Sequence record: NC_028881.1
Reading direction: 5' to 3' (one strand)
DNA length: 64,000 bases
Origin: Escherichia phage vb_EcoM-VR5
Shown: positions 1 to 64,000 of the stretch, piece after piece
How positions within the stretch are numbered: position 1 is the stretch's first letter
Layout: each line of letters opens with the position of its first letter
Position numbers and translations under genes: made by a program
The notes under the pieces: generated by a model
What the model saw: the letters and a program-made list of their open reading frames with translations, nothing else
Told to the model about the DNA's origin: nothing
Databases searched by the model: none

Positions 1-363
1 AAGGTGGCGTTGAGCTTCGGCAACACCTGCACGGTCAAATTCATCAATAACAATTACTTTACGCTTACCTTCGATAGATTTGGAAGATGCAAAACGAGTA
101 AGTTCATTACGAACGAAATCAATACGGCAGTCAGAACCATTAACAAACAGCATGTCTGAATTTGTATCAGCACACAGTGCTTTAGCTACGGTAGTTTTAC
201 CTGTACCCGGTGAAGCAGAGACTAGGATAATGTTAGGGATTAGGCCCTTATTAACAATAGCTTGGAGAGTTTCTTTATCATGGGCGGGTAGAATACATTC
301 AGATAAAGTACCTGGACGATATTTCTGTTCCCACATGAATTCATTATTATTTACTGTAAGCAT
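1..363 (-). CDS. 44: clamp loader large subunit gp44, N-terminal part (gene continues past window start)
   Basis: Minus-strand translation from ATG at 363 gives MLTVNNNEFMWEQKYRPGTLSECILPAHDKE...SASPGTGKTTVAKAL (Walker A), collinear with T4 gp44; SD GAGGAAA upstream; lies just downstream of gene 45 as in T4. The plus-strand track ORF 80..442 is its antisense shadow. Confidence 0.85.
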   Translation of the reverse strand, partial: MLTVNNNEFMWEQKYRPGTLSECILPAHDKETLQAIVNKGLIPNIILVSASPGTGKTTVAKALCADTNSDMLFVNGSDCRIDFVRNELTRFASSKSIEGKRKVIVIDEFDRAGVAEAQRHL

Positions 364-424
364 ATTAATTTCCTCAGGTTTGTTTTTACATTATACTCCA
401 AGGGAGGAATTTCCTCCCTATGCT

Positions 425-1123
425 TTAGAACGAGTGGCTTGAGCCTGCTTCCATGGCTAATACATAAGAAGCCTGTGCGCCTTCAAATTTAGCGGCGAAT
501 CGAGCATCTTGGCCTTCACCGCGCGCCCATAACAACACATGATAATCAGCTGGCATCATTTTCATATTAGTTTTGTTAATGATGAACTTAAAGTCAGGAC
601 CGTCATGATCGGCTACTACCAAAGAATACAGTGGACGAGTTAATTCTTTATCGTCGACTTGTTTATAACCGTTGATAACAATTTTACCGTCGTCTACGGT
701 GATTGCAAATGTATCAATACTCAATCCGGAAGATACTCGCATCAGTTGCTGATAATCTTCAGCTTTCAGATCGAAAATAACTTCAGCTACAGGGAACGGG
801 ATAGCTTTGCTTGGGAATGCGATTGTGCTTGGGTCGGCAATAGGCCACTTAATTGTTGAACGTTGGTCTTTAATAATTAAGGTGGTTTGGTCTTCACTTA
901 CCGAAACTTCAGCACTTTCTGACACCAAAGACAGAATACTTAAGAAGCCATTCAGGTCATAGATTGCAGCTTCGATATCAAAGGTATCACTTACAGTAGC
1001 TTCACCATAACTTGCACCGGTAACAGATCGAGTCAGAATGGTGTTGCCAGGTTTAAGCATAATGCCAGGGTTAATACCGGAGAAGTTTTTAAGAATGTTA
1101 AGAGTATCTTTAGAGAATTTCAT
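425..1123 (-). CDS. 45: sliding clamp gp45 (DNA polymerase processivity factor)
   Basis: 232 aa; MKFSKDT...IYDLNGFLSILSLV...FIINKTNMKM...AMEAGSSHSF is collinear with T4 gp45 (MKLSKDT...THDF); ATG start at 1123. Confidence 0.9.
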   Translation of the reverse strand: MKFSKDTLNILKNFSGINPGIMLKPGNTILTRSVTGASYGEATVSDTFDIEAAIYDLNGFLSILSLVSESAEVSVSEDQTTLIIKDQRSTIKWPIADPSTIAFPSKAIPFPVAEVIFDLKAEDYQQLMRVSSGLSIDTFAITVDDGKIVINGYKQVDDKELTRPLYSLVVADHDGPDFKFIINKTNMKMMPADYHVLLWARGEGQDARFAAKFEGAQASYVLAMEAGSSHSF

Positions 1124-1146
1124 AATGTTTCCTTTTCAAGTCAAAA

Positions 1147-1575
1147 TTAAGCAATAACGATCATTTGTTTGCGAATGGATTCAGGCAGAGATTCAATATA
1201 CTCTGGAATTTGTGAAGCAACAATACCACCGGCTTCAAGCAGTTGTTCGTCAAAATCTACACAATAATCATCTTCGAGACGTTCAGAACCATCACGGTCG
1301 ATAACCAGTTTAGCACCTGCAGCCAGTGAGTCATTATAATGGCGGCGCATAATTTCTACCCACTTATCGGATACGTCGTTATCAATGATGCCGTAGAGCA
1401 TGAACTTAGTTTCTTGTGGAAGAGACTGCAGACGACGTGCAGAGTCGGTATCAATGTTCAGTACCCATGATTTGCGGATACGGTTTTGGTTATGCGGATT
1501 GGAATCGGTACGGATGGTTTTAACTTGGATATCTTTAACAGTAATAGTGTTAGCAAACATAATATTTTCTCTCAT
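1147..1575 (-). CDS. rpbA: RpbA-like protein (position of T4 rpbA between genes 45 and 45.2/46); start uncertain
   Basis: Track ORF begins with TTG at 1602; first in-frame ATGs at 1575 and 1560. Size (~137-142 aa) and position match T4 rpbA (129 aa). Assignment is by synteny only. Confidence 0.4.
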   Translation of the reverse strand: MRENIMFANTITVKDIQVKTIRTDSNPHNQNRIRKSWVLNIDTDSARRLQSLPQETKFMLYGIIDNDVSDKWVEIMRRHYNDSLAAGAKLVIDRDGSERLEDDYCVDFDEQLLEAGGIVASQIPEYIESLPESIRKQMIVIA

Positions 1576-1622
1576 TTGGTTGGTAGATGTATTATAAATC
1601 AATATTTTAAAGCACTTAACGA

Positions 1623-1814
1623 TTAATCAAAGTATTCATAAACGAACCATGCCGGATTTCTATTTGACATGATTTTATCATATTCTGACTTAAAAGCATT
1701 TCGGAGATAATCTTCAGTAACAAGATGTTCGTCTCCAGAGAAGTTGTTAACTAAAACGTATCTCTTTATTTCTGGGACGGCCAACAAATGCTGGCCTGTT
1801 ATAAAATCACTCAT
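1623..1814 (-). CDS. small conserved protein at the position of T4 gene 45.2
   Basis: 63 aa ORF; ATG at 1814 overlaps the gene 46 stop (ATGA); size matches T4 gp45.2 (62 aa). Confidence 0.45.
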   Translation of the reverse strand: MSDFITGQHLLAVPEIKRYVLVNNFSGDEHLVTEDYLRNAFKSEYDKIMSNRNPAWFVYEYFD

Positions 1815-3493
1815 TCCATCACCGTGAATCGTCCAACTTTCTTCATCTGAAGATGTTGGCCGTAAGCTTGTGGGTCATGGTCTCGGTGAGAGATAATGAA
1901 CACGTTCGTATCTTCAAGGCTATTCAAGATGGTTGCAATGCTCTTAACGCCTTCAGAGTCAGTTGCACTATCAAACACCTCATCAAGAATTAGTGTAGAT
2001 ATATTAACACCGGATACCTTAGAAGCAATATCACGCCATGTAAAAAGAAGTGCGATATCAATACGTGCTTTCTCACCCTGTGAAAATGAAGCGTAACTAA
2101 AGTCTTCACGTCCACGTGATTTAATCGTCTCATTGAACTCTTCGTCAAGTGTAAAGACGTAGTCGGCTTCCATAATCTTCAAATAAGAATTTATCTGCTT
2201 ATTAAAGATTGGAATGTATTTCTTAATAATGGAACCTTTAATACCGGTATCCTTCAACATTTCTGTTAGAATTCCACGATGATATTTTTCCATTACTAAG
2301 GATGATTTGGTAGAGACGATTTTATCAAGCTCTGCTTGAAGCGTAGCAATCTCTTCGGTATTACTTACGAACTCAGCTGCCGCTTGGTCAATTAATAGCT
2401 TAACCTTTTTAGCTTTCTCTACAGCAGTAACAGCTTGTTGTTTATGGGTAGCTATCTGGGATTTAATAGCCAACGCTTTATTGCGTTGTTCGGTTACTTG
2501 GTCTTTAATGAGCTTGAGTTCTTGGTATTGCTCATTAATCTTATCTAAAGATTTTTGAAGCTCAAAGTTTTTATCCTTAATTTTAGTAAGGATGTTTCCG
2601 TGCTCTTCTAACCCTTGCATACACGTAGGGCAGTGACCACCTGTTTCATAAAGCTTAACCACCTTTGTAAAGGTAGCCATATCATTTTTGATTGCAAATC
2701 CTTTATTACTCAGGTCACTCATGGAGTCGCTAGGGTCATCATCCACGATGACATTGAGTAATTCATCAGTTAGTTTTTCTATGTTGCTCTTGGCAGTCCT
2801 GGCTTCTTTAACTAGCTCGTCATACATTAACTGTAGCCGTGCTGCATTTTCGCCTGACAATTTACGTTGACGTTCTTCGTTGTCATTATAAATTTTAATT
2901 TGTTGGGTAATAGAATCTTGTTTAACGTCTATTACTTGGATTTGGCTATTGGTCTCGCGAATCAAAGATTTGTTCAACTTATCCATATCCGCTAATACGG
3001 AAACCTCTAAGAGATCTTCGACGAGTTTTCTTCTTGCAGGAGTGGATAGGCCCATAAAAGGGGTATATCCAGCTGTGCCGAGTACGACAATCTGTTTGAA
3101 GCTTGCATAGGACATTCCGATAAGCTGTTCAAATTCTGCTTGGAAGTCTTTACTGCTGGCAGATTCATTAAGACGTTCACCGCCACAAGAGATTTCAAAA
3201 ACATTGGGTTTTTGCCCACGTTTGATATAGTATTCTTTGCCATCGTATTCCATCCACAATTCGACCAAAAGGTCTTTTTTATTACTCGAGTTAATCAACT
3301 GGCCTTTCTTAACGTCACGAAAAGGCTTACCAAACAAAGCAAATGTAACGGCTTCAAGGAATGTTGATTTCCCTGCACCATTTTTACCAGTGACTAAGGT
3401 CTTTTGGACCTTGTCAAGTTCTACAGTAATAGCCTGCTGCCCTACCGACATAATATTTTTATACGTTACTTTCTTTAACTTAAAAGTCTTCAT
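1811..3493 (-). CDS. 46: recombination endonuclease subunit gp46 (SbcC/Rad50-like ATPase)
   Basis: Start trimmed to second ATG (MKTFKLKKVTYKNIMSVGQ...), 560 aa; Walker A GKNGAGKST; CxxC zinc hook CPTCMQ; C-terminal LILDEVF...FIISHRDH; collinear with T4 gp46. Confidence 0.92.
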   Translation of the reverse strand: MKTFKLKKVTYKNIMSVGQQAITVELDKVQKTLVTGKNGAGKSTFLEAVTFALFGKPFRDVKKGQLINSSNKKDLLVELWMEYDGKEYYIKRGQKPNVFEISCGGERLNESASSKDFQAEFEQLIGMSYASFKQIVVLGTAGYTPFMGLSTPARRKLVEDLLEVSVLADMDKLNKSLIRETNSQIQVIDVKQDSITQQIKIYNDNEERQRKLSGENAARLQLMYDELVKEARTAKSNIEKLTDELLNVIVDDDPSDSMSDLSNKGFAIKNDMATFTKVVKLYETGGHCPTCMQGLEEHGNILTKIKDKNFELQKSLDKINEQYQELKLIKDQVTEQRNKALAIKSQIATHKQQAVTAVEKAKKVKLLIDQAAAEFVSNTEEIATLQAELDKIVSTKSSLVMEKYHRGILTEMLKDTGIKGSIIKKYIPIFNKQINSYLKIMEADYVFTLDEEFNETIKSRGREDFSYASFSQGEKARIDIALLFTWRDIASKVSGVNISTLILDEVFDSATDSEGVKSIATILNSLEDTNVFIISHRDHDPQAYGQHLQMKKVGRFTVME

Positions 3494-3743
3494 CGTTATA
3501 AGCATCCTTGATGCATGATTCGGCCATGTGGATTAATGTTTCTGGAGTATCATCTTCCATTACATTAAAACTAAATTCTACAGCCCAATCGGTAGCAACA
3601 TAAACTTTAATAAGCTCGTTGGTATCACGAGTGCTCACAGCTTCAAACCAGAACTTAATAATGTTCGTTTGGTTATCGTCATCGACAACCAGGCAGTCAT
3701 GTTCAAGCTCAAGGCCTGATTTTTTGAATTCATCTAAAGTCAT
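3480..3743 (-). CDS. hypothetical acidic protein (T4 46.1 position)
   Basis: 87 aa ORF between genes 47 and 46; ATG at 3743 overlaps the gene 47 stop. Confidence 0.4.
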   Translation of the reverse strand: MTLDEFKKSGLELEHDCLVVDDDNQTNIIKFWFEAVSTRDTNELIKVYVATDWAVEFSFNVMEDDTPETLIHMAESCIKDAYNDEDF

Positions 3744-4762
3744 CGTGTAACCTCATTATAAAGTTGGGCAGCCATAGTCTTAAGGGCTTTAAGGTCATCT
3801 TCAGTATGGCCATCAGGAAGAGCATCGATATAATCATACATCATATCCAAGAGCGACTTAACTTCGTCTTCCTCTTCAGAATCATCAATATCAACGCTGT
3901 TATCTACCTTAGACACAATACGTAAAGAGTGGACCACCTTTTCAAGTTCAGATTCAAACTTAGTAAGCCCGTCATCGATTTTATCGACTATAACACGAAC
4001 TGCAATATTTGTAAAATCTTTGTAATCGATGGTTGCATTAGGATAATGAATCTTACGATGCCAACAGGTTTCATTGATAACAAAATCCATTTTATGGGTT
4101 TCAGTATCGAAAATCCAGAAACCGCGAGGGTCGTTCTCATCGCCTGCAGTAAGGGTCCATGGAGTACCGATGTACTTAACGTTTGCGGCATCAGAAATAG
4201 TATGGAAGTGGCCAGACCAAACTTGCTTATACTTTTTAAGGAAATCAGGTTCTAAACCGTGAGATTTCATTCCTTTATAGAAATAGAACCCATTTAATTC
4301 CCAGTGACCAATACAGAAATCTGCTGTAGTATTTTTGATATGTTCCATGATATCAGTCGTGTTTTCTTCACACATCCACGGAATCAAATCAATTTCGGTG
4401 CCATCAAAGTTTACTGTTGTAGGTTTCTCGATAACCTTGATATGGTCATATTTACCGAGAACTTCAGAAGCGGCATTCGGCGTTAAGGTATTTTTGTAGT
4501 GCATATCATGATTACCAACAACGGTATACATGGTAATGCCATTAGCTTTAAGCAAATCAGAGATTTCGCGAGCGAATTCCATACACTTATGGGTAATTGC
4601 TTTACGAACGTCAAAGATATCACCGTATTGAATCCATACAGTAATGCCATTTGCTTTAGAATAATCAATAGCGTCTTGGATACCTTGGCGTTGGATATTT
4701 TGTACCCACACATCATCGGCTTTCACTCCAAGGTGCCAGTCACCTGTGTTTAATATTTTCAT
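3740..4762 (-). CDS. 47: recombination endonuclease subunit gp47 (SbcD/Mre11-like phosphoesterase)
   Basis: Track ORF 3740..4960 trimmed to internal ATG (MKILNTGDWHLGVK...), 340 aa; metallophosphoesterase motifs GDWHLG, GNHD, GHWE; T4 gp47 is 339 aa. Confidence 0.92.
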   Translation of the reverse strand: MKILNTGDWHLGVKADDVWVQNIQRQGIQDAIDYSKANGITVWIQYGDIFDVRKAITHKCMEFAREISDLLKANGITMYTVVGNHDMHYKNTLTPNAASEVLGKYDHIKVIEKPTTVNFDGTEIDLIPWMCEENTTDIMEHIKNTTADFCIGHWELNGFYFYKGMKSHGLEPDFLKKYKQVWSGHFHTISDAANVKYIGTPWTLTAGDENDPRGFWIFDTETHKMDFVINETCWHRKIHYPNATIDYKDFTNIAVRVIVDKIDDGLTKFESELEKVVHSLRIVSKVDNSVDIDDSEEEDEVKSLLDMMYDYIDALPDGHTEDDLKALKTMAAQLYNEVTR

Positions 4763-4946
4763 AAGCCAAGCACCGTTATCGCAATGCAAAATAAAATTAT
4801 TGAAATGAACCCGTCTGGAGTGGAAAAGAATCCTATCCAACAAGCTCGTGTGAATGTGTAGAATGCCATGAATAACACGACATATCCTAAAAATAATTCC
4901 ATATGTTCTCCTCAGTTGGTTCATTTTATCATCCCGAATATAAAGC

Positions 4947-4969
4947 AAAAAAGGAAGCACTAGGCTTCC
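4947..4969 (-). terminator. rho-independent terminator-like hairpin upstream of gene 47 (approximate coordinates)
   Basis: RNA sense GGAAGC-CUAG-UGCUUCC followed by UUUUUUGC; closes a 57-codon unlisted minus ORF (about 4960..5133). Confidence 0.5.
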
Positions 4970-5375
4970 TTTCCAATTAATACACCGTACAGAGGTTCAC
5001 GATTAGACGTGAACTTGATGGGTTTATAGGTAATAGTACCTTCATTTTCTGCTTTAATACGAGCGGCTTCAAATTGAAGCATCATCTCATTTTTGTCAGA
5101 TTTAATCTTATCAAAATCCGTCGAACTCGTCATTCATATGACCCCTTAAAAATCTGGATGTTCGTCATTCATTAGCCAGCCGTCCATGTTATCATCGCTG
5201 CCACCACTTCTTAAGTTGATGAGAATCCACCCAAACCTTGGCTACAGGCTCAATCTGAAAAATTCCATCAGATAACCTGCCTACCATTTTGTATTCGGTT
5301 TCAGACTGCTTAATACAGATATTACCGTACGAACGAAGTCTGAAAGCGGCTCCAATAAGAAGCCGTTTAAAGGGT

Positions 5376-5687
5376 TTATTTACTAGCGCCATTGATAATT
5401 TCCCAAATCTGTTTACGTGTAGTTTCCCACATAACTCTAACGATTTCATCGGTAGTCGGTTGTCGGTAAATACCACGCAATTTAATTATAGCATATTTGT
5501 AAGCTTCGAAATTGTTTTCGAGAACAGCACCCTGTGCATGTTTATTAAGACGTGTAATTTCACGAGCATTCTTTTTAAGGATTTTAGCAGCCTGTGAATC
5601 GGCTTCTTTAGCATTGTTCTCTTCTAAACGCTTCTGAGCTTCTTCAATCTGCTTATCAGTCAATTGAGAAATGTCGGTGCTTTGCAT
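5376..5687 (-). CDS. hypothetical protein (charged, helical)
   Basis: 103 aa ORF in the 47-55 interval where T4 carries a-gt/47.1; no recognisable motif. Confidence 0.4.
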   Translation of the reverse strand: MQSTDISQLTDKQIEEAQKRLEENNAKEADSQAAKILKKNAREITRLNKHAQGAVLENNFEAYKYAIIKLRGIYRQPTTDEIVRVMWETTRKQIWEIINGASK

Positions 5688-5688
5688 A

Positions 5689-5916
5689 TTAATCCTTGTA
5701 ATTCAATTTTATATAAAAATCTTCGTCAGTAACGTGATAGTTATAAGTTAATGTTCCTTTTTCAGTTTTAATTTCTACCGAATCGGGGTGTTTTGGGTCT
5801 ATTACAATAGGAAGTTTGGCAATATCCTTAAGATACATTTTAAGAACATAAGGAATTGCCGAATACTCTCCATCTACTTCTTCTAAAAGGCCTACCAGGT
5901 TAATCTTGAGTTCCAT
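5689..5916 (-). CDS. hypothetical protein
   Basis: Track ORF 5689..5952 trimmed to internal ATG ([13 protein letters not shown]...); short overlap with the gene 55 stop. Confidence 0.35.
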
Positions 5917-6457
5917 ATAAAAAATCCAGCTCACCAACTTTAGATTCAGCACTCTTATCAGACCCTGGCGCTTTAACTAAAGAGGTTTCATACTGAGTCA
6001 TTTTGTCGTAAATATCCTGGATAAAAGTTTCATCTGCGATACCTACCATGTCGTCGTCATTAGCGTCATAAACGTTATGGACGAAGTAGCTATATTTCTT
6101 TGCCATTTCTTTACGTTCTTTCTTGATACGCTGAACAAAGGCATTAAAACAAGCCATAGTGATATATGCATGTGGGTTGTCGTATTTTGTTTCGTCGAAG
6201 TTGTGAAGACCTTTAATAGAAGCTTCGATTCCATCAGCAATCATTTCTTGCTTCCAGGATTGGGTATATCCGGAGAAGTTAAAACGTTTACTTAGGCCTT
6301 CAGCAATGAGCATAATAGCCAAGCCGATAACGTCGTTCTGACGAACTATTTTATTAGGGTCGGTATTTTCTCGGAGCTCTGTTTTCCACTGGGTAATGGC
6401 TTTCAGAAGCTCCTTATTATTTACATAGTTATTTTTAGTCAGTTTAATTTCGGTCAT
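5900..6457 (-). CDS. 55: late-transcription sigma factor gp55
   Basis: 185 aa; ...NYVNNKELL...[57 protein letters not shown]... matches my recollection of T4 gp55 (185 aa) almost residue for residue. Confidence 0.95.
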
Positions 6458-6523
6458 TGTTACCTCAGATAACTCAAATCATAGGTCTATTATATCATAG
6501 TATTTGGAGACCCGTTTAAAGCA

Positions 6524-6787
6524 TCAACGGAGTAAGCAATAAGCCTGAAATACTGTTTCAAGGATTTGTGTGAACTCAGAATAAGAAATTGTATCAGTGC
6601 ATCCGTGTTCAGACATGTATCCGCAAAATTCTTTAAAAAGACCCGGATATTCACGATGGTTGTATTTGGAGATGTGAGACTTCCATACTAAAGAAGTCTC
6701 GCCACAAACAAACTCTACATCCATACAGTTATCTATTAAGAAAAATCCGAGACCTTCGTAAGCGAGGGTGCTAGATATAGGTTTCAT
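6524..6787 (-). CDS. hypothetical Cys/His-containing protein
   Basis: 87 aa ORF; stop overlaps the start of the next gene downstream. Confidence 0.4.
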   Translation of the reverse strand: MKPISSTLAYEGLGFFLIDNCMDVEFVCGETSLVWKSHISKYNHREYPGLFKEFCGYMSEHGCTDTISYSEFTQILETVFQAYCLLR

Positions 6788-7056
6788 TGTAGGAATCGGG
6801 CTCCTTCTAGTGCATCATCAAGGTTATCAAACTCATCAACGTAATCAATACCACCAACTTCATCCTTTGCATACAGCCAGTACTGTTTAAATTCATATTC
6901 GATAATAAAGTGGTCGCCTTCGATTTGAAGTACGCCAGCATCATTTTCACATACGGTATAACCAACCAGTCGAATGTCGTTCAAGAGTTCGTTTTTCATA
7001 GTAATTGTTTCCAGGTTCTTCTCGTAATTAGAGAGTTTAATTTTAGGTAAAGTCAT
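6784..7056 (-). CDS. hypothetical acidic protein
   Basis: 90 aa ORF, tightly packed (ATGA-type overlaps on both sides). Confidence 0.4.
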   Translation of the reverse strand: MTLPKIKLSNYEKNLETITMKNELLNDIRLVGYTVCENDAGVLQIEGDHFIIEYEFKQYWLYAKDEVGGIDYVDEFDNLDDALEGARFLQ

Positions 7057-7382
7057 TTCGCAGCCTTAACAATTTTCAGGTCAACGAATTTTTTCTTACG
7101 TTGGTTTTTCATACGTCGAATAGTTTTATCTGTGATTTCACCCGGGTGCCAAGCTTTAGATTCAACACCAAAGGCAGCAACATCAAACTCGTCAAGGATA
7201 TATTGAACCAGGATTTCACGAATACCGTTATGACCGATTTTTTGGTCTTTAGAGCGCATGATTGGTAACAGTTCAGCAACCCATTGGTCAAGAATCTGAG
7301 GAGTTACAAAGCCAGTTTTCATCAGTTCGTTAACTTTATCGAAAGCGAAAGAGTTCAGTACGTTTTTGATTGCTTGTGACAT
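7053..7382 (-). CDS. hypothetical protein
   Basis: 109 aa; preceded by promoter cassette and leader ACTGAGGAAATTATTATGTCACA, nearly identical to the leader and first codons (MSQAI) of the unrelated gene at 13962..14807. Confidence 0.45.
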   Translation of the reverse strand: MSQAIKNVLNSFAFDKVNELMKTGFVTPQILDQWVAELLPIMRSKDQKIGHNGIREILVQYILDEFDVAAFGVESKAWHPGEITDKTIRRMKNQRKKKFVDLKIVKAAK

Positions 7383-7419
7383 AATAATTTCCTCAGTTTA
7401 TTAAAATTTATAATCCGTA

Positions 7420-7454
7420 GGACCATTATACTCTGGTCCCAAGAGTTTGTAAAC
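7420..7454 (-). promoter_or_regulatory. early sigma70-type promoter inside a stem-loop (PeSL-like cassette), approximate coordinates
   Basis: RNA sense GTTTACA-N17-TATAAT; -10 box flanked by inverted repeat GGACCA/TGGTCC; SD GAGGAAA and ATG of 7053..7382 follow. Confidence 0.65.
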
Positions 7455-7654
7455 TATTTTTGTGCTAATGCACCTTTCCAGCCTTCATACATCATTCCGG
7501 CTGAAAGTAACAAAGCGCCTGAACAGCTTGAGTGTTTGTGATTCCAAAACCAATTCAGAAAAACTTCGTCATCAATACCTTGAGCTATCATATTTTCAAA
7601 GAACTGACGACGAGCTTCGGCAATACGTTGTGACAGTAAAGATTGTGGATTCAT
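7454..7654 (-). CDS. hypothetical small protein
   Basis: Track ORF 7454..7747 trimmed to internal ATG (MNPQSLLSQRIAEARRQ...) preceded by SD GAGGAAAA; 66 aa. Confidence 0.35.
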   Translation of the reverse strand: MNPQSLLSQRIAEARRQFFENMIAQGIDDEVFLNWFWNHKHSSCSGALLLSAGMMYEGWKGALAQK

Positions 7655-7661
7655 ATTTTCC

Positions 7662-7955
7662 TCAGCTATAACGATAACATTCGTTTGATTTACGTTTTGC
7701 AACTCGATGAGAAGTATTGTAATCAGGTTCATCGTCGTTGTAAACATCTTTTTTCAGCTTTCTCACTTCTTTACGAAGCTGACGATTCATTTCATTCTTA
7801 ACTTCGGAATCAACACCACCCATACGTTTCCACTTATCAGAACGGAAGATATTCTCTTCAACTTGTTCCTGACTTACACCGTCCGGTGCTTTACGACGTC
7901 CTGAATAACAAAAATCTTTTACAGACAATTCTTTACGACGAATAGTTTTACCCAT
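7662..7955 (-). CDS. hypothetical basic protein
   Basis: 97 aa, Lys/Arg-rich (RKLKKDV, RVAKRKS). Confidence 0.4.
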   Translation of the reverse strand: MGKTIRRKELSVKDFCYSGRRKAPDGVSQEQVEENIFRSDKWKRMGGVDSEVKNEMNRQLRKEVRKLKKDVYNDDEPDYNTSHRVAKRKSNECYRYS

Positions 7956-7957
7956 AG

Positions 7958-8212
7958 TTACCTCAGCAGTTTGTATCCAATAAGATTTTTGATATACTGA
8001 ATATCTTTGATATCCAAATCCAACTTAAGGTCTTTCAGACGTTCAGCCAGAGTAAGAAATGTTACTCGCTTCCAATTTTTAACAGGGCAGCAATAAGTCT
8101 TAGGCCCATTTGCAATTTCAATATTTTTATCTGTGATGGTGAGAAAAATCAGGCGCTCATCATCAAGGTTCAGGGTGATGACATTTTTCATTGCATGTAA
8201 TTTCAGGCTCAT
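7958..8212 (-). CDS. hypothetical protein
   Basis: 84 aa ORF co-oriented with neighbours. Confidence 0.4.
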   Translation of the reverse strand: MSLKLHAMKNVITLNLDDERLIFLTITDKNIEIANGPKTYCCPVKNWKRVTFLTLAERLKDLKLDLDIKDIQYIKNLIGYKLLR

Positions 8213-8391
8213 GATTTAATTTCCTTTGCTACTGAACAAAACACAGAGCGGTCACACACCATCAACGGGGCATCAGGCCAATTCAAAGGTTGATACCAGA
8301 CATCCAGACTTGATACTTTAGTTACTTGAACAGGATAGCCGTTTACTGAAAAATACTGGTCAACTTTAATTTCTTTATCTTGAATAGTCAT
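8209..8391 (-). CDS. hypothetical small protein
   Basis: 60 aa ORF immediately downstream of a promoter cassette. Confidence 0.35.
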   Translation of the reverse strand: MTIQDKEIKVDQYFSVNGYPVQVTKVSSLDVWYQPLNWPDAPLMVCDRSVFCSVAKEIKS

Positions 8392-8404
8392 AATGTTCTC
8401 CTCA

Positions 8405-8450
8405 TGTGTTGATAGGATAGACTATAACACACAAGGAGAGGAAGTAAACA
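8405..8450 (-). promoter_or_regulatory. early promoter cassette, divergent PeSL-like copy (approximate)
   Basis: RNA sense GTTTACT-N16-TATAGT followed by CTATCCTATCAACAC; window shows ttgataggatagactataaca, a variant of the conserved 20-mer. Confidence 0.55.
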
Positions 8451-8768
8451 CTAATCTTCAATTAAATCTCGGTCATAACCAAGTTCAATCAAAAGTGTCT
8501 TAAAAGAAGGAATATTTTCTATTTTCTTATTATCAACAAAGATAACAGGATAACGTATAGCTAAGCTCTTGAAGCCGGCACGTTTGGCCAATGATACTAT
8601 AAGAGGCTTGTCATATACTGCACCTGACGGCGTCTGGTTAATCACAGGATAGAAAGTATATTGAATGGAAAGGGAATTTAGGAGCGATAGAACTGCAATG
8701 CACCCTGGACAGCGCATGACTGTCTCAGGGATACCGTAGATTTCGATTTTAGTTGACTTTTGGTCCAC
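8451..8768 (-). CDS. glutaredoxin/NrdH-like redoxin (CPGC active site); start uncertain
   Basis: C-terminal ~100 aa of track ORF 8451..8993 reads KIEIYGIPETVMRCPGC..., a thioredoxin-fold beta1 strand plus CxxC motif. Upstream gene ends at 8749, so start is probably GTG at 8768 (SD GGAG) or ATG at 8813. Confidence 0.45.
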   Translation of the reverse strand: MDQKSTKIEIYGIPETVMRCPGCIAVLSLLNSLSIQYTFYPVINQTPSGAVYDKPLIVSLAKRAGFKSLAIRYPVIFVDNKKIENIPSFKTLLIELGYDRDLIED

Positions 8769-9048
8769 AGGAAATAACTCCTTGGTAGTCCCAAGTTTTG
8801 ATAACTTCTTCATCATCAATGGTTTTATACGGGACATAAACCTGAATAAGGAAACCGGTGTCATCGAAAGAGAAATAAACCGTTGGTTTGATTCCATGAA
8901 TCTCAGATAGAGCATAGATATCTTTAAGGTCTTCTTCTTTATCAGCAAAGAATTCCGGGTTAAGGTCGCAGTCATGGAAGTACCAGTCATCACCGAACTT
9001 GTCCCATTCGGTCCAATTGGTAGCTACATATTCTTCGAAACGTTTCAT
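8749..9048 (-). CDS. hypothetical acidic Trp-rich protein
   Basis: 99 aa ORF (MKRFEEYVATNWTEWDKFGDDWYFHD...). Confidence 0.4.
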   Translation of the reverse strand: MKRFEEYVATNWTEWDKFGDDWYFHDCDLNPEFFADKEEDLKDIYALSEIHGIKPTVYFSFDDTGFLIQVYVPYKTIDDEEVIKTWDYQGVISCGPKVN

Positions 9049-9260
9049 TCTTTCACCTTCAGCATTTTTGCGATAACACTATGAATAGCCTGGATACGTT
9101 TGTTGAACTCAGACTCTTCAAGACCCTTTTCAGTACTCAGCCATCCGATGATAACAAACAGCAATCCGAACGGAATAGCCAGGATTAAAAGGCACACGAT
9201 AAACAAGACCAGTGTAATGTTAGCCAGAATATCAGAAGCAGCATTACGAAAATTATTCAT
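9045..9260 (-). CDS. small membrane protein
   Basis: 71 aa with one strongly hydrophobic segment (ITLVLFIVCLLILAIPFGLLFVIIGWL). Confidence 0.4.
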   Translation of the reverse strand: MNNFRNAASDILANITLVLFIVCLLILAIPFGLLFVIIGWLSTEKGLEESEFNKRIQAIHSVIAKMLKVKE

Positions 9261-9381
9261 AGGATAACCCAGGTATTATTGACAACAAATAACCATAGAG
9301 CTGGATACTCTACACCCATACGACGGATAATATCATTCATAGCTTCAGTTAGAGCATAGAACGTGTAACCATAAAAATTAA

Positions 9382-9855
9382 TCATTTAAGCGATTTCCTC
9401 AGTTGTTTTTTAAATGAATCAACCATTTGTTTCTTAGTGTCGGATTCATTATAAGTCATTCCATGTGAAAGCATTTCAGCAATCATTTCTTCCTTACCTA
9501 ATCTACTGAACTCTTTGGTTTTATCAGGAACGAAATTCGGGTGGATATTATTTTCAGTGTAATCGGTTTTCAGATAGACTAGCAAATTCTCTAACCATTC
9601 GAGGTAGTCAACGTTTTGACCTTTCAAACCAGAACGGTTGAACTTATGCTTCATTTGTCCCTCTGCAGCATTGCACAGGTTACATAGTAAACCACGAACC
9701 TTACCAGCTTTTGGCCCGTTCAATTCATGGTCGTGGTCAAGGTGGTTACTTTGAACATCAGGGTTTAATTCACGTTTACAAATCAAACACTTACCATCCT
9801 GTGCATCATAAAGTTTTTGTTTTTCTTCTTTGTATAATTTGCCAGTCAACAACAT
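9382..9855 (-). CDS. 49: endonuclease VII (Holliday junction resolvase) gp49
   Basis: 157 aa; MLLTGKLYKEEKQK...CLICKRELNPDVQ..NHLDHDHELNGPKAGKVRGLLCNLCNAAEGQMKHKF... matches T4 gp49 (157 aa) including the zinc-binding Cys and HNH-like core. Confidence 0.95.
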   Translation of the reverse strand: MLLTGKLYKEEKQKLYDAQDGKCLICKRELNPDVQSNHLDHDHELNGPKAGKVRGLLCNLCNAAEGQMKHKFNRSGLKGQNVDYLEWLENLLVYLKTDYTENNIHPNFVPDKTKEFSRLGKEEMIAEMLSHGMTYNESDTKKQMVDSFKKQLRKSLK

Positions 9856-9860
9856 AATAA

Positions 9861-9885
9861 ACCCTTACCTGTATTAGATAAGGGT
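9861..9885 (-). promoter_or_regulatory. leader hairpin sequestering the gene 49 ribosome-binding site (approximate)
   Basis: RNA sense ACCCUUAUCUAAUACAGGUAAGGGU places the SD AGGUAAGGG in the 3' arm of a stem directly before the ATG; a late-promoter-like AATAAATA sits just upstream. T4 gene 49 is known to use RBS sequestration in its long transcript. Confidence 0.45.
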
Positions 9886-10356
9886 ATTTATTAAATATTA
9901 TAAAACGAGCGATGCAACCGTTTAAATTGTCGAATCATCTTTTTAGTAGGATGAGTATATAATCCTACGCAGGTGACCATAAACCGGTCAGTAGGACTTC
10001 CTTTGATAAGAAGTTTCCAGACCTTACCACCATTTAACTTTTCGGTATAGACTAATACAGTTTTCATTAGAACGCCTTATCAGAAAAGCGAAGTTGAGCT
10101 TCAAGCCAATGGATATAATCAGCCGCGGCAAAAATTAAATCAGATTCTTCATCAGATAACTTACGGGAATCCGACAGCTCGTAAAGAGAATGTTCAATCA
10201 GACGACCTTTATGTCGGCCAACTTCAATTTTGGTACTCATACCCAAACTCCGTATCGATTAATTCATTGTTTGAAGGTTCATTATACTCTATTTCGGAAT
10301 CGTTGTAAACCGGTTCCTCTGGCTCGGTAGTTTCCCACCGAGCGACATACCATGGC

Positions 10357-10665
10357 TTAACGGTCACACCACCAACTACTTACTTCAAAATCGGGTTCAC
10401 CGTCTTCCCAGAACCAGGGGCCAACCGGATGCCAATCGCCATGCTTATCTTCTTCATATTCTTCAGATTCAAGTCCAACGTATTGCCATTGGACTTCATA
10501 AGCAATGTCGCCGATTACAACAGTGTTCTCGCCATACGGGTTAGCCACAACAAAGTCAATACCTTCTGCTTTAGCCAACCAAACCATGTATTCATATAGC
10601 TTATATTCTAGGTCATCTTCGGTACCGTCACCTAGAAAAATGGTCTGTTCGTTTAATTCAATCAT
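10357..10665 (-). CDS. hypothetical acidic protein
   Basis: 102 aa ORF, Trp/Glu-rich. Confidence 0.4.
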   Translation of the reverse strand: MIELNEQTIFLGDGTEDDLEYKLYEYMVWLAKAEGIDFVVANPYGENTVVIGDIAYEVQWQYVGLESEEYEEDKHGDWHPVGPWFWEDGEPDFEVSSWWCDR

Positions 10666-10850
10666 AATTCCACCATAAATTCAAATAGCTGGTCACGTAC
10701 ACAAGTATCAGTCCAACCCCATTCGTTGGCTTCTTCTTTTAACCAATCCGGGAGATTTGCCAATACGATTTCTTTACTAGGCGCAGGAGTATCAAACTCT
10801 CTTGCAAACTCTCTTGCGCAGGTTTCATAAGCTGTATCAAATTCGGTCAT
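10662..10850 (-). CDS. hypothetical small protein
   Basis: 62 aa ORF overlapping the downstream gene start. Confidence 0.35.
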   Translation of the reverse strand: MTEFDTAYETCAREFAREFDTPAPSKEIVLANLPDWLKEEANEWGWTDTCVRDQLFEFMVEL

Positions 10851-11010
10851 TTAAAGTTCCAGAATGAAGCACCAACCAGAAATAAAGGCCAACAAATCAT
10901 AGACGTCAGCCACCAACAAAAATCACCTACACCGAAATCATCTAATTTAGCTAGGGTCTTAGCATAACCAATACCGATGATAATATACAAAACACCCAAC
11001 ATTAATTCAA

Positions 11011-11274
11011 TCATTTGAAATATTCTCGCAGTTCAGTGAATCCACCAATATGACTTCCGTCAGGAGCAAACACTTGTGGCATAGTCAAGCCAATTTGGGA
11101 TTCGCGACCAAGTTTAGCCAGGAGTTGAGCAATCTTCTCATCATCAAACACGCCTTTTTCTGGCATAACGTTCACGAACTCGTAAGGTTGTTTCTTAACA
11201 TCCAAAAAACGTTTAGCATTATCACAGAAAACACAACGATGAATATTTGAATCATAACCATAAATTTTAAACAT
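11011..11274 (-). CDS. nrdC: thioredoxin NrdC
   Basis: 87 aa; MFKIYGYDSNIHRCVFCDNAKR...QVFAPDGSHIGGFTELREYFK is collinear with T4 NrdC (87 aa) with a C-x-x-C active site. Confidence 0.92.
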   Translation of the reverse strand: MFKIYGYDSNIHRCVFCDNAKRFLDVKKQPYEFVNVMPEKGVFDDEKIAQLLAKLGRESQIGLTMPQVFAPDGSHIGGFTELREYFK

Positions 11275-11275
11275 T

Positions 11276-11512
11276 TTAAATTCCTAATACTTGTTTGAAG
11301 GTCTCAGTATAATCAGGGTATTGACCGGTTTGTTCTTTATGTTTGTCCATAATATCATAAACTTCTGAACGCACATTATTATACGAGCGAGTTAAAGCGG
11401 ATTTCAATACTGAATAACTATCCGGAAATTTACCGTGTTCTTTATAATAGGCCAGAGTTAATTCACGGACCGCCTTATCAGCAGTCTCAAGATATTCTTT
11501 ACGCTTTGCCAT
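11276..11512 (-). CDS. hypothetical protein
   Basis: Track ORF 11276..11644 trimmed to internal ATG ([15 protein letters not shown]...) because the upstream gene ends at 11499. Confidence 0.4.
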
Positions 11513-11810
11513 TTTCGTCTCGCTCAAATTTGTGTTTACAATGACGGCATTTATAACGAAGATTGCTAGTCTGCCAATGCACCAGTTGGACCTGTTCAGT
11601 TCCGCATTCCGGACAGTTAGGAACATTCTTGGAAGCTTGTTCACGACGACTAACCATAGCCATCACAGCATCCCAATTAACAGGGCTATAATCATCGCAC
11701 CCATGAATTTTTCCAATCAATTCAACTTCATCGTCCTCGGCTTCTTTAATAAATTTCAATAAACCTGTATTAGAGGCTGCAGCAATATCTTCTCTTAAAC
11801 GATTTTTCAT
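11499..11810 (-). CDS. zinc-ribbon protein
   Basis: 103 aa with CPECG...(16 aa)...CRHCKHKF, a 4-Cys zinc ribbon. Confidence 0.45.
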
Positions 11811-12814
11811 TTCAGCAGCTCCAGAGCGTGTTCAAGACGGTCTAAACGATTAGTGGACTCTTCCCAAAGTTTCTTAGCAGCAGTATATTGTCCAGTCAGT
11901 TTTTTGTTAATAGCAAGGGCGTCTTTATATGCTTTTTCCAGAGCAATTATTTCCGGCAACTTGGATTTAGTAATTGGTGTAGGGGCCATGATAGGGCTAT
12001 TCAAGTCATTAATCAAGTCTTCTAATGTAGCAGGCTCTTTATCAGTGTTCACAATTTCCTCACATTTTTCTTGGTAAATTTCGGCGTCAGTTTTTGGAAC
12101 AGCACATTTGATTTCGCGAACTTTTACTAGGACTTCATATCCTTTCCAGCCTAAGGTGCGTTTGATTTCTTGAGTCTCATATTTCTCTACCGTATCCATC
12201 AGGGCTAAAGCCTGTTCGACGGTATTCAGAGTTTCATAAGAAATATCTTGGTACTTTACAACTTCCGCTTCATCTTTAGGTTTCCGGTTTGGTGACCAGA
12301 TAATAGAAATAAGCACCCTTCCTTTATAAGCATTTGTTTTAATCATGCAATTCGCCAATGGGTGGATAGTACGACCGTCACCGGCAACTACAGTTTTAGT
12401 GGCTGCTTTGAGAATTAATGCAGAGTTAGCCTTAAATTCGGCGGCCCAACGTTGTGGAAATAGGGTACTAAGGTCCATACCTTTAATTTTGATATACCCT
12501 TTTAAAACATCACCAAACCATTTGTAGTTAACATGAGCCGGACTACGATATTTCTCTTTGCCAAAGTCGGAAAGGAGGTCCTTATTGACCAAGCGTGAAA
12601 GCAGTCGAGACCCTTTAAAAGTTTCAGTGATATCAGAAATAAACAAACGGCCCGCAATCTTTTCGATTTCAGATTTAAAACACCGTGACAAATCTTCATC
12701 AATTTGGTCAACCCATTTACTGATATTAGAAACTATTACCTCATACGGCGTTAATGGAGGCGTAGTGGTAGTAATATACGCAGTGAAGGCTTTGATATAT
12801 TCGTTACGTGACAT
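11807..12814 (-). CDS. hypothetical protein (335 aa)
   Basis: Track ORF 11807..12853 trimmed to ATG preceded by SD GAGGAGAA (MSRNEYIKAF...); promoter cassette directly upstream. Confidence 0.5.
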   Translation of the reverse strand: MSRNEYIKAFTAYITTTTPPLTPYEVIVSNISKWVDQIDEDLSRCFKSEIEKIAGRLFISDITETFKGSRLLSRLVNKDLLSDFGKEKYRSPAHVNYKWFGDVLKGYIKIKGMDLSTLFPQRWAAEFKANSALILKAATKTVVAGDGRTIHPLANCMIKTNAYKGRVLISIIWSPNRKPKDEAEVVKYQDISYETLNTVEQALALMDTVEKYETQEIKRTLGWKGYEVLVKVREIKCAVPKTDAEIYQEKCEEIVNTDKEPATLEDLINDLNSPIMAPTPITKSKLPEIIALEKAYKDALAINKKLTGQYTAAKKLWEESTNRLDRLEHALELLK

Positions 12815-12841
12815 GATATTCTCCTCAGTAGATTTAGAAAG

Positions 12842-12872
12842 ATTATACTCCATCCGTCCTTGGATGTAAACA
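12842..12872 (-). promoter_or_regulatory. early promoter with adjacent stem-loop (PeSL-like), approximate
   Basis: RNA sense GTTTACA-N17-TATAAT; CATCC/GGATG inverted repeat in the spacer; leader CTGAGGAGAATATCATGTCAC resembles those at 7382 and 14807. Confidence 0.6.
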
Positions 12873-13742
12873 CTATTTTAGAGCTTTTACTGCAGCGCGA
12901 AGCTTGTCACGCTGGATTTCCATATTCTTGATGCGAATCAATACGTCTTGAATACTCTTTTTCTCATCTTCGATCTGACCGTTTAAACGGTGGATTGATT
13001 CCTGGATGTAGTCCTCATGATACTTCTCGATAGGTTTCATCGTAGGGTTAGTAACAACCATAGAATTATCAGGTGTAATTTTCCAATGATACGGTTTGGA
13101 ATTGAATGGACTAGGCACCGCGGTGGTTTTGAATTTGTCATAGGCTGCATACTGGCCTACACTGTCACATGATACTGCAGAGATACGACGTTCCATTTGT
13201 GGTTCCTTTTGTTGGGATTGATAAGGGGCATAAGACAAAAGATATTGTCGAGTTAGTTTAACTCTGATATACACGGCATCGGCTCGCCCGGAACAATCAG
13301 CATATTCATCGGTTGTAACTTTATATGATTCTACTGCCTTAATACGAGTCATTGCCTCTCTGAATAAGGTTTCGAATGCTTCACGAAGGGCCTTATTACC
13401 TTTTGAGGTAGGACGGAAACGAACTTGGATACCGTCAGCCAGAATATTAATGACTAAGTTACGAGGGGTAAAATTAATATTCTTGATATTAACAGGAACC
13501 GTAACAATGCGCCCTGCTGTAGACAAAAGGTCTTTGATATTAGCTCGTAATGTTGCAGCAAATAAATGAGCAGGGCTACGGCAGTAATCATTCAAAGAAG
13601 AGATATAAGTTCCTTTACGACCTACGCCATAAGTATAACTACCATTACAAATATAGCCAAAGTCAGCTAGCCGGTCAATAGCGATACGACGAGTCGTGTC
13701 ATGGTCATATATAGAGTATTCTTTACGTGTTTTAATGTTCAT
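12873..13742 (-). CDS. hypothetical protein (289 aa)
   Basis: Track ORF 12873..13811 trimmed to internal ATG (MNIKTRKEYSIYDHD...) because the upstream gene ends at 13744. Confidence 0.5.
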   Translation of the reverse strand: MNIKTRKEYSIYDHDTTRRIAIDRLADFGYICNGSYTYGVGRKGTYISSLNDYCRSPAHLFAATLRANIKDLLSTAGRIVTVPVNIKNINFTPRNLVINILADGIQVRFRPTSKGNKALREAFETLFREAMTRIKAVESYKVTTDEYADCSGRADAVYIRVKLTRQYLLSYAPYQSQQKEPQMERRISAVSCDSVGQYAAYDKFKTTAVPSPFNSKPYHWKITPDNSMVVTNPTMKPIEKYHEDYIQESIHRLNGQIEDEKKSIQDVLIRIKNMEIQRDKLRAAVKALK

Positions 13743-13743
13743 A

Positions 13744-13959
13744 TTAAAGTCCAAATAATTTTTCATAGAGTTTAGCGAATGGCCACAGCACGACCATAAC
13801 TGCACAAACAAACCAAAGCAAAGGCCATACTAGTGTAATGAATACTGCATCATAACTTGACTCAATTTCGACCGGATTCCAATCACCGGATTTATGAATA
13901 AAGACGGCCGTTATGAATCCTAATACAAAATAAAGGAAAATAAAACCTAAGATTTCCAT
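13744..13959 (-). CDS. small membrane protein
   Basis: 71 aa, two hydrophobic segments (ILGFIFLYFVLGFITAVFI; LVWPLLWFVCAVMVVLW). Confidence 0.4.
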   Translation of the reverse strand: MEILGFIFLYFVLGFITAVFIHKSGDWNPVEIESSYDAVFITLVWPLLWFVCAVMVVLWPFAKLYEKLFGL

Positions 13960-13961
13960 AA

Positions 13962-14807
13962 TTAATCCTTAAGAAGATTTAGAATATCAAGATATTTTTG
14001 ACGTTCGGCCTTGGCTTTAGCATTCAGACCGGAAAGTCGGAAAATCTCATCGTCTTGGCGCTGGATTTCAACATTCAAGCAAGTAATCAAATTAGTAAAA
14101 TACTCAAGCTGGGTTTGGTGTTTCTCATTGCTACGCACTGGTACAGGTTCCGCTTTAGGAGCTTGTTCTGAATGATTCTTAACTTCATTGCCTGGCCTAA
14201 TAAGTTTAATACGCCAACCTGTATTGGTATGAACATTATCGAAGGTAAGAATACCACTACGTTCAAGTTCGGTCAACGCCAATCGGAGATGGAATTTCCA
14301 GTTGTCGTATTGACATCCACTAAAAGTGGAAGTAAGATACTCGTTTTCATTACCTGGTTGGTTAACAATATTAAAGATAATCCAATCACCAGAGCCATTG
14401 GTCTTAAATGGCATTTGCTTATCTTGGCCTGAAGCCATACGAGCACCAAGTGCTAGTAAACGACGTTGGTTGGTACGAAGGTCTTTAACAACTTCATCAA
14501 ATGTCATCGCCGGGATTAAACGACCATAGAGGTCATAGCCTTTGTTATAATTTTTAAGAATAATTTTGGCGTTAGCACGAGACAACATACCTGCCCTGTG
14601 AAGAGATTTCATGACTCGGTCTTCTAACGTAAACAAACCTTTAGTCTTGTCAAAGATTTTAGTGAATTCATCTACAGCAATACAAACTTCAAACTTTTCC
14701 CACATCATGGCCAAAACCTTTTCAACCACTTCTTTATTCAGTGGAATACGACCAAATTTAATAACTTTTTTAACTTCAGAACGAATTTGATTAATTGCCT
14801 GTGACAT
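13962..14807 (-). CDS. hypothetical protein (281 aa)
   Basis: Starts MSQAINQ... behind a leader nearly identical to that of 7053..7382; no assignable domain. Confidence 0.5.
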   Translation of the reverse strand: MSQAINQIRSEVKKVIKFGRIPLNKEVVEKVLAMMWEKFEVCIAVDEFTKIFDKTKGLFTLEDRVMKSLHRAGMLSRANAKIILKNYNKGYDLYGRLIPAMTFDEVVKDLRTNQRRLLALGARMASGQDKQMPFKTNGSGDWIIFNIVNQPGNENEYLTSTFSGCQYDNWKFHLRLALTELERSGILTFDNVHTNTGWRIKLIRPGNEVKNHSEQAPKAEPVPVRSNEKHQTQLEYFTNLITCLNVEIQRQDDEIFRLSGLNAKAKAERQKYLDILNLLKD

Positions 14808-14844
14808 AATAATTTCCTCAGTAAGTAATTAAGAACCTAGAACC

Positions 14845-14870
14845 ATTATACCATCCTTGGTATAAAGCGT
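14845..14870 (-). promoter_or_regulatory. middle (MotA-type) promoter-like element, approximate
   Basis: RNA sense aaaCGCTTTA (MotA-box-like, one mismatch to TGCTTtA) - 12 nt - TATAATGGTTCTAGG; overlaps the stop of the upstream gene. Confidence 0.5.
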
Positions 14871-15395
14871 TTATGCGAGAACCGTCTTTAAACGCTCTTC
14901 AAATTTCTGAAGCAGAGCTTGGCGTTCAGCTCGTTGTGATTTGTACTGCTCGATACGTCCTGAAGTGAGGGCGTACTGTTCGTTTACTGATTCCCGCATA
15001 AATTCAGGAATTTCTTTACAAGCTTTGATTTCGTCAAACTTATCAATAACCGCTTGTTCCTCGGCAATCAGATTATCGAAATAAGCGATATCTGATTTAA
15101 CGTTTGCCAGGTCAGATTCGGTAGGCATTAAACGTTTGTTACGTTCAGATTGATAAGCTTGGTTGGTTTCACGACTCCAGTGAAGAGTACGTTTTTTGTT
15201 AGTATTTTTATAGAGCTCTACAATACCTACTGAATCGATGATAGCAATCCAGTTCCAACGGCTTTTGTAAATCTCTCCTCCAGATACGGTAATCTCATTT
15301 CCACAAGCAACATCGTTAAAGAACTTGCTTTGTTTTTCAGATTTAAAATTACCGTTATTAAAATTAATCAGTGAAAAAATATCTTTAGCGTTCAT
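14871..15395 (-). CDS. hypothetical protein (174 aa)
   Basis: ORF directly downstream of the PeSL at 15402-15450; Asn/Lys-rich N-terminus. Confidence 0.5.
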   Translation of the reverse strand: MNAKDIFSLINFNNGNFKSEKQSKFFNDVACGNEITVSGGEIYKSRWNWIAIIDSVGIVELYKNTNKKRTLHWSRETNQAYQSERNKRLMPTESDLANVKSDIAYFDNLIAEEQAVIDKFDEIKACKEIPEFMRESVNEQYALTSGRIEQYKSQRAERQALLQKFEERLKTVLA

Positions 15396-15401
15396 GTTAA
15401 C

Positions 15402-15450
15402 CTCCAGTAGTTGATAGGTCTATAGTATCATTCCTACTGGAGATGTAAAC
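15402..15450 (-). promoter_or_regulatory. PeSL-like promoter/stem-loop cassette, approximate
   Basis: Conserved 20-mer ttgataggtctatagtatca between perfect 9-bp inverted repeat ctccagtag/ctactggag, then gtaaac; RNA sense GTTTAC-N17-TGaTACTAT (extended -10). Confidence 0.7.
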
Positions 15451-15452
15451 AA

Positions 15453-15794
15453 CTAATAGAAACTTTTTTCGCCGGCTTGTCCACTAAACCAGGCTGATTG
15501 GGTATTAGGTTTCCGTTGTTGCTCAATACGGGTACGATATTCTTTTCTTATGGCACAGAGGTCATCCTGGAAGTCGGCTGCCAACTTTACCTGCTTGCGG
15601 TCTAGATTTATTAAGGCCTGAGTCTTAGCTGCCAAGGCCAGTCTCTTGTAGTCTCCTTCTTCACAATCGGTTTTATAAACTCTACTAGCGTATCCATCGA
15701 TAAATTCTTTATCATAGTCTTTGATAGACTGTTCCATGGCATTAGAGTACTTCAACTCTGCTTTTATAAGGTCATAACTAAATTGTTCAAACAT
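15453..15794 (-). CDS. hypothetical protein
   Basis: 113 aa ORF downstream of the ATPase gene. Confidence 0.45.
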   Translation of the reverse strand: MFEQFSYDLIKAELKYSNAMEQSIKDYDKEFIDGYASRVYKTDCEEGDYKRLALAAKTQALINLDRKQVKLAADFQDDLCAIRKEYRTRIEQQRKPNTQSAWFSGQAGEKSFY

Positions 15795-15803
15795 AATTTA
15801 CCT

Positions 15804-16799
15804 TTATTTCAGAAGTGTAACTTCGGCAATTTCAGACCAATCATTAGAATCAGTAGCAATGAAATCAGCCAAATAGAGGGCGGTACGCAATGAAACATTA
15901 CGCAAACGTAATACATTAGCCTTCATCCATGAGAGTGCCTGGTAAGTCTGAGCGTCAGTCAGACCACGTTTCTGCATCATATCTGTAGACAGAATAACAT
16001 CTTCAACACGAACCATAATCTCTTCGTTAGAGTGAACACCGAGGTCTAAGTAAACTGAACGTGATACTAAAGCCTGAAGGTGTGGAGCAAGTTTAGTACC
16101 ACGTTCCAATTCACGGTCAATATCAACGTTAGTGATGAATACGATGGTGCCTTCAAACTCGAATTCTTTATCGATATTTTTATCATCGAGATAAGAACTT
16201 GAAGTGCTCCAACATACCTTACGTTTCTCACCGGTGTCCAATGCCGCTTTCAGAAGATTCAGAATATCCATATCAGAGAATACATCAACATCATCGATAA
16301 GAAGAACACTATTAGGGCCGCGGTTATTCCAAAGCTGCTCGTAAAGACCGATTCCACTAATCTTTCCGTTGATTGATTTATATTCGATAGTTTCATTTTC
16401 GTGGGCATTCTGTAATGCTTTATCCAATGAATATGTTTTACCAATACCTGCGGCACCAGAGATGATAAGGGAACGAATTTTACCATCGATGATTCCATTA
16501 GTCATCATGTTCATTACTTTAAAACGTTTGTTGATGCGGTGTTTCATTTCGTCCTGGGATTCAGTTACGACTGCAGGGGTTTCAACACCTTCAGTTTCGA
16601 TATCAGATTTGAACACCCATACACCACGCTCTACACCATCAATCTGAACAAAGACCTTACCATCGCCGAGGTGGGCTTCTGATTCATGAATTTTATTAGG
16701 GAACCAGGTTTTACCTGAACTCATGAACGTACCGGAGATTTCGTTACCGCGGTAGATGCCTTTGTTGATTTTGATAGTTAACATTTTATTATCCTTCAC
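15804..16799 (-). CDS. P-loop NTPase, AAA+-like ATPase of unknown function
   Basis: 331 aa; Walker A ISGAAGIGKTYS, Walker B VLLIDDVDVF, sensor-like IVFITNVD; N-terminal ~110 aa extra domain. Confidence 0.6.
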   Translation of the reverse strand: MKDNKMLTIKINKGIYRGNEISGTFMSSGKTWFPNKIHESEAHLGDGKVFVQIDGVERGVWVFKSDIETEGVETPAVVTESQDEMKHRINKRFKVMNMMTNGIIDGKIRSLIISGAAGIGKTYSLDKALQNAHENETIEYKSINGKISGIGLYEQLWNNRGPNSVLLIDDVDVFSDMDILNLLKAALDTGEKRKVCWSTSSSYLDDKNIDKEFEFEGTIVFITNVDIDRELERGTKLAPHLQALVSRSVYLDLGVHSNEEIMVRVEDVILSTDMMQKRGLTDAQTYQALSWMKANVLRLRNVSLRTALYLADFIATDSNDWSEIAEVTLLK

Positions 16800-16808
16800 T
16801 CATTTGTT

Positions 16809-16849
16809 TTGATAGGTCTATCTTAACACGATTAATCAGGTTGTAAACA
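16809..16849 (-). promoter_or_regulatory. promoter cassette, divergent PeSL-like copy (approximate)
   Basis: Window ttgataggtctatcttaaca ... gtaaac; RNA sense GTTTACA-N17-TAAGAT (weaker -10). Confidence 0.5.
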
Positions 16850-16867
16850 TTTTTTTGCACTAAACCC

Positions 16868-16889
16868 AAAAAAGGAACCCGAAGGTTCC
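16868..16889 (-). terminator. rho-independent terminator (approximate)
   Basis: RNA sense GGAACC-UUCG-GGUUCC followed by UUUUUUGGG, directly after the stop of 16896..17906. Confidence 0.65.
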
Positions 16890-16895
16890 TTAATA

Positions 16896-17906
16896 TTATC
16901 GATAATAGGCGTTGTGGTTTTCTAGATAAACCTCTTCAACAAATTTGTCCCAGAACTTCATATCTACCTTATCAGGCATACCGTTCTTGGCCGCCCAGAC
17001 GGCATTGGTTTCGACTTCATCGACGATTGCTTCAAGTTCAGCTTGTACATCTTTAAAAGCGTGTAGGCCTTGTTTGATTTCAAGGATAAATGGAGCCGTA
17101 CGTAAAGGATATTGGAGATCGCCTGTTTGATAGATTTCCTTTAACTGATATCCAGCGCGATAAGCATGACTCAGCGCTTTCCAATCAATACCTTCGTTAG
17201 CTTCAGCCTTACGAGCACGTTCGCCGTATTCAGCATCCAGTTTGTTCAGAGATTGCTTAAGCTCGATTAATGACAAAGTAGTTTGGTATTTACGTCCTAA
17301 GACAGTATAGAACGTTTGTGGGCCGGTTTTCTCATGGTTATGAAATACCCATTCACAGAATTCGTTCTCTGGAAGTCGATGCTTAATATCTTCAACTTTA
17401 GTACGACGATGTTTAGTCGAACCATCTTCTTGGTAGTCAACCCACTGTTCAGGAATCTGGTTAACAATTGACAGTACACCACGTAATGCAGCTAAACGAG
17501 AACCCTTAACACCATACTTAGAAGCTTGCTTACGGACGTACCCTAAATAGGCTTTCATGTTAGTCGTATAGAACCGAGAACGGTTGTCTTGGATAAATTT
17601 CCATACATCAGGTAAATCAGATTTGACCACTAGTTCAGGCGGGGTGTGGATCATATCCAGAGCTACAGTTTCACCTTCAGCAGCCAGTTTAAAGAAATAT
17701 TTCAGGCTGTAAAGCTCATGGTCAACATCGTCTTTAGTGTTTTTAGAAGCTGTGTTATTCGTGTTCAAGTTGGTATGGTTCATTGCCGTACCTAACAGAA
17801 TGTCACGCGCTGCAGGAACAAAGATTTCCTTAAAATCGACATCAGATTCCGGAGTACTTGTTCCATAAAGATGGCTACCGAAGTAGCCCTTCATAACTGT
17901 TCTCAT
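16896..17906 (-). CDS. Pol-beta-superfamily nucleotidyltransferase, substrate unknown
   Basis: 336 aa; N-terminal YFGSHLYGTSTPESDVDF fits the G[SG]x9-13Dh[DE] nucleotidyltransferase signature (KNTase/MNT-like), third acidic candidate in ETVALDMIH; helical C-terminal domain; start overlaps the upstream membrane gene (ATGA). Confidence 0.6.
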   Translation of the reverse strand: MRTVMKGYFGSHLYGTSTPESDVDFKEIFVPAARDILLGTAMNHTNLNTNNTASKNTKDDVDHELYSLKYFFKLAAEGETVALDMIHTPPELVVKSDLPDVWKFIQDNRSRFYTTNMKAYLGYVRKQASKYGVKGSRLAALRGVLSIVNQIPEQWVDYQEDGSTKHRRTKVEDIKHRLPENEFCEWVFHNHEKTGPQTFYTVLGRKYQTTLSLIELKQSLNKLDAEYGERARKAEANEGIDWKALSHAYRAGYQLKEIYQTGDLQYPLRTAPFILEIKQGLHAFKDVQAELEAIVDEVETNAVWAAKNGMPDKVDMKFWDKFVEEVYLENHNAYYR

Positions 17907-18355
17907 TTCTTCGCCTCAAAATGGATTACCGGACACATCTTAGATTTACGAGCTTTGATATATTGAATGAAAACGTTTTCTTTAGTTTCTAGGCCTTCAC
18001 GCTCAGCTTTAATTCGTTCCCATTCCTTTTCTTCTTTATGTGTATCGTACCAGGACCATAAATTCATTAGACCATACATTAAACCAAATGCTACCGCCAG
18101 AATAAGAGATAATGTAGCTAGTCCTAAAATAAACCCTAACCCTAAACCAACAGGAATACTTAATACAAAGAACTGGTCCAATACACCAGCACCTGCAACA
18201 GTTAAGGCGAAGATTGTACTACCAATAAAAACTGCACAAACAAAACAAGCCCATACAATTTTCCAGAAGTAAGCACACAAAGAGTGTGGTCGAGAATGAC
18301 GGTCATAAAAACGGTCGTGGAAACGAGCGTGCCAAGAGTTCGTATTGATAATCAT
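17903..18355 (-). CDS. integral membrane protein
   Basis: 150 aa; His/Arg-rich N-terminus, about three hydrophobic helices, charged C-terminal tail (EEKEWERIKAEREGLETKE). Confidence 0.5.
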   Translation of the reverse strand: MIINTNSWHARFHDRFYDRHSRPHSLCAYFWKIVWACFVCAVFIGSTIFALTVAGAGVLDQFFVLSIPVGLGLGFILGLATLSLILAVAFGLMYGLMNLWSWYDTHKEEKEWERIKAEREGLETKENVFIQYIKARKSKMCPVIHFEAKK

Positions 18356-18365
18356 AATATTTTCC

Positions 18366-18920
18366 TTAAGGGTTCATAGTTGGGATAATAGTGTTCAGGT
18401 ATTTTACCAGAACTTTTAATTCGTCTTTAGTGAATACTACTTCAGCTTCACCATCGTGGGTCTGGATGATAGATAACATATCACGACCCTCGTGTTGATG
18501 GACACTGAATTCAGTATTATAATCGCCTTCTTCATCACCTTCAAAGGTTTCGCTTGAATGTATAATAGCATCACAACCAGGAATTTTCCACTCGAGCTCA
18601 GGTACACACTCTTCTTGGAACAGTTTAAAAATTTTCTCTAAAAATTCTGAACGGTTTTTAATGGATAAACAAGCCCATTCGGTTTCCAGATTAAAGCCAC
18701 TTTCACCTCGATACAACCAAGCCATAACTTCATCGTTAATTTTAAAGACACGATTATGAGTTTGAATATACTGCTCTGCATCAATAACAGACAACTCATA
18801 CAGGTTCTGAATATCTTGAATGGTCAAAACTACTGTATCATCTTCTTGTTTAAGCACGATTGCATTATCAATTACATCGGCAGTCAGGTCACCAAACAAT
18901 TCAGCTGTTTCAATAATCAT
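18366..18920 (-). CDS. hypothetical acidic protein (184 aa)
   Basis: ORF at the head of the membrane-protein/NTase transcription unit. Confidence 0.45.
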   Translation of the reverse strand: MIIETAELFGDLTADVIDNAIVLKQEDDTVVLTIQDIQNLYELSVIDAEQYIQTHNRVFKINDEVMAWLYRGESGFNLETEWACLSIKNRSEFLEKIFKLFQEECVPELEWKIPGCDAIIHSSETFEGDEEGDYNTEFSVHQHEGRDMLSIIQTHDGEAEVVFTKDELKVLVKYLNTIIPTMNP

Positions 18921-18930
18921 TTTCTGTTCC

Positions 18931-19113
18931 TCATTTCACATTTTGTTTAATAAATTTTAATAATTCTTTAAGAGCTTTATCTTCTTCTTTGGAAAGCCTA
19001 GTACAATCATCAACCGAGTAATGGCGGCAAAATGCTGTTTCGAATCTAGCAACTGTATCTGCATAGGCCTCGATAAGCTCTTCAAGCTTTAAGTGCTTTT
19101 CTTTAGTTTTCAT
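18931..19113 (-). CDS. hypothetical small protein
   Basis: 60 aa ORF. Confidence 0.3.
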   Translation of the reverse strand: MKTKEKHLKLEELIEAYADTVARFETAFCRHYSVDDCTRLSKEEDKALKELLKFIKQNVK

Positions 19114-19116
19114 AAA

Positions 19117-19326
19117 TCACCGGTTATGTTTTAAAATACTATAAAGCTCTTCAACTTGGCTCGCATCCAGATAAATGACCTCGTCATCTTGTTCCAGGAC
19201 AATCCCACCCTTAACAATATTCCACTCTACTACTTCAACAGTCATATCATCACCGGAACCTGCTAATGTTTCAGGCTCTAAAGCAATAACGCCATTTTCA
19301 GAATTACCACTTGGATCGTATAACAT
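19117..19326 (-). CDS. hypothetical small acidic protein
   Basis: Track ORF 19117..19401 trimmed to ATG preceded by SD GAGGAA (MLYDPSGNSENG...). Confidence 0.35.
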   Translation of the reverse strand: MLYDPSGNSENGVIALEPETLAGSGDDMTVEVVEWNIVKGGIVLEQDDEVIYLDASQVEELYSILKHNR

Positions 19327-19417
19327 TACAGTTTCCTCGCTAACCATGAAAAGAATAAACCAATTAAAACAGGCCCTACAACCATTGTTAACCAAGCCCA
19401 AGGTTCAAGATAGTAAA

Positions 19418-19675
19418 TCATCTCATGCTCCTATGCCAACAGTTACGTGGCTCACGTTTAAAAATTTCATCATGCATCGCTTGACAACCAACACAATATA
19501 TCACACCCTTTATAGCTTGGCGTCGTGCTTCAGGAATTTTTTCATCGCAGTCAAAACAATATTCAGCGGATTCACGTTCAACAGCTACTTGCTTACGAGC
19601 GTGTACTATAGCGGCCTGGACGACCGCTTCCATTTCGAGCTGTTCGGCTCCGTCCTTAGCAAATCCAACAGCCAT
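19418..19675 (-). CDS. DksA/TraR-type C4 zinc-finger protein
   Basis: 85 aa with CFDCDEKIPEARRQAIKGVIYCVGCQ (C-x2-C-x17-C-x2-C), the TraR/DksA zinc-finger spacing. Confidence 0.5.
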   Translation of the reverse strand: MAVGFAKDGAEQLEMEAVVQAAIVHARKQVAVERESAEYCFDCDEKIPEARRQAIKGVIYCVGCQAMHDEIFKREPRNCWHRSMR

Positions 19676-19857
19676 TATGCTTTCAACTCATTAAGATACT
19701 CAACCAAGGCTGCTTTAGAGTTAGCCAAATCTCGTTTACACTGTTCTATCCCAGAATATGAATAGCCTTCGCAATGTTCTACTGCAATATCATAAGAATC
19801 GCGTTCAATAGCAGTAGCGAGTTTAATAATTTTTTCAATCTGTTCAGCGGTTAACAT
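19675..19857 (-). CDS. hypothetical small protein
   Basis: 60 aa ORF (MLTAEQIEKIIKLA...). Confidence 0.35.
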   Translation of the reverse strand: MLTAEQIEKIIKLATAIERDSYDIAVEHCEGYSYSGIEQCKRDLANSKAALVEYLNELKA

Positions 19858-19861
19858 AATA

Positions 19862-20098
19862 TCACCAGTATTTGTTGATGGTAGAAATTAATTCTTGGGC
19901 CTGAGTAGTCTTCAGCTTGCACCCACATCCATTTAATGTATCTTTAAGGAGCCATGGCTCCTTGAGCTCGTCCTTTTCTAGGCGAATTCTGTATCCTCGG
20001 TAATCAGCAAAGATACTTCGGTCATCAAATATCTTAATCTCAAGGAGACGGTTATTGATTTCGTATTCCAACGAAACCGTAGTACTTGTAAGTTTCAT
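19862..20098 (-). CDS. hypothetical protein
   Basis: 78 aa ORF directly downstream of the PeSL at 20105-20156. Confidence 0.4.
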   Translation of the reverse strand: MKLTSTTVSLEYEINNRLLEIKIFDDRSIFADYRGYRIRLEKDELKEPWLLKDTLNGCGCKLKTTQAQELISTINKYW

Positions 20099-20104
20099 AA
20101 TGTT

Positions 20105-20156
20105 CTCCTCATTAGTTGATAAGTCTATAGTATCATGTTCCTAGAGGATGTAAACA
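20105..20156 (-). promoter_or_regulatory. PeSL-like promoter/stem-loop cassette, approximate
   Basis: ttgataagtctatagtatca (1 mismatch to the 20-mer) flanked by cctc..tag / ctagagg, then gtaaac. Confidence 0.65.
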
Positions 20157-20164
20157 CCTAAACG

Positions 20165-20190
20165 AAAAAAGGTCCCACCGAAGTGAGACC
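20165..20190 (-). terminator. rho-independent terminator (approximate)
   Basis: RNA sense GGUCUCAC-UUCG-GUGGGACC followed by UUUUUUCG, after the stop of 20196..20582. Confidence 0.6.
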
Positions 20191-20195
20191 TTTGA

Positions 20196-20582
20196 TTATT
20201 CTAACGTTAACAAATACTTAGTTTGGTAAAAGACACCAGTGATGTCGTCCAAAGTCGATTGGATGGCCTTAGGAAGATTTTTGTAGATTTTATCAGATGC
20301 TTTAATAAGTTCATCAAGAAAATCTATAGGGTCTTTAGGCAGTTCTGAAGCAGACGGCAGTGATGCTTTATATTCTTTACCACTAAATCCTAGATACTGC
20401 TCACTGAACTGGTCTAGTGGTCCTTGAACTTCCGTATAATAGAAGTCGTATGCTTTGTGTCTTGCATAGCTTTTGGTTTCCAAATGGGCTGACTTAAAAT
20501 AGGCTAAAGAAACCAACAGCCAGCCAATATAAGAATCTACTTCAGTCCCTCGACTAAGTACGAAATCATTGAATTTCATCAT
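20196..20582 (-). CDS. hypothetical protein (128 aa)
   Basis: ORF immediately downstream of rI; short overlap with the rI stop. Confidence 0.45.
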   Translation of the reverse strand: MMKFNDFVLSRGTEVDSYIGWLLVSLAYFKSAHLETKSYARHKAYDFYYTEVQGPLDQFSEQYLGFSGKEYKASLPSASELPKDPIDFLDELIKASDKIYKNLPKAIQSTLDDITGVFYQTKYLLTLE

Positions 20583-20859
20583 CTACCTTCATTAGTTTAG
20601 CGTATCGTTCTCCGACCGCCCGACCTTCAATCGAGCAAGACTCTATTGTATTGCAATTTGAAAGTTTCCAAGAAGCAGTTACATAAGCCCAGTAGTCTTC
20701 AGAGGCCTTTACGCTAGGTTTACTCATTTGCGCATAAACTGGCATCGCACTACTAGCAAAGGCATCCATCAATTTAGGATCAGATTTGTTTGCTAGTGAA
20801 ACTGATGGGCTTAAACATCCGATCATAAGGATACAAGCCACTGTACGGAAAATACCCAT
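20566..20859 (-). CDS. rI: lysis-inhibition regulator RI-like protein
   Basis: 97 aa, same length as T4 RI; N-terminal signal-anchor; SNCNTIESCSIEGRAVGERYAKLM parallels T4 RI ...NDPCSSDFECIERGAEMAQSYARIM; located upstream of tk as in T4. Confidence 0.7.
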   Translation of the reverse strand: MGIFRTVACILMIGCLSPSVSLANKSDPKLMDAFASSAMPVYAQMSKPSVKASEDYWAYVTASWKLSNCNTIESCSIEGRAVGERYAKLMKVDDEIQ

Positions 20860-20951
20860 ACAAAAGTCCTTTGTTATTTTATACGAATTTGCCTTTCGGC
20901 CTTAACCGATAGCGTTTCCAAAAGCAAAAGCTCTATGGTTAGTAATTGTAT

Positions 20952-21230
20952 TTATAGCTTTTTAAGCTTACTACAATAAGCATAAAATACATCGTTAAAA
21001 TTTTCAGAAACCCATCCACGCTGTATAGGCGAAGTAATTGAAAGCAGATAATGTGCTTTAATTAGCTCCATCCCATTTTTATTAGGGCATTCTTTATTAT
21101 TAGCATTATACGTCGCTGCTACAACCTCTATCTCTCTTTTGTAAGCCGTATCATCCATGATAGGCAAAAGAACAATATAAGAAATAGCCACAGCTACCGC
21201 TAGAATTAAAATCTTTGAATTTAGGCCCAT
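20952..21230 (-). CDS. small membrane-anchored protein
   Basis: 92 aa; N-terminal hydrophobic helix (ILILAVAVAISYIVLLPI). Confidence 0.4.
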   Translation of the reverse strand: MGLNSKILILAVAVAISYIVLLPIMDDTAYKREIEVVAATYNANNKECPNKNGMELIKAHYLLSITSPIQRGWVSENFNDVFYAYCSKLKKL

Positions 21231-21237
21231 AGTACCC

Positions 21238-21810
21238 TCAACTCGTTATTTCTATCCAATGCTTCCTGCATAATGACACGTAAGAATCGTTGCCACCTAT
21301 AGAAACTTGGTCGCCATCCTTAATTGCGATACCATTTTGGATACGAGCTGTCATAGTAGCCTTACGTCCACAATGGCACACACCTTTGTACTCAACGAGT
21401 TTATCTGCTGTAGCTAATAATTCAGCAGAGCCAGGAAACAGTTTACCCTGAAAATCAGTTCTTAGACCGTAACACATGACCGGTATATTATAATTATCTA
21501 CTATCTTTGCCAATTGTTTTATTTGCAAAGGTTCTAAGAACTGTGCTTCATCCACAAATACGCAGTGGATATCTTTTTGAGATTCAGCCCAACGATAGAA
21601 CTCGTATAGGTCCATGTCTGGAGTCACTGCATTAGCCTCTTGGCTAATCCCTATACGAGACGAAATTCTATGGCTTGATTCTCTATTATCTATCGCAGGC
21701 TTTAAAAGGAGTACACCCATACCACGTTCTTTATAGTTATGGGCAGCCGTTAGCAATGAAGAGGTCTTCCCAGAATTCATCGCCGCATAGTGAAACATCA
21801 AACTTGCCAT
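21238..21810 (-). CDS. tk: thymidine kinase
   Basis: 190 aa; P-loop MNSGKTSSLL, VFVDEAQF, C-terminal zinc ligands CHCGRKA...SLCRKH; T4 Tk-like size and position. Confidence 0.93.
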   Translation of the reverse strand: MASLMFHYAAMNSGKTSSLLTAAHNYKERGMGVLLLKPAIDNRESSHRISSRIGISQEANAVTPDMDLYEFYRWAESQKDIHCVFVDEAQFLEPLQIKQLAKIVDNYNIPVMCYGLRTDFQGKLFPGSAELLATADKLVEYKGVCHCGRKATMTARIQNGIAIKDGDQVSIGGNDSYVSLCRKHWIEITS

Positions 21811-22535
21811 TTAGATACAATTCCTCTATAAGAACAATCGGGATAACCTTTACTCAAGGCTATCTTTTTAAACATATACGCCGAGGGTTTATTAGATTCT
21901 TCCCATAGTATTTTCAATTCATCATAATATTTCCAAGTCTCATTTCTAATAGGAGAAGGTTTTCCTTTCATTGCGCCCTGTTTACCAAACATAGGATTCT
22001 TTTCACCCTTTTTAGAATCGCTCATGTTTTTAATAGTAGCACATGAATGCTTAAAGCCTTTTAATTTTTTAGAAGCGAGACCTATTTTAGCCTTATGTTC
22101 ATCCGTAAATCCTATTCTATTCGAATAGTGGTTTGCGCCTTTATTAGAAGTGGTATATTTAGAAGCTTCTATTCTCGCAGCACTCCATTTAACTCCTTTT
22201 TTGGACCTGGACATTTTACATTTAGTTAGCAATGATAACTTAGTTCCTTTCTTTTTGCCGCGTCCGCCATCGGCAAAATTTAAAGAATGCTTTCCATATT
22301 TTAATTTAGCTTTTTCTACTAAAGGAACTTCAGCATCGTAAGCTTCATCTTCAGTTTCAAAGAATTTTAATATACGGGTTTTATAAGGGTGCTTTTTGCA
22401 AATATTTTTAACAACAGTGCCACTTCCAAAATACCCATCAGAAAGATTATCAGTAGAATGTTTTCCTACGTAATAATATTTTGCCTTGAGGGTTTTTATT
22501 ACAGTTAAATAATTATAATGGAATTCCTTTACCAT
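21798..22535 (-). CDS. GIY-YIG-type homing endonuclease (Seg-like), free-standing
   Basis: 245 aa; N-terminal NYLTVIKTLKAKYYYVGKHS...GYFGSG resembles the GIY-YIG module; Lys-rich NUMOD-like repeats in the C-terminal half; 3' end overlaps the tk start. Confidence 0.55.
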   Translation of the reverse strand: MVKEFHYNYLTVIKTLKAKYYYVGKHSTDNLSDGYFGSGTVVKNICKKHPYKTRILKFFETEDEAYDAEVPLVEKAKLKYGKHSLNFADGGRGKKKGTKLSLLTKCKMSRSKKGVKWSAARIEASKYTTSNKGANHYSNRIGFTDEHKAKIGLASKKLKGFKHSCATIKNMSDSKKGEKNPMFGKQGAMKGKPSPIRNETWKYYDELKILWEESNKPSAYMFKKIALSKGYPDCSYRGIVSKWQV

Positions 22536-22544
22536 ATTACCTTC

Positions 22545-22727
22545 TTAAAGCGTATTCACGTAAGCAATTAATTCGTTTTCTTTCTCATCAAACTGTTCGG
22601 CGATTTTTTCGTAATCTTCAGCACTCACAGGACCCCATTCATCGTATGATTGCATTCCAGAATTCTCTTCTAGAAGCTCATGGATAAGCTCAAACAATTT
22701 ATCTTTTTGTTCTTTACTTAGGCTCAT
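22545..22727 (-). CDS. hypothetical small acidic protein
   Basis: 60 aa ORF. Confidence 0.35.
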   Translation of the reverse strand: MSLSKEQKDKLFELIHELLEENSGMQSYDEWGPVSAEDYEKIAEQFDEKENELIAYVNTL

Positions 22728-23169
22728 AATCTACCACCACTAAATTAATATCAGGAGTAAACAAATTAATCAATTGATAAACCTTGTCCCAATCACCGCC
22801 AGCAATACCACAGCCAATGCGAGGAATATAAATTCTCGGTTTAAACAAAAGACCCTTTGCAGTACGGTTTAATTCTATCATACAGTTTACTAAAGCACCA
22901 TAATCAAGATTAGGACCTGGTTCATATTGGGTATAAAGATTATAGCAAATTTGCCCATTATTGCCTGTGGCTTGAGTAAATGTTCCAAGTTTTGCAGAAT
23001 CACCCAAATAAGTGGCTTCTCTATCAATGGCAAGAATAGGTGAATAAGCCTTAGCCAATTGACCTGCTACGCCCGAACCCATAGTATGAAAACAGTTACA
23101 CCCATGAGCAACGTTATTACCTTGAAGAAACAGGGCGACGATATCGCCCTTAATATAATCAATAATCAT
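22714..23169 (-). CDS. macro-domain-like protein (putative ADP-ribose binding/processing)
   Basis: 151 aa; GDIVALFLQGNNVAHGCNCFHTMGSGVAGQLAKAY aligns to the macro-domain core (GDIT..VNAAN...GGGGVDGAI) as a divergent variant. Confidence 0.45.
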   Translation of the reverse strand: MIIDYIKGDIVALFLQGNNVAHGCNCFHTMGSGVAGQLAKAYSPILAIDREATYLGDSAKLGTFTQATGNNGQICYNLYTQYEPGPNLDYGALVNCMIELNRTAKGLLFKPRIYIPRIGCGIAGGDWDKVYQLINLFTPDINLVVVDYEPK

Positions 23170-23522
23170 TTAGAGTTTAGTCCTCGGTTGTAAGAGTCAA
23201 CGAGTCTGTCTACCATAGACGCGCACATTTCTTTATACTTTTTATCAGATGGAACACATTCAGTAACGTTTAGACGTTGCTCGTATCTTTTAGAAAGAGT
23301 TTTCTCTTTCATTCGACGATGCTCGACGTCATTCTGCCCATCTTTAAAAGCAGCTGTTATTTTTGAACTGAATTCAATAACACATTCAGTATTACTTGGA
23401 TGACAATAATCTTTTGCTGTACGGGTAGCATACTCGACAATTGAATTATTGGTATCATCAACCTGTGACGCTAATACTCCCGGAGCAATCAACATAAGCG
23501 CTATAGTCATCTGTTTAATCAT
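23166..23522 (-). CDS. exported Cys-containing protein
   Basis: 118 aa; signal peptide MIKQMTIALMLIAPGVLAS; four Cys in the mature part. Confidence 0.45.
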   Translation of the reverse strand: MIKQMTIALMLIAPGVLASQVDDTNNSIVEYATRTAKDYCHPSNTECVIEFSSKITAAFKDGQNDVEHRRMKEKTLSKRYEQRLNVTECVPSDKKYKEMCASMVDRLVDSYNRGLNSK

Positions 23523-24062
23523 TTAATATACCGCCTCAAACATCTTTTTAGATTTTAGGTAATTGGCCTTTTCTAGAACTTCCGAAGCATATTTACTACC
23601 TGCTTTGGCATTCCAGCCCGCATTATAAGAAGCAATCGCTTTTCTCAGGTCACCTTTGTGAACATTAATCCAATACGACAGTTCAATGTAGGCCCAAGAG
23701 GCACTGTTCTGTCGGTTTTGGACCATACGAATTATTTCTTTATCCGACATCTTCCAACCTACCTGTTTAACACGACTTCTTAACGTAGGCAAGTAATTTT
23801 GGAACATGCCATAAGCATGGTGCTTATCTTTATTTAAACCTTGATTAATCCCAGCAGATGATTCCTGCCATAATAATCCGGCCATTATATATCCTAATCC
23901 TTTTTGATTAGGGGTTTCTTTGAACTTTCCCGACTTTTGGTATTGTTCACCGAAAGCATACGCGTAATGTAAATTATCGAGTTGTTCATTACTGAAAGTA
24001 GGCTCTACGCTATAGGCAGACATACTAACTGTCAATAGTAAAGTGGCTAATACTTTTTTCAT
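23523..24062 (-). CDS. exported lytic-transglycosylase-like protein (SLT-type)
   Basis: 179 aa; signal peptide MKKVLATLLLTVSMSAYS; LLWQESSAG...AYGMFQ resembles the SLT catalytic E-S and GLMQ motifs. Confidence 0.45.
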   Translation of the reverse strand: MKKVLATLLLTVSMSAYSVEPTFSNEQLDNLHYAYAFGEQYQKSGKFKETPNQKGLGYIMAGLLWQESSAGINQGLNKDKHHAYGMFQNYLPTLRSRVKQVGWKMSDKEIIRMVQNRQNSASWAYIELSYWINVHKGDLRKAIASYNAGWNAKAGSKYASEVLEKANYLKSKKMFEAVY

Positions 24063-24074
24063 GAGACCTCATTA

Positions 24075-24533
24075 TTAAAGATAGATTACTTTCGTGCTAG
24101 TTTTACCTTCTAAACGTTTAGAGTTAACAAATGCCATACGACATTTTAATGAATATCCTTTATCAGGATGTTTACGATCTACAGTCATACCTAACCATAA
24201 GGTTTTATCGGTAATCTCGAGACGCAGTGGACGATACACTTTACCTGGGACAATTTCAGATTCTACATCAGGCAGAGGTTCCTGGATTAAAAATTCATGG
24301 ATTTCTTTAACATGGTTATGGAGTTGCTTGAATAAAGCAAAAACGTATTTTTCGTCAATTTCACGTTGGATAGCACGGTCCAATAGGTGATTAGAGTACT
24401 TAATAAAGAAAGCTGGGACTCCACTCTTAATGGCGGCTTTTTTGATGGATGTATTCAGTTCACGAAATTCGGTTTCGAACTGACGACGTAATTTGTTGCG
24501 GCGGATGAATACTTCTGAATTAATTTCTGACAT
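24075..24533 (-). CDS. regB: RegB site-specific endoribonuclease
   Basis: 152 aa; EVFIRRNKLRRQFETEFRELN...HLLDRAIQREIDEKYVF... is collinear with T4 RegB (153 aa). Confidence 0.85.
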   Translation of the reverse strand: MSEINSEVFIRRNKLRRQFETEFRELNTSIKKAAIKSGVPAFFIKYSNHLLDRAIQREIDEKYVFALFKQLHNHVKEIHEFLIQEPLPDVESEIVPGKVYRPLRLEITDKTLWLGMTVDRKHPDKGYSLKCRMAFVNSKRLEGKTSTKVIYL

Positions 24534-24540
24534 TTTGTTT

Positions 24541-24590
24541 CTCCTGTAGTTGATAGGTTTATAGTATCATGCCTACAGGAGATGTAAACT
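24541..24590 (-). promoter_or_regulatory. PeSL-like promoter/stem-loop cassette upstream of regB, approximate
   Basis: ttgataggtttatagtatca between perfect inverted repeat ctcctgtag/ctacaggag, then gtaaac. Confidence 0.7.
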
Positions 24591-24593
24591 GCT

Positions 24594-24803
24594 TTATTCT
24601 TGGAATGGTGTGAGTTTTCCAGCTATCGAACAAATTTCTACCATTGCAGGATAAAACTCTTTCACTTGTTCAAGGCGCTGGACAGCGTACCGCATTTCGC
24701 CTTCTTCAAGACAAGCCACTTGGTCATCGAGCAAATATTTGTGGTAACCAGTACAGGCTTCACTAATGATACGTTGGAATTCTTGCAAACTTTCAATTTT
24801 CAC
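24594..24803 (-). CDS. hypothetical small protein (T4 vs.3 position)
   Basis: 69 aa ORF. Confidence 0.35.
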   Translation of the reverse strand: MKIESLQEFQRIISEACTGYHKYLLDDQVACLEEGEMRYAVQRLEQVKEFYPAMVEICSIAGKLTPFQE

Positions 24804-25066
24804 TAGTATTTTTCCTCAGGTCGAAATACTGCACGACATGCCCACATGCTGGCTTCTTTTAGATGTTGCTTAGCATACTTAAGAGCCTGCACTGCATCCA
24901 TATCTTCTTTGGTTTGTTGCTCGGTTTCATTTTCTTTAAAGATATATGCTTCTTCAATCAGAGCATCAAACATCAATCCAAGACGGACTTCTGCATCTTT
25001 AATAGCGTTCACTTTACCGATTTTATCGTCGGTATGTGGCTTGTAACCTTTGATATCTTCAATCAT
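24803..25066 (-). CDS. hypothetical small helical protein (T4 vs.4 / Acb2 position, by synteny only)
   Basis: 87 aa; second gene past regB toward denV, where T4 carries vs.4. Confidence 0.35.
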   Translation of the reverse strand: MIEDIKGYKPHTDDKIGKVNAIKDAEVRLGLMFDALIEEAYIFKENETEQQTKEDMDAVQALKYAKQHLKEASMWACRAVFRPEEKY

Positions 25067-25320
25067 TTCACTTCCTCACCTGTTGCAATATCATATTCAA
25101 CTAAACGAAGACCATCTGTCCACCCTTGAACAGAGATATAGGTGGTCGGGTAAACCAGTTCTTTACCATTCCACTGACCGCCGTCCCAAACTTCTAGAAA
25201 GCTTTGTTCGCCTGGTCCATTAAACCATTCAACGAATCTTTTCAAGGCTGCATCAGAGCCTTCGATCGTCAGTTTAGACATATTTTTTCCAGTCATTAAC
25301 CATACGAACCTCTTGGTCAT
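25063..25320 (-). CDS. hypothetical Trp-rich small protein
   Basis: 85 aa ORF. Confidence 0.35.
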   Translation of the reverse strand: MTKRFVWLMTGKNMSKLTIEGSDAALKRFVEWFNGPGEQSFLEVWDGGQWNGKELVYPTTYISVQGWTDGLRLVEYDIATGEEVK

Positions 25321-25570
25321 ATGTCAGGAGGCTACGAGTTATAATACCCTTACACGGTCCTGAGATGAACTCGAGAGTGAAGTAAGGAACCTGTTTCATT
25401 AATCGGATACTTGGAGCATGGCATCTAAAACGAGAGCCCGTAAAGGGCCCTGACATGAACACGTATTCTAATGGGTAGAAATAAGCATATTCAAAATTTA
25501 TAGTAAGGTCTTCTCTTCGAACCTTACGTGAGAAATAGCAGAACTCAAAAAGCTCTTCATCAGTCATCAT
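25274..25570 (-). CDS. hypothetical protein
   Basis: 98 aa ORF; overlaps neighbours on both sides. Confidence 0.3.
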   Translation of the reverse strand: MMTDEELFEFCYFSRKVRREDLTINFEYAYFYPLEYVFMSGPFTGSRFRCHAPSIRLMKQVPYFTLEFISGPCKGIITRSLLTYDQEVRMVNDWKKYV

Positions 25571-26094
25571 TGCATTCCTATCACAAAGAACAAGGGCAGA
25601 GGTTTATTACCTTGGCACATAAATTTATTCATCATTACCTGGTAAGCTTCATAGAACTTATCCATCGCTGGAAGTCGCATAGGCTCTTCGATAATAATCA
25701 ATAATCGAGTAACAGATAATCCACGATACTTATGGAAGTTATCTTCGTCTAAAAATGAACGAACGGTATCATAGGCGATAAATCCAGGGCGTTCTACTTG
25801 AAGATGTGGTTGTGCCTTAGAAACCTGTTTTATTACATTACAGATTTCTCGTGAGCGATGTGAAGAACTTGACATAACAATAACATCATTACCCTTAGAG
25901 ACCCAATCAGCTGCGAACTGGGCAAGGGCACTTGTTTTACCTGTTTGACGACCGCCATCAAGCCTAAGAGTACCAAACTCTTGCATTCTTGAAGTGGGTT
26001 CATACCAGGTGTATTGGTCTGAGTCTAAACGTTCAATGGCGCGTTCAGCGAAGGCGTGCATTAAGGTTAGATAAATTGGAGTTAAAAATTTCAT
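25567..26094 (-). CDS. small P-loop NTPase
   Basis: 175 aa; Walker A DGGRQTGKTSA and Walker-B-like LLIIIEEP. Confidence 0.5.
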   Translation of the reverse strand: MKFLTPIYLTLMHAFAERAIERLDSDQYTWYEPTSRMQEFGTLRLDGGRQTGKTSALAQFAADWVSKGNDVIVMSSSSHRSREICNVIKQVSKAQPHLQVERPGFIAYDTVRSFLDEDNFHKYRGLSVTRLLIIIEEPMRLPAMDKFYEAYQVMMNKFMCQGNKPLPLFFVIGMQ

Positions 26095-26226
26095 AGTTGT
26101 CTCTTAGTAGGGGCCATTCCTTGGCACATAATTCATCCCTTTCTGCATTTACCCATTACCGCACTTGGGCTCGACCTTATTACAGGTTGGTGGGAGTCCC
26201 TCAGTATTGAGGTCCAGGTTGCTCCC
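26095..26226 (-). other. GC-rich structured intergenic element downstream of denV; likely gene-end remnant (approximate)
   Basis: Hairpins CCUCA-AUAC-UGAGG and GCCA-AGGAA-UGGC; segment ccttggcacataattcatcc repeats the 3' coding end of 25567..26094 (ccttggcacataaatttattcatc); homologous to the element at 27008-27140. Confidence 0.45.
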
Positions 26227-26643
26227 TTATGCATAAATCGCCTTACTGTAATATTTATACCAGGTAGGGCGTTGTGCAATTTTTTCGTCTAAACGGGCCT
26301 GTGATATAACGATAGAAGCTTCATGGGGGATATAATCACCACGGAATTCCTGAGGAATATCACTAATATCCTGGACTGTAGTATCCTTGATATTAAACCC
26401 ACGTTTTAGACATTCGTCTATAAGCTCAATTTGACGTTTACGTAAGAACTCGAGCTTATCGTAAAAGAATGTAACATGACCTGTGCCAAGGATAAAAGTA
26501 GGACTGATTTTAAAATCACGAACCCGTTTACCATTAGCAACATGCTTACGAACTGCACCAAAAACACGTGGTAATTCACGATATTCGGCCATTAAGTGTT
26601 GGTCAGCCAATTCAGATACTAAAGTAAGGTTGATACGAGTCAT
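26227..26643 (-). CDS. denV: endonuclease V (pyrimidine-dimer DNA glycosylase) DenV
   Basis: 138 aa; [53 protein letters not shown]... is essentially identical to my recollection of T4 DenV. Confidence 0.95.
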
Positions 26644-26649
26644 TTTAAT

Positions 26650-26699
26650 CTCCTGTAGTTGATAGGTCTATAGTATCATACCTACAGGAGATGTAAACT
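26650..26699 (-). promoter_or_regulatory. PeSL-like promoter/stem-loop cassette upstream of denV, approximate
   Basis: Consensus 20-mer ttgataggtctatagtatca between perfect inverted repeat ctcctgtag/ctacaggag, then gtaaac. Confidence 0.7.
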
Positions 26700-26707
26700 A
26701 CTATGAA

Positions 26708-27007
26708 CTAGAAAGAACCAGAGCCTTTAATTGTGTTCTGGCGTCCTTTATTTTCTACTTCAGAGTGGTCGATTTCGTAAGCTTGTGCTACACCAAAGGA
26801 TTTTTTAATTTTGGCCAACGACCCTTTAGAAATAACAATGTTAAAGGTATTGCCTTTAGAAAAATCTACCAAATCTACAGTAACGCCGTTATTGGTTAAA
26901 CTATTAACAATAGCATCAACATATTGTTGGTCTAAAGTTCCCTGAACGCCGATTTGAAAAGCTTTAGGTGCTTTAGCTTCAGTGATAAATTCTTGATATG
27001 TTTTCAT
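26708..27007 (-). CDS. ipII: internal protein with capsid-targeting sequence (IPII-like)
   Basis: 99 aa; N-terminal MKTYQEFITEA is the T4 capsid-targeting sequence; size and position (between denV and ipIII) match T4 IPII. Confidence 0.6.
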   Translation of the reverse strand: MKTYQEFITEAKAPKAFQIGVQGTLDQQYVDAIVNSLTNNGVTVDLVDFSKGNTFNIVISKGSLAKIKKSFGVAQAYEIDHSEVENKGRQNTIKGSGSF

Positions 27008-27140
27008 TTCAAATCCTAGCTGGTTTTAATTAAAAGCCATTCCGTGGCTCATTAGTTAAGGTTAATCCCTTCCTGCAGTACCTGTTCGAGTGCTCGGGCC
27101 CTCCTCATAGAGGTTAGACCCTGTTAGACTTTATTAGGAA
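27008..27140 (-). other. GC-rich structured intergenic element between ipIII and ipII (approximate)
   Basis: Hairpins CCUC-UAU-GAGG and GCCA-CGGAA-UGGC plus conserved GCAGGAAGGGAU block; homologous to the element at 26095-26226. Confidence 0.45.
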
Positions 27141-27710
27141 TTAACGGGCTGCATTAGCAACAGCGTAAGCGTACTGAATATTAGCGTCTTTAAACTTACC
27201 TTTAGAGGTATCTATTTCTGCCTTAAAGCCGCCTTTAGTCATAACATCGGCAAATTCTTTACGGAAAGCCATTGCATCAAGACCTTTCCATGATGATTTA
27301 TGCTTGGCAAATTCAAGACCTGCGAAGTTGACAGCTTTAGCCAATTTATTATCAATAGCCCATTTACCGGCTTTAGGCACAAACTTCGGGCCCTTCTGTT
27401 TAGAGAACAGTTTTAAATTCCAGCGGCGAAGGTCCGAATCAGCTTTAACAAATTCGGAGTCTAAATTACTAGCAACAACATCGTCAATATGAGCGAATTT
27501 AAGTCCGTCAACTTCAATATTTAGGTCGTTACGCCAGCGAAGTCCTTCCCAGGCGAAAGCTTTAAAGTCAGAAGCTTTTGTAGCTAAGTACCGTTCAATA
27601 GGAGCTGTTTTAGCGTCAAAACCGTTTCCTCGGTAGGTCCACTCATCTTTGTTAATGCCTTGGGCTTTTCCTACAGAAGCTTCGGCGATAAATTCTTTAT
27701 ATGTTTTCAT
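27141..27710 (-). CDS. ipIII: internal protein with capsid-targeting sequence (IPIII-like)
   Basis: 189 aa; N-terminal MKTYKEFIAEA; size and position (immediately upstream of e) match T4 IPIII (193 aa). Confidence 0.6.
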   Translation of the reverse strand: MKTYKEFIAEASVGKAQGINKDEWTYRGNGFDAKTAPIERYLATKASDFKAFAWEGLRWRNDLNIEVDGLKFAHIDDVVASNLDSEFVKADSDLRRWNLKLFSKQKGPKFVPKAGKWAIDNKLAKAVNFAGLEFAKHKSSWKGLDAMAFRKEFADVMTKGGFKAEIDTSKGKFKDANIQYAYAVANAAR

Positions 27711-27798
27711 GTGTTTCCTTTAAATATTTTAATTAGCGATTTGACTGTTTAAGTAACTGTGAATATAGTATCATGACCACAGATCAAAGTAAACAAAT

Positions 27799-28293
27799 TT
27801 ATAGATTTTTATACGCGTCCCAAGTGCCAGTTCTAAACGTTGCAATGACTCGCTTAGCTCGGTTGGGGGTCTGTTTGTACCAACGAGATTGCGCTAGGTT
27901 AACTGCGGCCTCATCCCAACGTTTTTGTTGGAGCATACGAAGAGAGTTAGTAAATCCTGCTACACCAGCTTCACCCATTTGGAAGACCATATTAATTAGT
28001 GCGCAACGACGAACTTCGTCAAGCACATCATAAACAGGTTTCAATTTAGGATTACGCAAAATAGCCCTACGAGCATTTTCCACTGAACGATTAAAGAGTT
28101 GTTCTGCTTCAGTCATTGTAATACGACCATTACAAACTCGACCCATAAGTTTATCAAGTTCAGCACGAGCAACATCTTTAGAAGGATTCTTGGTTATCAA
28201 TTGGCCGATGCCAATAGTCCAATAACCTTCGGTGTCTTTATAAAGATTTAAATCAAGACCTTCGTCTTGACGTAACATATCAAAAATATCCAT
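27799..28293 (-). CDS. e: endolysin (T4 lysozyme, gene e)
   Basis: 164 aa; [35 protein letters not shown]...[44 protein letters not shown]...[10 protein letters not shown], collinear with T4 lysozyme including catalytic E11/D20/T26. Confidence 0.95.
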
Positions 28294-28294
28294 A

Positions 28295-28318
28295 ATACCT
28301 CCTGAGTATAGGAGGTAT
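28295..28318 (-). promoter_or_regulatory. leader hairpin sequestering the gene e Shine-Dalgarno (approximate)
   Basis: Window palindrome atacctcct-gagtat-aggaggtat; in RNA sense the SD AGGAGG forms the 3' arm of a 9-bp stem directly before the ATG, as described for T4 gene e early transcripts. Confidence 0.5.
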
Positions 28319-28327
28319 TTATTATTC

Positions 28328-28777
28328 TTAGAACATTGAGCTCAGAACCTTATACATCGACTGGCCCATGACATATTCCCATTGTGGACGTTTAATCAAG
28401 GCGAAAGCATCGAACTCAGGAATACTACGACCGTCAGGGAACGTATGATAAGCCGTACATTTGCAATTCTTGAACTGCTCGTGTTCCACAGGCACAGTAT
28501 ATAAGAACAGGTGTAGATTCTTATTGCTGGAATATTTGAACTCACCTAGGTCTTTCAGGAACGCAGGGTCATATGCAGTGAATCCAATCTCTTCTTCGGT
28601 TTCACGCATAGCAGCTTGGATAGGCTCTTCACCTGATTCAACATGACCTTTAGGAATGTCCCATTTATGACGCATATTCTCTGGATTACGAGAACCTGTT
28701 ACACGACCCATGACTAGTTCTTTATCAACGGTCATGAACAAAATACCAGCGGATAATTCTTTAACTTTCTTACTCAT
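28328..28777 (-). CDS. nudE: Nudix hydrolase NudE
   Basis: Track ORF 28328..28906 trimmed to internal ATG ([14 protein letters not shown]...), 149 aa; Nudix box [23 protein letters not shown]; adjacent to e as in T4. Confidence 0.8.
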
Positions 28778-29006
28778 AATCACGTTCCCAAGATTTTTTA
28801 AAGATTTCGGCCATAATAATTTCAATGCGTGTTTCTGTTGAAGGAGATTCACTATCAGAAGTTTGAACTCTGTATTCAGAAATCGGGCGTAACAAGTCCA
28901 GGTCAATTTCTAAATCATCTTTGATTTCAACTTCAGGCGTACCTTTATCATAGGAATACAGGTAAGAATCACATGACTCTGATTTAATATAAATTGCAAT
29001 ACTCAT
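28770..29006 (-). CDS. hypothetical acidic protein
   Basis: 78 aa ORF. Confidence 0.35.
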   Translation of the reverse strand: MSIAIYIKSESCDSYLYSYDKGTPEVEIKDDLEIDLDLLRPISEYRVQTSDSESPSTETRIEIIMAEIFKKSWERDYE

Positions 29007-29596
29007 TTACGACATTCCTCAATAAAATCATTTAAGTTCTTTTTAGTTTTACCTTCGTCATAAAGACGTTGTTGACGACGTAAACGCCATGGCATTTCAA
29101 TAGCCAGACACCAGATACTTAAGGCAACGCCTGCGGTAAAAAGGTTCATTAACCCGGCGCCAATAATGGTTCGTTCTAACGCATCATTCCAGTTTACATC
29201 AATTAAAAACGAGCTCAGCACTAGCATCGGAAGTAAAGTAATAAGATATGCCACTACATATCGTCCAAACGTAAGCCATTCGGTATCAATGAGCTTTGCC
29301 TTTCCATCTTGGAAGCAAATATACTTATCGTCAGTGCGAGTAATTTTCTTTGCAGGTTGCCAGCCATTTACAATATAACCCATTTTATATTCCTCAATTA
29401 AAAGCTCTTTCATATGACGGTTACAATGCGACCAATCTACTGTACTAGCTGCAATTCCTTCATCACCATCATCAAGATTTCGCCAGGACTTTTTAATAAC
29501 CATATTTTCACCGCTTGGTACAATGATTCCGGCGTTTTCAGAACGACGGACGAAGTTCACATCTAGGCCCATACATCCGGGTTCATAAAGAGCCAT
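29003..29596 (-). CDS. membrane protein with C-terminal FIEECRK tail
   Basis: 197 aa; hydrophobic helices in the C-terminal half; ends ...KNLNDFIEECRK, a motif shared with 33817..34353 and 33471..33824. Confidence 0.45.
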   Translation of the reverse strand: MALYEPGCMGLDVNFVRRSENAGIIVPSGENMVIKKSWRNLDDGDEGIAASTVDWSHCNRHMKELLIEEYKMGYIVNGWQPAKKITRTDDKYICFQDGKAKLIDTEWLTFGRYVVAYLITLLPMLVLSSFLIDVNWNDALERTIIGAGLMNLFTAGVALSIWCLAIEMPWRLRRQQRLYDEGKTKKNLNDFIEECRK

Positions 29597-30282
29597 TACC
29601 AGCCCTCCATAGGGAATTCAAGATAAACTTGAGCATTGACACGGATTTCATTGGTAATATTTTTAACACGGTCAGTGTTACGAGATACACGTCCAAACCA
29701 GCGCCATCCATTACTTACCGTACGAGAACCGGTATGCCAGGTTTGCCAATCAAACTGCAAGAGTGTACGGTCTGGAGCTTCCCACTGTTCCAATTCACCT
29801 GATTCAATTTTAGCCAAGACTTCTTTGTGCCATTGGCGATAAATCAATTCACCTTCCGGGATTTCACTAAAGGTAGCTTCACCGGTAGCAAAATGGGTAG
29901 GACACACATCAGCGTTAACAAGACCAAGAATGTGTTCAGACAAATAGCGAGGATTGTCATAATCAGGTTGTCCTGCAGTAATAAAATGTTGGCCTGTTGG
30001 AATAGGTGGACGAGGAACATCGTCATGGTGATAACCTGGGATAGCCGGATACCAGCCTGGCATCAACATATGCACACGCGAATCAAACACTACTTGGTCA
30101 TTGTTCCAATCATCAGGCAAGTTCATAATAAAAGAGCGTGTAATACGGTCACCGTTATTATAAGCAAATTCTAAACTACAGTTGAAGAACATCGGTTCGT
30201 TCTTGATTTTATCATTAGAAATACCGCCAGCAAAACCACCTACTGCACGAGCTTGACTATTAAAAGTTTTAGGACCGTTCAT
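29596..30282 (-). CDS. hypothetical protein (228 aa)
   Basis: Track ORF 29596..30366 trimmed to internal ATG (MNGPKTFNSQARAVGG...); His/Asp-rich stretch GYHHDDVP. Confidence 0.45.
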   Translation of the reverse strand: MNGPKTFNSQARAVGGFAGGISNDKIKNEPMFFNCSLEFAYNNGDRITRSFIMNLPDDWNNDQVVFDSRVHMLMPGWYPAIPGYHHDDVPRPPIPTGQHFITAGQPDYDNPRYLSEHILGLVNADVCPTHFATGEATFSEIPEGELIYRQWHKEVLAKIESGELEQWEAPDRTLLQFDWQTWHTGSRTVSNGWRWFGRVSRNTDRVKNITNEIRVNAQVYLEFPMEGW

Positions 30283-30295
30283 AATATTTTCCTCA

Positions 30296-30508
30296 TTACT
30301 TTTTATTGAAAAAGTACATTTTACCTTTAGGAGATAAAGATACACGAAGCGCGTTACCGATACCAACTGAACATTTAACCAGGTCAGCAGATTTCAATTC
30401 ACCAAACGCTTGACGAAGGTCACCATCACGAGTGTTAACCATCAGGCATTTAGCACCAGCTGCACGAACTTCGTTTAACATGTTGATTGCGTTAGTAGAA
30501 AGTTTCAT
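30296..30508 (-). CDS. hypothetical small protein
   Basis: Track ORF starts with TTG inside the promoter; trimmed to ATG behind SD GGAGAA (MKLSTNAINMLNEVRAAG...), 70 aa. Leader GGAGAATAAAATGAAA is shared with 37449..37634. Confidence 0.4.
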   Translation of the reverse strand: MKLSTNAINMLNEVRAAGAKCLMVNTRDGDLRQAFGELKSADLVKCSVGIGNALRVSLSPKGKMYFFNKK

Positions 30509-30534
30509 TTTATTCTCCATTTCACTCTGTTGTT

Positions 30535-30575
30535 TTGATAGGTCTATAGTATCACACCTATAGACCTTGTACACT
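30535..30575 (-). promoter_or_regulatory. PeSL-like promoter/stem-loop cassette, approximate
   Basis: Consensus 20-mer ttgataggtctatagtatca with perfect inverted repeat ggtctatag/ctatagacc; -35-like GTGTACA in RNA sense. Confidence 0.6.
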
Positions 30576-30586
30576 GTTTTATGCAA

Positions 30587-31546
30587 TTATTTTTCGAAAG
30601 GTCGAATTAAATGATGATTGTCTTGGAATCGCTTGATGTAATCATTTTCACCTAAAGCCTTATACATATTCACTACAGCTTGATAGTTTTCCCACGCGTA
30701 TTCGCGGAACCACCCGGAAGTGATAGAGGTGCACACTTTCTCAAGAGCCATATAGAAACTTGTGGCCGCTGGGATATTGAAGTCATTAGGAACCTGTGAA
30801 CGTTCTAGGGCCAGGACACAAGTTTCTTCGTATACGCCGGCCAGTTTAATAGCTTCAGGCAAAGCTTCAAACTTCTCACGAGAGGTCATGACTTCAGACC
30901 CATCTTTCATATAAAAGGTATACGCTGGACGTCCGGCCAGGGCCACAGCTTCATGGATAGAGTCGTGGTCTAATGTATAAATGATATCATTAAAGAATGA
31001 AGATTTGTTAACGTCTAGTTTAGGGTGAGAATAGCTCAACGTTTCTTTCTGACGTTGCAGCATGATTTCTCGGAGCTCTTCGTTCAGGGTTACACCCTTA
31101 TTACGAAGGTATTTGATATGGGACATCGTCTTCAAAAAGAACGGGTTGTTCTTCAAATAACGGTGGCTCATTTTGATAGCTAGACAGATATCAGGTGTAG
31201 CCCAATAGAAACCTGTCATACGATCTTTCTTAATATGATTTTCAGCATATTTCAGAAGACGATAGCTTGAGGTGAAGTCTTCATCTTGAAGCTCATCAGT
31301 GATTTCTCGTACGTTAGTCAAAGCGCGAACGATATAAGCTTCAAAATAGGTTTCTTTACCGTTGTGCATACATTTGAAAGCCTGAACATCAGGGTTATCT
31401 ACGTGTACATGGGCACCGAACATCTGCGCTTTAAAGTTATTCCATGAACCCTGGTCGGCAATGAAATCCCAATCAGAATTTTCGATATATTTACTTTCAA
31501 TTAATCCGGCATGGTGCAGGGCCCGAGAGCCAATAACTAACATCAT
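30587..31546 (-). CDS. hypothetical protein, possible nucleotidyltransferase-fold N-terminus
   Basis: Track ORF starts with TTG; trimmed to ATG behind SD GAGGAAAA (MMLVIGSRALHHAGLIESKYIENSDWDFIAD...), 319 aa. The GS...DWD pattern is NTase-like but the spacer is long; weak call. Confidence 0.4.
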   Translation of the reverse strand: MMLVIGSRALHHAGLIESKYIENSDWDFIADQGSWNNFKAQMFGAHVHVDNPDVQAFKCMHNGKETYFEAYIVRALTNVREITDELQDEDFTSSYRLLKYAENHIKKDRMTGFYWATPDICLAIKMSHRYLKNNPFFLKTMSHIKYLRNKGVTLNEELREIMLQRQKETLSYSHPKLDVNKSSFFNDIIYTLDHDSIHEAVALAGRPAYTFYMKDGSEVMTSREKFEALPEAIKLAGVYEETCVLALERSQVPNDFNIPAATSFYMALEKVCTSITSGWFREYAWENYQAVVNMYKALGENDYIKRFQDNHHLIRPFEK

Positions 31547-31565
31547 AATATTTTCCTCAGTAAAC

Positions 31566-31805
31566 TTAAATTTCTGCAACGTAATCGTTATGCAATTCCC
31601 ACATATCGTCAGAATTACTCTTCACGATAGGAATTATCTCATTAGAGATTTCTTCTGCATAAGGGTCATTGATACAATGAGCCTCTTCAAAACGAACACC
31701 GTAATCAGACTTCTTATAGGCAAACCCATAAATCTTTTTAAACTTGGTCCGACTAATGCGCGCCGGCTCATCAGATTTATCAGACAACGGAGAGTAATAC
31801 CACAT
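31566..31805 (-). CDS. hypothetical protein
   Basis: 79 aa ORF (MWYYSPLSDKSDEPARISR...). Confidence 0.4.
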   Translation of the reverse strand: MWYYSPLSDKSDEPARISRTKFKKIYGFAYKKSDYGVRFEEAHCINDPYAEEISNEIIPIVKSNSDDMWELHNDYVAEI

Positions 31806-31849
31806 AATGTTCTCCTCATGTTTGTGTATGGTAATAGTACCACAGTTTT

Positions 31850-32179
31850 CTAGAGTTGTACATCACTTCTGCAATATTCTAAAAATAATTTATTGTTGTC
31901 AACTGTATCCCAACGTCGCCAAGATGGATTCCAGACCAAAGCGTTGTCACCACAATCATTGAGCTTAAAATGGTCATAGTACATAGCTATATGTCTAGTC
32001 TCGTCACCAGAGAACCCTAGTATAGGCTCACCATGAGTATGATACATATGATGATGCATTGAGAGGTCGCATTTATAAAACATCTCACGTTTACCACGAA
32101 TGAACAAGAAAGCTTGTCCGTTCATATAGAATTCTTTATCTGTTTTCAAAAGATATTTGAATACTGAATCTTTGTGCAT
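31850..32179 (-). CDS. hypothetical His-rich protein
   Basis: Track ORF starts with GTG; trimmed to ATG behind SD GGAGGA (MHKDSVFKYLL...), 109 aa; HHHMYHTHGEP cluster. Confidence 0.4.
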   Translation of the reverse strand: MHKDSVFKYLLKTDKEFYMNGQAFLFIRGKREMFYKCDLSMHHHMYHTHGEPILGFSGDETRHIAMYYDHFKLNDCGDNALVWNPSWRRWDTVDNNKLFLEYCRSDVQL

Positions 32180-32217
32180 AAGTCCTCCTACCACATCCGT
32201 GTGATTATTATATCCTA

Positions 32218-32442
32218 TTAACAGCTACTTGGATACCAGATTTTACCATCAGCTTGGGCAACGAAGGTGCGGCCAGCTTCTTCACCATAACAAGAGCTAT
32301 TCAGCCAATCTTCAAGACGAACTTCGCCGTCATAATCGTCGAGCTCGACACCGAAATTTTGGGCAGAAGCCATATCTTTAACTTTCTTATACAATGCGGC
32401 CAGTTCAAGAGCAGCTTTTTCCAATTCATTAATATCAGACAT
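32218..32442 (-). CDS. small acidic protein, paralog family with C-terminal SSC tail (copy 5, most divergent)
   Basis: 74 aa; ends ...GKIWYPSSC; last of five tandem genes. Confidence 0.5.
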   Translation of the reverse strand: MSDINELEKAALELAALYKKVKDMASAQNFGVELDDYDGEVRLEDWLNSSCYGEEAGRTFVAQADGKIWYPSSC

Positions 32443-32451
32443 TTTTATTCC

Positions 32452-32673
32452 TTAGCAAGACATAGAGGAGGTAAACCAAAAACCTTCACCATCATTAATA
32501 CCATAATCACTGCGAACCCAGTCGTAATCTTCGTACTCAGGATTCTTCGGTGAAATATATTGTCCACGACCAGAAACATGGAAATCTTCACCAGTTTCAT
32601 CAGCCACGCTCTGACCTTCACGAACTAAAGCTCGGATTTGGTCTTCAATTTCTCTAACAGTTTTAGTAGTCAT
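32452..32673 (-). CDS. small acidic protein, C-terminal W-x-S-S-x-x-C paralog (copy 4)
   Basis: 73 aa; ends ...GEGFWFTSSMSC. Confidence 0.5.
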   Translation of the reverse strand: MTTKTVREIEDQIRALVREGQSVADETGEDFHVSGRGQYISPKNPEYEDYDWVRSDYGINDGEGFWFTSSMSC

Positions 32674-32682
32674 TTTATTACC

Positions 32683-32880
32683 TTAACATTCGTAAGAGGA
32701 GGACACCCAAGAGGTACCGCTAATAGTAATGCATCCATTATAAAGCTCAATATGCCTGTCTAAGTCACGAACACCATCGATATAGATATCAGCTTCTTCA
32801 CGTTCTTCTTTACAAATCTGGATAACATTTTCAATAGCCGCTTTAGCAGTACGGATTGCACAATCTAATTCACGAGACAT
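32683..32880 (-). CDS. small protein, C-terminal W-V-S-S-S-x-x-C paralog (copy 3)
   Basis: 65 aa; ends ...GTSWVSSSYEC; 3' coding sequence ttaacattcgtaagaggaggacaccca is near-identical at DNA level to copies 1 and 2. Confidence 0.55.
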   Translation of the reverse strand: MSRELDCAIRTAKAAIENVIQICKEEREEADIYIDGVRDLDRHIELYNGCITISGTSWVSSSYEC

Positions 32881-32889
32881 AATATTTCC

Positions 32890-33171
32890 TTAACATTCAG
32901 AAGAAGAGGACACCCAACCACCTTTTTCAAGGTCGGTGGTGTAGTCGTGGGTGTTAACGATAGCGTATTGAGGCTCACCATAGTTTTCCCAATGAGCAAG
33001 GTCGGCTTTCAGGGCGCCAGGAGAATAATAGTCACCGCCCATACCGCGAGCAGGGTATATATTAAAATGAGTCTCATATTTGTCTGCAATTTCCTCAGCT
33101 CGGCGAATAGCTTTATGGATTTCATTTACTGCGTTAGCCAGTTCTTTATTTTTACTGTAATCGTTCATCAT
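32890..33171 (-). CDS. small protein, C-terminal W-V-S-S-S-x-x-C paralog (copy 2)
   Basis: 93 aa; ends ...KGGWVSSSSEC. Confidence 0.55.
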   Translation of the reverse strand: MMNDYSKNKELANAVNEIHKAIRRAEEIADKYETHFNIYPARGMGGDYYSPGALKADLAHWENYGEPQYAIVNTHDYTTDLEKGGWVSSSSEC

Positions 33172-33180
33172 AATAAACCC

Positions 33181-33474
33181 TTAACACATTTGAGAAGAGG
33201 ACACCCATGCACCAGAAGTAACGATACCGTTTTCATCGACTTCGCCACCATTGTTTTCAATTTCATCACGCATCCAGCGAGAGCATTCATAACCAACCGG
33301 ATAATAGGTGCGTCCAGAACCATATTCACCTACATCAAACGAGACACCATACTTATCTGCAATAATAGTAGCTTCATTCTCGATATGGTCTTGGGCCCGA
33401 AGAAGTTTGCTGATAGCGTCCGTTGCGGTTTGAACGTCATTGTATTCAGGGATAGCGATTTCAATTTTATTCAT
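33181..33474 (-). CDS. small protein, C-terminal W-V-S-S-S-x-x-C paralog (copy 1)
   Basis: 97 aa; ends ...SGAWVSSSQMC. Confidence 0.55.
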   Translation of the reverse strand: MNKIEIAIPEYNDVQTATDAISKLLRAQDHIENEATIIADKYGVSFDVGEYGSGRTYYPVGYECSRWMRDEIENNGGEVDENGIVTSGAWVSSSQMC

Positions 33475-33824
33475 GATTTACATTCCTTAATAAAGGTTTC
33501 AAGTTCATTACATTTGGTTTGTTTTACATACTCATTATAATTAGCCATAGCTAAAGCATATCTCTTACGGGCCGGGGCATTCAAGGCGTTTGTGTAACAG
33601 ATATCATACACAACCGGGATAAAATAGGCCACAACAGCCGGAGCAATTATCATAAAGAAGCCCATCTCAATAGGCATGACTCCCTCGATTGCCGCCATAA
33701 CCGTGGTCATTACCAGACCAACTAGACCGCCGAGCATACCGGTAGCAAGGCCTGCAAATAAAGTAATGGCTATATCGTAATCGGCTAATGCGTAACTAGG
33801 GTCGGTTTTACTAGGCTTATGCAT
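33471..33824 (-). CDS. polytopic membrane protein with C-terminal FIKECKS tail
   Basis: Track ORF 33471..33842 trimmed to second ATG; three or more hydrophobic helices; ends ...ELETFIKECKS. Confidence 0.45.
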   Translation of the reverse strand: MHKPSKTDPSYALADYDIAITLFAGLATGMLGGLVGLVMTTVMAAIEGVMPIEMGFFMIIAPAVVAYFIPVVYDICYTNALNAPARKRYALAMANYNEYVKQTKCNELETFIKECKS

Positions 33825-34353
33825 TTTGGGCCTCTTTAGCATATTCGCGGCATTCTTTAATAAAACGATTAAGCTTACGTTGCTGTTTACGACTTTCTAA
33901 TGTATACTCGTCGGCCAAAATAATAAGCTCACCTTTATCGTAATTTTTAATATCAGAGTAAGATGGCCGCCGGTCAACCATTCCAAATAAATCACCGTTT
34001 TCTAGCGCCGCATAGCATACTAAATGATAATCGTCATCAGCATTAATAAGCTGCTTATAATCGCTAGGTTCGTTTAAAGCGTACACCGAATATCTTACTC
34101 CGGCGAATTCAACTCGCTTTATATCTAATCCAAGGTCAATAATTTCTAAAGCTTCTGCAAAAGAAAGGTCTTCTGCTAAAGCAAAAATAAAAGGTAATTT
34201 AGTAGTATAGCTACGGTTATTTGTTCTGCTTAAGAAATCATTAGAATAACCTAGGTCCTGGCGAATTCTATAAAGAACTGCATTAGTTTCATGGGCAAGA
34301 CCGCTATGTTTAAACCAATCAATATTTGATATAAGGTCATCATATAAGCTCAT
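33817..34353 (-). CDS. hypothetical protein with C-terminal FIKECRE motif
   Basis: 178 aa; ends ...KLNRFIKECREYAKEAQNA; SD GGAGAGGAG upstream. Confidence 0.45.
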   Translation of the reverse strand: MSLYDDLISNIDWFKHSGLAHETNAVLYRIRQDLGYSNDFLSRTNNRSYTTKLPFIFALAEDLSFAEALEIIDLGLDIKRVEFAGVRYSVYALNEPSDYKQLINADDDYHLVCYAALENGDLFGMVDRRPSYSDIKNYDKGELIILADEYTLESRKQQRKLNRFIKECREYAKEAQNA

Positions 34354-34376
34354 AATATTCTCCTCTCCTCCAAAGA

Positions 34377-34394
34377 GGGAGACCGAAGTCTCCC
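34377..34394 (-). other. UUCG-tetraloop hairpin between co-directional genes (approximate)
   Basis: RNA sense GGGAGAC-UUCG-GUCUCCC without a strong U tract; probably a stability or processing hairpin rather than a full terminator. Confidence 0.45.
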
Positions 34395-34401
34395 AGTAAC
34401 A

Positions 34402-34995
34402 TTACTTAAGTGAATTGATGTAGTCTTCGATATCAGCTGAAGTCGTATCCATTCCAACTTGAGGGCCTTTAAACGTTTCTACACGCATCAGGGTATCTTC
34501 AATATCAATCTTAGTCAGTGCAGCGATTTCAACAACATCGTCAGCAGTAGCAATACCTAATGCAGCCATATTACGAGTTTCACGGATGTATTCAAGCTTA
34601 ACTGCTAGTTCTTGTCGAGAGTCATCAAGTTCCTTAACCTTAAGCTTGATTTCATTACGCATTTCGATATAATCGTCGGCTTTCTTACGAAGTTGAGTAG
34701 CTGTACGACGATAAAGGAGGCCGAGTTTAGCATGTACCTGGACATCGGCACCTTCAGCAATCAATTTACGGATTTCACGTTCTTTAGAACTAGCCAGTTG
34801 GTCCTTTTCGTTAGCGAGTTCACGAATACGTTTTTCTTCACTTACAGACTTAACGTGAGCAGTCTGGAGCTCGGTAATTTTATCAATTAGAGTAGAAGCA
34901 GCTTTAGTGTATTGGTCTTCAATTGACAGGTTCTGGGCCATTGCGGTACCAAGTTTAGAGCGGATGAATTCAACGATTTTCTTTAAAGTGTTCAT
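34402..34995 (-). CDS. coiled-coil protein, possibly PspA/IM30-like
   Basis: 197 aa, charged heptad-like sequence throughout; N-terminus loosely resembles PspA. Weak call. Confidence 0.35.
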
Positions 34996-35022
34996 AGTAT
35001 TTCCTTCAGTGGTTGTTTCGTT

Positions 35023-35063
35023 TTGATAGGTCTATAGTATCACGTTTAAAGGTGATGTAAACT
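35023..35063 (-). promoter_or_regulatory. PeSL-like promoter/stem-loop cassette, approximate
   Basis: Consensus 20-mer ttgataggtctatagtatca, atcac/gtgat inverted repeat, then gtaaac. Confidence 0.65.
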
Positions 35064-35105
35064 GCTTTGTGAAATTATTTTTGGTCTAACCCCCTAAAAG
35101 GAGAC

Positions 35106-35126
35106 CGAAGTCTCCTTTCATTATTT
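35106..35126 (-). terminator. rho-independent terminator (approximate)
   Basis: RNA sense AGGAGAC-UUCG-GUCUCCU followed by UUUUAGGGGG, after the stop of 35154..35708. Confidence 0.55.
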
Positions 35127-35153
35127 ACAGGTCTTTTCGAACTGGGCAGTGAA

Positions 35154-35708
35154 TCAGTTCTTGTAGAACCGGAATGGGTTTATGTGGAAGGCTAACATGG
35201 CTTTATGGATTTTACGAGACAAAAGACTCTTAAGCTTCCAGCCACAGTACACGCGAAGGTAAAATGTGATTCCACCAACCTTAAGATAAGGAACTGAAGC
35301 AAATACACCCCAGGCATCATCATTCCACATCCATAACCAACCATGGTGAGCTTTATCAGGAGAACCAGATTCTACATCAGGATTACCGCGATAATGGAAT
35401 TCTGAACTACAATCACGTCCTAGTTTATGGTAAGCAAAGTTATAAGCTTTATTTCGCCATAGCCAAGCTACTCTCTGGAGATAAACACCACCAGGCATTT
35501 TCCTGATTTTAGCCCAACGTTTAATATGACCTTTGTCGCCGTCAATTGGATTATCGTATGTCATCATCCAATCAAAGCCATAAGGCAATTTACCGGTCTT
35601 TTTATTGTAGAAAGGAACTACAAAAGGCGCAAGGATAACGGCTAGAACCATAGAGATAAAATCTAGTGGGACCAACAGAATCCAACTCAAATATTTTAAA
35701 AGTTTCAT
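35154..35708 (-). CDS. membrane-anchored Trp-rich protein, apparently late-expressed
   Basis: 184 aa; N-terminal hydrophobic helix; preceded by TATAAATA late-promoter motif and SD AGGAAAT. Confidence 0.45.
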   Translation of the reverse strand: MKLLKYLSWILLVPLDFISMVLAVILAPFVVPFYNKKTGKLPYGFDWMMTYDNPIDGDKGHIKRWAKIRKMPGGVYLQRVAWLWRNKAYNFAYHKLGRDCSSEFHYRGNPDVESGSPDKAHHGWLWMWNDDAWGVFASVPYLKVGGITFYLRVYCGWKLKSLLSRKIHKAMLAFHINPFRFYKN

Positions 35709-35734
35709 ATTATTTCCTAAGTTAGTTTACTACA

Positions 35735-35742
35735 TATTTATA
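35735..35742 (-). promoter_or_regulatory. late promoter motif TATAAATA (minus strand), approximate
   Basis: Window tatttata = TATAAATA in RNA sense, about 25 nt upstream of the ATG at 35708. Confidence 0.5.
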
Positions 35743-35743
35743 C

Positions 35744-35771
35744 AAAAAAGGCCCAACCTTTCGGAAGGGCC
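35744..35771 (-). terminator. terminator-like hairpin downstream of the tRNA cluster (approximate)
   Basis: RNA sense GGCCCUUCC-GAAA-GGUUGGGCC (GNRA loop, internal UU mismatches) followed by UUUUUUG. Confidence 0.45.
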
Positions 35772-35941
35772 TTTAACCTAGGGTAACCTTGTCGGGGTTC
35801 CACCTGCTAGGCAAGTGTTCGGTGCGCCGTTTCAGCTGTGATATAAGGGGGCATTAACAAAACATAAAGATTTATTAATGCCAGTCCTTAAACAGAGAAC
35901 TTCAGTCCGACGACTTACCGGTAGCGACCCGGTTTCTTGTT

Positions 35942-36017
35942 TGGTCGAGACAGTAGGGATCGAACCTACGACCTAGGACTTAGAAGGTCCTTGCTCTTCC
36001 TTCTGAGCTATGCCTCG
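35942..36017 (-). tRNA. tRNA-Arg (anticodon TCT, reads AGA); approximate coordinates
   Basis: Hand-folded: acceptor CGAGGCA/TGTCTCG, D arm GCTC/GAGC, anticodon stem AGGAC/GTCCT with loop CTTCTAA, T arm GTAGG-TTCGATC-CCTAC, encoded ACCA end. Confidence 0.75.
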
Positions 36018-36023
36018 TGTTTG

Positions 36024-36150
36024 TTCATAGCGGGGTGGACTCGAACCACCAATATTAAGTCACTCATGCTCCAAGCATGCTAGGGCACTTACCCCGGACG
36101 GAATCGAACCGCATCTACAATACCTATCGCCATGATAATTTAAAATAAGT
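36024..36150 (-). other. tRNA-like fragments / possible small stable RNA between the two tRNAs (approximate)
   Basis: Two T-arm-like motifs (RNA GGUGG-UUCGAGU-CCACC and GCGG-UUCGAUU-CCGU) only about 62-66 nt apart, plus hairpin CAUGCU-UGG-AGCAUG; no full cloverleaf could be folded by hand. Confidence 0.3.
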
Positions 36151-36151
36151 T

Positions 36152-36225
36152 TGGTGGCCCTGGGTGGAATCGAACCACCATCCAGCGATTATGAGTCGCT
36201 CGCTTGACCGTCCAGCTACAGGGCC
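36152..36225 (-). tRNA. tRNA with CAT anticodon (Met, or Ile2-type reading AUA as in T4); approximate coordinates
   Basis: Hand-folded: acceptor GGCCCTG/CAGGGCC, anticodon stem AGCGA/TCGCT with loop CTCATAA, T arm GGTGG-TTCGATT-CCACC, encoded ACCA end. Confidence 0.7.
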
Positions 36226-36303
36226 TTAATTCTATTATGAAAGGCTCTTTGAGGGAAGAACCTTTGGTAATAGAGGGTACTTATTAATAATAACACATAA
36301 CTC

Positions 36304-36774
36304 TTAAAGCATATTAAGTGCTTTAACTTTCGGGATTTGGATTTCTTCTTCGATGATGTATAATTTTACCCACGAAACTACGCGCATAAAATCACTATCA
36401 TATTCCACTGGCTCACCCAGCAATTCCTGGAGAGAACACATTAATTCAAATTCCTGGCCATTGTCACCATCAACCAGATTTTCAATACAAAGTGTTTTGT
36501 TAATGAAGTCAGGAGTTAATTGACCGGATTTTACACCAGATTCAATGTGTGCGATAATCAAGTGCTTAACCACATCCCATTCTGAATTACCACATTTATT
36601 GCGGTTATTACAATGAGAGCCTTGAAAAAGTTCCAGGATATATTTGTACTGTTGGATTTCTTGTTCTTCTACACCAAATATTGTCTGGGTTTTGTAGTTG
36701 TCACCGTCATTTTCCCAGGTTTCAATTTCAATCACATAACCTTTAGGGATGGTTTGTCCGAATTTAATTTCCAT
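36304..36774 (-). CDS. hypothetical acidic protein (156 aa)
   Basis: ORF upstream of the tRNA cluster; Cys/His pairs in HCNNRNKCGNSEWD. Confidence 0.45.
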   Translation of the reverse strand: MEIKFGQTIPKGYVIEIETWENDGDNYKTQTIFGVEEQEIQQYKYILELFQGSHCNNRNKCGNSEWDVVKHLIIAHIESGVKSGQLTPDFINKTLCIENLVDGDNGQEFELMCSLQELLGEPVEYDSDFMRVVSWVKLYIIEEEIQIPKVKALNML

Positions 36775-37064
36775 TAAAATATACTCGCATATTGATGTTT
36801 GATTATATCAAGACCTAAAGGATTTTTAAAAATATCATAATCCTCTGGACCTGTTTCAGTTTCAATAAAGAAATTAAAATTCACAGTATTGAATTTACGG
36901 TCTTCCTTAACCAGTTTAACATTAGAATGACTACGACCTATTTCCAAACGTTCAACTTCAAAACAAGTTAAGATGCCATAATCATCAATCAACTGCTTTG
37001 CGGCATCTTGGTCTGATTTATACCCGTTATTAGCCTTGTCACCTATCGTAGCATAAAGAATCAT
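36774..37064 (-). CDS. hypothetical protein
   Basis: 96 aa ORF with stop/start overlap with neighbours. Confidence 0.4.
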   Translation of the reverse strand: MILYATIGDKANNGYKSDQDAAKQLIDDYGILTCFEVERLEIGRSHSNVKLVKEDRKFNTVNFNFFIETETGPEDYDIFKNPLGLDIIKHQYASIF

Positions 37065-37066
37065 AA

Positions 37067-37447
37067 TTAACCTTCATCAACAATAGTATGGGTATTAGCA
37101 TTAACAATCTGCCACCAGTCAAAACGGTTAGAACCATATTGAGGCTTATTCTCGTTTTCTTTAATGATATCACGCAGTTCATCTTCGGTAGCGGCTTTTG
37201 CGATTAGGTCTGCATAACCGCCACGGGGATAATAGCTATCGCCAGCAAAGAGTAAAAAGTTTGTTTTGATATTCTTGAATTCTTCAAGAGTAATAACCGT
37301 TCCAGATGGTTGAACAATATCTACGTAACTATATCCTAATTTCTGGGCTTCATTTACTGCTTCAAGCAGGGTGTCATGGGCCCATCCGATTTGACAATCC
37401 GGTTTTTCAGATGGATTTGCTTGATAATCTGCGTACACTTTATACAT
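37067..37447 (-). CDS. hypothetical protein
   Basis: Track ORF 37067..37495 trimmed to internal ATG (MYKVYADYQANPSEKPD...), 126 aa. Confidence 0.4.
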   Translation of the reverse strand: MYKVYADYQANPSEKPDCQIGWAHDTLLEAVNEAQKLGYSYVDIVQPSGTVITLEEFKNIKTNFLLFAGDSYYPRGGYADLIAKAATEDELRDIIKENENKPQYGSNRFDWWQIVNANTHTIVDEG

Positions 37448-37448
37448 T

Positions 37449-37634
37449 TTACTCACCTTTAGAGATTTTATCCATAACGAAAGAGATTGAACCAATTAAA
37501 AATGCCACTACTAAAGAGATTGTATTCTCGGAAGTTGTAAGCAAATCCAACATGAATCCTGCAAACATGCTAAAACCAAAAGCAGTAATAGCAACAAGCG
37601 CAGTAACATTTCTAATTAATTCACAACGTTTCAT
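37449..37634 (-). CDS. small membrane protein
   Basis: Trimmed to ATG behind leader GGAGAATAAAATGAAA (MKRCELIRNVTALVAITAFGF...); two hydrophobic segments. Confidence 0.4.
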   Translation of the reverse strand: MKRCELIRNVTALVAITAFGFSMFAGFMLDLLTTSENTISLVVAFLIGSISFVMDKISKGE

Positions 37635-37659
37635 TTTATTCTCCAATCACTCATTTGTT

Positions 37660-37701
37660 TTGATAGGGCTATAGTATCACCACTAGAGCCCATTGTAAAC
37701 A
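37660..37701 (-). promoter_or_regulatory. PeSL-like promoter/stem-loop cassette, approximate
   Basis: ttgatagggctatagtatca (1 mismatch) with inverted repeat gggctatagt/actagagccc, then gtaaac. Confidence 0.6.
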
Positions 37702-37702
37702 A

Positions 37703-37975
37703 TTATTTTAGATAAATTGCATATTTTTTATAGCCAGCTGTCTCGTGGCGCAACCCTTTGTCATTAGCAAAGCGTTCAATATTATTAATTTGATTTTGGT
37801 CGAGTTCTGAAATATCAAATACAAAAAAGTTTCGCTTATTGCCTAAAGTTACATGATTAGTCAAATCGATGTTATAGAGATGATTTATATTATCAATCAT
37901 GGCCTTAACAGATTTGCTAATTTTTACTTCTTCATTAAGAATAGATTCAGCGATAAATTCTTGATAGGTTTTCAT
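37703..37975 (-). CDS. internal-protein-like protein with capsid-targeting sequence
   Basis: Trimmed to MKTYQEFIAESILNEE...; N-terminal capsid-targeting sequence; about 90 aa. Confidence 0.5.
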   Translation of the reverse strand: MKTYQEFIAESILNEEVKISKSVKAMIDNINHLYNIDLTNHVTLGNKRNFFVFDISELDQNQINNIERFANDKGLRHETAGYKKYAIYLK

Positions 37976-37976
37976 T

Positions 37977-38201
37977 TTATTCTGCACCAGCAGCTTTCAA
38001 AAGTTTTTTAAGATTGGCTGTGCCCTGAGCAGAAAATGTGACCTTGCCACCTTTTTCACTGATAGAACCAACCAATTTAGCAAGTTTATCATTAGGAATT
38101 TTTTTAAAATCAGCCAATGTTCCATCAAAGGTTTTTGAAACAAAAGGCAGTTCGTCTTCGTGTCTTTTAGCTTCGGTAATAAATTCTTGATAAGTTTTCA
38201 T
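37977..38201 (-). CDS. internal protein with capsid-targeting sequence (IPI-like position)
   Basis: 74 aa; MKTYQEFITEAKRHEDELPF...; lies just upstream of 57B where T4 carries ipI. Confidence 0.5.
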   Translation of the reverse strand: MKTYQEFITEAKRHEDELPFVSKTFDGTLADFKKIPNDKLAKLVGSISEKGGKVTFSAQGTANLKKLLKAAGAE

Positions 38202-38223
38202 TTTAAATCCTTAAGTAGTTGTT

Positions 38224-38264
38224 TTGATAGGTCTATAGTATCATATTTATAAATGCTGTAAACA
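38224..38264 (-). promoter_or_regulatory. PeSL-like promoter cassette with overlapping late-promoter-like TATAAATA, approximate
   Basis: Consensus 20-mer ttgataggtctatagtatca followed by atatttataaat (TATAAATA in RNA sense), then gtaaac. Confidence 0.6.
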
Positions 38265-38275
38265 ACTTTTTGAAA

Positions 38276-38953
<678 letters not shown>

Positions 38954-38961
<8 letters not shown>

Positions 38962-39715
38962 TTTTATTTCCTAATAATTTATCAATAGTAGTGTATAGTT
39001 CAGAAAGGGTTCCGTTATTTTCAACAACAACGTCACCAGGTAAAATTGGTAGACCCGCTTCAGTAATGTGCGAGTCTTGTACTTGACCGGTATCAGCGCG
39101 AACTACGTGAATAATCGTAGCACCCATCGCCCTGAGCGAATCAATTTCATGTGTTTGACGAACATCAGGTACGACATAGTATTTCGCATCAGAATATATT
39201 TTATCAAAATAGTCTAAAGCGAATAACTTAACCCAATACATTTTATCAAATTGGTTAACAATAATATCGGTCCCAAGGGTCTGCATGAGACGACGTACTG
39301 ACCAATTGTTAATACTATTTATTACTTCAAACAGATGGTCTTTTGTTTCTTCAGACAAATACTGGACTGGGGTAAGACCATAATGATATGCAGTACGGAC
39401 ATCAATTCCGGGAATAGGAAGCATATTATTCAGTTTAACGATAGCATGTTCAAAGATGTCAATAACATCATATGGTTTTAAAGGAAGGATTTCTTCGCGG
39501 TTGTATCCAATACCTTCAAAACAGTTAAAATCTAGTTTAGGCATATAACTACGATCGAATACAGGGTCATCAGATATATATTCGTAGGCTTCTGCTAGAT
39601 ACTTTTTAATAGGCCCAGCGAGCTGGAATTTAACAGAATCCATATTCTCAATTACATAGTTAGCAACGGTGTCCTTACCGCTACGTTTGAGTCCTACAAT
39701 TGATATTAGTTTCAT
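38954..39715 (-). CDS. 1: deoxynucleoside monophosphate kinase gp1
   Basis: 253 aa; P-loop GLKRSGKDT; WSVRRLMQTLGTDIIVNQFDKMYWVKLFALDYFDK...MGATIIHVVR is collinear with T4 gp1. Confidence 0.9.
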
Positions 39716-40305
39716 TATTTTCTCATAGATGGATGCATAGACATACGTGCCACACGTTGTTCGGCATACGAATCAATTTGTGGACGACCTGTAACTATTG
39801 TACCATCTATTTCTACAGCAAATGACTTAAAGTTGAATGTTGCCGTAGCGATTATCGCAGGGTCAGAATCTTCTTTATAAGAGTACTGAATCTCGGAAAG
39901 GTCTGACGGCCACCCACCATAGTAATGGATGCTCATTACGATTTTCTGTTTGTTGTTATCAAGGATATGAAGCGTAATCGCTTCAGGCAGGCCTTTAGGA
40001 TGCCAGGCTTCGGATTCATGTGTTACATAGTTGTTTAATGATAGCATCCATTTATAAATGTCCAGCCATGATTTCAGTTCTTTGTCTACAAGAAAGTTTA
40101 CAATCAAGGGATCGAATTCTACAGTAGAACCTGGCAGCTTAGCACGATGTATGCCCTGGGTCGATCCTGGGACATCTGAAATCGGAATATGGATACCTGG
40201 TAGTGTTACATCTTGCACGTTTAATTTGAATGCCTGCGTCATTCCTGCGTCACTAACCTCTAAGATAAAGTTAGTAGTGTTAGTTTGGTTAAATAAACCG
40301 TTCAT
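39715..40305 (-). CDS. 3: tail completion / sheath stabiliser gp3
   Basis: 196 aa at the gene 3 position (between 1 and 2); T4 gp3 is 176 aa. Confidence 0.7.
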   Translation of the reverse strand: MNGLFNQTNTTNFILEVSDAGMTQAFKLNVQDVTLPGIHIPISDVPGSTQGIHRAKLPGSTVEFDPLIVNFLVDKELKSWLDIYKWMLSLNNYVTHESEAWHPKGLPEAITLHILDNNKQKIVMSIHYYGGWPSDLSEIQYSYKEDSDPAIIATATFNFKSFAVEIDGTIVTGRPQIDSYAEQRVARMSMHPSMRK

Positions 40306-40316
40306 AGTATTCCTAT

Positions 40317-40380
40317 ATTGCTTAAACCCTAGCCAGTGTATAATGGTCCTAGGTCTGTTCCATTCAATAACTGGCTGGGA
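40317..40380 (+). promoter_or_regulatory. promoter-like cassette in inverted (plus-strand) orientation between genes 3 and 2, approximate
   Basis: Plus strand reads aTTGCTTaa-N13-TATAATGGTCCTAGG; the same TATAATGGTCCTA core occurs in minus-strand promoters at 7420 and 14845; flanked by inverted repeat ccctagccagt/actggctggg. Would drive transcription antisense to gene 2. Confidence 0.4.
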
Positions 40381-40393
40381 TAATAGATTAAGA

Positions 40394-41230
40394 TTATGCG
40401 TTCTTCCAAACTTTCTGAGCTGAGTAACGCTTGCCTTTAGACATGAACTGCTGGAGAGGCATCATTACTACATTAGCCCAATCAGATGGTTTTATCTCTA
40501 CCAAAGGACCTTTTATATTTCCTGGGATATAAGCTTTAATCATCATGTCGGCACCAGAGAATCCTTTAACTTTACTCCAATCTATTTTTAATTTCGTCGA
40601 GTTAGTAATGGTCGGCGTGCTCGCGTATTGCTTCAGCAATTCTTCTAGAAATTGTTGGCGTGCTTTAGGTGGAATATAGTGTAAGTTCAACCCGTACATA
40701 AGATTATGCTTACCAAGCCCTAGATAAATGATTAAAGGATATTTGTCCCAATACGGTAATGTATCCTTGTGTTTGGCATCATAGATATAAGCATAAAGCT
40801 TACCAGGAGATGGTTTAGACACCTGGTGTCCACGAATTCCTTTCTTTAATGTTTCTGTAAACCATTTAGCCGATTTATTGTTTACAGCAGCACCTTCGTT
40901 TGCAATCTTATCACGAATACTCTTTCTAAAACTATTTACCAAAATTAATTGTCGTTCAGCTTTGGTTAATTTATTGCCAGGTTTCTTCTGAAGTTTTTCG
41001 ACTTGTACAGCGGTTTTAATTCGACTCGAGTATCGAGACATCGCAGATGTAAAGCTAGAATACTTGATGCCTTTATCTTCAGCGAATTTCTTAGCCGAGA
41101 CACCTTTAGCCTTAGCTTTGGCATATTCAACACCCAAAGCTATCCATTGTTGTTCTGAACGAGTAGGCTTAGAACCTTTTGTGGTTTCAGTAGCCTCATT
41201 GATGTAGGAAAATATACTCATCCTTTCCAT
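40394..41230 (-). CDS. 2: DNA end protector gp2
   Basis: 278 aa basic protein at the gene 2 position; T4 gp2 is 274 aa; ATG at 41230 overlaps the gene 4 stop. Confidence 0.75.
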
Positions 41231-41667
41231 CCTAATTTTTTCAGTGAGTTTTCAGTTATCAATCTAAAATTGATTCCCATTTTATCTGCTGTGGCTTTAG
41301 CAGCTTTCCATTTATCTTTATTTACACTCCATGTATAATGTTCGTTGATATATCTCTTTTTAGCGGCTGTAGTCATTTTAACAGGCGCCGCTGGAGGATG
41401 GGTTTCTTTAAAAGGTTTGACTTCAAAAAAGAATTGTTGGCCGTTATCAAACTTAACCCAGAAGTCCATAAAATAACGACGTTTCTTTCCATCCGCATTA
41501 CTAAAATATGGGATTATCACTTCCTCCGAATTCCACTGGACCACGTTAGGATGATTATCAAGCCATCGCATGAGCCATGCTTCCCATGAGGAACGATATT
41601 GGATTTTCTTCCAGTCACCTTTATATTTTTGTAAGTTAGTAGGTTTAAATTTCCCTGAGTAAGCCAT
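41218..41667 (-). CDS. 4: head completion protein gp4
   Basis: 149 aa (T4 gp4 150 aa), divergent from gene 53 as in T4. Confidence 0.8.
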
Positions 41668-41678
41668 AGTCGCCTCCT

Positions 41679-41701
41679 TATAAATATTAATATTATTTAT
41701 A
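41679..41701. promoter_or_regulatory. divergent late promoter region (TATAAATA on both strands) between genes 4 and 53, approximate
   Basis: Plus strand TATAAATA about 28 nt before the gene 53 ATG; minus strand TATAAATA about 27 nt before the gene 4 ATG; SDs GGAGG on both sides. Confidence 0.6.
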
Positions 41702-41713
41702 CTCGGAGGCTCT

Positions 41714-42316
41714 ATGCTCTTCTCATTTTTCGATCCTATCGATTACGAATCAAAAACAGTCAAGCCGGATTCAGGCTCATTAACTAATGCCGATGTATTG
41801 AGCGTGCCGATGACTGATATATTTAGAAATTATAAAGAATATTTTGATAAAGTGGCTAAAAATTATACACTAAAAACTCATTACATCAACGGAGCACCTC
41901 GCCCGGAAGAATTGGCCCATATTCTTTATGGTAATGTCCAATTATATTGGGTTCTACTGATGTGTAATAATATATACGACCCTTATTATGGGTGGATTAC
42001 CGGACAAGAAGCAGCATATCAAGCGGCTATCCAAAGATATTCTACCGCTGGCGGAAACCAGGTCCTTTATCATGTTAATGAAAAGGGTGAGAAATTCTGG
42101 AATCTTGTTAACACACCAGAAAATCCATATACTTGGTATGACAAAGGTGATACAGAAAAACGGTATCCTCAGTACGAAGGCCCATTGGCCGCAGTAGATA
42201 TTTACGAGGATGCTATTCGTAAAAATGAATATAAGCGTGAAATAAAAATTATAGACCCTAACGATATCGAGTCTTTTGTTTCTGCTCTTATTCGCGAAAT
42301 GGAGAAAGCCCTCTAA
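41714..42316 (+). CDS. 53: baseplate wedge protein gp53
   Basis: 200 aa (T4 gp53 196 aa), first gene of the plus-strand baseplate block. Confidence 0.85.
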   Translation: MLFSFFDPIDYESKTVKPDSGSLTNADVLSVPMTDIFRNYKEYFDKVAKNYTLKTHYINGAPRPEELAHILYGNVQLYWVLLMCNNIYDPYYGWITGQEAAYQAAIQRYSTAGGNQVLYHVNEKGEKFWNLVNTPENPYTWYDKGDTEKRYPQYEGPLAAVDIYEDAIRKNEYKREIKIIDPNDIESFVSALIREMEKAL

Positions 42317-44058
42317 TGATTAACATGTCTGATAACGTAAGTTGGTTCGTCGGTGTAGTTGAAGACCGAATGGACCCTCTGCAACAAGGTCGAGTACGTG
42401 TACGTGTATGGGGTATGCATCCTTATGAAAAGGTACAGGGTCCTGTAAAGGGCCTTCGTACTGAAGATTTACCCTGGATGTCTGTATTGATGCCTACATC
42501 TTCAGCTTCTGTTTCTGGCATCCAGACAGCAATGACTGGCATGGTTCCTGGTACACAGGTTTATGGCCACTTTCTTGATAAGTGGAAATTAAATGGATTA
42601 GTAATTGGTACTTACGGCTCTGCTTCAAGACAAAAGGCAAATACAAACGAAGGTTTCGCCGATCCTACAGGACAATATCCACTTTATTTAGGTAATGACG
42701 CCGCTGCACTAAACAGAGGTGGTGAAGTTGGATACGACGCCACATCTAATATAATACAAGATGCAAACACCGATGTAGGTATTAATCCTGATGGATTAGA
42801 CTTAAGCCAAGTCAAGCCTGATGATAATCCTAATTTCACAATAGAAAACATGCTTCATCGTGATGAGGGACTTCGACTTAAGGTATATTGGGACACAGAA
42901 GGATATCCTACTATAGGTATAGGCCATCTTATTACTCCACAACCTATTAGAGATATGAATCAGATAAACAAAATATTATCTAATCAAATAGGCCGTGAAG
43001 TTAAAGGTAACCCTGGCGCAATATCAATGGACGAAGCTTCTAAGTTATTCCAAGAAGACCTTAAAAAAGTCCAAAACGATATAGGCAAACATAGTGTCGT
43101 AGGCCCTGTTTACAATAAAGAAAACCGCTCTAGACAAATGGCTCTTGAAAACATGGCTTTCCAAATGGGCCTAGGCGGACTCGCCAAATTCCGTGGTATG
43201 CTCGGTGCAATGCTAATAGGCGATTATAAAAAGGCATTTGAGGAAGCTCGAAATTCGGTATGGTTTAACCAAACTAAGGGCCGCGCATCAAGGGTATCAA
43301 TGATTATCCTTACAGGTAATATGGAATCATATGGTATTATGGCCCCTAAAGAAAGAGAATTTAACGGGCGTTCATATAGAATGATTCAAACCTTTGCCGC
43401 CCCTACAAATTCCGATCCAGCCGATCCATGGACTCCAGAAGATTCAAGGATTCTTTTTAAAGAACCTGATTCTAGCTATAAAGGCGAATATCCTTATGTC
43501 CAAACTATGCAAACTGAAGGCGGGCATATTCAAGAATTCGATAACACCCCTGGACAAGAACGTTATCGTTTAATCCACCCTACAGGTAGTTATGAAGAAG
43601 TTGCTCCTGATGGACGTAAAACAGTTAAGACCGTAGCCGATGGTTATTATATGACCCAAGGAGATTCTAGTACTTACGTGGGCGGTAATAATAAAGTCAA
43701 CGTGGGCGGTGACGAAACCTATTACAATATGGCTAACGTGCGACGTCAAACTGACGGTTCTGAAAGCATTCATATTCGTGGTAATGAAACCAAAACAGTA
43801 GAAGGCGATGGGACCCTTATTGTTAAAGGAAATGTTACGGTTATTGTTGAAGGCAATGCTGATATAACTGTTAAAGGTGATGCAAAAACTTTAGTTGAAG
43901 GCAACCATGATTATACTGTTAATGGAAACGTTACTTGGTCGGTAAATGGAAATGTTGATATGACCGTCGCTGGTAATTGGTCTGAAACTATGTCGACTAT
44001 GAGTTCTATTGCATCCGGTCAATATACTATTGATGGTTCGAGGATTGACATTGGCTAA
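42316..44058 (+). CDS. 5: baseplate hub / cell-puncturing device with lysozyme domain gp5
   Basis: 580 aa; N-terminal OB region, central lysozyme domain (ENMLHRDEGLRLKVYWDTEGYPTIGIGHLI...), C-terminal beta-helix repeats (VEGNADITVKGDAKTLVEGN...) ending GQYTIDGSRIDIG, as in T4 gp5. Confidence 0.95.
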   Translation: MINMSDNVSWFVGVVEDRMDPLQQGRVRVRVWGMHPYEKVQGPVKGLRTEDLPWMSVLMPTSSASVSGIQTAMTGMVPGTQVYGHFLDKWKLNGLVIGTYGSASRQKANTNEGFADPTGQYPLYLGNDAAALNRGGEVGYDATSNIIQDANTDVGINPDGLDLSQVKPDDNPNFTIENMLHRDEGLRLKVYWDTEGYPTIGIGHLITPQPIRDMNQINKILSNQIGREVKGNPGAISMDEASKLFQEDLKKVQNDIGKHSVVGPVYNKENRSRQMALENMAFQMGLGGLAKFRGMLGAMLIGDYKKAFEEARNSVWFNQTKGRASRVSMIILTGNMESYGIMAPKEREFNGRSYRMIQTFAAPTNSDPADPWTPEDSRILFKEPDSSYKGEYPYVQTMQTEGGHIQEFDNTPGQERYRLIHPTGSYEEVAPDGRKTVKTVADGYYMTQGDSSTYVGGNNKVNVGGDETYYNMANVRRQTDGSESIHIRGNETKTVEGDGTLIVKGNVTVIVEGNADITVKGDAKTLVEGNHDYTVNGNVTWSVNGNVDMTVAGNWSETMSTMSSIASGQYTIDGSRIDIG

Positions 44059-44092
44059 TATCCTACCAATGAGCACTGATTTAGGAGACTCC

Positions 44093-44590
44093 ATGGAAGG
44101 GGCCTCAATCGATGTTACGTTTACCGCTCAATTAGAAACAAACGAAACATTAGTCGAAATAAATATAACTGAATATGAGCCAACAGAAGGCATTATTGTC
44201 GATGGGGCTCGATTATACGGAACCTATGAATCGGTATTTGGATTCTCTGAAGATGCGTTAAAATATCGATTAGGTGATGAATTTAAAACTGCAGGTTCAT
44301 GGAAAGACCTACCGACCGATAGTAATGCCCAATTATACCTCTGGAAAGCTCCTGGTAATCTTCAGAAGACATTTTCTTACACAGTCACATTAACCTATGA
44401 CTTTCAAGAAGAGACGTCAGGAGGCGATACAGGGAACTCAGGCGGCAGTAACTCTAGGGCTGGCACTGAAACCGATCCACCTCCTGCTCCTGTAAGAAAA
44501 ACTCTTACCAAGGTTTATACCAAGGTTATAGTCGGAAATTGGAGCAAGTGGGCTAACCAATTAAGAGAATATGTATATGCGAGGGATTAA
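44093..44590 (+). CDS. 5.1: gp5.1-like protein
   Basis: Track ORF 44009..44590 trimmed to ATG behind SD AGGAG (MEGASIDVTFTAQLE...), about 165 aa. Confidence 0.5.
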   Translation: MEGASIDVTFTAQLETNETLVEINITEYEPTEGIIVDGARLYGTYESVFGFSEDALKYRLGDEFKTAGSWKDLPTDSNAQLYLWKAPGNLQKTFSYTVTLTYDFQEETSGGDTGNSGGSNSRAGTETDPPPAPVRKTLTKVYTKVIVGNWSKWANQLREYVYARD

Positions 44591-44884
44591 ATGGCTGGGT
44601 TAAGTTATAACCAATGTGTGACAGCGGGTCATGAAGCGTGGCCTCCTACCATAATTAACGCCACCCAAGGTAAAGTATTTACCGGTGGAATTCCTGTATT
44701 AGTTGATGGTGACCCTATTACAGAACATACTGAAATTAAAAAGCCATATGAAACTCATGGTGGAGTTACTCAACCTCGTACGTCTAAGGTATACGTAACC
44801 GGAAAGAAAGCTGTTCAAATGGCAGACCCGATTTCATGTGGTGATACAGTCGCCCAAGCCTCAGCAAAAGTGTTTATAAAATAG
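44591..44884 (+). CDS. 5.4: PAAR-repeat spike-tip protein gp5.4
   Basis: 97 aa, same length and position as T4 gp5.4. Confidence 0.75.
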
Positions 44885-44892
44885 GAAAACTA

Positions 44893-46851
44893 ATGGCTAC
44901 TCCTACGAATTACCAATTAACAAGAACCGTTAACGCTATCCCAAAAGTATTTGTGGGAGCTACGTTTGAAGAAATTAAAAAGAACATCATTGACTGGCTT
45001 TCTAGCCAGGAAGAATTTAAGGATTACGATTTCGTTGGTTCTCGAATGAATATCCTTATTGATATGCTTGCTTATAATACATTGTATATGCAGCAGTTTG
45101 CTAACACAGCTTTATACGAATCTTTTATAGGAACGGCCAACCTTCGTTCTTCGGTTGTCCAGGCAGCACAAGATAACGGATATCTCCCTAGTTCTAAATC
45201 CGCAGCCAAAACTACCGTAATGCTTACTTGTACTCAGGCCCTTAATGAAAAGAATATTCGTATCCCTAGAGGTACTAAATTCTTGGCTTATGCTCGTGAT
45301 ACATCAGCAGACCCGTATGCTTTTGTTACCATGGAAAACGTTATTGCCGTACGTGATGTTAATAACCAATATCTCCCTATTGTATCTTTAGCACAAGGTC
45401 GTATTATTCGTACTGAACTTAAATATGACCCTAAAACCCCTATTCTTATTCGGGACCCGGACATTGATAGACAAGAAGTTAAACTTTATGTCGATGGTGC
45501 AGAATGGACCAACTGGACTAATAAATCCATGGTTCATGCTGGTAGTACATCAACCATTTACTATATGCGTGAAACCGTAGATGGTAATACCGAATTCTTC
45601 TTTGGTGAAGGAGTTGCCGAAAAATCAGTTGCAGGTGGTGTATTAGAAGCTAATTATATTGGTGGTTTAAAACCTGTTAAAGATGCTACCGTTGTTATAG
45701 AATATCTTCGCACCGATGGTGAAGTTGCTAACGGTGCAGTGGATTTCAGTTATGCAGACTCATTGGCTTATATAACCGTAGAAAAAATTACAGAAAACTA
45801 TAATGACGACCCAGATTATGTGGGTGCTGACGGTGGTGGTGACCCTGAAGATATTGAACGTATTCGTGAACTGGCTGTAGTTAAACGCGAAGCCCAGATG
45901 CGTGCCGTAACCGGTACAGATTATGATACATTCGTTTCAGAGCGATTTGGTTCTATTGTACAGGCAGTACAAACCTTTACAGACCCAAATAAACCAGGTT
46001 ACGCCTTTGTTACCATTAAACCTAAATCAGGATTGTATTTGACAGCGGTTCAACGCGAAGATATCCAAAATTATCTTTCAGAATTTAACCTGGCGCCTAT
46101 TACTCCTTCGGTTATTTCTCCTGACTACTTGTTCTTAAAGCATAAAATTAAGGTTTCATATGCACTGAACAAATTACAGGAATCCGAACAATGGCTAACG
46201 GCTCAAATCCTTTCCCAAATAGACCGTTATTATATTAACGAAGTTGAAATATTCAACCATGGATTTGCCAAGTCTAAAATGTTGACTTATATTGATAATG
46301 CGGACCACAGTATCCTTGGCTCTTCGGCTACGGTAACAATGGTTCGCGAAGTATTAAACTTCTTCAAAACACCTGAAGCGGGTATTAAATACTATAATCA
46401 ATATACCAACCGTTCTGTAACTTCTAGTGAATTTGAGTTCGTCCCGACAAACGTATCGGATGATATTAAATCTTATAACGTACGTATTGTTGCCACAGAT
46501 AAAGACGAAAGAGGCGATGGTAAAATGGTTATAGGTCCTTTCCGACCAGGTGATGTAATTGAAAACCAGTACATCCAACCTTACACCGGAGATGACTTCG
46601 ATAAAATGGCAGCTCCTGCAGACCAATCAGTCTACTATGTTATTGGCGAAATTGATTATTACTCAGACTTTATTTTCTGGGATATCGCCGCAATAGGCCT
46701 TACTTCTGACCGTTTTGAAGTCCAGTCTATTGAACTTTATGCAGGACCAGACCAAGACAACATCTTTACCAAAGACGGTTCTTTAATCGTATTTGAAGAT
46801 GACCTTCGTCCTCAGTACACAACTATAGAGTTGGAACCAATTACAATATAA
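44893..46851 (+). CDS. 6: baseplate wedge protein gp6
   Basis: 652 aa (T4 gp6 660 aa) in conserved order. Confidence 0.9.
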   Translation: MATPTNYQLTRTVNAIPKVFVGATFEEIKKNIIDWLSSQEEFKDYDFVGSRMNILIDMLAYNTLYMQQFANTALYESFIGTANLRSSVVQAAQDNGYLPSSKSAAKTTVMLTCTQALNEKNIRIPRGTKFLAYARDTSADPYAFVTMENVIAVRDVNNQYLPIVSLAQGRIIRTELKYDPKTPILIRDPDIDRQEVKLYVDGAEWTNWTNKSMVHAGSTSTIYYMRETVDGNTEFFFGEGVAEKSVAGGVLEANYIGGLKPVKDATVVIEYLRTDGEVANGAVDFSYADSLAYITVEKITENYNDDPDYVGADGGGDPEDIERIRELAVVKREAQMRAVTGTDYDTFVSERFGSIVQAVQTFTDPNKPGYAFVTIKPKSGLYLTAVQREDIQNYLSEFNLAPITPSVISPDYLFLKHKIKVSYALNKLQESEQWLTAQILSQIDRYYINEVEIFNHGFAKSKMLTYIDNADHSILGSSATVTMVREVLNFFKTPEAGIKYYNQYTNRSVTSSEFEFVPTNVSDDIKSYNVRIVATDKDERGDGKMVIGPFRPGDVIENQYIQPYTGDDFDKMAAPADQSVYYVIGEIDYYSDFIFWDIAAIGLTSDRFEVQSIELYAGPDQDNIFTKDGSLIVFEDDLRPQYTTIELEPITI

Positions 46852-46878
46852 GCCTCTTCGGAGGTTTAAGGAGATTTA

Positions 46879-49800
46879 ATGTCTGTACAAGCGCCTTATG
46901 TTACTAGTCTGAGAATTGATAAACTCTCGGCTAACCATGTGAGCATTCTTTGGGATGACGTAGGCGCCAACTTCTATTATTTTGTAGAACTGGCCCAAAC
47001 GAAGGATGCGGGTGTAGAAATTCCCGATGAAAATTTATTTTGGAGAAATTTAGGTTACACCCCTAACAACGAATGGTTTGAAGAGACATTCATTTCTCCT
47101 AATTCGTTCTATAAGATGCGGGTGGCTGTTGCAGCCCAAGGCTTTGAACAGTCTGAATGGGTTTATACCGAAGAATTTGAAACCTTTGCCACGAACGCGT
47201 ATACGTTTGAACATATGCGCGAATTCACTTTATCTAATAAGTTTATTGAAGAAAAATTCACAAACAATAACCAGAATTATGTGAACTTTAATACTGATGC
47301 CATTATGGCTTCCTTAATGACGGAAGATTTTAACTTTACACCGGCTTATTCTCATTTATCGTCTATATCCAATTATGTTTTAAAAGCTGAACGTTTCCAT
47401 GAAATCCAAGGAAGTATTCAAGCGGTATGTAAAGACCCTAAAAGGTCCATACTTATGGAATTAGGTGGAGTTCTGTATCTTTTAGAAAGATTCCAAAGCA
47501 CCGCTAAAGTTTCTAATGATAAAGGACAGAACTGGCATTATATTAGATTGTTTAACGATAGAGTAGGTAATCCGGTATCTAGAACGGTGCATTACCAAAC
47601 AGAAACTACTACATATGTACTAGGTTATGACCAAATATTTTATGGGCGTAAATCAAGTGATATCCGTTGGTCTGCTGACGACGTCCGCTTTAGTTCCCAG
47701 GATGTAACATTTGCTAAAATCGGTAGTGATATTGACCTCCCGTTTGAAATAGAAATATTTGGGTCATACGCAAAACTTCCTTTGCCTATTTCTACTATTG
47801 CTGAAGCCATATGTGCTTCAGATGATTTCATTTATGTTGCAGGTAGAGACAGAGTTTATAAAGCAAAAACATCTGAGGCCCCTATAGATACCGACCCTAG
47901 CTCACCAACTTATGGCGAGAAGATATTTGAAAGCGGATATTCTACTATTACCGGGAATCCAAAAGCTGTTTGTTATAAATTAGATTCTATCCAAGGACAC
48001 ACGTTTGCTTTAATTACAGGCGAAGTTAAAGAAGAAAAAATGGACCCTACAGTAGAGGCCAACGTAATTGATTCTGAATCTAAAGGTGTCTATTGGTTAG
48101 ATGTAGAAACAGATACTTGGACTCGAGTATTCGGTAATACTGAAGAAGAACGTCGTAGAATAGAACATGGATATACTAGCATGTCTACAGATGGCGAAGA
48201 GTTATTTTTTAGTTCTAGCAACTTTAGATATGAGGTAGAGGTTGATTCTGAACTTCCTTTGGAATATCCTGAAATTGTTACTTCGGCCGTTAAATACGTT
48301 AAAGACGAACAGTGGATTCATGATAAGCATTATTTGATGATGAGTTTTAGGTCTAACTCTAAATCGGATTTTAAAGAATTCAAACCAGGCCGTATGGCTT
48401 ATTACGCTGAACCATTCTTTAGTTGGTCTCGCCGTGATGGGACCCGTTCTTGGATTACTACAGGTGACCATGCAATGGTCGTTTATAATGATGCTTTGTA
48501 TCAGAAAATAATCGACCTTAATAGTGGTTCATCGCCGGAGCGTATTGTTCATGAGATTTGGAATAAAGGTTTTTGTAAAGTTACATCGCCTAATATAGAG
48601 TTCAATGGCTTTAAGAAATATTCTTCCGGAATGATGATTCATAAATCAACAGGTGAATTGGTTGGGTATTTTGAATTCGACTACCGGGTACGCGATGAAG
48701 TTCGTGTTATTTGGAAGCCAAAAGAAATTATGTTTACGGCCGAACTTCAAAACCAAGAACATGAAATCCCATGGAAACCTAAAGAAGAAGTTGGTGAACA
48801 AGACCCAGACCTCCAACCGTTATTAGTTAAAATGATTCCAGATAGTTATTTGCTTCAAGATTCTAACTTTGAGAAATTCTGTGAATATTACTTACAGTTT
48901 ATTAGTGATGGCTCCGGTACGCATTATAACAATTTGTTGAATCTTATTCGTAACCAATATCCACGTGAAGAAGATTCATGGGAATATCTGTGGTCAGAAA
49001 TCTATAAGCGAAATATCTATTTGTCGAAGGAAAAACGTGATGAAGTGGTTCGTTTCTTCCAGGCTCGTCAATCAGATTTTTGGTCAACTAAAGGCACTGA
49101 AGCTTCATATAAATTCCTGTTTAAATTGCTTTATAATGAAGATGTTGAAATCGATATTGAGTCTAAAAACTCTATCGAATATGATATTATAGTTGAATCT
49201 GATAACATCAGTGAAGATATCGTTGGGCAAACCATTTATACCCCTACAGGTCGCAGTAATGTTACATACATTGAACGTAACTATAAACAAGGTAAATTGC
49301 AATGGCGTTTAACCATTCATAACCTTTTAGGTCGTTTTATAGTTGGCCAGGAAATCAAATCCGAACGTACTTCATTTAAGGGTATGATTGTACAGGGTGT
49401 GCGTGGTAAAGAGCTTTTGAGTAACAACATCGACTATATCAACCGTAACCGTTCTTATTATGTGATGACTATTAAGTCTAATCTCCCTACCTCTCGTTAT
49501 CGCAACGATGTTTTGAGATTTGTACACCCTGTCGGCTTCGGATTTGTAGGTATAACTTTGCTTTCTATGTTTGTTAACGTCGGATTGACACTAAAACATA
49601 CAGAAACTATTATTAATATCCTTAAGAACTATAAATGGGACGCCGGGTTGCCATCTGAATGGTATGATAGAGTTGCTGTAATAGGTTTTGATGGTAATAT
49701 AGAAAGAGACCCTCGTACAGGTGCTCCTGTGTATAATGTTGGGCCTAAAGCAGGAGAACCATTTGATATTCCCGCAGATTATGATGCAGAAAATGATTTC

Positions 49801-49974
49801 TCTATATTCCAAGGTCAATTACCACACGAACGTGTTAAAAAGCACAGTCCTCTATTCGACCAAAGTGCGGTGACTTTTGCTAATTGGCGAGAACTGGTTG
49901 ACAAACGCCTTAAAGACGATATTGGAAACCCTAGAGACCCTAAAGTTCCAACTCAGGTAAAACTTAATGATTAA
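46879..49974 (+). CDS. 7: baseplate wedge initiator gp7
   Basis: 1031 aa (T4 gp7 1032 aa); SD AAGGAG; preceded by a CCUC-UUCG-GAGG hairpin. Confidence 0.9.
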   Translation: MSVQAPYVTSLRIDKLSANHVSILWDDVGANFYYFVELAQTKDAGVEIPDENLFWRNLGYTPNNEWFEETFISPNSFYKMRVAVAAQGFEQSEWVYTEEFETFATNAYTFEHMREFTLSNKFIEEKFTNNNQNYVNFNTDAIMASLMTEDFNFTPAYSHLSSISNYVLKAERFHEIQGSIQAVCKDPKRSILMELGGVLYLLERFQSTAKVSNDKGQNWHYIRLFNDRVGNPVSRTVHYQTETTTYVLGYDQIFYGRKSSDIRWSADDVRFSSQDVTFAKIGSDIDLPFEIEIFGSYAKLPLPISTIAEAICASDDFIYVAGRDRVYKAKTSEAPIDTDPSSPTYGEKIFESGYSTITGNPKAVCYKLDSIQGHTFALITGEVKEEKMDPTVEANVIDSESKGVYWLDVETDTWTRVFGNTEEERRRIEHGYTSMSTDGEELFFSSSNFRYEVEVDSELPLEYPEIVTSAVKYVKDEQWIHDKHYLMMSFRSNSKSDFKEFKPGRMAYYAEPFFSWSRRDGTRSWITTGDHAMVVYNDALYQKIIDLNSGSSPERIVHEIWNKGFCKVTSPNIEFNGFKKYSSGMMIHKSTGELVGYFEFDYRVRDEVRVIWKPKEIMFTAELQNQEHEIPWKPKEEVGEQDPDLQPLLVKMIPDSYLLQDSNFEKFCEYYLQFISDGSGTHYNNLLNLIRNQYPREEDSWEYLWSEIYKRNIYLSKEKRDEVVRFFQARQSDFWSTKGTEASYKFLFKLLYNEDVEIDIESKNSIEYDIIVESDNISEDIVGQTIYTPTGRSNVTYIERNYKQGKLQWRLTIHNLLGRFIVGQEIKSERTSFKGMIVQGVRGKELLSNNIDYINRNRSYYVMTIKSNLPTSRYRNDVLRFVHPVGFGFVGITLLSMFVNVGLTLKHTETIINILKNYKWDAGLPSEWYDRVAVIGFDGNIERDPRTGAPVYNVGPKAGEPFDIPADYDAENDFSIFQGQLPHERVKKHSPLFDQSAVTFANWRELVDKRLKDDIGNPRDPKVPTQVKLND

Positions 49975-50971
49975 TTCTACAGTAGTTTATCGTTCTATTG
50001 TGACTTCTAAATTTAGAACGGAAAAAATGTATAACTTTTACAGAACCATAGGTGATGGCGAAGACCAGAATACGATGTATGTATCTTTCGGAAGGGCCCG
50101 TCCATGGGCCGATAACGAAAACGACCCCGGGTTTGCACCACCATATCCTGTAGATGATTCTGAAGGCGTAGAAGACGTCTGGACCAACATGATGGGTTGT
50201 GTTAAGGTTTATAAGAGTATGTTAGATTGTGTTGTTCCTCGTAAAGACTGGGGCGATACCTCTTATCCTAACCCATTTACTTTCCAAATCGGTGAAATTG
50301 TGGTGGCTAATAGTCAACCACAAAACCGTACTGATGTTGGTGCTGGCTGGATGGTTTACCGTTGTGTAGACGTGCCTGAATCAGGAACTTGTTCTATTTT
50401 ATCTCTTGATAATAAGACCGAATGTATTAAACTAGGCGGAAAATGGACTTCCAATGTCCAATCTGTAAAAGCTCCTGCGGGACAAGGCGATACTGAAGGT
50501 ATGGTTGATACAGGCGATGGATATCTCTGGGAATATTTGTATGAGATTCCACCTGATGTAAGTATTAACCGTTGTACCAATGAATATATTGTGGTTCCAT
50601 GGCCGGAAGAAATTGCTGAAGACCCGGAACGTTGGGGATACGAGAATAATCTCACTTGGCAACAAGATGATTATGGATTAATTTACCGTATTAAAGGCAA
50701 TACTATTCGCTTTAAAGCATTCTTGGATTCAGTTTATTTCCCTGAATTTAGTCTCCCGGGAAACAAAGGTTTTAGACAGCTTTCGATAATTTCTAACCCG
50801 TTAGAAGCTAAAGCCCACCCATCCGATCCAATCATTAAAGCCGAAAAAGAGTACTATGATGTTATAGACCTCTCCCGCCACTCCGGTGAAATGATTTATA
50901 TGGAAAACCGTCCTCCGGTTATTCGTTCTATGGACCAAACCGAAGAAATTAACATTGTCTTCGAATTCTAA
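49967..50971 (+). CDS. 8: baseplate wedge protein gp8
   Basis: 334 aa (T4 gp8 334 aa); start overlaps the gene 7 stop. Confidence 0.9.
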   Translation: MINSTVVYRSIVTSKFRTEKMYNFYRTIGDGEDQNTMYVSFGRARPWADNENDPGFAPPYPVDDSEGVEDVWTNMMGCVKVYKSMLDCVVPRKDWGDTSYPNPFTFQIGEIVVANSQPQNRTDVGAGWMVYRCVDVPESGTCSILSLDNKTECIKLGGKWTSNVQSVKAPAGQGDTEGMVDTGDGYLWEYLYEIPPDVSINRCTNEYIVVPWPEEIAEDPERWGYENNLTWQQDDYGLIYRIKGNTIRFKAFLDSVYFPEFSLPGNKGFRQLSIISNPLEAKAHPSDPIIKAEKEYYDVIDLSRHSGEMIYMENRPPVIRSMDQTEEINIVFEF

Positions 50972-50974
50972 TAA

Positions 50975-51005
50975 GGGCCGCAAGGCCCTTTCGGGCTTAT
51001 AAATA
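50975..51005 (+). terminator. GNRA-loop hairpin followed by late promoter TATAAATA before gene 9 (approximate)
   Basis: GGGCC-GCAA-GGCCC then TTTCGGGCTTATAAATA; ATG of gene 9 about 27 nt downstream. Confidence 0.55.
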
Positions 51006-51031
51006 CATTATATCAATAATGAGGCATACCT

Positions 51032-51892
51032 ATGATTAAGCAAACTGGTAAAGAACTAATTGACGTCGGCGAAATTGGTAATGCCAGCACCGGCGACATC
51101 CTTTATGATGGTGGTGTTAAACTGAACACCGACTTAAATAACATCTATAACACTTTTGGCGACCAACGTAAAACTGCTTTAACCGGTGAATTGACCGGCC
51201 AGAAATTACATGCTACAGGATATTATCAAAAATTCGGAGATACTGACCAGGCAAGTTCTGTTGATTTAGGCTCTTTAGTTGACATTGACGCCTCTACTGG
51301 TTCTATTGTACTGACTACTGTAAAAGGTGCAGTCGGTGAAGGGATAGAAATTATTAACTCTAATGGAAGTATTTCACCTACCAACTATCTTGAAATCCGT
51401 ATATTAGATACTTTTGCAGGCCATCCTACTTCGACTCTACGTATTGTAACACCATATACAAGGGTTCTTTTATGGTGTGTATCGGATACAAACGGTATCG
51501 CGGTATGGGATTATTCTATAGAAAGTATGTTCGGTGACAAACGGGTTCCATTAAATAAGACATACAACATATCTTCTGTTGCCCGCGATATCCCGGTTGT
51601 TTACTCAGGCCAATATTCGCTTGTTAAACTTTTGGTAACAGCAGTTAATGCAAACGAGACTATATACAAAGCTTCGGAGTATCTAGTGTTTATAGATAAC
51701 CAAGCTAAAAAGATTTATTCTACTGAATACGCCGTTATTAAACGTGGGCAGACTTCAGACGAAGATGAAATTTATGCGTTAGATTTTAAATTTGACACAT
51801 CAAACTATATTATCGCAACCGTTTCTTCTGTTAATCCTATGAGATTGGCAATTAAGGTTGTAGAAACTCAAACTATCGGAGTTCCAGTATAA
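51032..51892 (+). CDS. 9: baseplate wedge / long-tail-fibre socket protein gp9
   Basis: 286 aa (T4 gp9 288 aa). Confidence 0.9.
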   Translation: MIKQTGKELIDVGEIGNASTGDILYDGGVKLNTDLNNIYNTFGDQRKTALTGELTGQKLHATGYYQKFGDTDQASSVDLGSLVDIDASTGSIVLTTVKGAVGEGIEIINSNGSISPTNYLEIRILDTFAGHPTSTLRIVTPYTRVLLWCVSDTNGIAVWDYSIESMFGDKRVPLNKTYNISSVARDIPVVYSGQYSLVKLLVTAVNANETIYKASEYLVFIDNQAKKIYSTEYAVIKRGQTSDEDEIYALDFKFDTSNYIIATVSSVNPMRLAIKVVETQTIGVPV

Positions 51893-53703
51893 TGAAACAA
51901 GACTTAAAAGTAGGTTCCGCTGTTGATGACGGGTCCGGTGATTACCTGCGCGCAGGCGGTCTTAAAATTAATAATAACTTCAATGAACTTTATTACCAAT
52001 TAGGTGACGGGAATAATCCGCATGCCGCCGGCGCATGGAAACAACATTCTACTGAAGACGGTGCTTTGTTGAATGCTGTAATGGGTCATAGTTATACATT
52101 GAATACCCAAGGTGGACGTATCAACGTTCAACTTCCTAAAGGTTCTCCAGAAGAATATAACTTTGTTATTCGTGTACGTGACGTTTATTCTTCATGGCAA
52201 GCGAATCCTGTAACCTTAATCCCTGCTACAGGCGATACTATTAAGGGTTCGGCTACACAAGTAGAAATTGCTCGTAACTTCTCTGACCTTGAATTGGTTT
52301 ATTGTGCTCCTGGTCGTTGGGAATATGTTGAAAACAAGCAAGTAAACCGCATTCCAAATAACGACCTCGCTACTGTAGCAACTAAGCAGTTTATTGCTAC
52401 TGAAGGCCAAACAGATTTTTTAGATATTTTCCCAGGTCTTTCTTATAATGTAGCGAGTTTAAGTGTTTCACAACGTGGTAACAACCTGTTTTATGGTATT
52501 GACGATATTTTCGATGAAGCTACCGCAGAATTTGGTTCTCCTGGTGCTAATCCGGGTGAGTTGGTTCCGTTGAACGGTAAAGATATTAGATTAAAGTATC
52601 CTTGCGAAGCCGGTGACACTGTTATAATTAAATCATATAATGATGGGCTGGCACAGTGGCGTAGTTCTTATAACCGTCGTGATATAACAATAAAAAGTTC
52701 TGAATTAACAAAAGATGCTTCTATTCCTGGGTCTTCTTTCGTAGCGGATTTGAATACTTCACATGTAATATCTGCTGCTGATTTGAATATTTCTGTTAAT
52801 AGTCCTATCAACCCTAATGCTTGTCAAGTTATGTTGAATAGTACATTACTTCATCAAGCTGGGACTGCAGGTCTTCCTTCGTTTTATTGTGAAGGCGCAG
52901 ATGGTCGTACTGCTACAGAATGTTTTAACGCAGGTGGACAATGGACCCAATCTAAATCAGATTATATTTTTAATTTGACTCCTGAAGATAAAATTGAAGC
53001 TATTGAATTTGGACGTGACTTTGAACATGGCGATATCCTTACGGTAATTTGGTATAATAATGATATCGGCACTACTATGGAAATAGATGAAATTTTGGAT
53101 TACACCAACAACATCTATATTTCTAAGGGTCCTTCTATCGATATAACAGGACAAGTCCGTATTACTGATGTAGACAATCCTTTTGCACCAAACGTTGAAC
53201 CGGTAGCCTCATCTAATATTACAATAGATACTGCAGCGACATTTTTTGATTTAATCTATCCTGTAGGAACCATCTACGAGAACACGGTGAACCCTAATAA
53301 CCCTAAAACTTATATGGGCTTTGGTTCATGGAAGCGTTTATCTGATGTGTTCTTAGTTGGTTGGTCACCGGACGCTGGTTCTTTGTTTAATGCAAACAAC
53401 AACGATTTGGATTCTGCAGGTATTCCGCAGTCATCTGCTGGAGGTACCGGTGGTAATCATGTTGCTAACTTGAAATATGAGAATATCCCAGAACTTAATA
53501 CAGATGATAAAGTCCTTATTGCTGATAACGACGGCCCTATTTTTGTAGGTGGATGTTTAGTTGACCCTGATTCACAAGGACCTGCTTATACAAAATATCG
53601 TGAAGATAAAGCCAGTATTAATAAGGCTCAAGGAACCAGTCCTATTCCTGTTAATACATTACCACCATATTTAACCGTTCATCGTTGGATGAGGATTGCA
53701 TAA
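51892..53703 (+). CDS. 10: baseplate wedge / tail pin protein gp10
   Basis: 603 aa (T4 gp10 602 aa); TAATG overlap with gene 9. Confidence 0.9.
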   Translation: MKQDLKVGSAVDDGSGDYLRAGGLKINNNFNELYYQLGDGNNPHAAGAWKQHSTEDGALLNAVMGHSYTLNTQGGRINVQLPKGSPEEYNFVIRVRDVYSSWQANPVTLIPATGDTIKGSATQVEIARNFSDLELVYCAPGRWEYVENKQVNRIPNNDLATVATKQFIATEGQTDFLDIFPGLSYNVASLSVSQRGNNLFYGIDDIFDEATAEFGSPGANPGELVPLNGKDIRLKYPCEAGDTVIIKSYNDGLAQWRSSYNRRDITIKSSELTKDASIPGSSFVADLNTSHVISAADLNISVNSPINPNACQVMLNSTLLHQAGTAGLPSFYCEGADGRTATECFNAGGQWTQSKSDYIFNLTPEDKIEAIEFGRDFEHGDILTVIWYNNDIGTTMEIDEILDYTNNIYISKGPSIDITGQVRITDVDNPFAPNVEPVASSNITIDTAATFFDLIYPVGTIYENTVNPNNPKTYMGFGSWKRLSDVFLVGWSPDAGSLFNANNNDLDSAGIPQSSAGGTGGNHVANLKYENIPELNTDDKVLIADNDGPIFVGGCLVDPDSQGPAYTKYREDKASINKAQGTSPIPVNTLPPYLTVHRWMRIA

Positions 53704-54368
53704 TGACTTTAACTGAAATGAAAAGCGGGTTAAAATCCCGCTTAGCCGATTATTTAGAATTATCTTATACCAGTGATAAGCCTACTGCTGTCGCTGACCA
53801 ACGTCCTATTGGTGGTCCTTCTGCAAACCAAACACAGAAGGGTGTTTATTTTCCTACCGTTCAGAGTGCAATAGATGATATTGCATTCCGAGCAGAACTT
53901 CCTGTGAACTCTGTTATTATTACTACAGAAAACAGAGCACCTGGTTTTATCCAACAATCAGATAAAATTACCTTTACTGGTTCCATTTCTTCCGGTGGTG
54001 AACTTGGCGACCCGGTTATTATTAAAGTGTTTGGGCTTCCTGTAGAGGTCATTGTTGGCGATTCATCTGTGCTAGTCGCATCTAAAGTAAATGATGTGTT
54101 TTTAGATGCAATTGCTAATAGCTATATTTTGGCTGAAACTGCTATTGATGCCTTAGACCAATCTACCTTGAATATTAAATACAATGACTATCAGAACCAT
54201 ATTTTTTCACCATATAAACAATCGGGTTGTACAATTTCCCATACTATAGTCCAGCAGCCAAGGTCTGGATACGGTAAGTGGGAATACTTAGGTAACTCTA
54301 CCCAATCGTTAGCAGGTGGTACAGTTAACGGCACGATTCCTTTATATTACTATAAGAGATTATATTAA
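53703..54368 (+). CDS. 11: baseplate wedge / short-tail-fibre attachment protein gp11
   Basis: Track ORF 53685..54368 trimmed to ATG overlapping the gene 10 stop (MTLTEMKSGLKSRLADYL...), 221 aa; T4 gp11 starts MSLLNNKAGVISRLADFL. Confidence 0.88.
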   Translation: MTLTEMKSGLKSRLADYLELSYTSDKPTAVADQRPIGGPSANQTQKGVYFPTVQSAIDDIAFRAELPVNSVIITTENRAPGFIQQSDKITFTGSISSGGELGDPVIIKVFGLPVEVIVGDSSVLVASKVNDVFLDAIANSYILAETAIDALDQSTLNIKYNDYQNHIFSPYKQSGCTISHTIVQQPRSGYGKWEYLGNSTQSLAGGTVNGTIPLYYYKRLY

Positions 54369-55894
54369 TGTCAACAAACACACTAAAACACATTAGTGAT
54401 AAATCGGAATTCAAATCATTCGACCCTACTGGGTCGAATTTCCCGCCTGATATTACTAATGTTCAAGAAGCATTGGCAACTATTTCATTAATCGGCGTCA
54501 CAGGTAATGTCCCTTCAGCCACAGAAACATCCCAAGGTATTATTCGTCTTGCCACAACACAAGAAGTAATGGATGGGTTGGATGCTTATAGTGCAGTGAC
54601 TCCGGCAACTTTAAAAGCACGTTTAGATATTCCTACTCAGGCAACAGAAACTTATGTAGGTATCACCCGTTATGCTACTAACGCTGAAGCTATAGCAGGC
54701 ACAGAGCCCCAGGCTGCAATCGTAGCAACCTCTTTGAAAGCGGTAATGGATTATACATTTGAGAACCGGTTATCAACAGAGAATGCTACAGGCGTTATCA
54801 AGATTTCAACTACACCTGCCGCATTAGCTGGTACAGATGATACCACAGCAATGTCCCCACTTAAAGTATCTCAAGCAATTGGTGCGGCCACAGCAGCGTT
54901 ACCGGTTTATTCTACGGCAACGACCACAAATGAAGGTTTAGTTCGTTTAGCAACAAACGGTGAAGTAGGTAATGGAAATCTTTCTGTCGGTATTGCTATT
55001 TCTCCTGCTGGCTTGGCCACATTAACTTCTACCGAATCACGAAGTGGGATTATTAAACTTGCCGGTTGGGATTTAGTGTCAAATGGTACTGACCATACTG
55101 CCGCTGTTACTCCGGCATCTTTGCTAGCTCGTACAGGTAATACAGGACGAATTGGGTTGGTGCGTTTAACTACTACAGTAGGTCAAGGTGACGGTAATAC
55201 TGCCTTAGCTTATAACGCTAACGTTATTTCTACTTCAGGTGGTGATATTTGGGGAACATTAAACGTTAACGGAGCCTTACGTCGTAATGGTGTTGATGTT
55301 GTTACACATGACCAATTATCAGATAGTGTTCCTGTTGGTACTATTTGTATGTGGGGTGGAAATGAAGGTAATATCCCAGGTAAATGGCGAGCTTGTGTAG
55401 GTGGGACTTATACTGGTGGTGCATATTTAAATGCTGTTGGTGGGCGTTGGGGATGGTGGGGTGCTATTCCGGATTTCCGTGGATTATATCCTCGCGGCGC
55501 TAACATGGTTGGTGGATATTCTGAAGGTGAAGTAAACCCACATATTGCAGGCAATCGTGGTGAAGACGGTAAAGGCAAAGCCCGTTTAGGTAACGGTGTA
55601 GGTTCGTTCCCACAATCTTCAGTCCAGGCACAAGCATTAAGATATCATAAACACGCAGGTGGATTTGGCGAACACGATAACGCAGGCGCTTTTGGTAATA
55701 CTGCAAACCAAGGTTATGCAGGTACTCGTAAAGGCCTTGATTGGGACAACCGCAGTTATTATACCAACGAAGGTTTTGAGACAGTTGATGCATGGCAACG
55801 TGACGGTTATACCACACTGAACAGTGAAGGTCTTATTGCCAATGAAACACGTCCATGGACAATGTCCGTTCTTTTTATTATTAAAGTAGAATAA
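54368..55894 (+). CDS. 12: short tail fibre gp12
   Basis: 508 aa; MSTNTLKHISDKSEFKSFDPTG...FPPDITNVQEA...; C-terminal ...YHKHAGGFGEHDNAGAFGNT..RKGLDWDNRSY.TNEG...GNETRPW... is collinear with T4 gp12. Confidence 0.93.
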   Translation: MSTNTLKHISDKSEFKSFDPTGSNFPPDITNVQEALATISLIGVTGNVPSATETSQGIIRLATTQEVMDGLDAYSAVTPATLKARLDIPTQATETYVGITRYATNAEAIAGTEPQAAIVATSLKAVMDYTFENRLSTENATGVIKISTTPAALAGTDDTTAMSPLKVSQAIGAATAALPVYSTATTTNEGLVRLATNGEVGNGNLSVGIAISPAGLATLTSTESRSGIIKLAGWDLVSNGTDHTAAVTPASLLARTGNTGRIGLVRLTTTVGQGDGNTALAYNANVISTSGGDIWGTLNVNGALRRNGVDVVTHDQLSDSVPVGTICMWGGNEGNIPGKWRACVGGTYTGGAYLNAVGGRWGWWGAIPDFRGLYPRGANMVGGYSEGEVNPHIAGNRGEDGKGKARLGNGVGSFPQSSVQAQALRYHKHAGGFGEHDNAGAFGNTANQGYAGTRKGLDWDNRSYYTNEGFETVDAWQRDGYTTLNSEGLIANETRPWTMSVLFIIKVE

Positions 55895-55903
55895 GGGTAA
55901 AAA

Positions 55904-58210
55904 ATGATTAACAAATTGGAACTTAGTGAGTTACCATTTGTTGACGGCGTACCTGAAGCTCCTCAAAAGCGTATCCAATGGATACGCGAGGGTGATTGTA
56001 TGTCTGCAGCAAAAACAAAATACGGCAATGAAGGTAATTTGAACGCTGCTGCTTTAGGAGTTCAGAAAAACGTAGAAGCTCTTGATGCCAACGATTTAAA
56101 AACTGCTGATAAAGTTAATGAGCTTATAGAAAACGTTAATATTATCAATGATGCTTTAGAAGTGTCTACAGATATTTCGGTTATCCAACAAATTGAGAAA
56201 AACCGTGTTGATATTGTAAACCTTAAAAAAGTCACTGAAGATACAACAGAAAAATTGGACACTTTAACAACCAATTTTGATTTCTTGCGTGAAGATGTTG
56301 GATATCATGACCCTTTACAAGATGGTCCATATTTAACCGTACGTGAAAATATCGTTCTTCTTAAAAATGAAATTGGCCACTATGAAAACCAGGATATAAA
56401 CGGTAATCCTTTACCCCCTGGTGAAACTAATGAAGCCACTGGTATTAAACGCCGCATCATGGATAATACCACTGAATTGGTCGACCATCGCCTTCGTATT
56501 GATACTCTTGAAAGGAATTATGAAGATTCTGATGTAGGGCAATTAGGTATTAAACTAAATGAAATTCGTTCGGAACTAGGCCCTCATTCCGATACGGTAG
56601 GTAAACAACCTGCTTATACCCGAATTTCAGTATTAGAAACGGCTGCAGTTAATTTTAATACGGCTATTGACGAAATTAAGGATAATATTGATTTCTCCGG
56701 CATGCCTATAAAGGACCGAGTAACTACTTTAGAAAGCAAAACTCTTACCTTAGAAAATTCGGTTAACGTTGATTTAAAACCTAGAGTAACTTCTATAGAA
56801 ACTCAAATCGGGTCCGAGGCCACACCTGCATCTATTAACGGACGTTTAAGCGGACTTCGTACTGATGTAAATGATTTAAAAACCATTGTAGGTAATAGTT
56901 CTAGTGAAGGGCTTCGTTTCCAGGTTTCCGATATTAATCGACGCCTTGGTAGTGAAGTGTCTCCTGCTGCCGGGACGCTTAATAAGCGTTTGAATGATGT
57001 TATTATTCAAGCAAACCAATCCACCTCGTCTATCCAGGATATTCAGGTAGAAATTGGTAACAACCAATCCGGTATAAAAGGTACTTTGCTTAAGCTCACA
57101 AATAAGGTTGACGGGACGAACCCTAACGGAGCTACTGTAGAAGAACGTGGTCTTATTAATGCGGTTACTTCTTTAGAAACTCAAATGCAAGGTAAATTAG
57201 GGGACGCACCTTCTGATGGTAAACTCTATGCACGTCGAAATGCGGCATGGGCTGAAGTTGTTAATAACTCCATGGAAATAGAATCTGTTAAGGCCGATTT
57301 AGTTGTTACCAATGGTAAAGTGACCACTTTAACTTCTAGAGTCGATGGTAATGATACCTCAATTTCTTCTCTTGATACTCGCACCGGTGCTTTAAACACC
57401 TCGGTAGGAGAAATTAAAGCCGATATTGTTTTGTTAAAATCTAAAGATACAGATCAGGATAATCGTATTACTGCTTTGGAAGAAAGTGACGTAACAATTA
57501 ATGGCAAAATAACGGCATTAGAAACCAAGACAGATACCACAGATTCTGACGTTACTGCTTTGGCTTTAGATGTGAGTTCTATAGAATCGCAATTAATTCC
57601 TATTAAAGCTGATATAACCAAGAATAAAGGTGATATCGTTACTTTAACCGGGCGAGTAGCAGCCAACGAAGGTGAAATTACTGATATTAAATTAGATACC
57701 GCTAAAATAGCTCCTTTGACTACTAGAGTTACTACCGCTGAAGGTAAAATTTCTACTCTTGAAACAGGTTTAGCCGCAGTTAAAGTTGAATCGGATAAAG
57801 TTGCAGGAATTGATACTCGCCTTGGCACTGCAGAAGGTGACATCGGAACACTTAAAACAGGTTTAGCTGCTGTTAAAGTCGAATCAGATAAAGTAGCGGC
57901 TATAGATACCCGTTTGGGTGTTGTTGAAGTTGAATCAGGTAAAGTAGCAGGAATCGATACCCGTTTAGCCACTGTTGAAGGTGAAGTTAGTACTCTTGAA
58001 ACAGGTTTAGCTGCTGTTAAAGTCGAATCAGATAAAGTTTCAGGAATTGATACTCGTTTATCTGCAGCCGAAGCTAAAATCACTGCACTAGAAACTGAAC
58101 TAGGTAAACGTCCACCGGTGGCTCCTGCTGCAGACGGACTTCCGTATGTTCTGGTTGATAATGCATGGGTGCTATTGTCAGATTTTGTGACTTTAAACCC
58201 GGCACCATAA
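55904..58210 (+). CDS. wac: fibritin (whisker antigen control, wac), expanded coiled coil
   Basis: 768 aa versus about 487 aa in T4; long coiled coil with tandem repeats; C-terminal foldon-like ...GLPYVLVDNAWVLLSDFV. Confidence 0.88.
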   Translation: MINKLELSELPFVDGVPEAPQKRIQWIREGDCMSAAKTKYGNEGNLNAAALGVQKNVEALDANDLKTADKVNELIENVNIINDALEVSTDISVIQQIEKNRVDIVNLKKVTEDTTEKLDTLTTNFDFLREDVGYHDPLQDGPYLTVRENIVLLKNEIGHYENQDINGNPLPPGETNEATGIKRRIMDNTTELVDHRLRIDTLERNYEDSDVGQLGIKLNEIRSELGPHSDTVGKQPAYTRISVLETAAVNFNTAIDEIKDNIDFSGMPIKDRVTTLESKTLTLENSVNVDLKPRVTSIETQIGSEATPASINGRLSGLRTDVNDLKTIVGNSSSEGLRFQVSDINRRLGSEVSPAAGTLNKRLNDVIIQANQSTSSIQDIQVEIGNNQSGIKGTLLKLTNKVDGTNPNGATVEERGLINAVTSLETQMQGKLGDAPSDGKLYARRNAAWAEVVNNSMEIESVKADLVVTNGKVTTLTSRVDGNDTSISSLDTRTGALNTSVGEIKADIVLLKSKDTDQDNRITALEESDVTINGKITALETKTDTTDSDVTALALDVSSIESQLIPIKADITKNKGDIVTLTGRVAANEGEITDIKLDTAKIAPLTTRVTTAEGKISTLETGLAAVKVESDKVAGIDTRLGTAEGDIGTLKTGLAAVKVESDKVAAIDTRLGVVEVESGKVAGIDTRLATVEGEVSTLETGLAAVKVESDKVSGIDTRLSAAEAKITALETELGKRPPVAPAADGLPYVLVDNAWVLLSDFVTLNPAP
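57750..58075 (+). repeat. tandem ~93-nt (31-aa) repeats inside the fibritin gene (approximate)
   Basis: About 3.5 copies of gaaacaggtttagc.gc.gttaaagt.gaatc.gataaagt.gc.g.aat.gatac.cg, encoding TLETGLAAVKVESDKVAGIDTRLG.AEG.I. Confidence 0.7.
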
Positions 58211-58211
58211 T

Positions 58212-58233
58212 AAAAGGGCTTCGGCCCTTTTTT
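58212..58233 (+). terminator. rho-independent terminator after wac (approximate)
   Basis: AAAAGGGC-TTCG-GCCCTTTTTT (UUCG tetraloop plus U tract). Confidence 0.75.
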
Positions 58234-58235
58234 GC

Positions 58236-58243
58236 TATAAATA
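58236..58243 (+). promoter_or_regulatory. late promoter TATAAATA for gene 13 (approximate)
   Basis: CTATAAATACGG about 22 nt upstream of the gene 13 ATG. Confidence 0.65.
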
Positions 58244-58264
58244 CGGTTATTAGAGGAATAAAAC

Positions 58265-59200
58265 ATGGCAAGTGAATCGTATAACCCTAAACAACTCAAG
58301 GACGCAATCTTACGTCGCCTGGGTGCGCCAATAACAAATATTGAAGTAACTACTGACCAAGTATATGATTGTATCCAGAGGGCTCTAGAGCTCTACGGTG
58401 AGTATCATTACAATGGCTACAATAAAGGCTATCAGGCTTTTTATATTGGCCATGATGACGAAGAAAAATTTCGAAACGGGGTATTTGACCTTAAAGGACG
58501 TAATATATTTGCGGTGACACAAATTTTAAGAACTAATGTCGGTTCTTTAACATCTATGGACGGGCAAGCAACTTATCCATGGTTTACCGACTTTGTATTA
58601 GGTTTGGCAGGTATTAATGGAGGTCTCGGGTCTTCATGTAATAGTTTCGGCCCTAATGCCTTTGGTGCAGACCTTGGATATTTTACCCAATTGATGCAGT
58701 ATCGTTCTATGATGCAAGACCTTTTAGTTCCACTACCAGATTATTGGTATAACGATGCCACAGAACAATTAAAAGTAATGGGTAACTTTGTTAAAGGCGA
58801 TTTTATCGTAATTGAAGTTTATACTCGCTCTTTTAACGGAGTTGATTCCATGGTAGGAAATACCGCAGGGTACGGCTATGCTTCCGGTGGCTGTGATGAA
58901 AACGAATGGAGTCCAGGGGCTATTTGGGACAATCCTGCACGTCGAATTTCAGGCATGAGAGCTGGCGAGGACCTTGGTCTACAAGACGGTGCATATAACA
59001 ACCGTTGGGTTAAAGATTACGCTACTGCATTAGTTAAAGAAGTCAATGGCAATATTCTAGCCAAACACCAGGGTATGCAATTGGCAGGTGGAACCACTGT
59101 AGATGGTATCCGATTAATTGAAGAAGCTCGTTTAGAAAAAGAACGTCTTCGCGAAGAATTAGATTTGCTCGACCCACCAACACCTATTTTAATTGGATAA
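58265..59200 (+). CDS. 13: neck protein gp13
   Basis: 311 aa (T4 gp13 309 aa). Confidence 0.9.
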
Positions 59201-59202
59201 TT

Positions 59203-59976
59203 ATGGCTACTTTCGATTCGAGTTTATTCGCTAAGCTAGAAAATAATACTGGCTATGCCACTACGAACGAAACTGAAATAATGAACCCTTTCGTCAACTT
59301 TTATCGCCATGAGAACACCCAAACATTGGCTGATGCTTTAGTTGCTGAGTCTATTCAAATGCGTGGTATCGAGCTTTATTATATACCACGTGAATATGTT
59401 AAACCCGACCAGCTATTTGGCGAAGACCTTCAGAATAAATTTACTAAGGCCTGGAAGTTTGCGGGTTATTTGGATTCCTTTGAAGGTTATTCTGGTGACA
59501 ATACTTATTTCAGTAAGTTTGGTATGATGGTTAATGATGAAGTAACAATCACAATTAACCCTAACCTTTTTAAACATCAATGCAATGGTACTGAACCAGC
59601 TTCAGGCGATTTGATTTATTTCCCTATGGATAATAGTCTATTCGAAATTAACTGGGTTCAACCTTACGACCCGTTCTATCAAGTTGGTACAAACGTCCAG
59701 CGTCGTATTACTGCTACCAAGTTCATTTATAATGGCGAAGAACTTCGTCCTGAATTACAGAGAAATGAAGGTATTAATATTCCTGAATTCAGTGAGCTTG
59801 ATTTAATGCCTGTTAAGAATATTGATGGGTTGGCTGATATCTCAGATATCCAATATGAAGAGGTTAATGAGATTAATGCTGAAGCGGCGGAATTCGTACA
59901 CCCTTATGTGGTGATTAATGGTAGAGGAGCATCTTCTCCTCCTACAGCATTTGATGATGCTTTTTTAGATGATTAA
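59203..59976 (+). CDS. 14: neck protein gp14
   Basis: 257 aa (T4 gp14 256 aa). Confidence 0.9.
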
Positions 59977-59985
59977 ATAATACAT

Positions 59986-60005
59986 GGCGCGTGGTGCGCC
60001 ATTTT
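59986..60005 (+). terminator. terminator-like hairpin between genes 14 and 15 (approximate)
   Basis: GGCGC-GTGGT-GCGCC followed by ATTTT, then SD AGGAGG of gene 15. Confidence 0.5.
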
Positions 60006-60015
60006 AGGAGGTTTG

Positions 60016-60878
60016 ATGTTTGGACATTGGTATAATAGTTCGCTACGTCGCTATATTGTTTTGATGGGTGATTTATTTTCCCATGTTCAAGTAGCGCGTC
60101 AAAGAGAAGACACAGGGCTTAAATTTATTAAAGTTCCTATTACTTATGCTTCTAAAGAAAGATTTATGGCTAATTTAGGTAAGTGGACGGCAGTTCAAAA
60201 TATCCCAAACCCTAATATGTCTCCTAAAGAAAGGGCTGAACAAAAAGCTAAAGTGGAAACTGTTCTTCCACGTATGAACCTTCAAATGGTTGACATGCTT
60301 TATAACTCACAATACAAAACAGCCCTTCAAAATAGAACACAAATACAATTTGAGAATGGGGACCCGCGAAAACGAGTCAGCCAATATTCTCCTACTCCAG
60401 TAAAAATGATTTTTGAATTAGGCATTTACACTAGAACTCAAGATGATATGTTCCAAATTGTGGAACAAATTATGCCGTATTTCCAACCTCACTTTAATAC
60501 AACAATTACCGAACTCTATACAAACGAAATTAAATTTGACCGTGATATTCGTATTGTATTTCAATCTATAGCAATGGATGAGCAATTAGAAGGTGATACC
60601 AGTTCGCGTCGTCGCTTGGAATGGTCTATGATGTTTGAGGTTAACGGATGGCTGTATCCTCCTGTTAAAGAAATGGAAGGCGAAATCAAAACCATTTATC
60701 TTGATTTCTTTGCCAACTCTAAAGAACTCGCTCCTGAAGGTAATTTTGAATCTGTTGATAGTGAAGTGGTTCCTAGAGGCGTAGAAGAAAAAGAATGGGA
60801 TGGTAAATCCATTCAAACATATTCACAAGATATTCCGGTGCCTGTTGAACCAGAACCTCCAGCACCAAGGAGAAACTC

Positions 60879-60882
<4 letters not shown>
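60016..60882 (+). CDS. 15: tail sheath stabiliser / tail completion protein gp15
   Basis: Track ORF starts with TTG at 60013; ATG at 60016 gives [24 protein letters not shown]... matching T4 gp15 MFGYFYNSSFRRY... Confidence 0.92.
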
Positions 60883-63192
<2,310 letters not shown>

Positions 63193-63221
63193 ACAATAAA
63201 GCATAACCAAGAGGATTCAAA

Positions 63222-64000
63222 ATGGCTTTATTATCACCGGGCATTGAGCTCAAAGAAACGTCCGTACAGAGTACTGTCGTTCGTAACGCAACGGGTCGTG
63301 CAGCGCTGGTTGGTAAATTCCAGTGGGGCCCTGCTTTCCAGGTAACTCAGATTACTAATGAAGTTGAACTGGTCGACTTATTTGGTGGCCCTAATAACGA
63401 AGTAGCAGATTACTTTATGTCTGGTATGAACTTCCTCCAGTATGGTAATGACCTTCGTACGGTTCGTGTTGTTAGTCGCGACCACGCTAAAAACGCATCA
63501 CCAGTTGCAGGTAACATTGAGACCACTATTACTACGGCAGGTTCCAACTATGCAGTAGGCGATAAAATCAATATTAAATATAACCAAACTGTTGTCGAAT
63601 CTGAAGGTCGTGTGACTTCCGTAGATACAGATGGTAAAATTCTTTCTGTGTTTATTCCATCAGCAAAAATTATTGCTTATGCCCGTTCTTTAAACCAGTA
63701 TCCTACCCTAGGCCCGGCATGGACCGCTGAAGTTACTTCTGCTTCTTCTGGTGTGTCTGGTACTATTACTGTTGGTAAAATCGTAACCGATTCCGGTATT
63801 CTTTTGACCGAAGCCGAGAATAGTGAAGAAGCTATTACTTCTCTTGAATTCCAAGCGGCCCTTAAGAAATTTGCTATGCCAGGCGTCGTGGCTCTTTATC
63901 CGGGTGAAATTGGTTCTACTCTGGAAGTTGAAATTGTTTCTAAAGCAGCTTATGATGCTGGTTCTTCTAAAATGTTGGATATTTATCCAAATGGCGGCAC
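63222..64000 (+). CDS. 18: tail sheath protein gp18, N-terminal part (continues past window end)
   Basis: MALLSPGIELKETSVQSTVVRNATGRAALVGKFQWGPAFQVTQITNEVELVDLFG... is collinear with the T4 gp18 N-terminus. Confidence 0.92.
   Translation, partial: MALLSPGIELKETSVQSTVVRNATGRAALVGKFQWGPAFQVTQITNEVELVDLFGGPNNEVADYFMSGMNFLQYGNDLRTVRVVSRDHAKNASPVAGNIETTITTAGSNYAVGDKINIKYNQTVVESEGRVTSVDTDGKILSVFIPSAKIIAYARSLNQYPTLGPAWTAEVTSASSGVSGTITVGKIVTDSGILLTEAENSEEAITSLEFQAALKKFAMPGVVALYPGEIGSTLEVEIVSKAAYDAGSSKMLDIYPNGG

Follow-up and report, generated by a model that had tools for sequence, protein, structure and literature searches.

Among phages, T4 is the reference for the study of transcription, and each of its approximately 60 mapped middle promoters serves a gene or a replication origin. 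In a promoter of this kind a Mot box with the consensus (a/t)(a/t)(a/t)TGCTT(t/c)A, centred near -30, replaces the -35 element and is located 12 ± 1 bp from a sigma-70 -10 element, TAtaaT (PMC2988021). Here we describe an element that resides in the spacer between genes 3 and 2 of Escherichia phage vb_EcoM-VR5, within a 64,000 nt stretch of sequence record NC_028881.1 that was analysed as a whole (the window). The element resembles the MotA/AsiA middle promoters, which function by sigma appropriation, in that it combines a Mot box near -30 with a sigma-70 -10 and has no usable -35. Unlike T4 middle promoters, it faces into a late structural gene in antisense orientation, with no open reading frame (ORF) for it to express. 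In addition, the corresponding T4 site is outside the set of 58 mapped promoters, and the MotA dependence of the spacer element is a prediction.

Three other described systems share features with this locus. In the PeSL and PmSL elements a stem-loop lies just upstream of a promoter, which is followed by a Shine-Dalgarno sequence and a start codon (Arbiol 2010; Comeau 2014, PMC4122927), and PeSLs are repeated and clustered in hyperplastic regions (PMC4122927). Like a PmSL, the spacer pairs a Mot box and a -10 element with a stem-loop at an intergenic spot that is prone to insertion. Unlike PeSLs and PmSLs, it is a single-copy element located in the conserved structural core with no ORF after it, and its stem straddles the start site (as in the window) or follows it (as in T4-type phages). 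The T4 origins oriF (uvsY) and oriG (gene 34) likewise involve a middle promoter without an obvious coding role, which for oriG is located inside a late gene, whereas the spacer has no A+T-rich unwinding element just downstream and qualifies as a middle-mode promoter by sequence only. Finally, T4 produces antisense RNAs in late regions, including the early transcripts repEA and repEB opposite gene 5 at oriE and an antisense RNA of gene 32. An RNA made from the spacer would resemble these in being pre-replicative and complementary to a late gene, although the T4 cases use other promoters at other places.

A middle promoter that has long been kept in antisense orientation inside a late structural block, and that is absent from the standard T4 promoter lists, is of moderate interest for how deeply it is conserved, for lying antisense and for the constraint acting on both strands. 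If the promoter fires, a conserved antisense RNA would be added to the T4 programme, and the appearance of gene 2 RNA earlier than that of its operon neighbours would be explained. The locus also shows that both strands of a single 60 nt stretch can be under constraint simultaneously. If the promoter is silent, what remains is an intercistronic hairpin of little interest.

Genomic context of the gene 3/gene 2 spacer

The spacer region is matched best by JS98-like coliphages of the genus Dhakavirus (vB_EcoM_ESCO10, 97.2%; JS98, 93.6%), and on sequence similarity the window is that of a JS98-like Dhakavirus. Its minus-strand genes are arranged in the classic T4 order, as judged from the ORFs together with the annotation of JS98 and T4 (Table 1).

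Exact copies of the late promoter sequence TATAAATA are confined to the divergent region between genes 4 and 53 (41679-41701) and to positions 38244-38251(-), the latter copy being downstream of genes 3, 1 and 57A. A scan for exact matches to TATAAATA revealed no late promoter on the sense strand inside the spacer. As the sole exact late promoter for genes 4, 2 and 3 is the minus-strand copy upstream of gene 4, the late 4-2-3 mRNA should cross the spacer, together with the hairpin that is considered below. The switch in transcription direction between genes 4 and 53 sits 1.3 kb to the right of the spacer promoter.

Table 1. Features of the gene 3/gene 2 spacer and its surroundings, in window positions.
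Feature	Position	Strand	Basis or comment
Gene 1	38954-39715	-	ORFs with JS98/T4 annotation
Gene 3, tail completion / tube terminator, 196 aa	39715-40305	-	Start codon 40303-40305
Gene 3/gene 2 non-coding spacer, 88 bp	40306-40393		Between two minus-strand genes
MotA-box-like element, tatTGCTTaA	40316-40325	+	Read directly
Mot box to -10 spacer, 13 bp	40326-40338	+	Read directly
Inverted repeat, left arm, CCTAGCCAGT	40328-40337		Between Mot box and -10
Sigma-70 -10 hexamer, perfect TATAAT	40339-40344	+	Followed by GG discriminator, then GGTCCTAGG
Inner stem, AATGG/CCATT	40342-40346/40360-40364		Caps sense-RNA hairpin; overlaps -10 and start
Predicted transcription start, A 7 nt past -10	40351	+	Inferred from promoter geometry
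Inverted repeat, right arm, ACTGGCTGGG	40370-40379		About +20 to +29 of predicted plus-strand RNA
Conserved block GATAATAGATTA, then second AGATTA	40379-40396		AGATTA overlaps gene 2 stop codon
Gene 2, DNA end protector, 278 aa	40394-41230	-	Stop codon 40394-40396
Gene 4	41218-41667	-	ORFs with JS98/T4 annotation
Late promoter TATAAATA, for gene 53	41679-41686	+	Exact match
Late promoter TATAAATA, upstream of gene 4	41694-41701	-	Exact match
Genes 53 and 5	after gene 4	+	ORFs with JS98/T4 annotation

A candidate middle promoter on the antisense strand

An initial, sequence-only reading of the window had noted that the plus strand of the spacer closely matches a T4-type middle promoter, and this assignment stands, as the Mot box, the 13 bp spacing and the perfect -10 all fit the rules for the class. 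The single soft departure from the Mot consensus is the a, in place of t/c, after TGCTT. A usable sigma-70 -35 element is absent at 16-18 bp, the sequence TTGCTT being only 15 bp from the -10, and a scan with the sigma-70 consensus omits the site. Because genes 3 and 2 are both encoded by the minus strand, the motif points antisense to them.

In the window, the combination GCTT-N14-16-TATAATG has four copies where 0.25 would be expected (16-fold), and none of 100 shuffled sequences reached four. The spacer carries the only plus-strand copy; the other three are minus-strand copies within the early/middle region. With up to two mismatches allowed, the 13-mer TATAATGGTCCTA from the spacer has seven copies in the window compared with 2.8 expected. 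According to the sequence-only reading, the -10 core is the same sequence that is used by minus-strand promoters near 7420 and 14845. This holds for the first, where TATAATGGTCCTA recurs exactly at 7418-7430(-), and is off by one mismatch at the second, which reads TATAATGGTTCTA at 14838-14850(-). The site at 7430 is an early-type promoter (GTTTACA-N17-TATAAT) and that at 14850 is a middle-type promoter (aaCGCTTTA-N12-TATAAT), and both are alike to the spacer site over approximately 16 nt only, namely the -10 with its GG discriminator and the start region. We read these shared nucleotides as the optimum of strong T4-type promoters, not as a sign of descent from a common cassette. The other conserved blocks of the spacer have no second copy within the window.

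Conservation of the element among relatives

Using gp3 as a handle, we compared 43 related loci from IMG/VR, along with the GenBank sequences of T4, RB69, JS98 and dhabil. The pattern [TC]GCT-N15-17-TATAAT is found on the antisense strand, no more than 290 nt upstream of gene 3, in 35 of the 43 IMG/VR loci, the background in the remainder of these loci being 0.009 per 320 nt. An Ac42-like locus (L037) that carries TACAAT brings the element to 36 of 43 loci and about 19 lineages. The comparison of spacers among related phages that had been proposed from the sequence has thus been carried out, and what it reveals is not purely a conserved sense-strand hairpin.

When 19 lineage representatives are aligned on the -10, the distance from the TGCTN core to the hexamer is 15 nt in 13 lineages, 16 nt in four and 14 nt in two, and TATAAT is perfect in all but the Ac42-like representative (18 of 19). 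GG follows the -10 in most lineages, and TGn precedes it in about half, another likeness to T4 middle promoters. The bases that separate the box from the -10 are unrelated between lineages. Those that could be tied to named phages include Gaprivervirus VR20 (L007), Mosigvirus RB69, Gelderlandvirus STML-198 (L029), T4 and Acinetobacter phages (Acj61, L026), and we take a further one, L024, to be of the Karamvirus type represented by CC31. Since place and orientation are the same from Dhakavirus to T4, RB69, CC31, STML-198 and the Acinetobacter phages, the element is ancestral and fixed in its orientation, which rules out a recent insertion in reverse.

Closer to the window, the 51 nt core that extends from the -10 to the block beside the gene 2 stop codon is 92-96% identical to the corresponding sequences of L016 and L019. 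By comparison, identity to L016, L018 and L019 is 63-82% over the flanking coding sequence, taken as the opening 300 nt of gene 3 and the closing 300 nt of gene 2, and falls to 44-61% at third codon positions. Such similarity would reflect either strong selection on a non-coding stretch or spread between phages. Spread is possible because a homing endonuclease inserts at the spacer; in dhabil, L005 and L009 its gene occupies the precise boundary between gene 2 and the spacer. Co-conversion by the homing endonuclease might account for part of the high conservation of the core. Pfam searches gave no matches for the dhabil endonuclease or for the 84 aa ORF of phage ELT4 described below.

A working promoter is favoured by the fact that the box, its spacing and a perfect -10 have been kept while the sequence between them has diverged. 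Our best reading, which we hold to be probable, is that the spacer contains a functional middle promoter giving rise to an untranslated RNA that is antisense to gene 2, and that this promoter overlaps a hairpin of the late mRNA. Judged from the comparison of lineages, the spacer carries two overlapping conserved signals, one per strand. Both the activity of this promoter and its dependence on MotA are inferred.

Relatives with a different gene 3/gene 2 junction

Some relatives have a different arrangement at this junction. In four loci that encode MotA (L027, L033, L035 and L036) genes 2 and 3 overlap and the element is absent; as these MotA-encoding relatives lack it, the element must be dispensable. 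We also considered the co-occurrence of MotA with the element as support for the promoter and discarded it as uninformative, because MotA-encoding phages can lack the spacer and the recall of the MotA scan in IMG/VR was poor. MotA homologues are present in phage 04086, the closest by gp3 (98.5%), and in Dhakavirus WG01, and by synteny with T4 and JS98 motA should be located outside the 64 kb window.

Other relatives carry additional genetic material. In ELT4, which is presumably RB49-like, the 84 aa ORF and a clean intrinsic terminator lie in antisense orientation between genes 3 and 2. A gene transcribed divergently from gene 3 lies upstream of it in phages RB43 and KP15. In the Acinetobacter-type loci (L038, L043, L026, L032 and L037) the promoter is followed by 150-190 nt and then by a GC hairpin with a T-run before gene 2, and the back-to-back GC hairpins of these loci resemble terminators for both directions. 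Given these antisense-oriented ORF, gene or terminator units, the junction has long been host to a small antisense transcription unit. On the same comparison, all that is left before gene 2 in the T-even-type phages, the window included, is a short non-coding leader.

These arrangements raise the possibility that the promoter is active but vestigial, having lost an antisense cargo gene or small RNA, so that the short RNA it now produces in T-even-type phages would have no role. The cargo that some relatives still carry in the same orientation (the ORF and terminator of ELT4, the divergent gene of RB43 and KP15, and the Acinetobacter-type unit with its same-strand hairpin and T-run) is what such a history predicts. 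The spacer is also a hotspot for insertions and deletions, as is evident from the homing endonuclease and from the number of AGATTA copies, which is one in JS98, two in the window and three in L016. However, a neutral relic should decay, yet the -10 hexamer is intact in nearly every lineage, and the transcribed core is better kept than synonymous sites of the neighbouring genes. Moreover, no plus-strand ORF after the start site is conserved in T-even-type phages. For these reasons we regard a vestigial promoter as unlikely, and retain the reading of a working middle promoter.

The corresponding sites in T4 and RB69

In T4 the plus strand reads AATGCTTTA-N13-TATAATGGG at 75,965-75,994 or, when extended to 76,003, AATGCTTTA-N13-TATAATGGGTCTAAG, with a predicted start at approximately 76,000. 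The table of 58 experimentally identified T4 middle promoters includes P57A (74877) and P1 (75393) and has no entry near 76,000. For RB69, the HMM predictions in Additional file 4 of Nolan et al. (2006; PMC1524935) include Pm:79256 on the plus strand (79256-79296). This prediction is located in the spacer between gene 3 (78666-79250) and gene 2 (79353-80174), where the sequence is aaaAACGCTTTA-N12-TATAATGGTTTTAGG, and is the positional orthologue of the spacer element, being in the same place and on the same strand; it is known only from that supplementary list. The section of the same paper on middle promoters (PMC1524935) does not comment on the antisense position, conservation or hairpin of Pm:79256. 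The element is therefore partly known, having been predicted once in silico in RB69 and being unlisted for T4.

Published T4 expression data are consistent with a start site in this spacer. In a time-resolved study combining RNA-seq and proteomics, gene 2 was classed as middle-RNA, late-protein, a threshold label that serves as a hint here on the assumption of unstranded counting, while genes 3, 4, 53 and 5 were all classed as late-RNA, late-protein (Wolfram-Schauerte et al., 2022). Genes 57A and 57B, served by the known promoter P57A, were classed as middle, and gene 34, which contains the known internal promoter P34i, was classed as middle-RNA, late-protein; the libraries were directional and reads were counted by featureCounts at default settings (Wolfram-Schauerte et al., 2022). 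Between 75.4 and 77.4 kb of T4, the plus-strand site in the 3/2 spacer is the only Mot-type match on either strand. Because featureCounts by default ignores strand, antisense reads would count for gene 2, and the classes of 57A/57B and of gene 34 fit this explanation in that known middle promoters are present there. An RNA that starts in the T4 3/2 spacer and fades before gene 4 would explain the middle onset of gene 2. A dRNA-seq study of T4 reported 150 phage start sites, 22 of which are antisense; we found neither a mapped transcript start at this spacer in any phage examined nor a description of an antisense RNA of gene 2.

A hairpin in the sense RNA

The sequence-only reading had an 11 bp inverted repeat bracketing the promoter. 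The repeat does exist, as 10 nt arms with 90% complementarity and one non-Watson-Crick pair (or 11 nt with a bulge), but its arms, which are 32 nt apart, enclose only the -10 and the start site rather than the whole promoter. Equally good inverted repeats occur in 6-8% of shuffled or random 88 nt segments, and the repeat on its own proves nothing.

The suggestion that the sense strand forms a hairpin fared better. The folding z score of the window spacer is -2.6 for the sense RNA and -1.9 for the plus-strand RNA. The predicted sense fold (-23.3 kcal/mol) consists of a 10 bp outer stem with one bulge and a 5 bp inner stem, AAUGG/CCAUU, the latter invariant in seven close relatives, and is positioned directly after the gene 2 stop codon. 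Sense-strand z scores range from -1.7 to -4.8 in 14 of 16 non-Acinetobacter-type lineages, the folds being better than those of shuffled sequences, and are usually more negative than the plus-strand scores.

Among close relatives, one outer pair alternates between A-U, G-C and G-U, with A-U giving way to G-C in L016, L018 and L019, and another is frequently mismatched; in L004 a G-U pair is tolerated on the sense strand only. Formal covariation within this close clade is weak and not significant, with one compensatory pair and 53 of 500 shuffles scoring as well. In more distant lineages both arms have been fully replaced and are again complementary and still situated around the -10, as in the VR20-type L007 (TCAGTGTTAT/ATAACACTGA) and in L010 (CCCAGTTT/AAACTGGG), judged from per-sequence folds, the MAFFT alignment being out of structural register there. 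Such replacement with complementarity kept argues that the sense hairpin is real. The stem of T4, CC31, STML-198-like phages and RB69 is located entirely past the predicted start, and it combines a conserved base, CUUCC...GGAAG, with a variable but compensated distal part.

A terminator scan identified no intrinsic terminator in the spacer on either strand. The sequence that follows the stem has no T-run, reading GTTTAAGC on the sense strand and ATAATAGA on the plus strand, and the hairpin is therefore not an intrinsic terminator. A search of Rfam with the whole window returned two tRNAs only at the gathering score, and around the spacer, at E values up to 10, gave only chance-level matches with E above 1.

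These observations must be weighed against the proposal, also made from the sequence, that the hairpin alone matters. As an intercistronic element it would stabilise or attenuate the late 4-2-3 mRNA or direct its processing, and the promoter-like hexamers would be silent sequences kept for the RNA or for initiation of gene 3 translation. The position of the hairpin just past the gene 2 stop in nearly all lineages agrees with this, as do the sense-strand bias of the folding scores, the G-U pair of L004 and the need for late mRNA to cross the spacer in order to reach genes that have no late promoter of their own. Nevertheless, a hairpin has no need of a perfect TATAAT with TGCTT always 15 ± 1 nt away from it, and it is the arms that vary freely while these two motifs and the distance between them do not. 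Furthermore, the stem excludes both the -10 and the Mot box in T4, CC31, STML-198 and RB69. The motif pair is that of an established class of bipartite promoters, was recognised in RB69 by a separate analysis, and is accompanied in T4 by an onset of gene 2 RNA in the middle period. We consider it quite improbable that the hairpin is the sole function of the spacer, and favour a middle promoter that coexists with it.

Origin and cassette models

The spacer might instead contain a replication origin of the oriF/oriG type, in which a persistent R-loop, formed by the middle-promoter transcript in a downstream unwinding element, primes the leading strand, perhaps as part of an oriE zone that in T4 is approximately 3 kb away. 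The parallels are that oriF and oriG each consist of a MotA-dependent promoter and a downstream A+T-rich unwinding element, that oriG is located inside the late gene 34, and that oriE, oriF and oriG are near switches in transcription direction, as the spacer is to that between genes 4 and 53. Such an origin is very unlikely here, because A+T content in 50 nt windows across 40340-40489 is 52-66%, compared with a mean of 61% for the whole window, and no A+T-rich stretch is evident. The T4 oriE, at 79,355, is ascribed to an early promoter that faces the opposite way, and an element that is missing from some MotA-encoding relatives is a poor candidate for an origin.

The idea that a mobile PeSL/PmSL-type cassette was recently inserted backwards, for which one can cite the sense-strand order of stem-loop, inverted promoter, Shine-Dalgarno sequence and gene 3 ATG (a PeSL with its promoter flipped) and the -10 core shared with two other promoters of the window, is hardly credible, as place and orientation are constant in about 19 divergent lineages from Dhakavirus to T4, homology to the promoters near 7420 and 14845 ends at the roughly 16 nt of -10/start consensus, the remaining conserved blocks are unique within the window, and neither the stem-loop just upstream of the promoter nor the following ORF of a PeSL is found. 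The original observation is thus right and its reading as a promoter probably so; the account of backward insertion is wrong.

Predicted course and possible role of the antisense RNA

Returning to the working middle promoter, we propose the following course of events. A Mot box at -30, a 13 bp spacer, a perfect -10 and no usable -35 constitute a T4-type middle-mode promoter, from which host RNA polymerase remodelled by MotA and AsiA would initiate on the plus strand near position 40351 during the middle period. The resulting RNA would be untranslated and would run rightwards, antisense through gene 2. Later, the 4-2-3 mRNA made from the promoter at 41701 would fold into the hairpin just past the gene 2 stop codon, where it may, speculatively, serve as an intercistronic stabiliser or processing signal.

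One speculative role for the antisense RNA, or for the convergent polymerases, would be to keep gp2, along with the gene 3 product, from being made off read-through transcripts before the late period. According to a GenBank note, early transcription in T4 comes into this block from the side of oriE and runs on the strand that carries genes 4, 2 and 3. As gp2 binds DNA ends and early transcripts enter from that side, suppression of premature gp2 and gp3 synthesis would be possible. Extended further, the MotA-driven antisense RNA might be an ancient and conserved timing device that delays gp2, and possibly gp3, until the DNA ends have served replication and recombination, and that in some lineages takes the form of a discrete small RNA with its own terminator; we put this forward tentatively and regard it as doubtful.

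Among 11 lineages no conserved plus-strand ORF follows the predicted start, and a 14-codon ATG ORF at 40396, which we considered as cargo of the promoter, merely mirrors the gene 2 coding sequence. A search near the gene 2/gene 4 junction for a conserved plus-strand terminator gave a weak candidate in the window (41286-41303) and none in T4, and no conserved target emerged either. With no conserved terminator, the RNA would probably end in a Rho-dependent manner within approximately 1 kb. A minor observation is that the plus-strand RNA carries, at 40378-40388, the sequence GGAUAAUAGAU, which is not kept in T4 or CC31 and which nearly matches the RegB consensus GGAGRAYARAA.

Predicted antisense RNA and its possible ends in related phages

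The spacer between genes 3 and 2 carries a predicted middle promoter on the plus strand, in the orientation antisense to these two minus-strand genes. In five Acinetobacter-type loci (L038, L043, L032, L037 and L026, the last from phage Acj61), short GC hairpins are arranged back-to-back adjoining the gene 2 stop codon, approximately 150–190 nt downstream of the antisense promoter. With GCGCAGC-type loops and T-runs on both strands, these hairpins resemble a pair of terminators serving both directions. If they act as such, the antisense RNA of these phages would be a discrete small RNA of ~190 nt. These phages also have the block GGTCGGAGAAGATAGAG in common.

A different arrangement is present in ELT4, which we take to be an RB49-like phage. 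Here the gap separating gene 3 from gene 2 holds an ORF of 84 aa in the orientation antisense to both, and downstream of the ORF comes a clean intrinsic terminator, located just short of the gene 2 stop codon. The predicted product is coiled-coil-looking, and a Pfam search with it gave no match.

In the window, the predicted antisense RNA includes GGAUAAUAGAU. Provided that GGAU is allowed, 10 of its 11 positions agree with GGAGRAYARAA, the consensus for strong RegB cleavage. The match to this consensus is weaker in T4 and CC31.

Insertions and repeats at the spacer

In phage dhabil, a gene annotated in the record as encoding a homing endonuclease of 216 aa resides in the sense orientation at this location, and two other loci (L005 and L009) also carry a homing endonuclease insertion upstream of gene 3. 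The insertion point falls exactly between the gene 2 stop codon and the conserved TAATCTATTATC block, and the spacer with its promoter and hairpin is left undamaged in all three phages. A Pfam search with the dhabil protein gave no match. Homing accompanied by co-conversion at this site could account in part for the uniform spacer core among otherwise diverged phages.

Adjoining the gene 2 stop codon is a hexamer, AGATTA (TAATCT when read in the sense direction), whose copy number varies. JS98 has a single copy and the window two; L016 has three, arranged as tandem AGATTAAGA units, and the Acinetobacter-type L038 has three that are dispersed. In two further loci (L020 and L034), a GC hairpin with a copy of an A+T-rich repeat (TATAAGAATAAAGTAATA-like) on either side takes the place of the spacer, and a Mot-type promoter is absent upstream of gene 3.

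Other promoters, RNA genes and annotation

Short inverted repeats also overlap the -10 elements of other strong minus-strand promoters in the window, where they may reflect chance or a common feature. An Rfam scan of the whole window gave no matches besides two tRNA genes. In the closest GenBank relative, vB_EcoM_ESCO10, the region homologous to genes 1/3/2/4 is annotated as terminase subunits and tail sheath proteins, labels that look off-register or erroneous. Three sigma-70-like sites with perfect TATAAT reside inside gene 53, antisense to it and directed leftwards to genes 4-2-3. They are reminiscent of T4 repEA/repEB, where early transcription runs opposite genes 5 and 53 at oriE.

Locations of features in the window and in related phages
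Feature	Sequence	Position	Strand or orientation
Inverted repeat GGGACC/GGTCC, around early-type -10 near 7430	window	7418-7447	minus
Inverted repeat TTATACCA/TGGTATAA, middle-type promoter near 14850	window	14846-14865	minus
tRNA gene (Rfam match)	window	35945-36017	minus
tRNA gene (Rfam match)	window	36155-36225	minus
RegB-like site	window	40378-40388	plus
AGATTA copies	window	40385-40396	
Sigma-70-like sites in gene 53	window	41829-41968	minus
Homing endonuclease gene	dhabil (L001)	1189-1839	sense
Region with 84-aa ORF and intrinsic terminator	ELT4 (L074)	228-700	antisense
Genes 1/3/2/4 homologues	OM386655.1	58965-60565

What the first reader, a model, noticed from the sequence alone, without database searches (positions are those of the whole stretch)
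55904..58210. Fibritin expanded to 768 aa by recent in-frame tandem repeats
The wac gene is much longer than the T4 version as I recall it (about 487 aa). The excess sits in the coiled-coil rod and includes about 3.5 nearly identical 93-nt repeats (57750-58075) encoding TLETGLAAVKVESDKVAGIDTRLG... The foldon-like C-terminus is retained. Repeat gain in fibritin would change whisker length and the environmental sensing of tail-fibre deployment.
Basis: seen in the sequence. Interest (0 to 1): 0.4.

Follow-up and report, generated by a model that had tools for sequence, protein, structure and literature searches.

The report
Long two-foldon phage whisker protein
This is the neck-whisker (fibritin) gene of the already sequenced coliphage VR5; it is long because a second coiled-coil rod and a second trimerisation knob follow the usual one, a form already described for JS98-like phages, and the tandem repeats are old, diverged and explain only part of the extra length.

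Summary
The ORF (55904-58210, +, 768 aa) is real and is wac, lying between genes 12 and 13 of a Dhakavirus (JS98-like T4-type phage). Its product is 768/768 identical to the deposited fibritin of phage vB_EcoM-VR5.

In-frame repeats exist and are far beyond chance. They are not "nearly identical". Five units cover aa 595-735, in a 31/31/17/31/31-aa layout, and share 69-80% nucleotide identity. Each core is closer to its positional counterpart in other phages (85-90%) than to its own paralogues (75-81%). The duplications therefore predate the divergence of these phages.

The extra length over T4 (487 aa) is a roughly 310-aa C-terminal module:
- Residues 5-428 are colinear with T4 residues 4-430.
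- A conserved internal foldon-like hairpin follows at aa 430-452.
- A coiled-coil spacer comes next, whose last 141 aa hold the repeats.
- A second, terminal foldon closes the protein at aa 737-762.

This two-foldon "JS98-type" fibritin with a variable-length spacer is already published (Letarova et al. 2013, citing Latypov et al. 2007). Relatives range from 515 to 827 aa. Among the forms of 689-827 aa, lengths differ by whole units or whole heptads. The gene is also a recombination mosaic. Verdict: ordinary and already known, with minor new detail on the repeat cassette.

The parts
55904..58210 (+). wac (fibritin / neck whisker) CDS, 768 aa plus stop codon
   Evidence: ORF list. phmmer against T4 fibritin 2bsg_A gives E=3e-73. 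The gene is syntenic with wac of JS98, between genes 12 and 13. The product is 768/768 identical to VR5 fibritin.
55916..57187 (+). N-terminal neck-attachment domain plus segmented coiled-coil shaft, aa 5-428, colinear with T4 fibritin aa 4-430
   Evidence: A single phmmer alignment of 246 bits. The N-terminus also matches mini-fibritin 1ox3 and 2ibl over aa 6-68.
57191..57259 (+). Internal foldon-like beta-hairpin motif, aa 430-452 (GKLGDAPSDGKLYARRNAAWAEV), at the position where single-foldon fibritins end
   Evidence: Pfam Fibritin_C covers aa 371-454, matching profile positions 2-92 of 93 (E=7.6e-30). The fragment alone scores 40.8 bits. Its local score against the T4 foldon is 53, against a shuffle maximum of 38. 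D, A, P, D, K, Y, R, W and E are invariant across 8 double-foldon fibritins of 30-70% identity. AlphaFold2 predicts helix, hairpin (YARR / AWAE), helix. The hairpin superposes on foldon structures at 0.8 A over 19 residues, but the Foldseek E-values are not significant.
57266..57685 (+). Non-repetitive part of the coiled-coil spacer, aa 455-594, in one continuous heptad phase
   Evidence: The home-made heptad-phase scan shows a constant phase for scan windows starting at aa 455-592. Coiled-coil Pfam families match weakly, below their cut-offs. This segment is 72-79% identical to JS98 but 88-91% identical to CLBP2, dhabil and UP19, so it is a recombinant segment.
57686..57778 (+). Repeat unit u0, aa 595-625 (IKLDTAKIAPLTTRVTTAEGKISTLETGLAA), a degenerate older copy
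   Evidence: The HMM built from 31-aa units matches aa 600-625 with i-E=3.6e-12. It is 57-66% nucleotide-identical to the other units.
57779..57871 (+). Repeat unit u1, 31 aa (aa 626-656)
   Evidence: HMM i-E=2e-24. Its core is 87.5% identical to JS98 unit 1 and 75-81% identical to its own paralogues.
57872..57922 (+). Repeat unit u2, a truncated 17-aa unit (aa 657-673), which is 31 aa minus two heptads
   Evidence: HMM i-E=1.5e-13. TRF period 51. A 17-aa unit occupies the same position in EcWhh-1, JS10, EcoM_005, IME08 and IME341.
57923..58015 (+). Repeat unit u3, 31 aa (aa 674-704)
   Evidence: HMM i-E=5.4e-22. Its core is 89.6% identical to unit 3 of JS10, EcWhh-1 and IME341.
58016..58108 (+). 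Repeat unit u4, the terminal 31-aa unit (aa 705-735). It is a hybrid with an internal-type core (SGIDTRLS) and a terminal-type tail (AAEAKITALETELGK)
   Evidence: HMM i-E=2.9e-16. The middle 24 nt resemble internal units (mean 72%) more than terminal units (mean 57%). The last 45 nt are 98% identical to the terminal unit of EcoM_005.
58112..58189 (+). Terminal foldon, aa 737-762 (PPVAPAADGLPYVLVDNAWVLLSDFV)
   Evidence: Local score against the T4 foldon is 58, against a shuffle maximum of 38. phmmer second domains align it to T4 aa 432-484 and to 1aa0 and 1avy. It is conserved in all 18 relatives.
58212..58233 (+). Terminator-like hairpin after wac: AAAAGGGC-UUCG-GCCCUUUU followed by a U run
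   Evidence: Read directly from the sequence. The RNA fold gives -11.1 kcal/mol, z=-2.5. The consensus terminator scan did not list it.
58236..58243 (+). TATAAATA, the T4 late-promoter consensus, 21 nt upstream of the gene 13 ATG at 58265
   Evidence: Pattern search. The window-wide count is not above chance, so only the position is suggestive.

Best explanation
The gene encodes a JS98-type fibritin. This is the trimeric collar/whisker fibre of a Dhakavirus, and here it is the fibre of phage vB_EcoM-VR5.

Architecture:
- The N-terminal neck-binding domain and a segmented coiled-coil shaft are colinear with the whole T4 shaft (aa 1-428).
- An internal foldon-like beta-hairpin node (aa 430-452) sits at the position of the T4 foldon.
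- A second parallel coiled-coil rod of about 280 aa follows (aa 455-735).
- A second, terminal foldon (aa 737-762) presumably nucleates trimerisation from the C-terminus, as in T4.

The distal 141 aa of the second rod form a cassette array of coiled-coil units. Each unit is n heptads plus one 3-residue register shift at the VKVESDK motif (31 = 4x7+3; 17 = 2x7+3). The units arose by old duplications and are kept similar at the protein level.

In-register unequal homologous recombination between units, and between co-infecting relatives, adds or removes whole units or whole heptads. This would change rod length by an estimated 2.5-4.6 nm per step without breaking the coiled-coil register. That process produced the length series from 689 to 827 aa seen in the genus.

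What is shown: the domain order, both foldon motifs, the repeat structure and its age, the copy-number polymorphism and the mosaicism. What is inferred: trimer folding, the recombination mechanism and any effect on long-tail-fibre retraction.
For: - Identity and synteny.
- Colinearity with T4 aa 4-430.
- Internal foldon: and 56 (supportive only).
- Terminal foldon.
- In 59 homologues the first foldon motif sits at aa 432-463. Fibritins of 455-459 aa end just after it. Foldon-to-foldon distances run 52, 64-66, 81-83, 92, 108, 191, 257, 271, 274, 288, 305 (this window) and 336.
- Published description of the JS98-type fibritin, with two T4-like foldon motifs and a coiled-coil spacer of variable length that folds into trimers on its own: PMC3797505.
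- Repeat units and their divergence.
- Positional counterparts in other phages are closer than paralogues.
- Unit layouts in 18 relatives, with 0-5 cores; among relatives that carry cores, lengths range from 689 to 827 aa and differ by combinations of 17, 21 and 31 aa.
- Heptad phase shifts by +3 at each unit.
- Hybrid terminal unit.
- A 40-nt exact tract sits inside units that are otherwise about 76% identical. This suggests a local conversion or crossover.
- Segmental mosaicism of the gene.
Against: - No structure of a JS98-type fibritin exists. The AlphaFold2 model is a monomer from a shallow 8-sequence alignment, with mean pLDDT 75.7 and only one of five models above 60.
- Foldseek E-values for the hairpin are not significant, at 0.23 or higher.
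- Pfam did not report the terminal foldon.
- The heptad analysis is a crude home-made score.
- The hybrid-unit argument rests on 24 nt.
- Nothing here shows which foldon contacts the long tail fibre, or that length variation has a phenotype.
Confidence: 0.85

Rival explanations
1. One reading: a T4-sized fibritin was recently lengthened in this isolate by tandem duplication of a 93-nt unit.
For: In-frame periodicity of 93 nt is present. One 40-nt exact tract is shared by two units. Copy number differs among relatives.
Against: Units are only 69-80% identical and show many synonymous differences. Each core is closer to its positional counterpart in other genomes. The same layout occurs in EcWhh-1, and with one extra unit in IME08 and IME341. 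Relatives with a single core are still 689 aa. The excess over T4 is a module that follows an internal foldon.
Confidence: 0.04
2. The repeat count is an assembly artefact, through collapse or expansion of the array.
For: Repeats are a classic source of misassembly, and no reads are available here.
Against: The longest exact direct repeat is 40 nt and the next is 21 nt, shorter than ordinary sequencing reads. The frame is intact through to a conserved foldon. An independently assembled phage, EcWhh-1, has the same 31/17/31/31 layout and the same 768 aa. All relatives differ by whole units or whole heptads.
Confidence: 0.03
3. The array is an adaptive 'ruler'. Under this reading, unit number is selected to match whisker reach to tail-fibre geometry or to the conditions under which fibres are released. 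VR5 is, from my recollection of the literature, a low-temperature phage.
For: Length changes keep the coiled-coil register. The protein sequence of the units is conserved despite synonymous divergence. There is a wide spectrum of spacer lengths. In T4 the C-terminal part of fibritin contacts the fibre near its knee (PMC3797505).
Against: No phenotype data exist. Register-preserving indels are also what purifying selection on any coiled coil would let through. Spacer length does not track the phylogeny of the N-terminal part and looks shuffled by recombination. The source paper says it is unclear whether fibritin variants share T4's sensing role.
Confidence: 0.12

Closest known systems
JS98-type fibritin (gpwac of phages JS98, JS98-C3 and JS10; Letarova et al. 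2013 Ecol Evol, PMC3797505, citing Latypov et al. 2007)
   Same: Two T4-like foldon motifs separated by a coiled-coil spacer of variable length. The N-terminal domain and shaft are homologous to T4. The gene has the same position between genes 12 and 13. The window protein is 89-93% identical to the JS98, JS10 and EcWhh-1 fibritins and identical to the deposited VR5 protein.
   Different: Nothing categorical. This allele has its own unit layout: A-B-C plus a hybrid terminal unit with SGIDTRLS in place of ADLGTRLT. It also carries a spacer segment of the CLBP2, dhabil and UP19 type on a JS98-type N-terminal part.
T4 fibritin (gpwac, 487 aa; PDB 1AA0, 1AVY, 2BSG, 3J2O; foldon 1RFO)
   Same: The N-terminal domain and segmented coiled-coil shaft are colinear over aa 5-428 against T4 aa 4-430. 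Foldon motif APxDGxxYxxxxxxW is shared.
   Different: T4 ends at its single foldon. Here the equivalent foldon is internal and lacks the WVLLSTFL tail. It is followed by about 310 more residues with a second foldon.
Short-spacer double-foldon fibritins (Bp7, QL01 and WG01 at 529 aa; fDHCT2 at 515 aa; Yersinia phage P8 at 558 aa)
   Same: They have the same two foldons and the same terminal ...KITALETELAKRPPVAPxADGLPYVLVDNAWVLLS module.
   Different: Their spacer is only about 50-90 aa and lacks the VKVESDK units. QL01 looks like a deletion from LTSRV to TTAE.KITALETEL.
Other trimeric phage coiled-coil fibres, such as the P22 tail needle gp26 (PDB 4LIN)
   Same: Weak sequence similarity of spacer aa 500-628 to gp26 (E=3.3e-6). 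Both are parallel trimeric coiled coils with register discontinuities.
   Different: The similarity is probably compositional or coiled-coil-driven. The terminal domains, virion location and function all differ.

Membership tests
Fibritin (gpwac) of T4-like phages | Conserved N-terminal domain of about 50 aa that attaches the fibre to the neck | tested here: met
   aa 5-68 align to T4 fibritin and to mini-fibritin 1ox3 and 2ibl (E about 1e-13).
Fibritin (gpwac) of T4-like phages | Long segmented coiled-coil shaft homologous to that of T4 | tested here: met
   One colinear alignment of aa 5-428 to T4 aa 4-430, 246 bits. Pfam Fibritin_C E=7.6e-30.
Fibritin (gpwac) of T4-like phages | Gene located between gene 12 (short tail fibre) and gene 13 (neck) | tested here: met
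   ORFs 54368-55894 and 58265-59200 flank it. The order is the same in JS98.
Fibritin (gpwac) of T4-like phages | Forms trimeric collar/whisker fibres on the virion and assists long-tail-fibre attachment and retraction | not testable with these tools
   This needs virion structure or genetics. The literature reports that JS98 fibritin self-trimerises (PMC3797505).
JS98-type fibritin | Two T4-like foldon motifs | tested here: met
   Local scores are 53 (aa 430-449) and 58 (aa 737-762), against a shuffle maximum of 38. Pfam matches the internal one. A hairpin is predicted there.
JS98-type fibritin | Coiled-coil spacer of variable length between the two foldons | tested here: met
   Heptad pattern across aa 455-735. 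The foldon-to-foldon distance is 305 aa here and 52-336 aa in homologues.
Recent tandem duplication / VNTR-like contingency repeat | Copies nearly identical at the DNA level, and closer to each other than to orthologous copies elsewhere | tested here: not met
   Units are 69-80% identical to each other. Paralogous cores are 75-81% identical, against 85-90% for positional counterparts.
Recent tandem duplication / VNTR-like contingency repeat | Copy number differs between related isolates | tested here: met
   There are 0-5 cores in 18 relatives, and lengths run from 529 to 827 aa. These relatives are only 77-93% identical, so this reflects old polymorphism and recombination rather than rapid change.

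The most novel reading that the evidence does not exclude
The stammer-punctuated 31/17/21-aa cassette array between the two foldons is a selected, recombination-driven length-tuning device. Under this reading the internal foldon marks the T4-equivalent contact with the tail-fibre knee. The adjustable second rod would set how far the terminal foldon reaches along the distal half-fibre. Different unit numbers would then give different thresholds for tail-fibre release, for example at low temperature in VR5.
Probability: 0.08. Interest if true: 0.45.

Novelty: already known. Interest (0 to 1): 0.12.

Why it matters
It matters little as a discovery. The gene is a deposited, annotated fibritin of phage VR5, and its two-foldon architecture with a variable spacer was already described by 2013 (Letarova et al. 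2013, citing Latypov et al. 2007).

The useful outcome is a correction. The extra length is a second rod plus a second foldon, not a recent repeat burst.

Three details go slightly beyond the published one-line statement that the spacer 'may vary in length':
- Units equal heptads plus a 3-residue register shift.
- Indels are always whole units or whole heptads.
- Hybrid units and segmental mosaicism are present.

These could guide engineering of foldon-capped coiled-coil rods of defined length, or experiments on whisker length and tail-fibre retraction.

Tried and rejected
- A protein search with only the C-terminal 339 aa returned just 10 hits, all short-spacer forms or unrelated. The 8000-candidate word filter was swamped by the repetitive query. 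The full-length query worked.
- An exact-sequence contig look-up found nothing, although the identical VR5 protein is in the protein collection.
- The 'phages' BLAST collection does not return the VR5 record itself. Its best hits are 90-93%.
- Pfam did not detect the terminal foldon in a 69-aa fragment. It was shown by direct alignment instead.
- Foldseek on the model gave no significant hit. The foldon matches are only suggestive, at 19 residues, 0.8 A and E above 1.
- The HMM of the 31-aa unit found no significant further copies upstream of aa 600. I therefore dropped the idea that the whole spacer is built from the same unit.
- The consensus terminator scan missed the hairpin after wac. It was confirmed by folding.
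- There is no TATAAATA inside wac, so nothing supports separate expression of the extension.
- A literature search for 'fibritin' plus 'Dhakavirus' found nothing. One search failed on a term that was too short.
- Assembly artefact and recent-expansion readings were considered and rejected; see the rival explanations.
Full report
**1. What is at the coordinates**

The ORF list gives one long + strand ORF at 55904..58210 of 768 aa. A 508-aa ORF (54368-55894) lies upstream, and ORFs of 311 and 257 aa lie downstream.

Megablast places the region in Dhakavirus, the JS98-like T4-type coliphages. The gene is annotated there as wac / fibritin neck whisker, between gene 12 and gene 13.

Nucleotide identity to the phage records available is only 86-93%. 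However, the protein is 768/768 identical to 'fibritin/whisker protein [Escherichia phage vb_EcoM-VR5]' from a 170,473-bp contig. Dhakavirus vr5 is a recognised species. The window therefore almost certainly comes from VR5, and this gene is already deposited and named.

**2. The repeats**

TRF finds overlapping arrays with periods 93, 51 and 144 between 57779 and 58095, at 74-81% matches. The best ungapped off-diagonal self-match of the gene scores 59 at offset 144. Codon shuffles gave a mean of 12 and a maximum of 17 in 100. The repeat is real.

At the protein level the layout is as follows:
- u0, aa 595-625: IKLDTAKIAPLTTRVTTAEGKISTLETGLAA, a degenerate copy.
- u1, aa 626-656: VKVESDKVAGIDTRLGTAEGDIGTLKTGLAA.
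- u2, aa 657-673: VKVESDKVAAIDTRLGV, only 17 aa.
- u3, aa 674-704: VEVESGKVAGIDTRLATVEGEVSTLETGLAA.
- u4, aa 705-735: VKVESDKVSGIDTRLSAAEAKITALETELGK.

An HMM of the units finds no further significant copy upstream.

The copies are similar as proteins but not as DNA. The 93-nt units are 69-80% identical and the cores 72-80%. Only 6-10 of 12-15 same-amino-acid codons are identical between copies. 'Nearly identical' is therefore wrong at the nucleotide level. The longest exact repeat is 40 nt and the next is 21 nt.

**3. Age of the duplications**

I extracted wac from 18 relatives and compared every 48-nt core.
- Each of the window's four cores is closer to a core in another genome (85-90%) than to its own paralogues (75-81%). 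For cores 1-3 the best match is the positional counterpart.
- The 31/17/31/31 layout recurs in EcWhh-1, which is also 768 aa.
- The same layout with one more unit recurs in JS10, IME08 and IME341.

The duplications therefore predate the divergence of these phages. They are not a recent event in this isolate.

There are two small signs of later intra-array exchange:
- A 40-nt perfectly identical tract (57855-57894 and 57999-38) sits within 144-nt copies that are otherwise about 76% identical. By my own estimate this is very unlikely by chance.
- The terminal unit is a hybrid. Its middle 24 nt are of the internal-unit type (mean 72% to internal units, 57% to terminal units). Its last 45 nt are 98% identical to the terminal unit of EcoM_005.

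**4. Why the protein is longer than T4's**

phmmer against PDB sequences aligns aa 5-428 in one colinear block with T4 fibritin aa 4-430 of 487 (E=3e-73). Pfam Fibritin_C covers aa 371-454, reaching profile position 92 of 93. The end of that model, which corresponds to the foldon, thus falls on an internal motif, GKLGDAPSDGKLYARRNAAWAEV (aa 430-452).

Evidence for the internal foldon:
- A direct local alignment of the 27-aa T4 foldon against the protein gives two outstanding matches. They score 58 at aa 737-762 and 53 at aa 430-449. The maximum over 300 shuffles of the protein was 38.
- The internal fragment alone scores 40.8 bits on Fibritin_C.
- In an alignment of eight double-foldon fibritins of 30-70% identity, the motif residues D, A, P, D, K, Y, R, W and E are invariant.
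- AlphaFold2 on that alignment predicts helix, beta-hairpin (YARR / AWAE), long helix, with mean pLDDT 75.7.
- The hairpin superposes on many foldon structures (1RFO, 1NAY, 4NCW and others) at 0.8-0.9 A over 19 residues. The Foldseek E-values are not significant for so small an element.

The excess over T4 is thus a C-terminal module of about 310 aa: a second rod (aa 455-735) plus a second foldon. The repeat array forms only the distal 141 aa of that rod. Relative to PSD2002, the spacer-bearing relative with the fewest cores (689 aa, u0 plus the terminal unit), the window has 79 extra residues.

**5. This architecture is published**

Letarova et al. 2013 (PMC3797505) make the following points, citing Latypov et al. 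2007:
- They define a 'JS98-type' fibritin with two T4-like foldon motifs.
[quoted passage not shown] - JS98 fibritin folds into trimers using only the foldon motifs.

The survey here fits that description. Among 59 homologues the first foldon motif sits at aa 432-463. Fibritins of 455-459 aa end just after it. Foldon-to-foldon distances are 52, 64-66, 81-83, 92, 108, 191, 257, 271, 274, 288, 305 (this window) and 336 aa. tblastn finds the long spacer in Dhakavirus, and at 64% identity in VR26- and MN01-like phages.

**6. Extra detail found here**

*Length classes.* Dhakavirus wac lengths are 529, 689, 720, 734, 737, 751, 768, 772, 799 and 827 aa. From 689 aa upward, the differences are combinations of 31, 17 (31 minus 14) and 21 aa.

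*Heptad phase.* A simple heptad-phase scan shows one continuous phase from aa 455 until the repeat array begins (scan windows starting at aa 455-592). The phase then shifts by +3 at every unit. Each unit is thus n heptads plus one 3-residue discontinuity at VKVESDK. All observed length variants preserve this logic.

*Mosaicism.* aa 1-455 are 94-97% nucleotide-identical to JS98, NC-G and UP19, but about 70% identical to IME08, CLBP2 and dhabil. aa 501-625 are 72-79% identical to JS98 but 88-91% identical to CLBP2, dhabil and UP19. The repeat zone is no more than 85% identical to anything sampled.

These points suggest that homologous, in-register recombination between units and between phages drives the length variation. 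That mechanism is inferred, not shown.

**7. Function**

From the literature on T4 (summarised in PMC3797505):
- Fibritin trimerises from its C-terminal foldon.
- It attaches by its N-terminus to the neck.
- It helps long-tail-fibre attachment.
- It holds the fibres in the 'up' position through its C-terminal part.

For this protein I infer the same fibre with an additional distal rod. I estimate that rod at about 40-45 nm, assuming about 0.15 nm per residue in a coiled coil. Whether the internal or the terminal foldon contacts the tail fibre is unknown. Whether unit number matters is also unknown, and the source paper itself says the roles of the fibritin variants are unclear.

**8. Assembly artefact**

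No reads are available, so this cannot be tested directly. It is unlikely for three reasons:
- Exact repeats are at most 40 nt.
- The frame runs into a conserved foldon.
- An independent genome, EcWhh-1, has the same layout and length.

**9. Verdict**

The ORF, its length, the in-frame repeats and the terminal foldon are all real. The repeats are diverged, however, and have a 31/17-aa substructure.

The gene is wac, it is longer than in T4, and copy number varies among relatives. The repeats are neither recent nor the main cause of the extra length, and the key feature, a second internal foldon, was missed.

The thing itself is an already known kind and an already deposited gene. Interest is low.

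Noticed in passing
window 55904-58210 (whole window by implication): The wac product is 100% identical over 768 aa to the deposited fibritin of Escherichia phage vB_EcoM-VR5 (170,473-bp contig; species Dhakavirus vr5). The phage BLAST collection returns only hits of 93% identity or less, and the exact-sequence contig look-up finds nothing. The source genome seems to be withheld from those two resources.
   Followed up: partly
window 57454-58299, minus strand: A 281-aa antisense ORF runs across the coiled-coil and repeat zone of wac. An equivalent antisense 'hypothetical protein' is annotated in phage IME540. It is probably a spurious ORF allowed by the biased codon content of the coiled-coil sequence.
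   Followed up: no
window 58212-58243: A GC-rich hairpin with a UUCG loop and a U run lies directly after the wac stop codon (-11.1 kcal/mol, z=-2.5). It is followed by TATAAATA, the T4 late-promoter consensus, 21 nt before the gene 13 ATG. wac and gene 13 may therefore be separate late transcription units.
   Followed up: partly
protein P0010 (392 aa, ENA metagenome; not in the window): A protein with a signal-peptide-like N-terminus carries repeated units...TTVSGIDGRLTTAEGEIDTLQAGIA..., that resemble the fibritin 31-aa unit (E=3.6e-8). This could be a bacterial surface coiled coil sharing the unit, or convergence.
   Followed up: no
window 57191-57259 (aa 427-453): The internal foldon-like motif also weakly matches a DUF2793 baseplate protein of Pseudomonas phage JBD30 (PDB 8rk3). 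phmmer gives E=0.066, and it is the top Foldseek hit with 23 columns at 56% identity. Foldon-like hairpins may be more widespread in phage fibres.
   Followed up: no
loci L017 (QL01) and proteins P0001-P0009, P0027-P0035: Fibritins of 515-558 aa have two foldons only 52-92 aa apart. Fibritins of 455-459 aa (Pectobacterium phage PM2-like) stop right after the first foldon position. Together they form a near-continuous series of spacer lengths. QL01 looks like a clean deletion from LTSRV to TTAE.KITALETEL.
   Followed up: partly
window 57404-57778 (wac aa 501-625) versus 55904-57268 (aa 1-455): There is a sharp switch of nearest relatives inside the gene. The N-terminal part is of the JS98 and NC-G type (94-97% against about 70% to IME08 and CLBP2). 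The spacer is of the CLBP2, dhabil and UP19 type (88-91% against 72-79% to JS98). This indicates recombination between Dhakavirus lineages within wac.
   Followed up: yes
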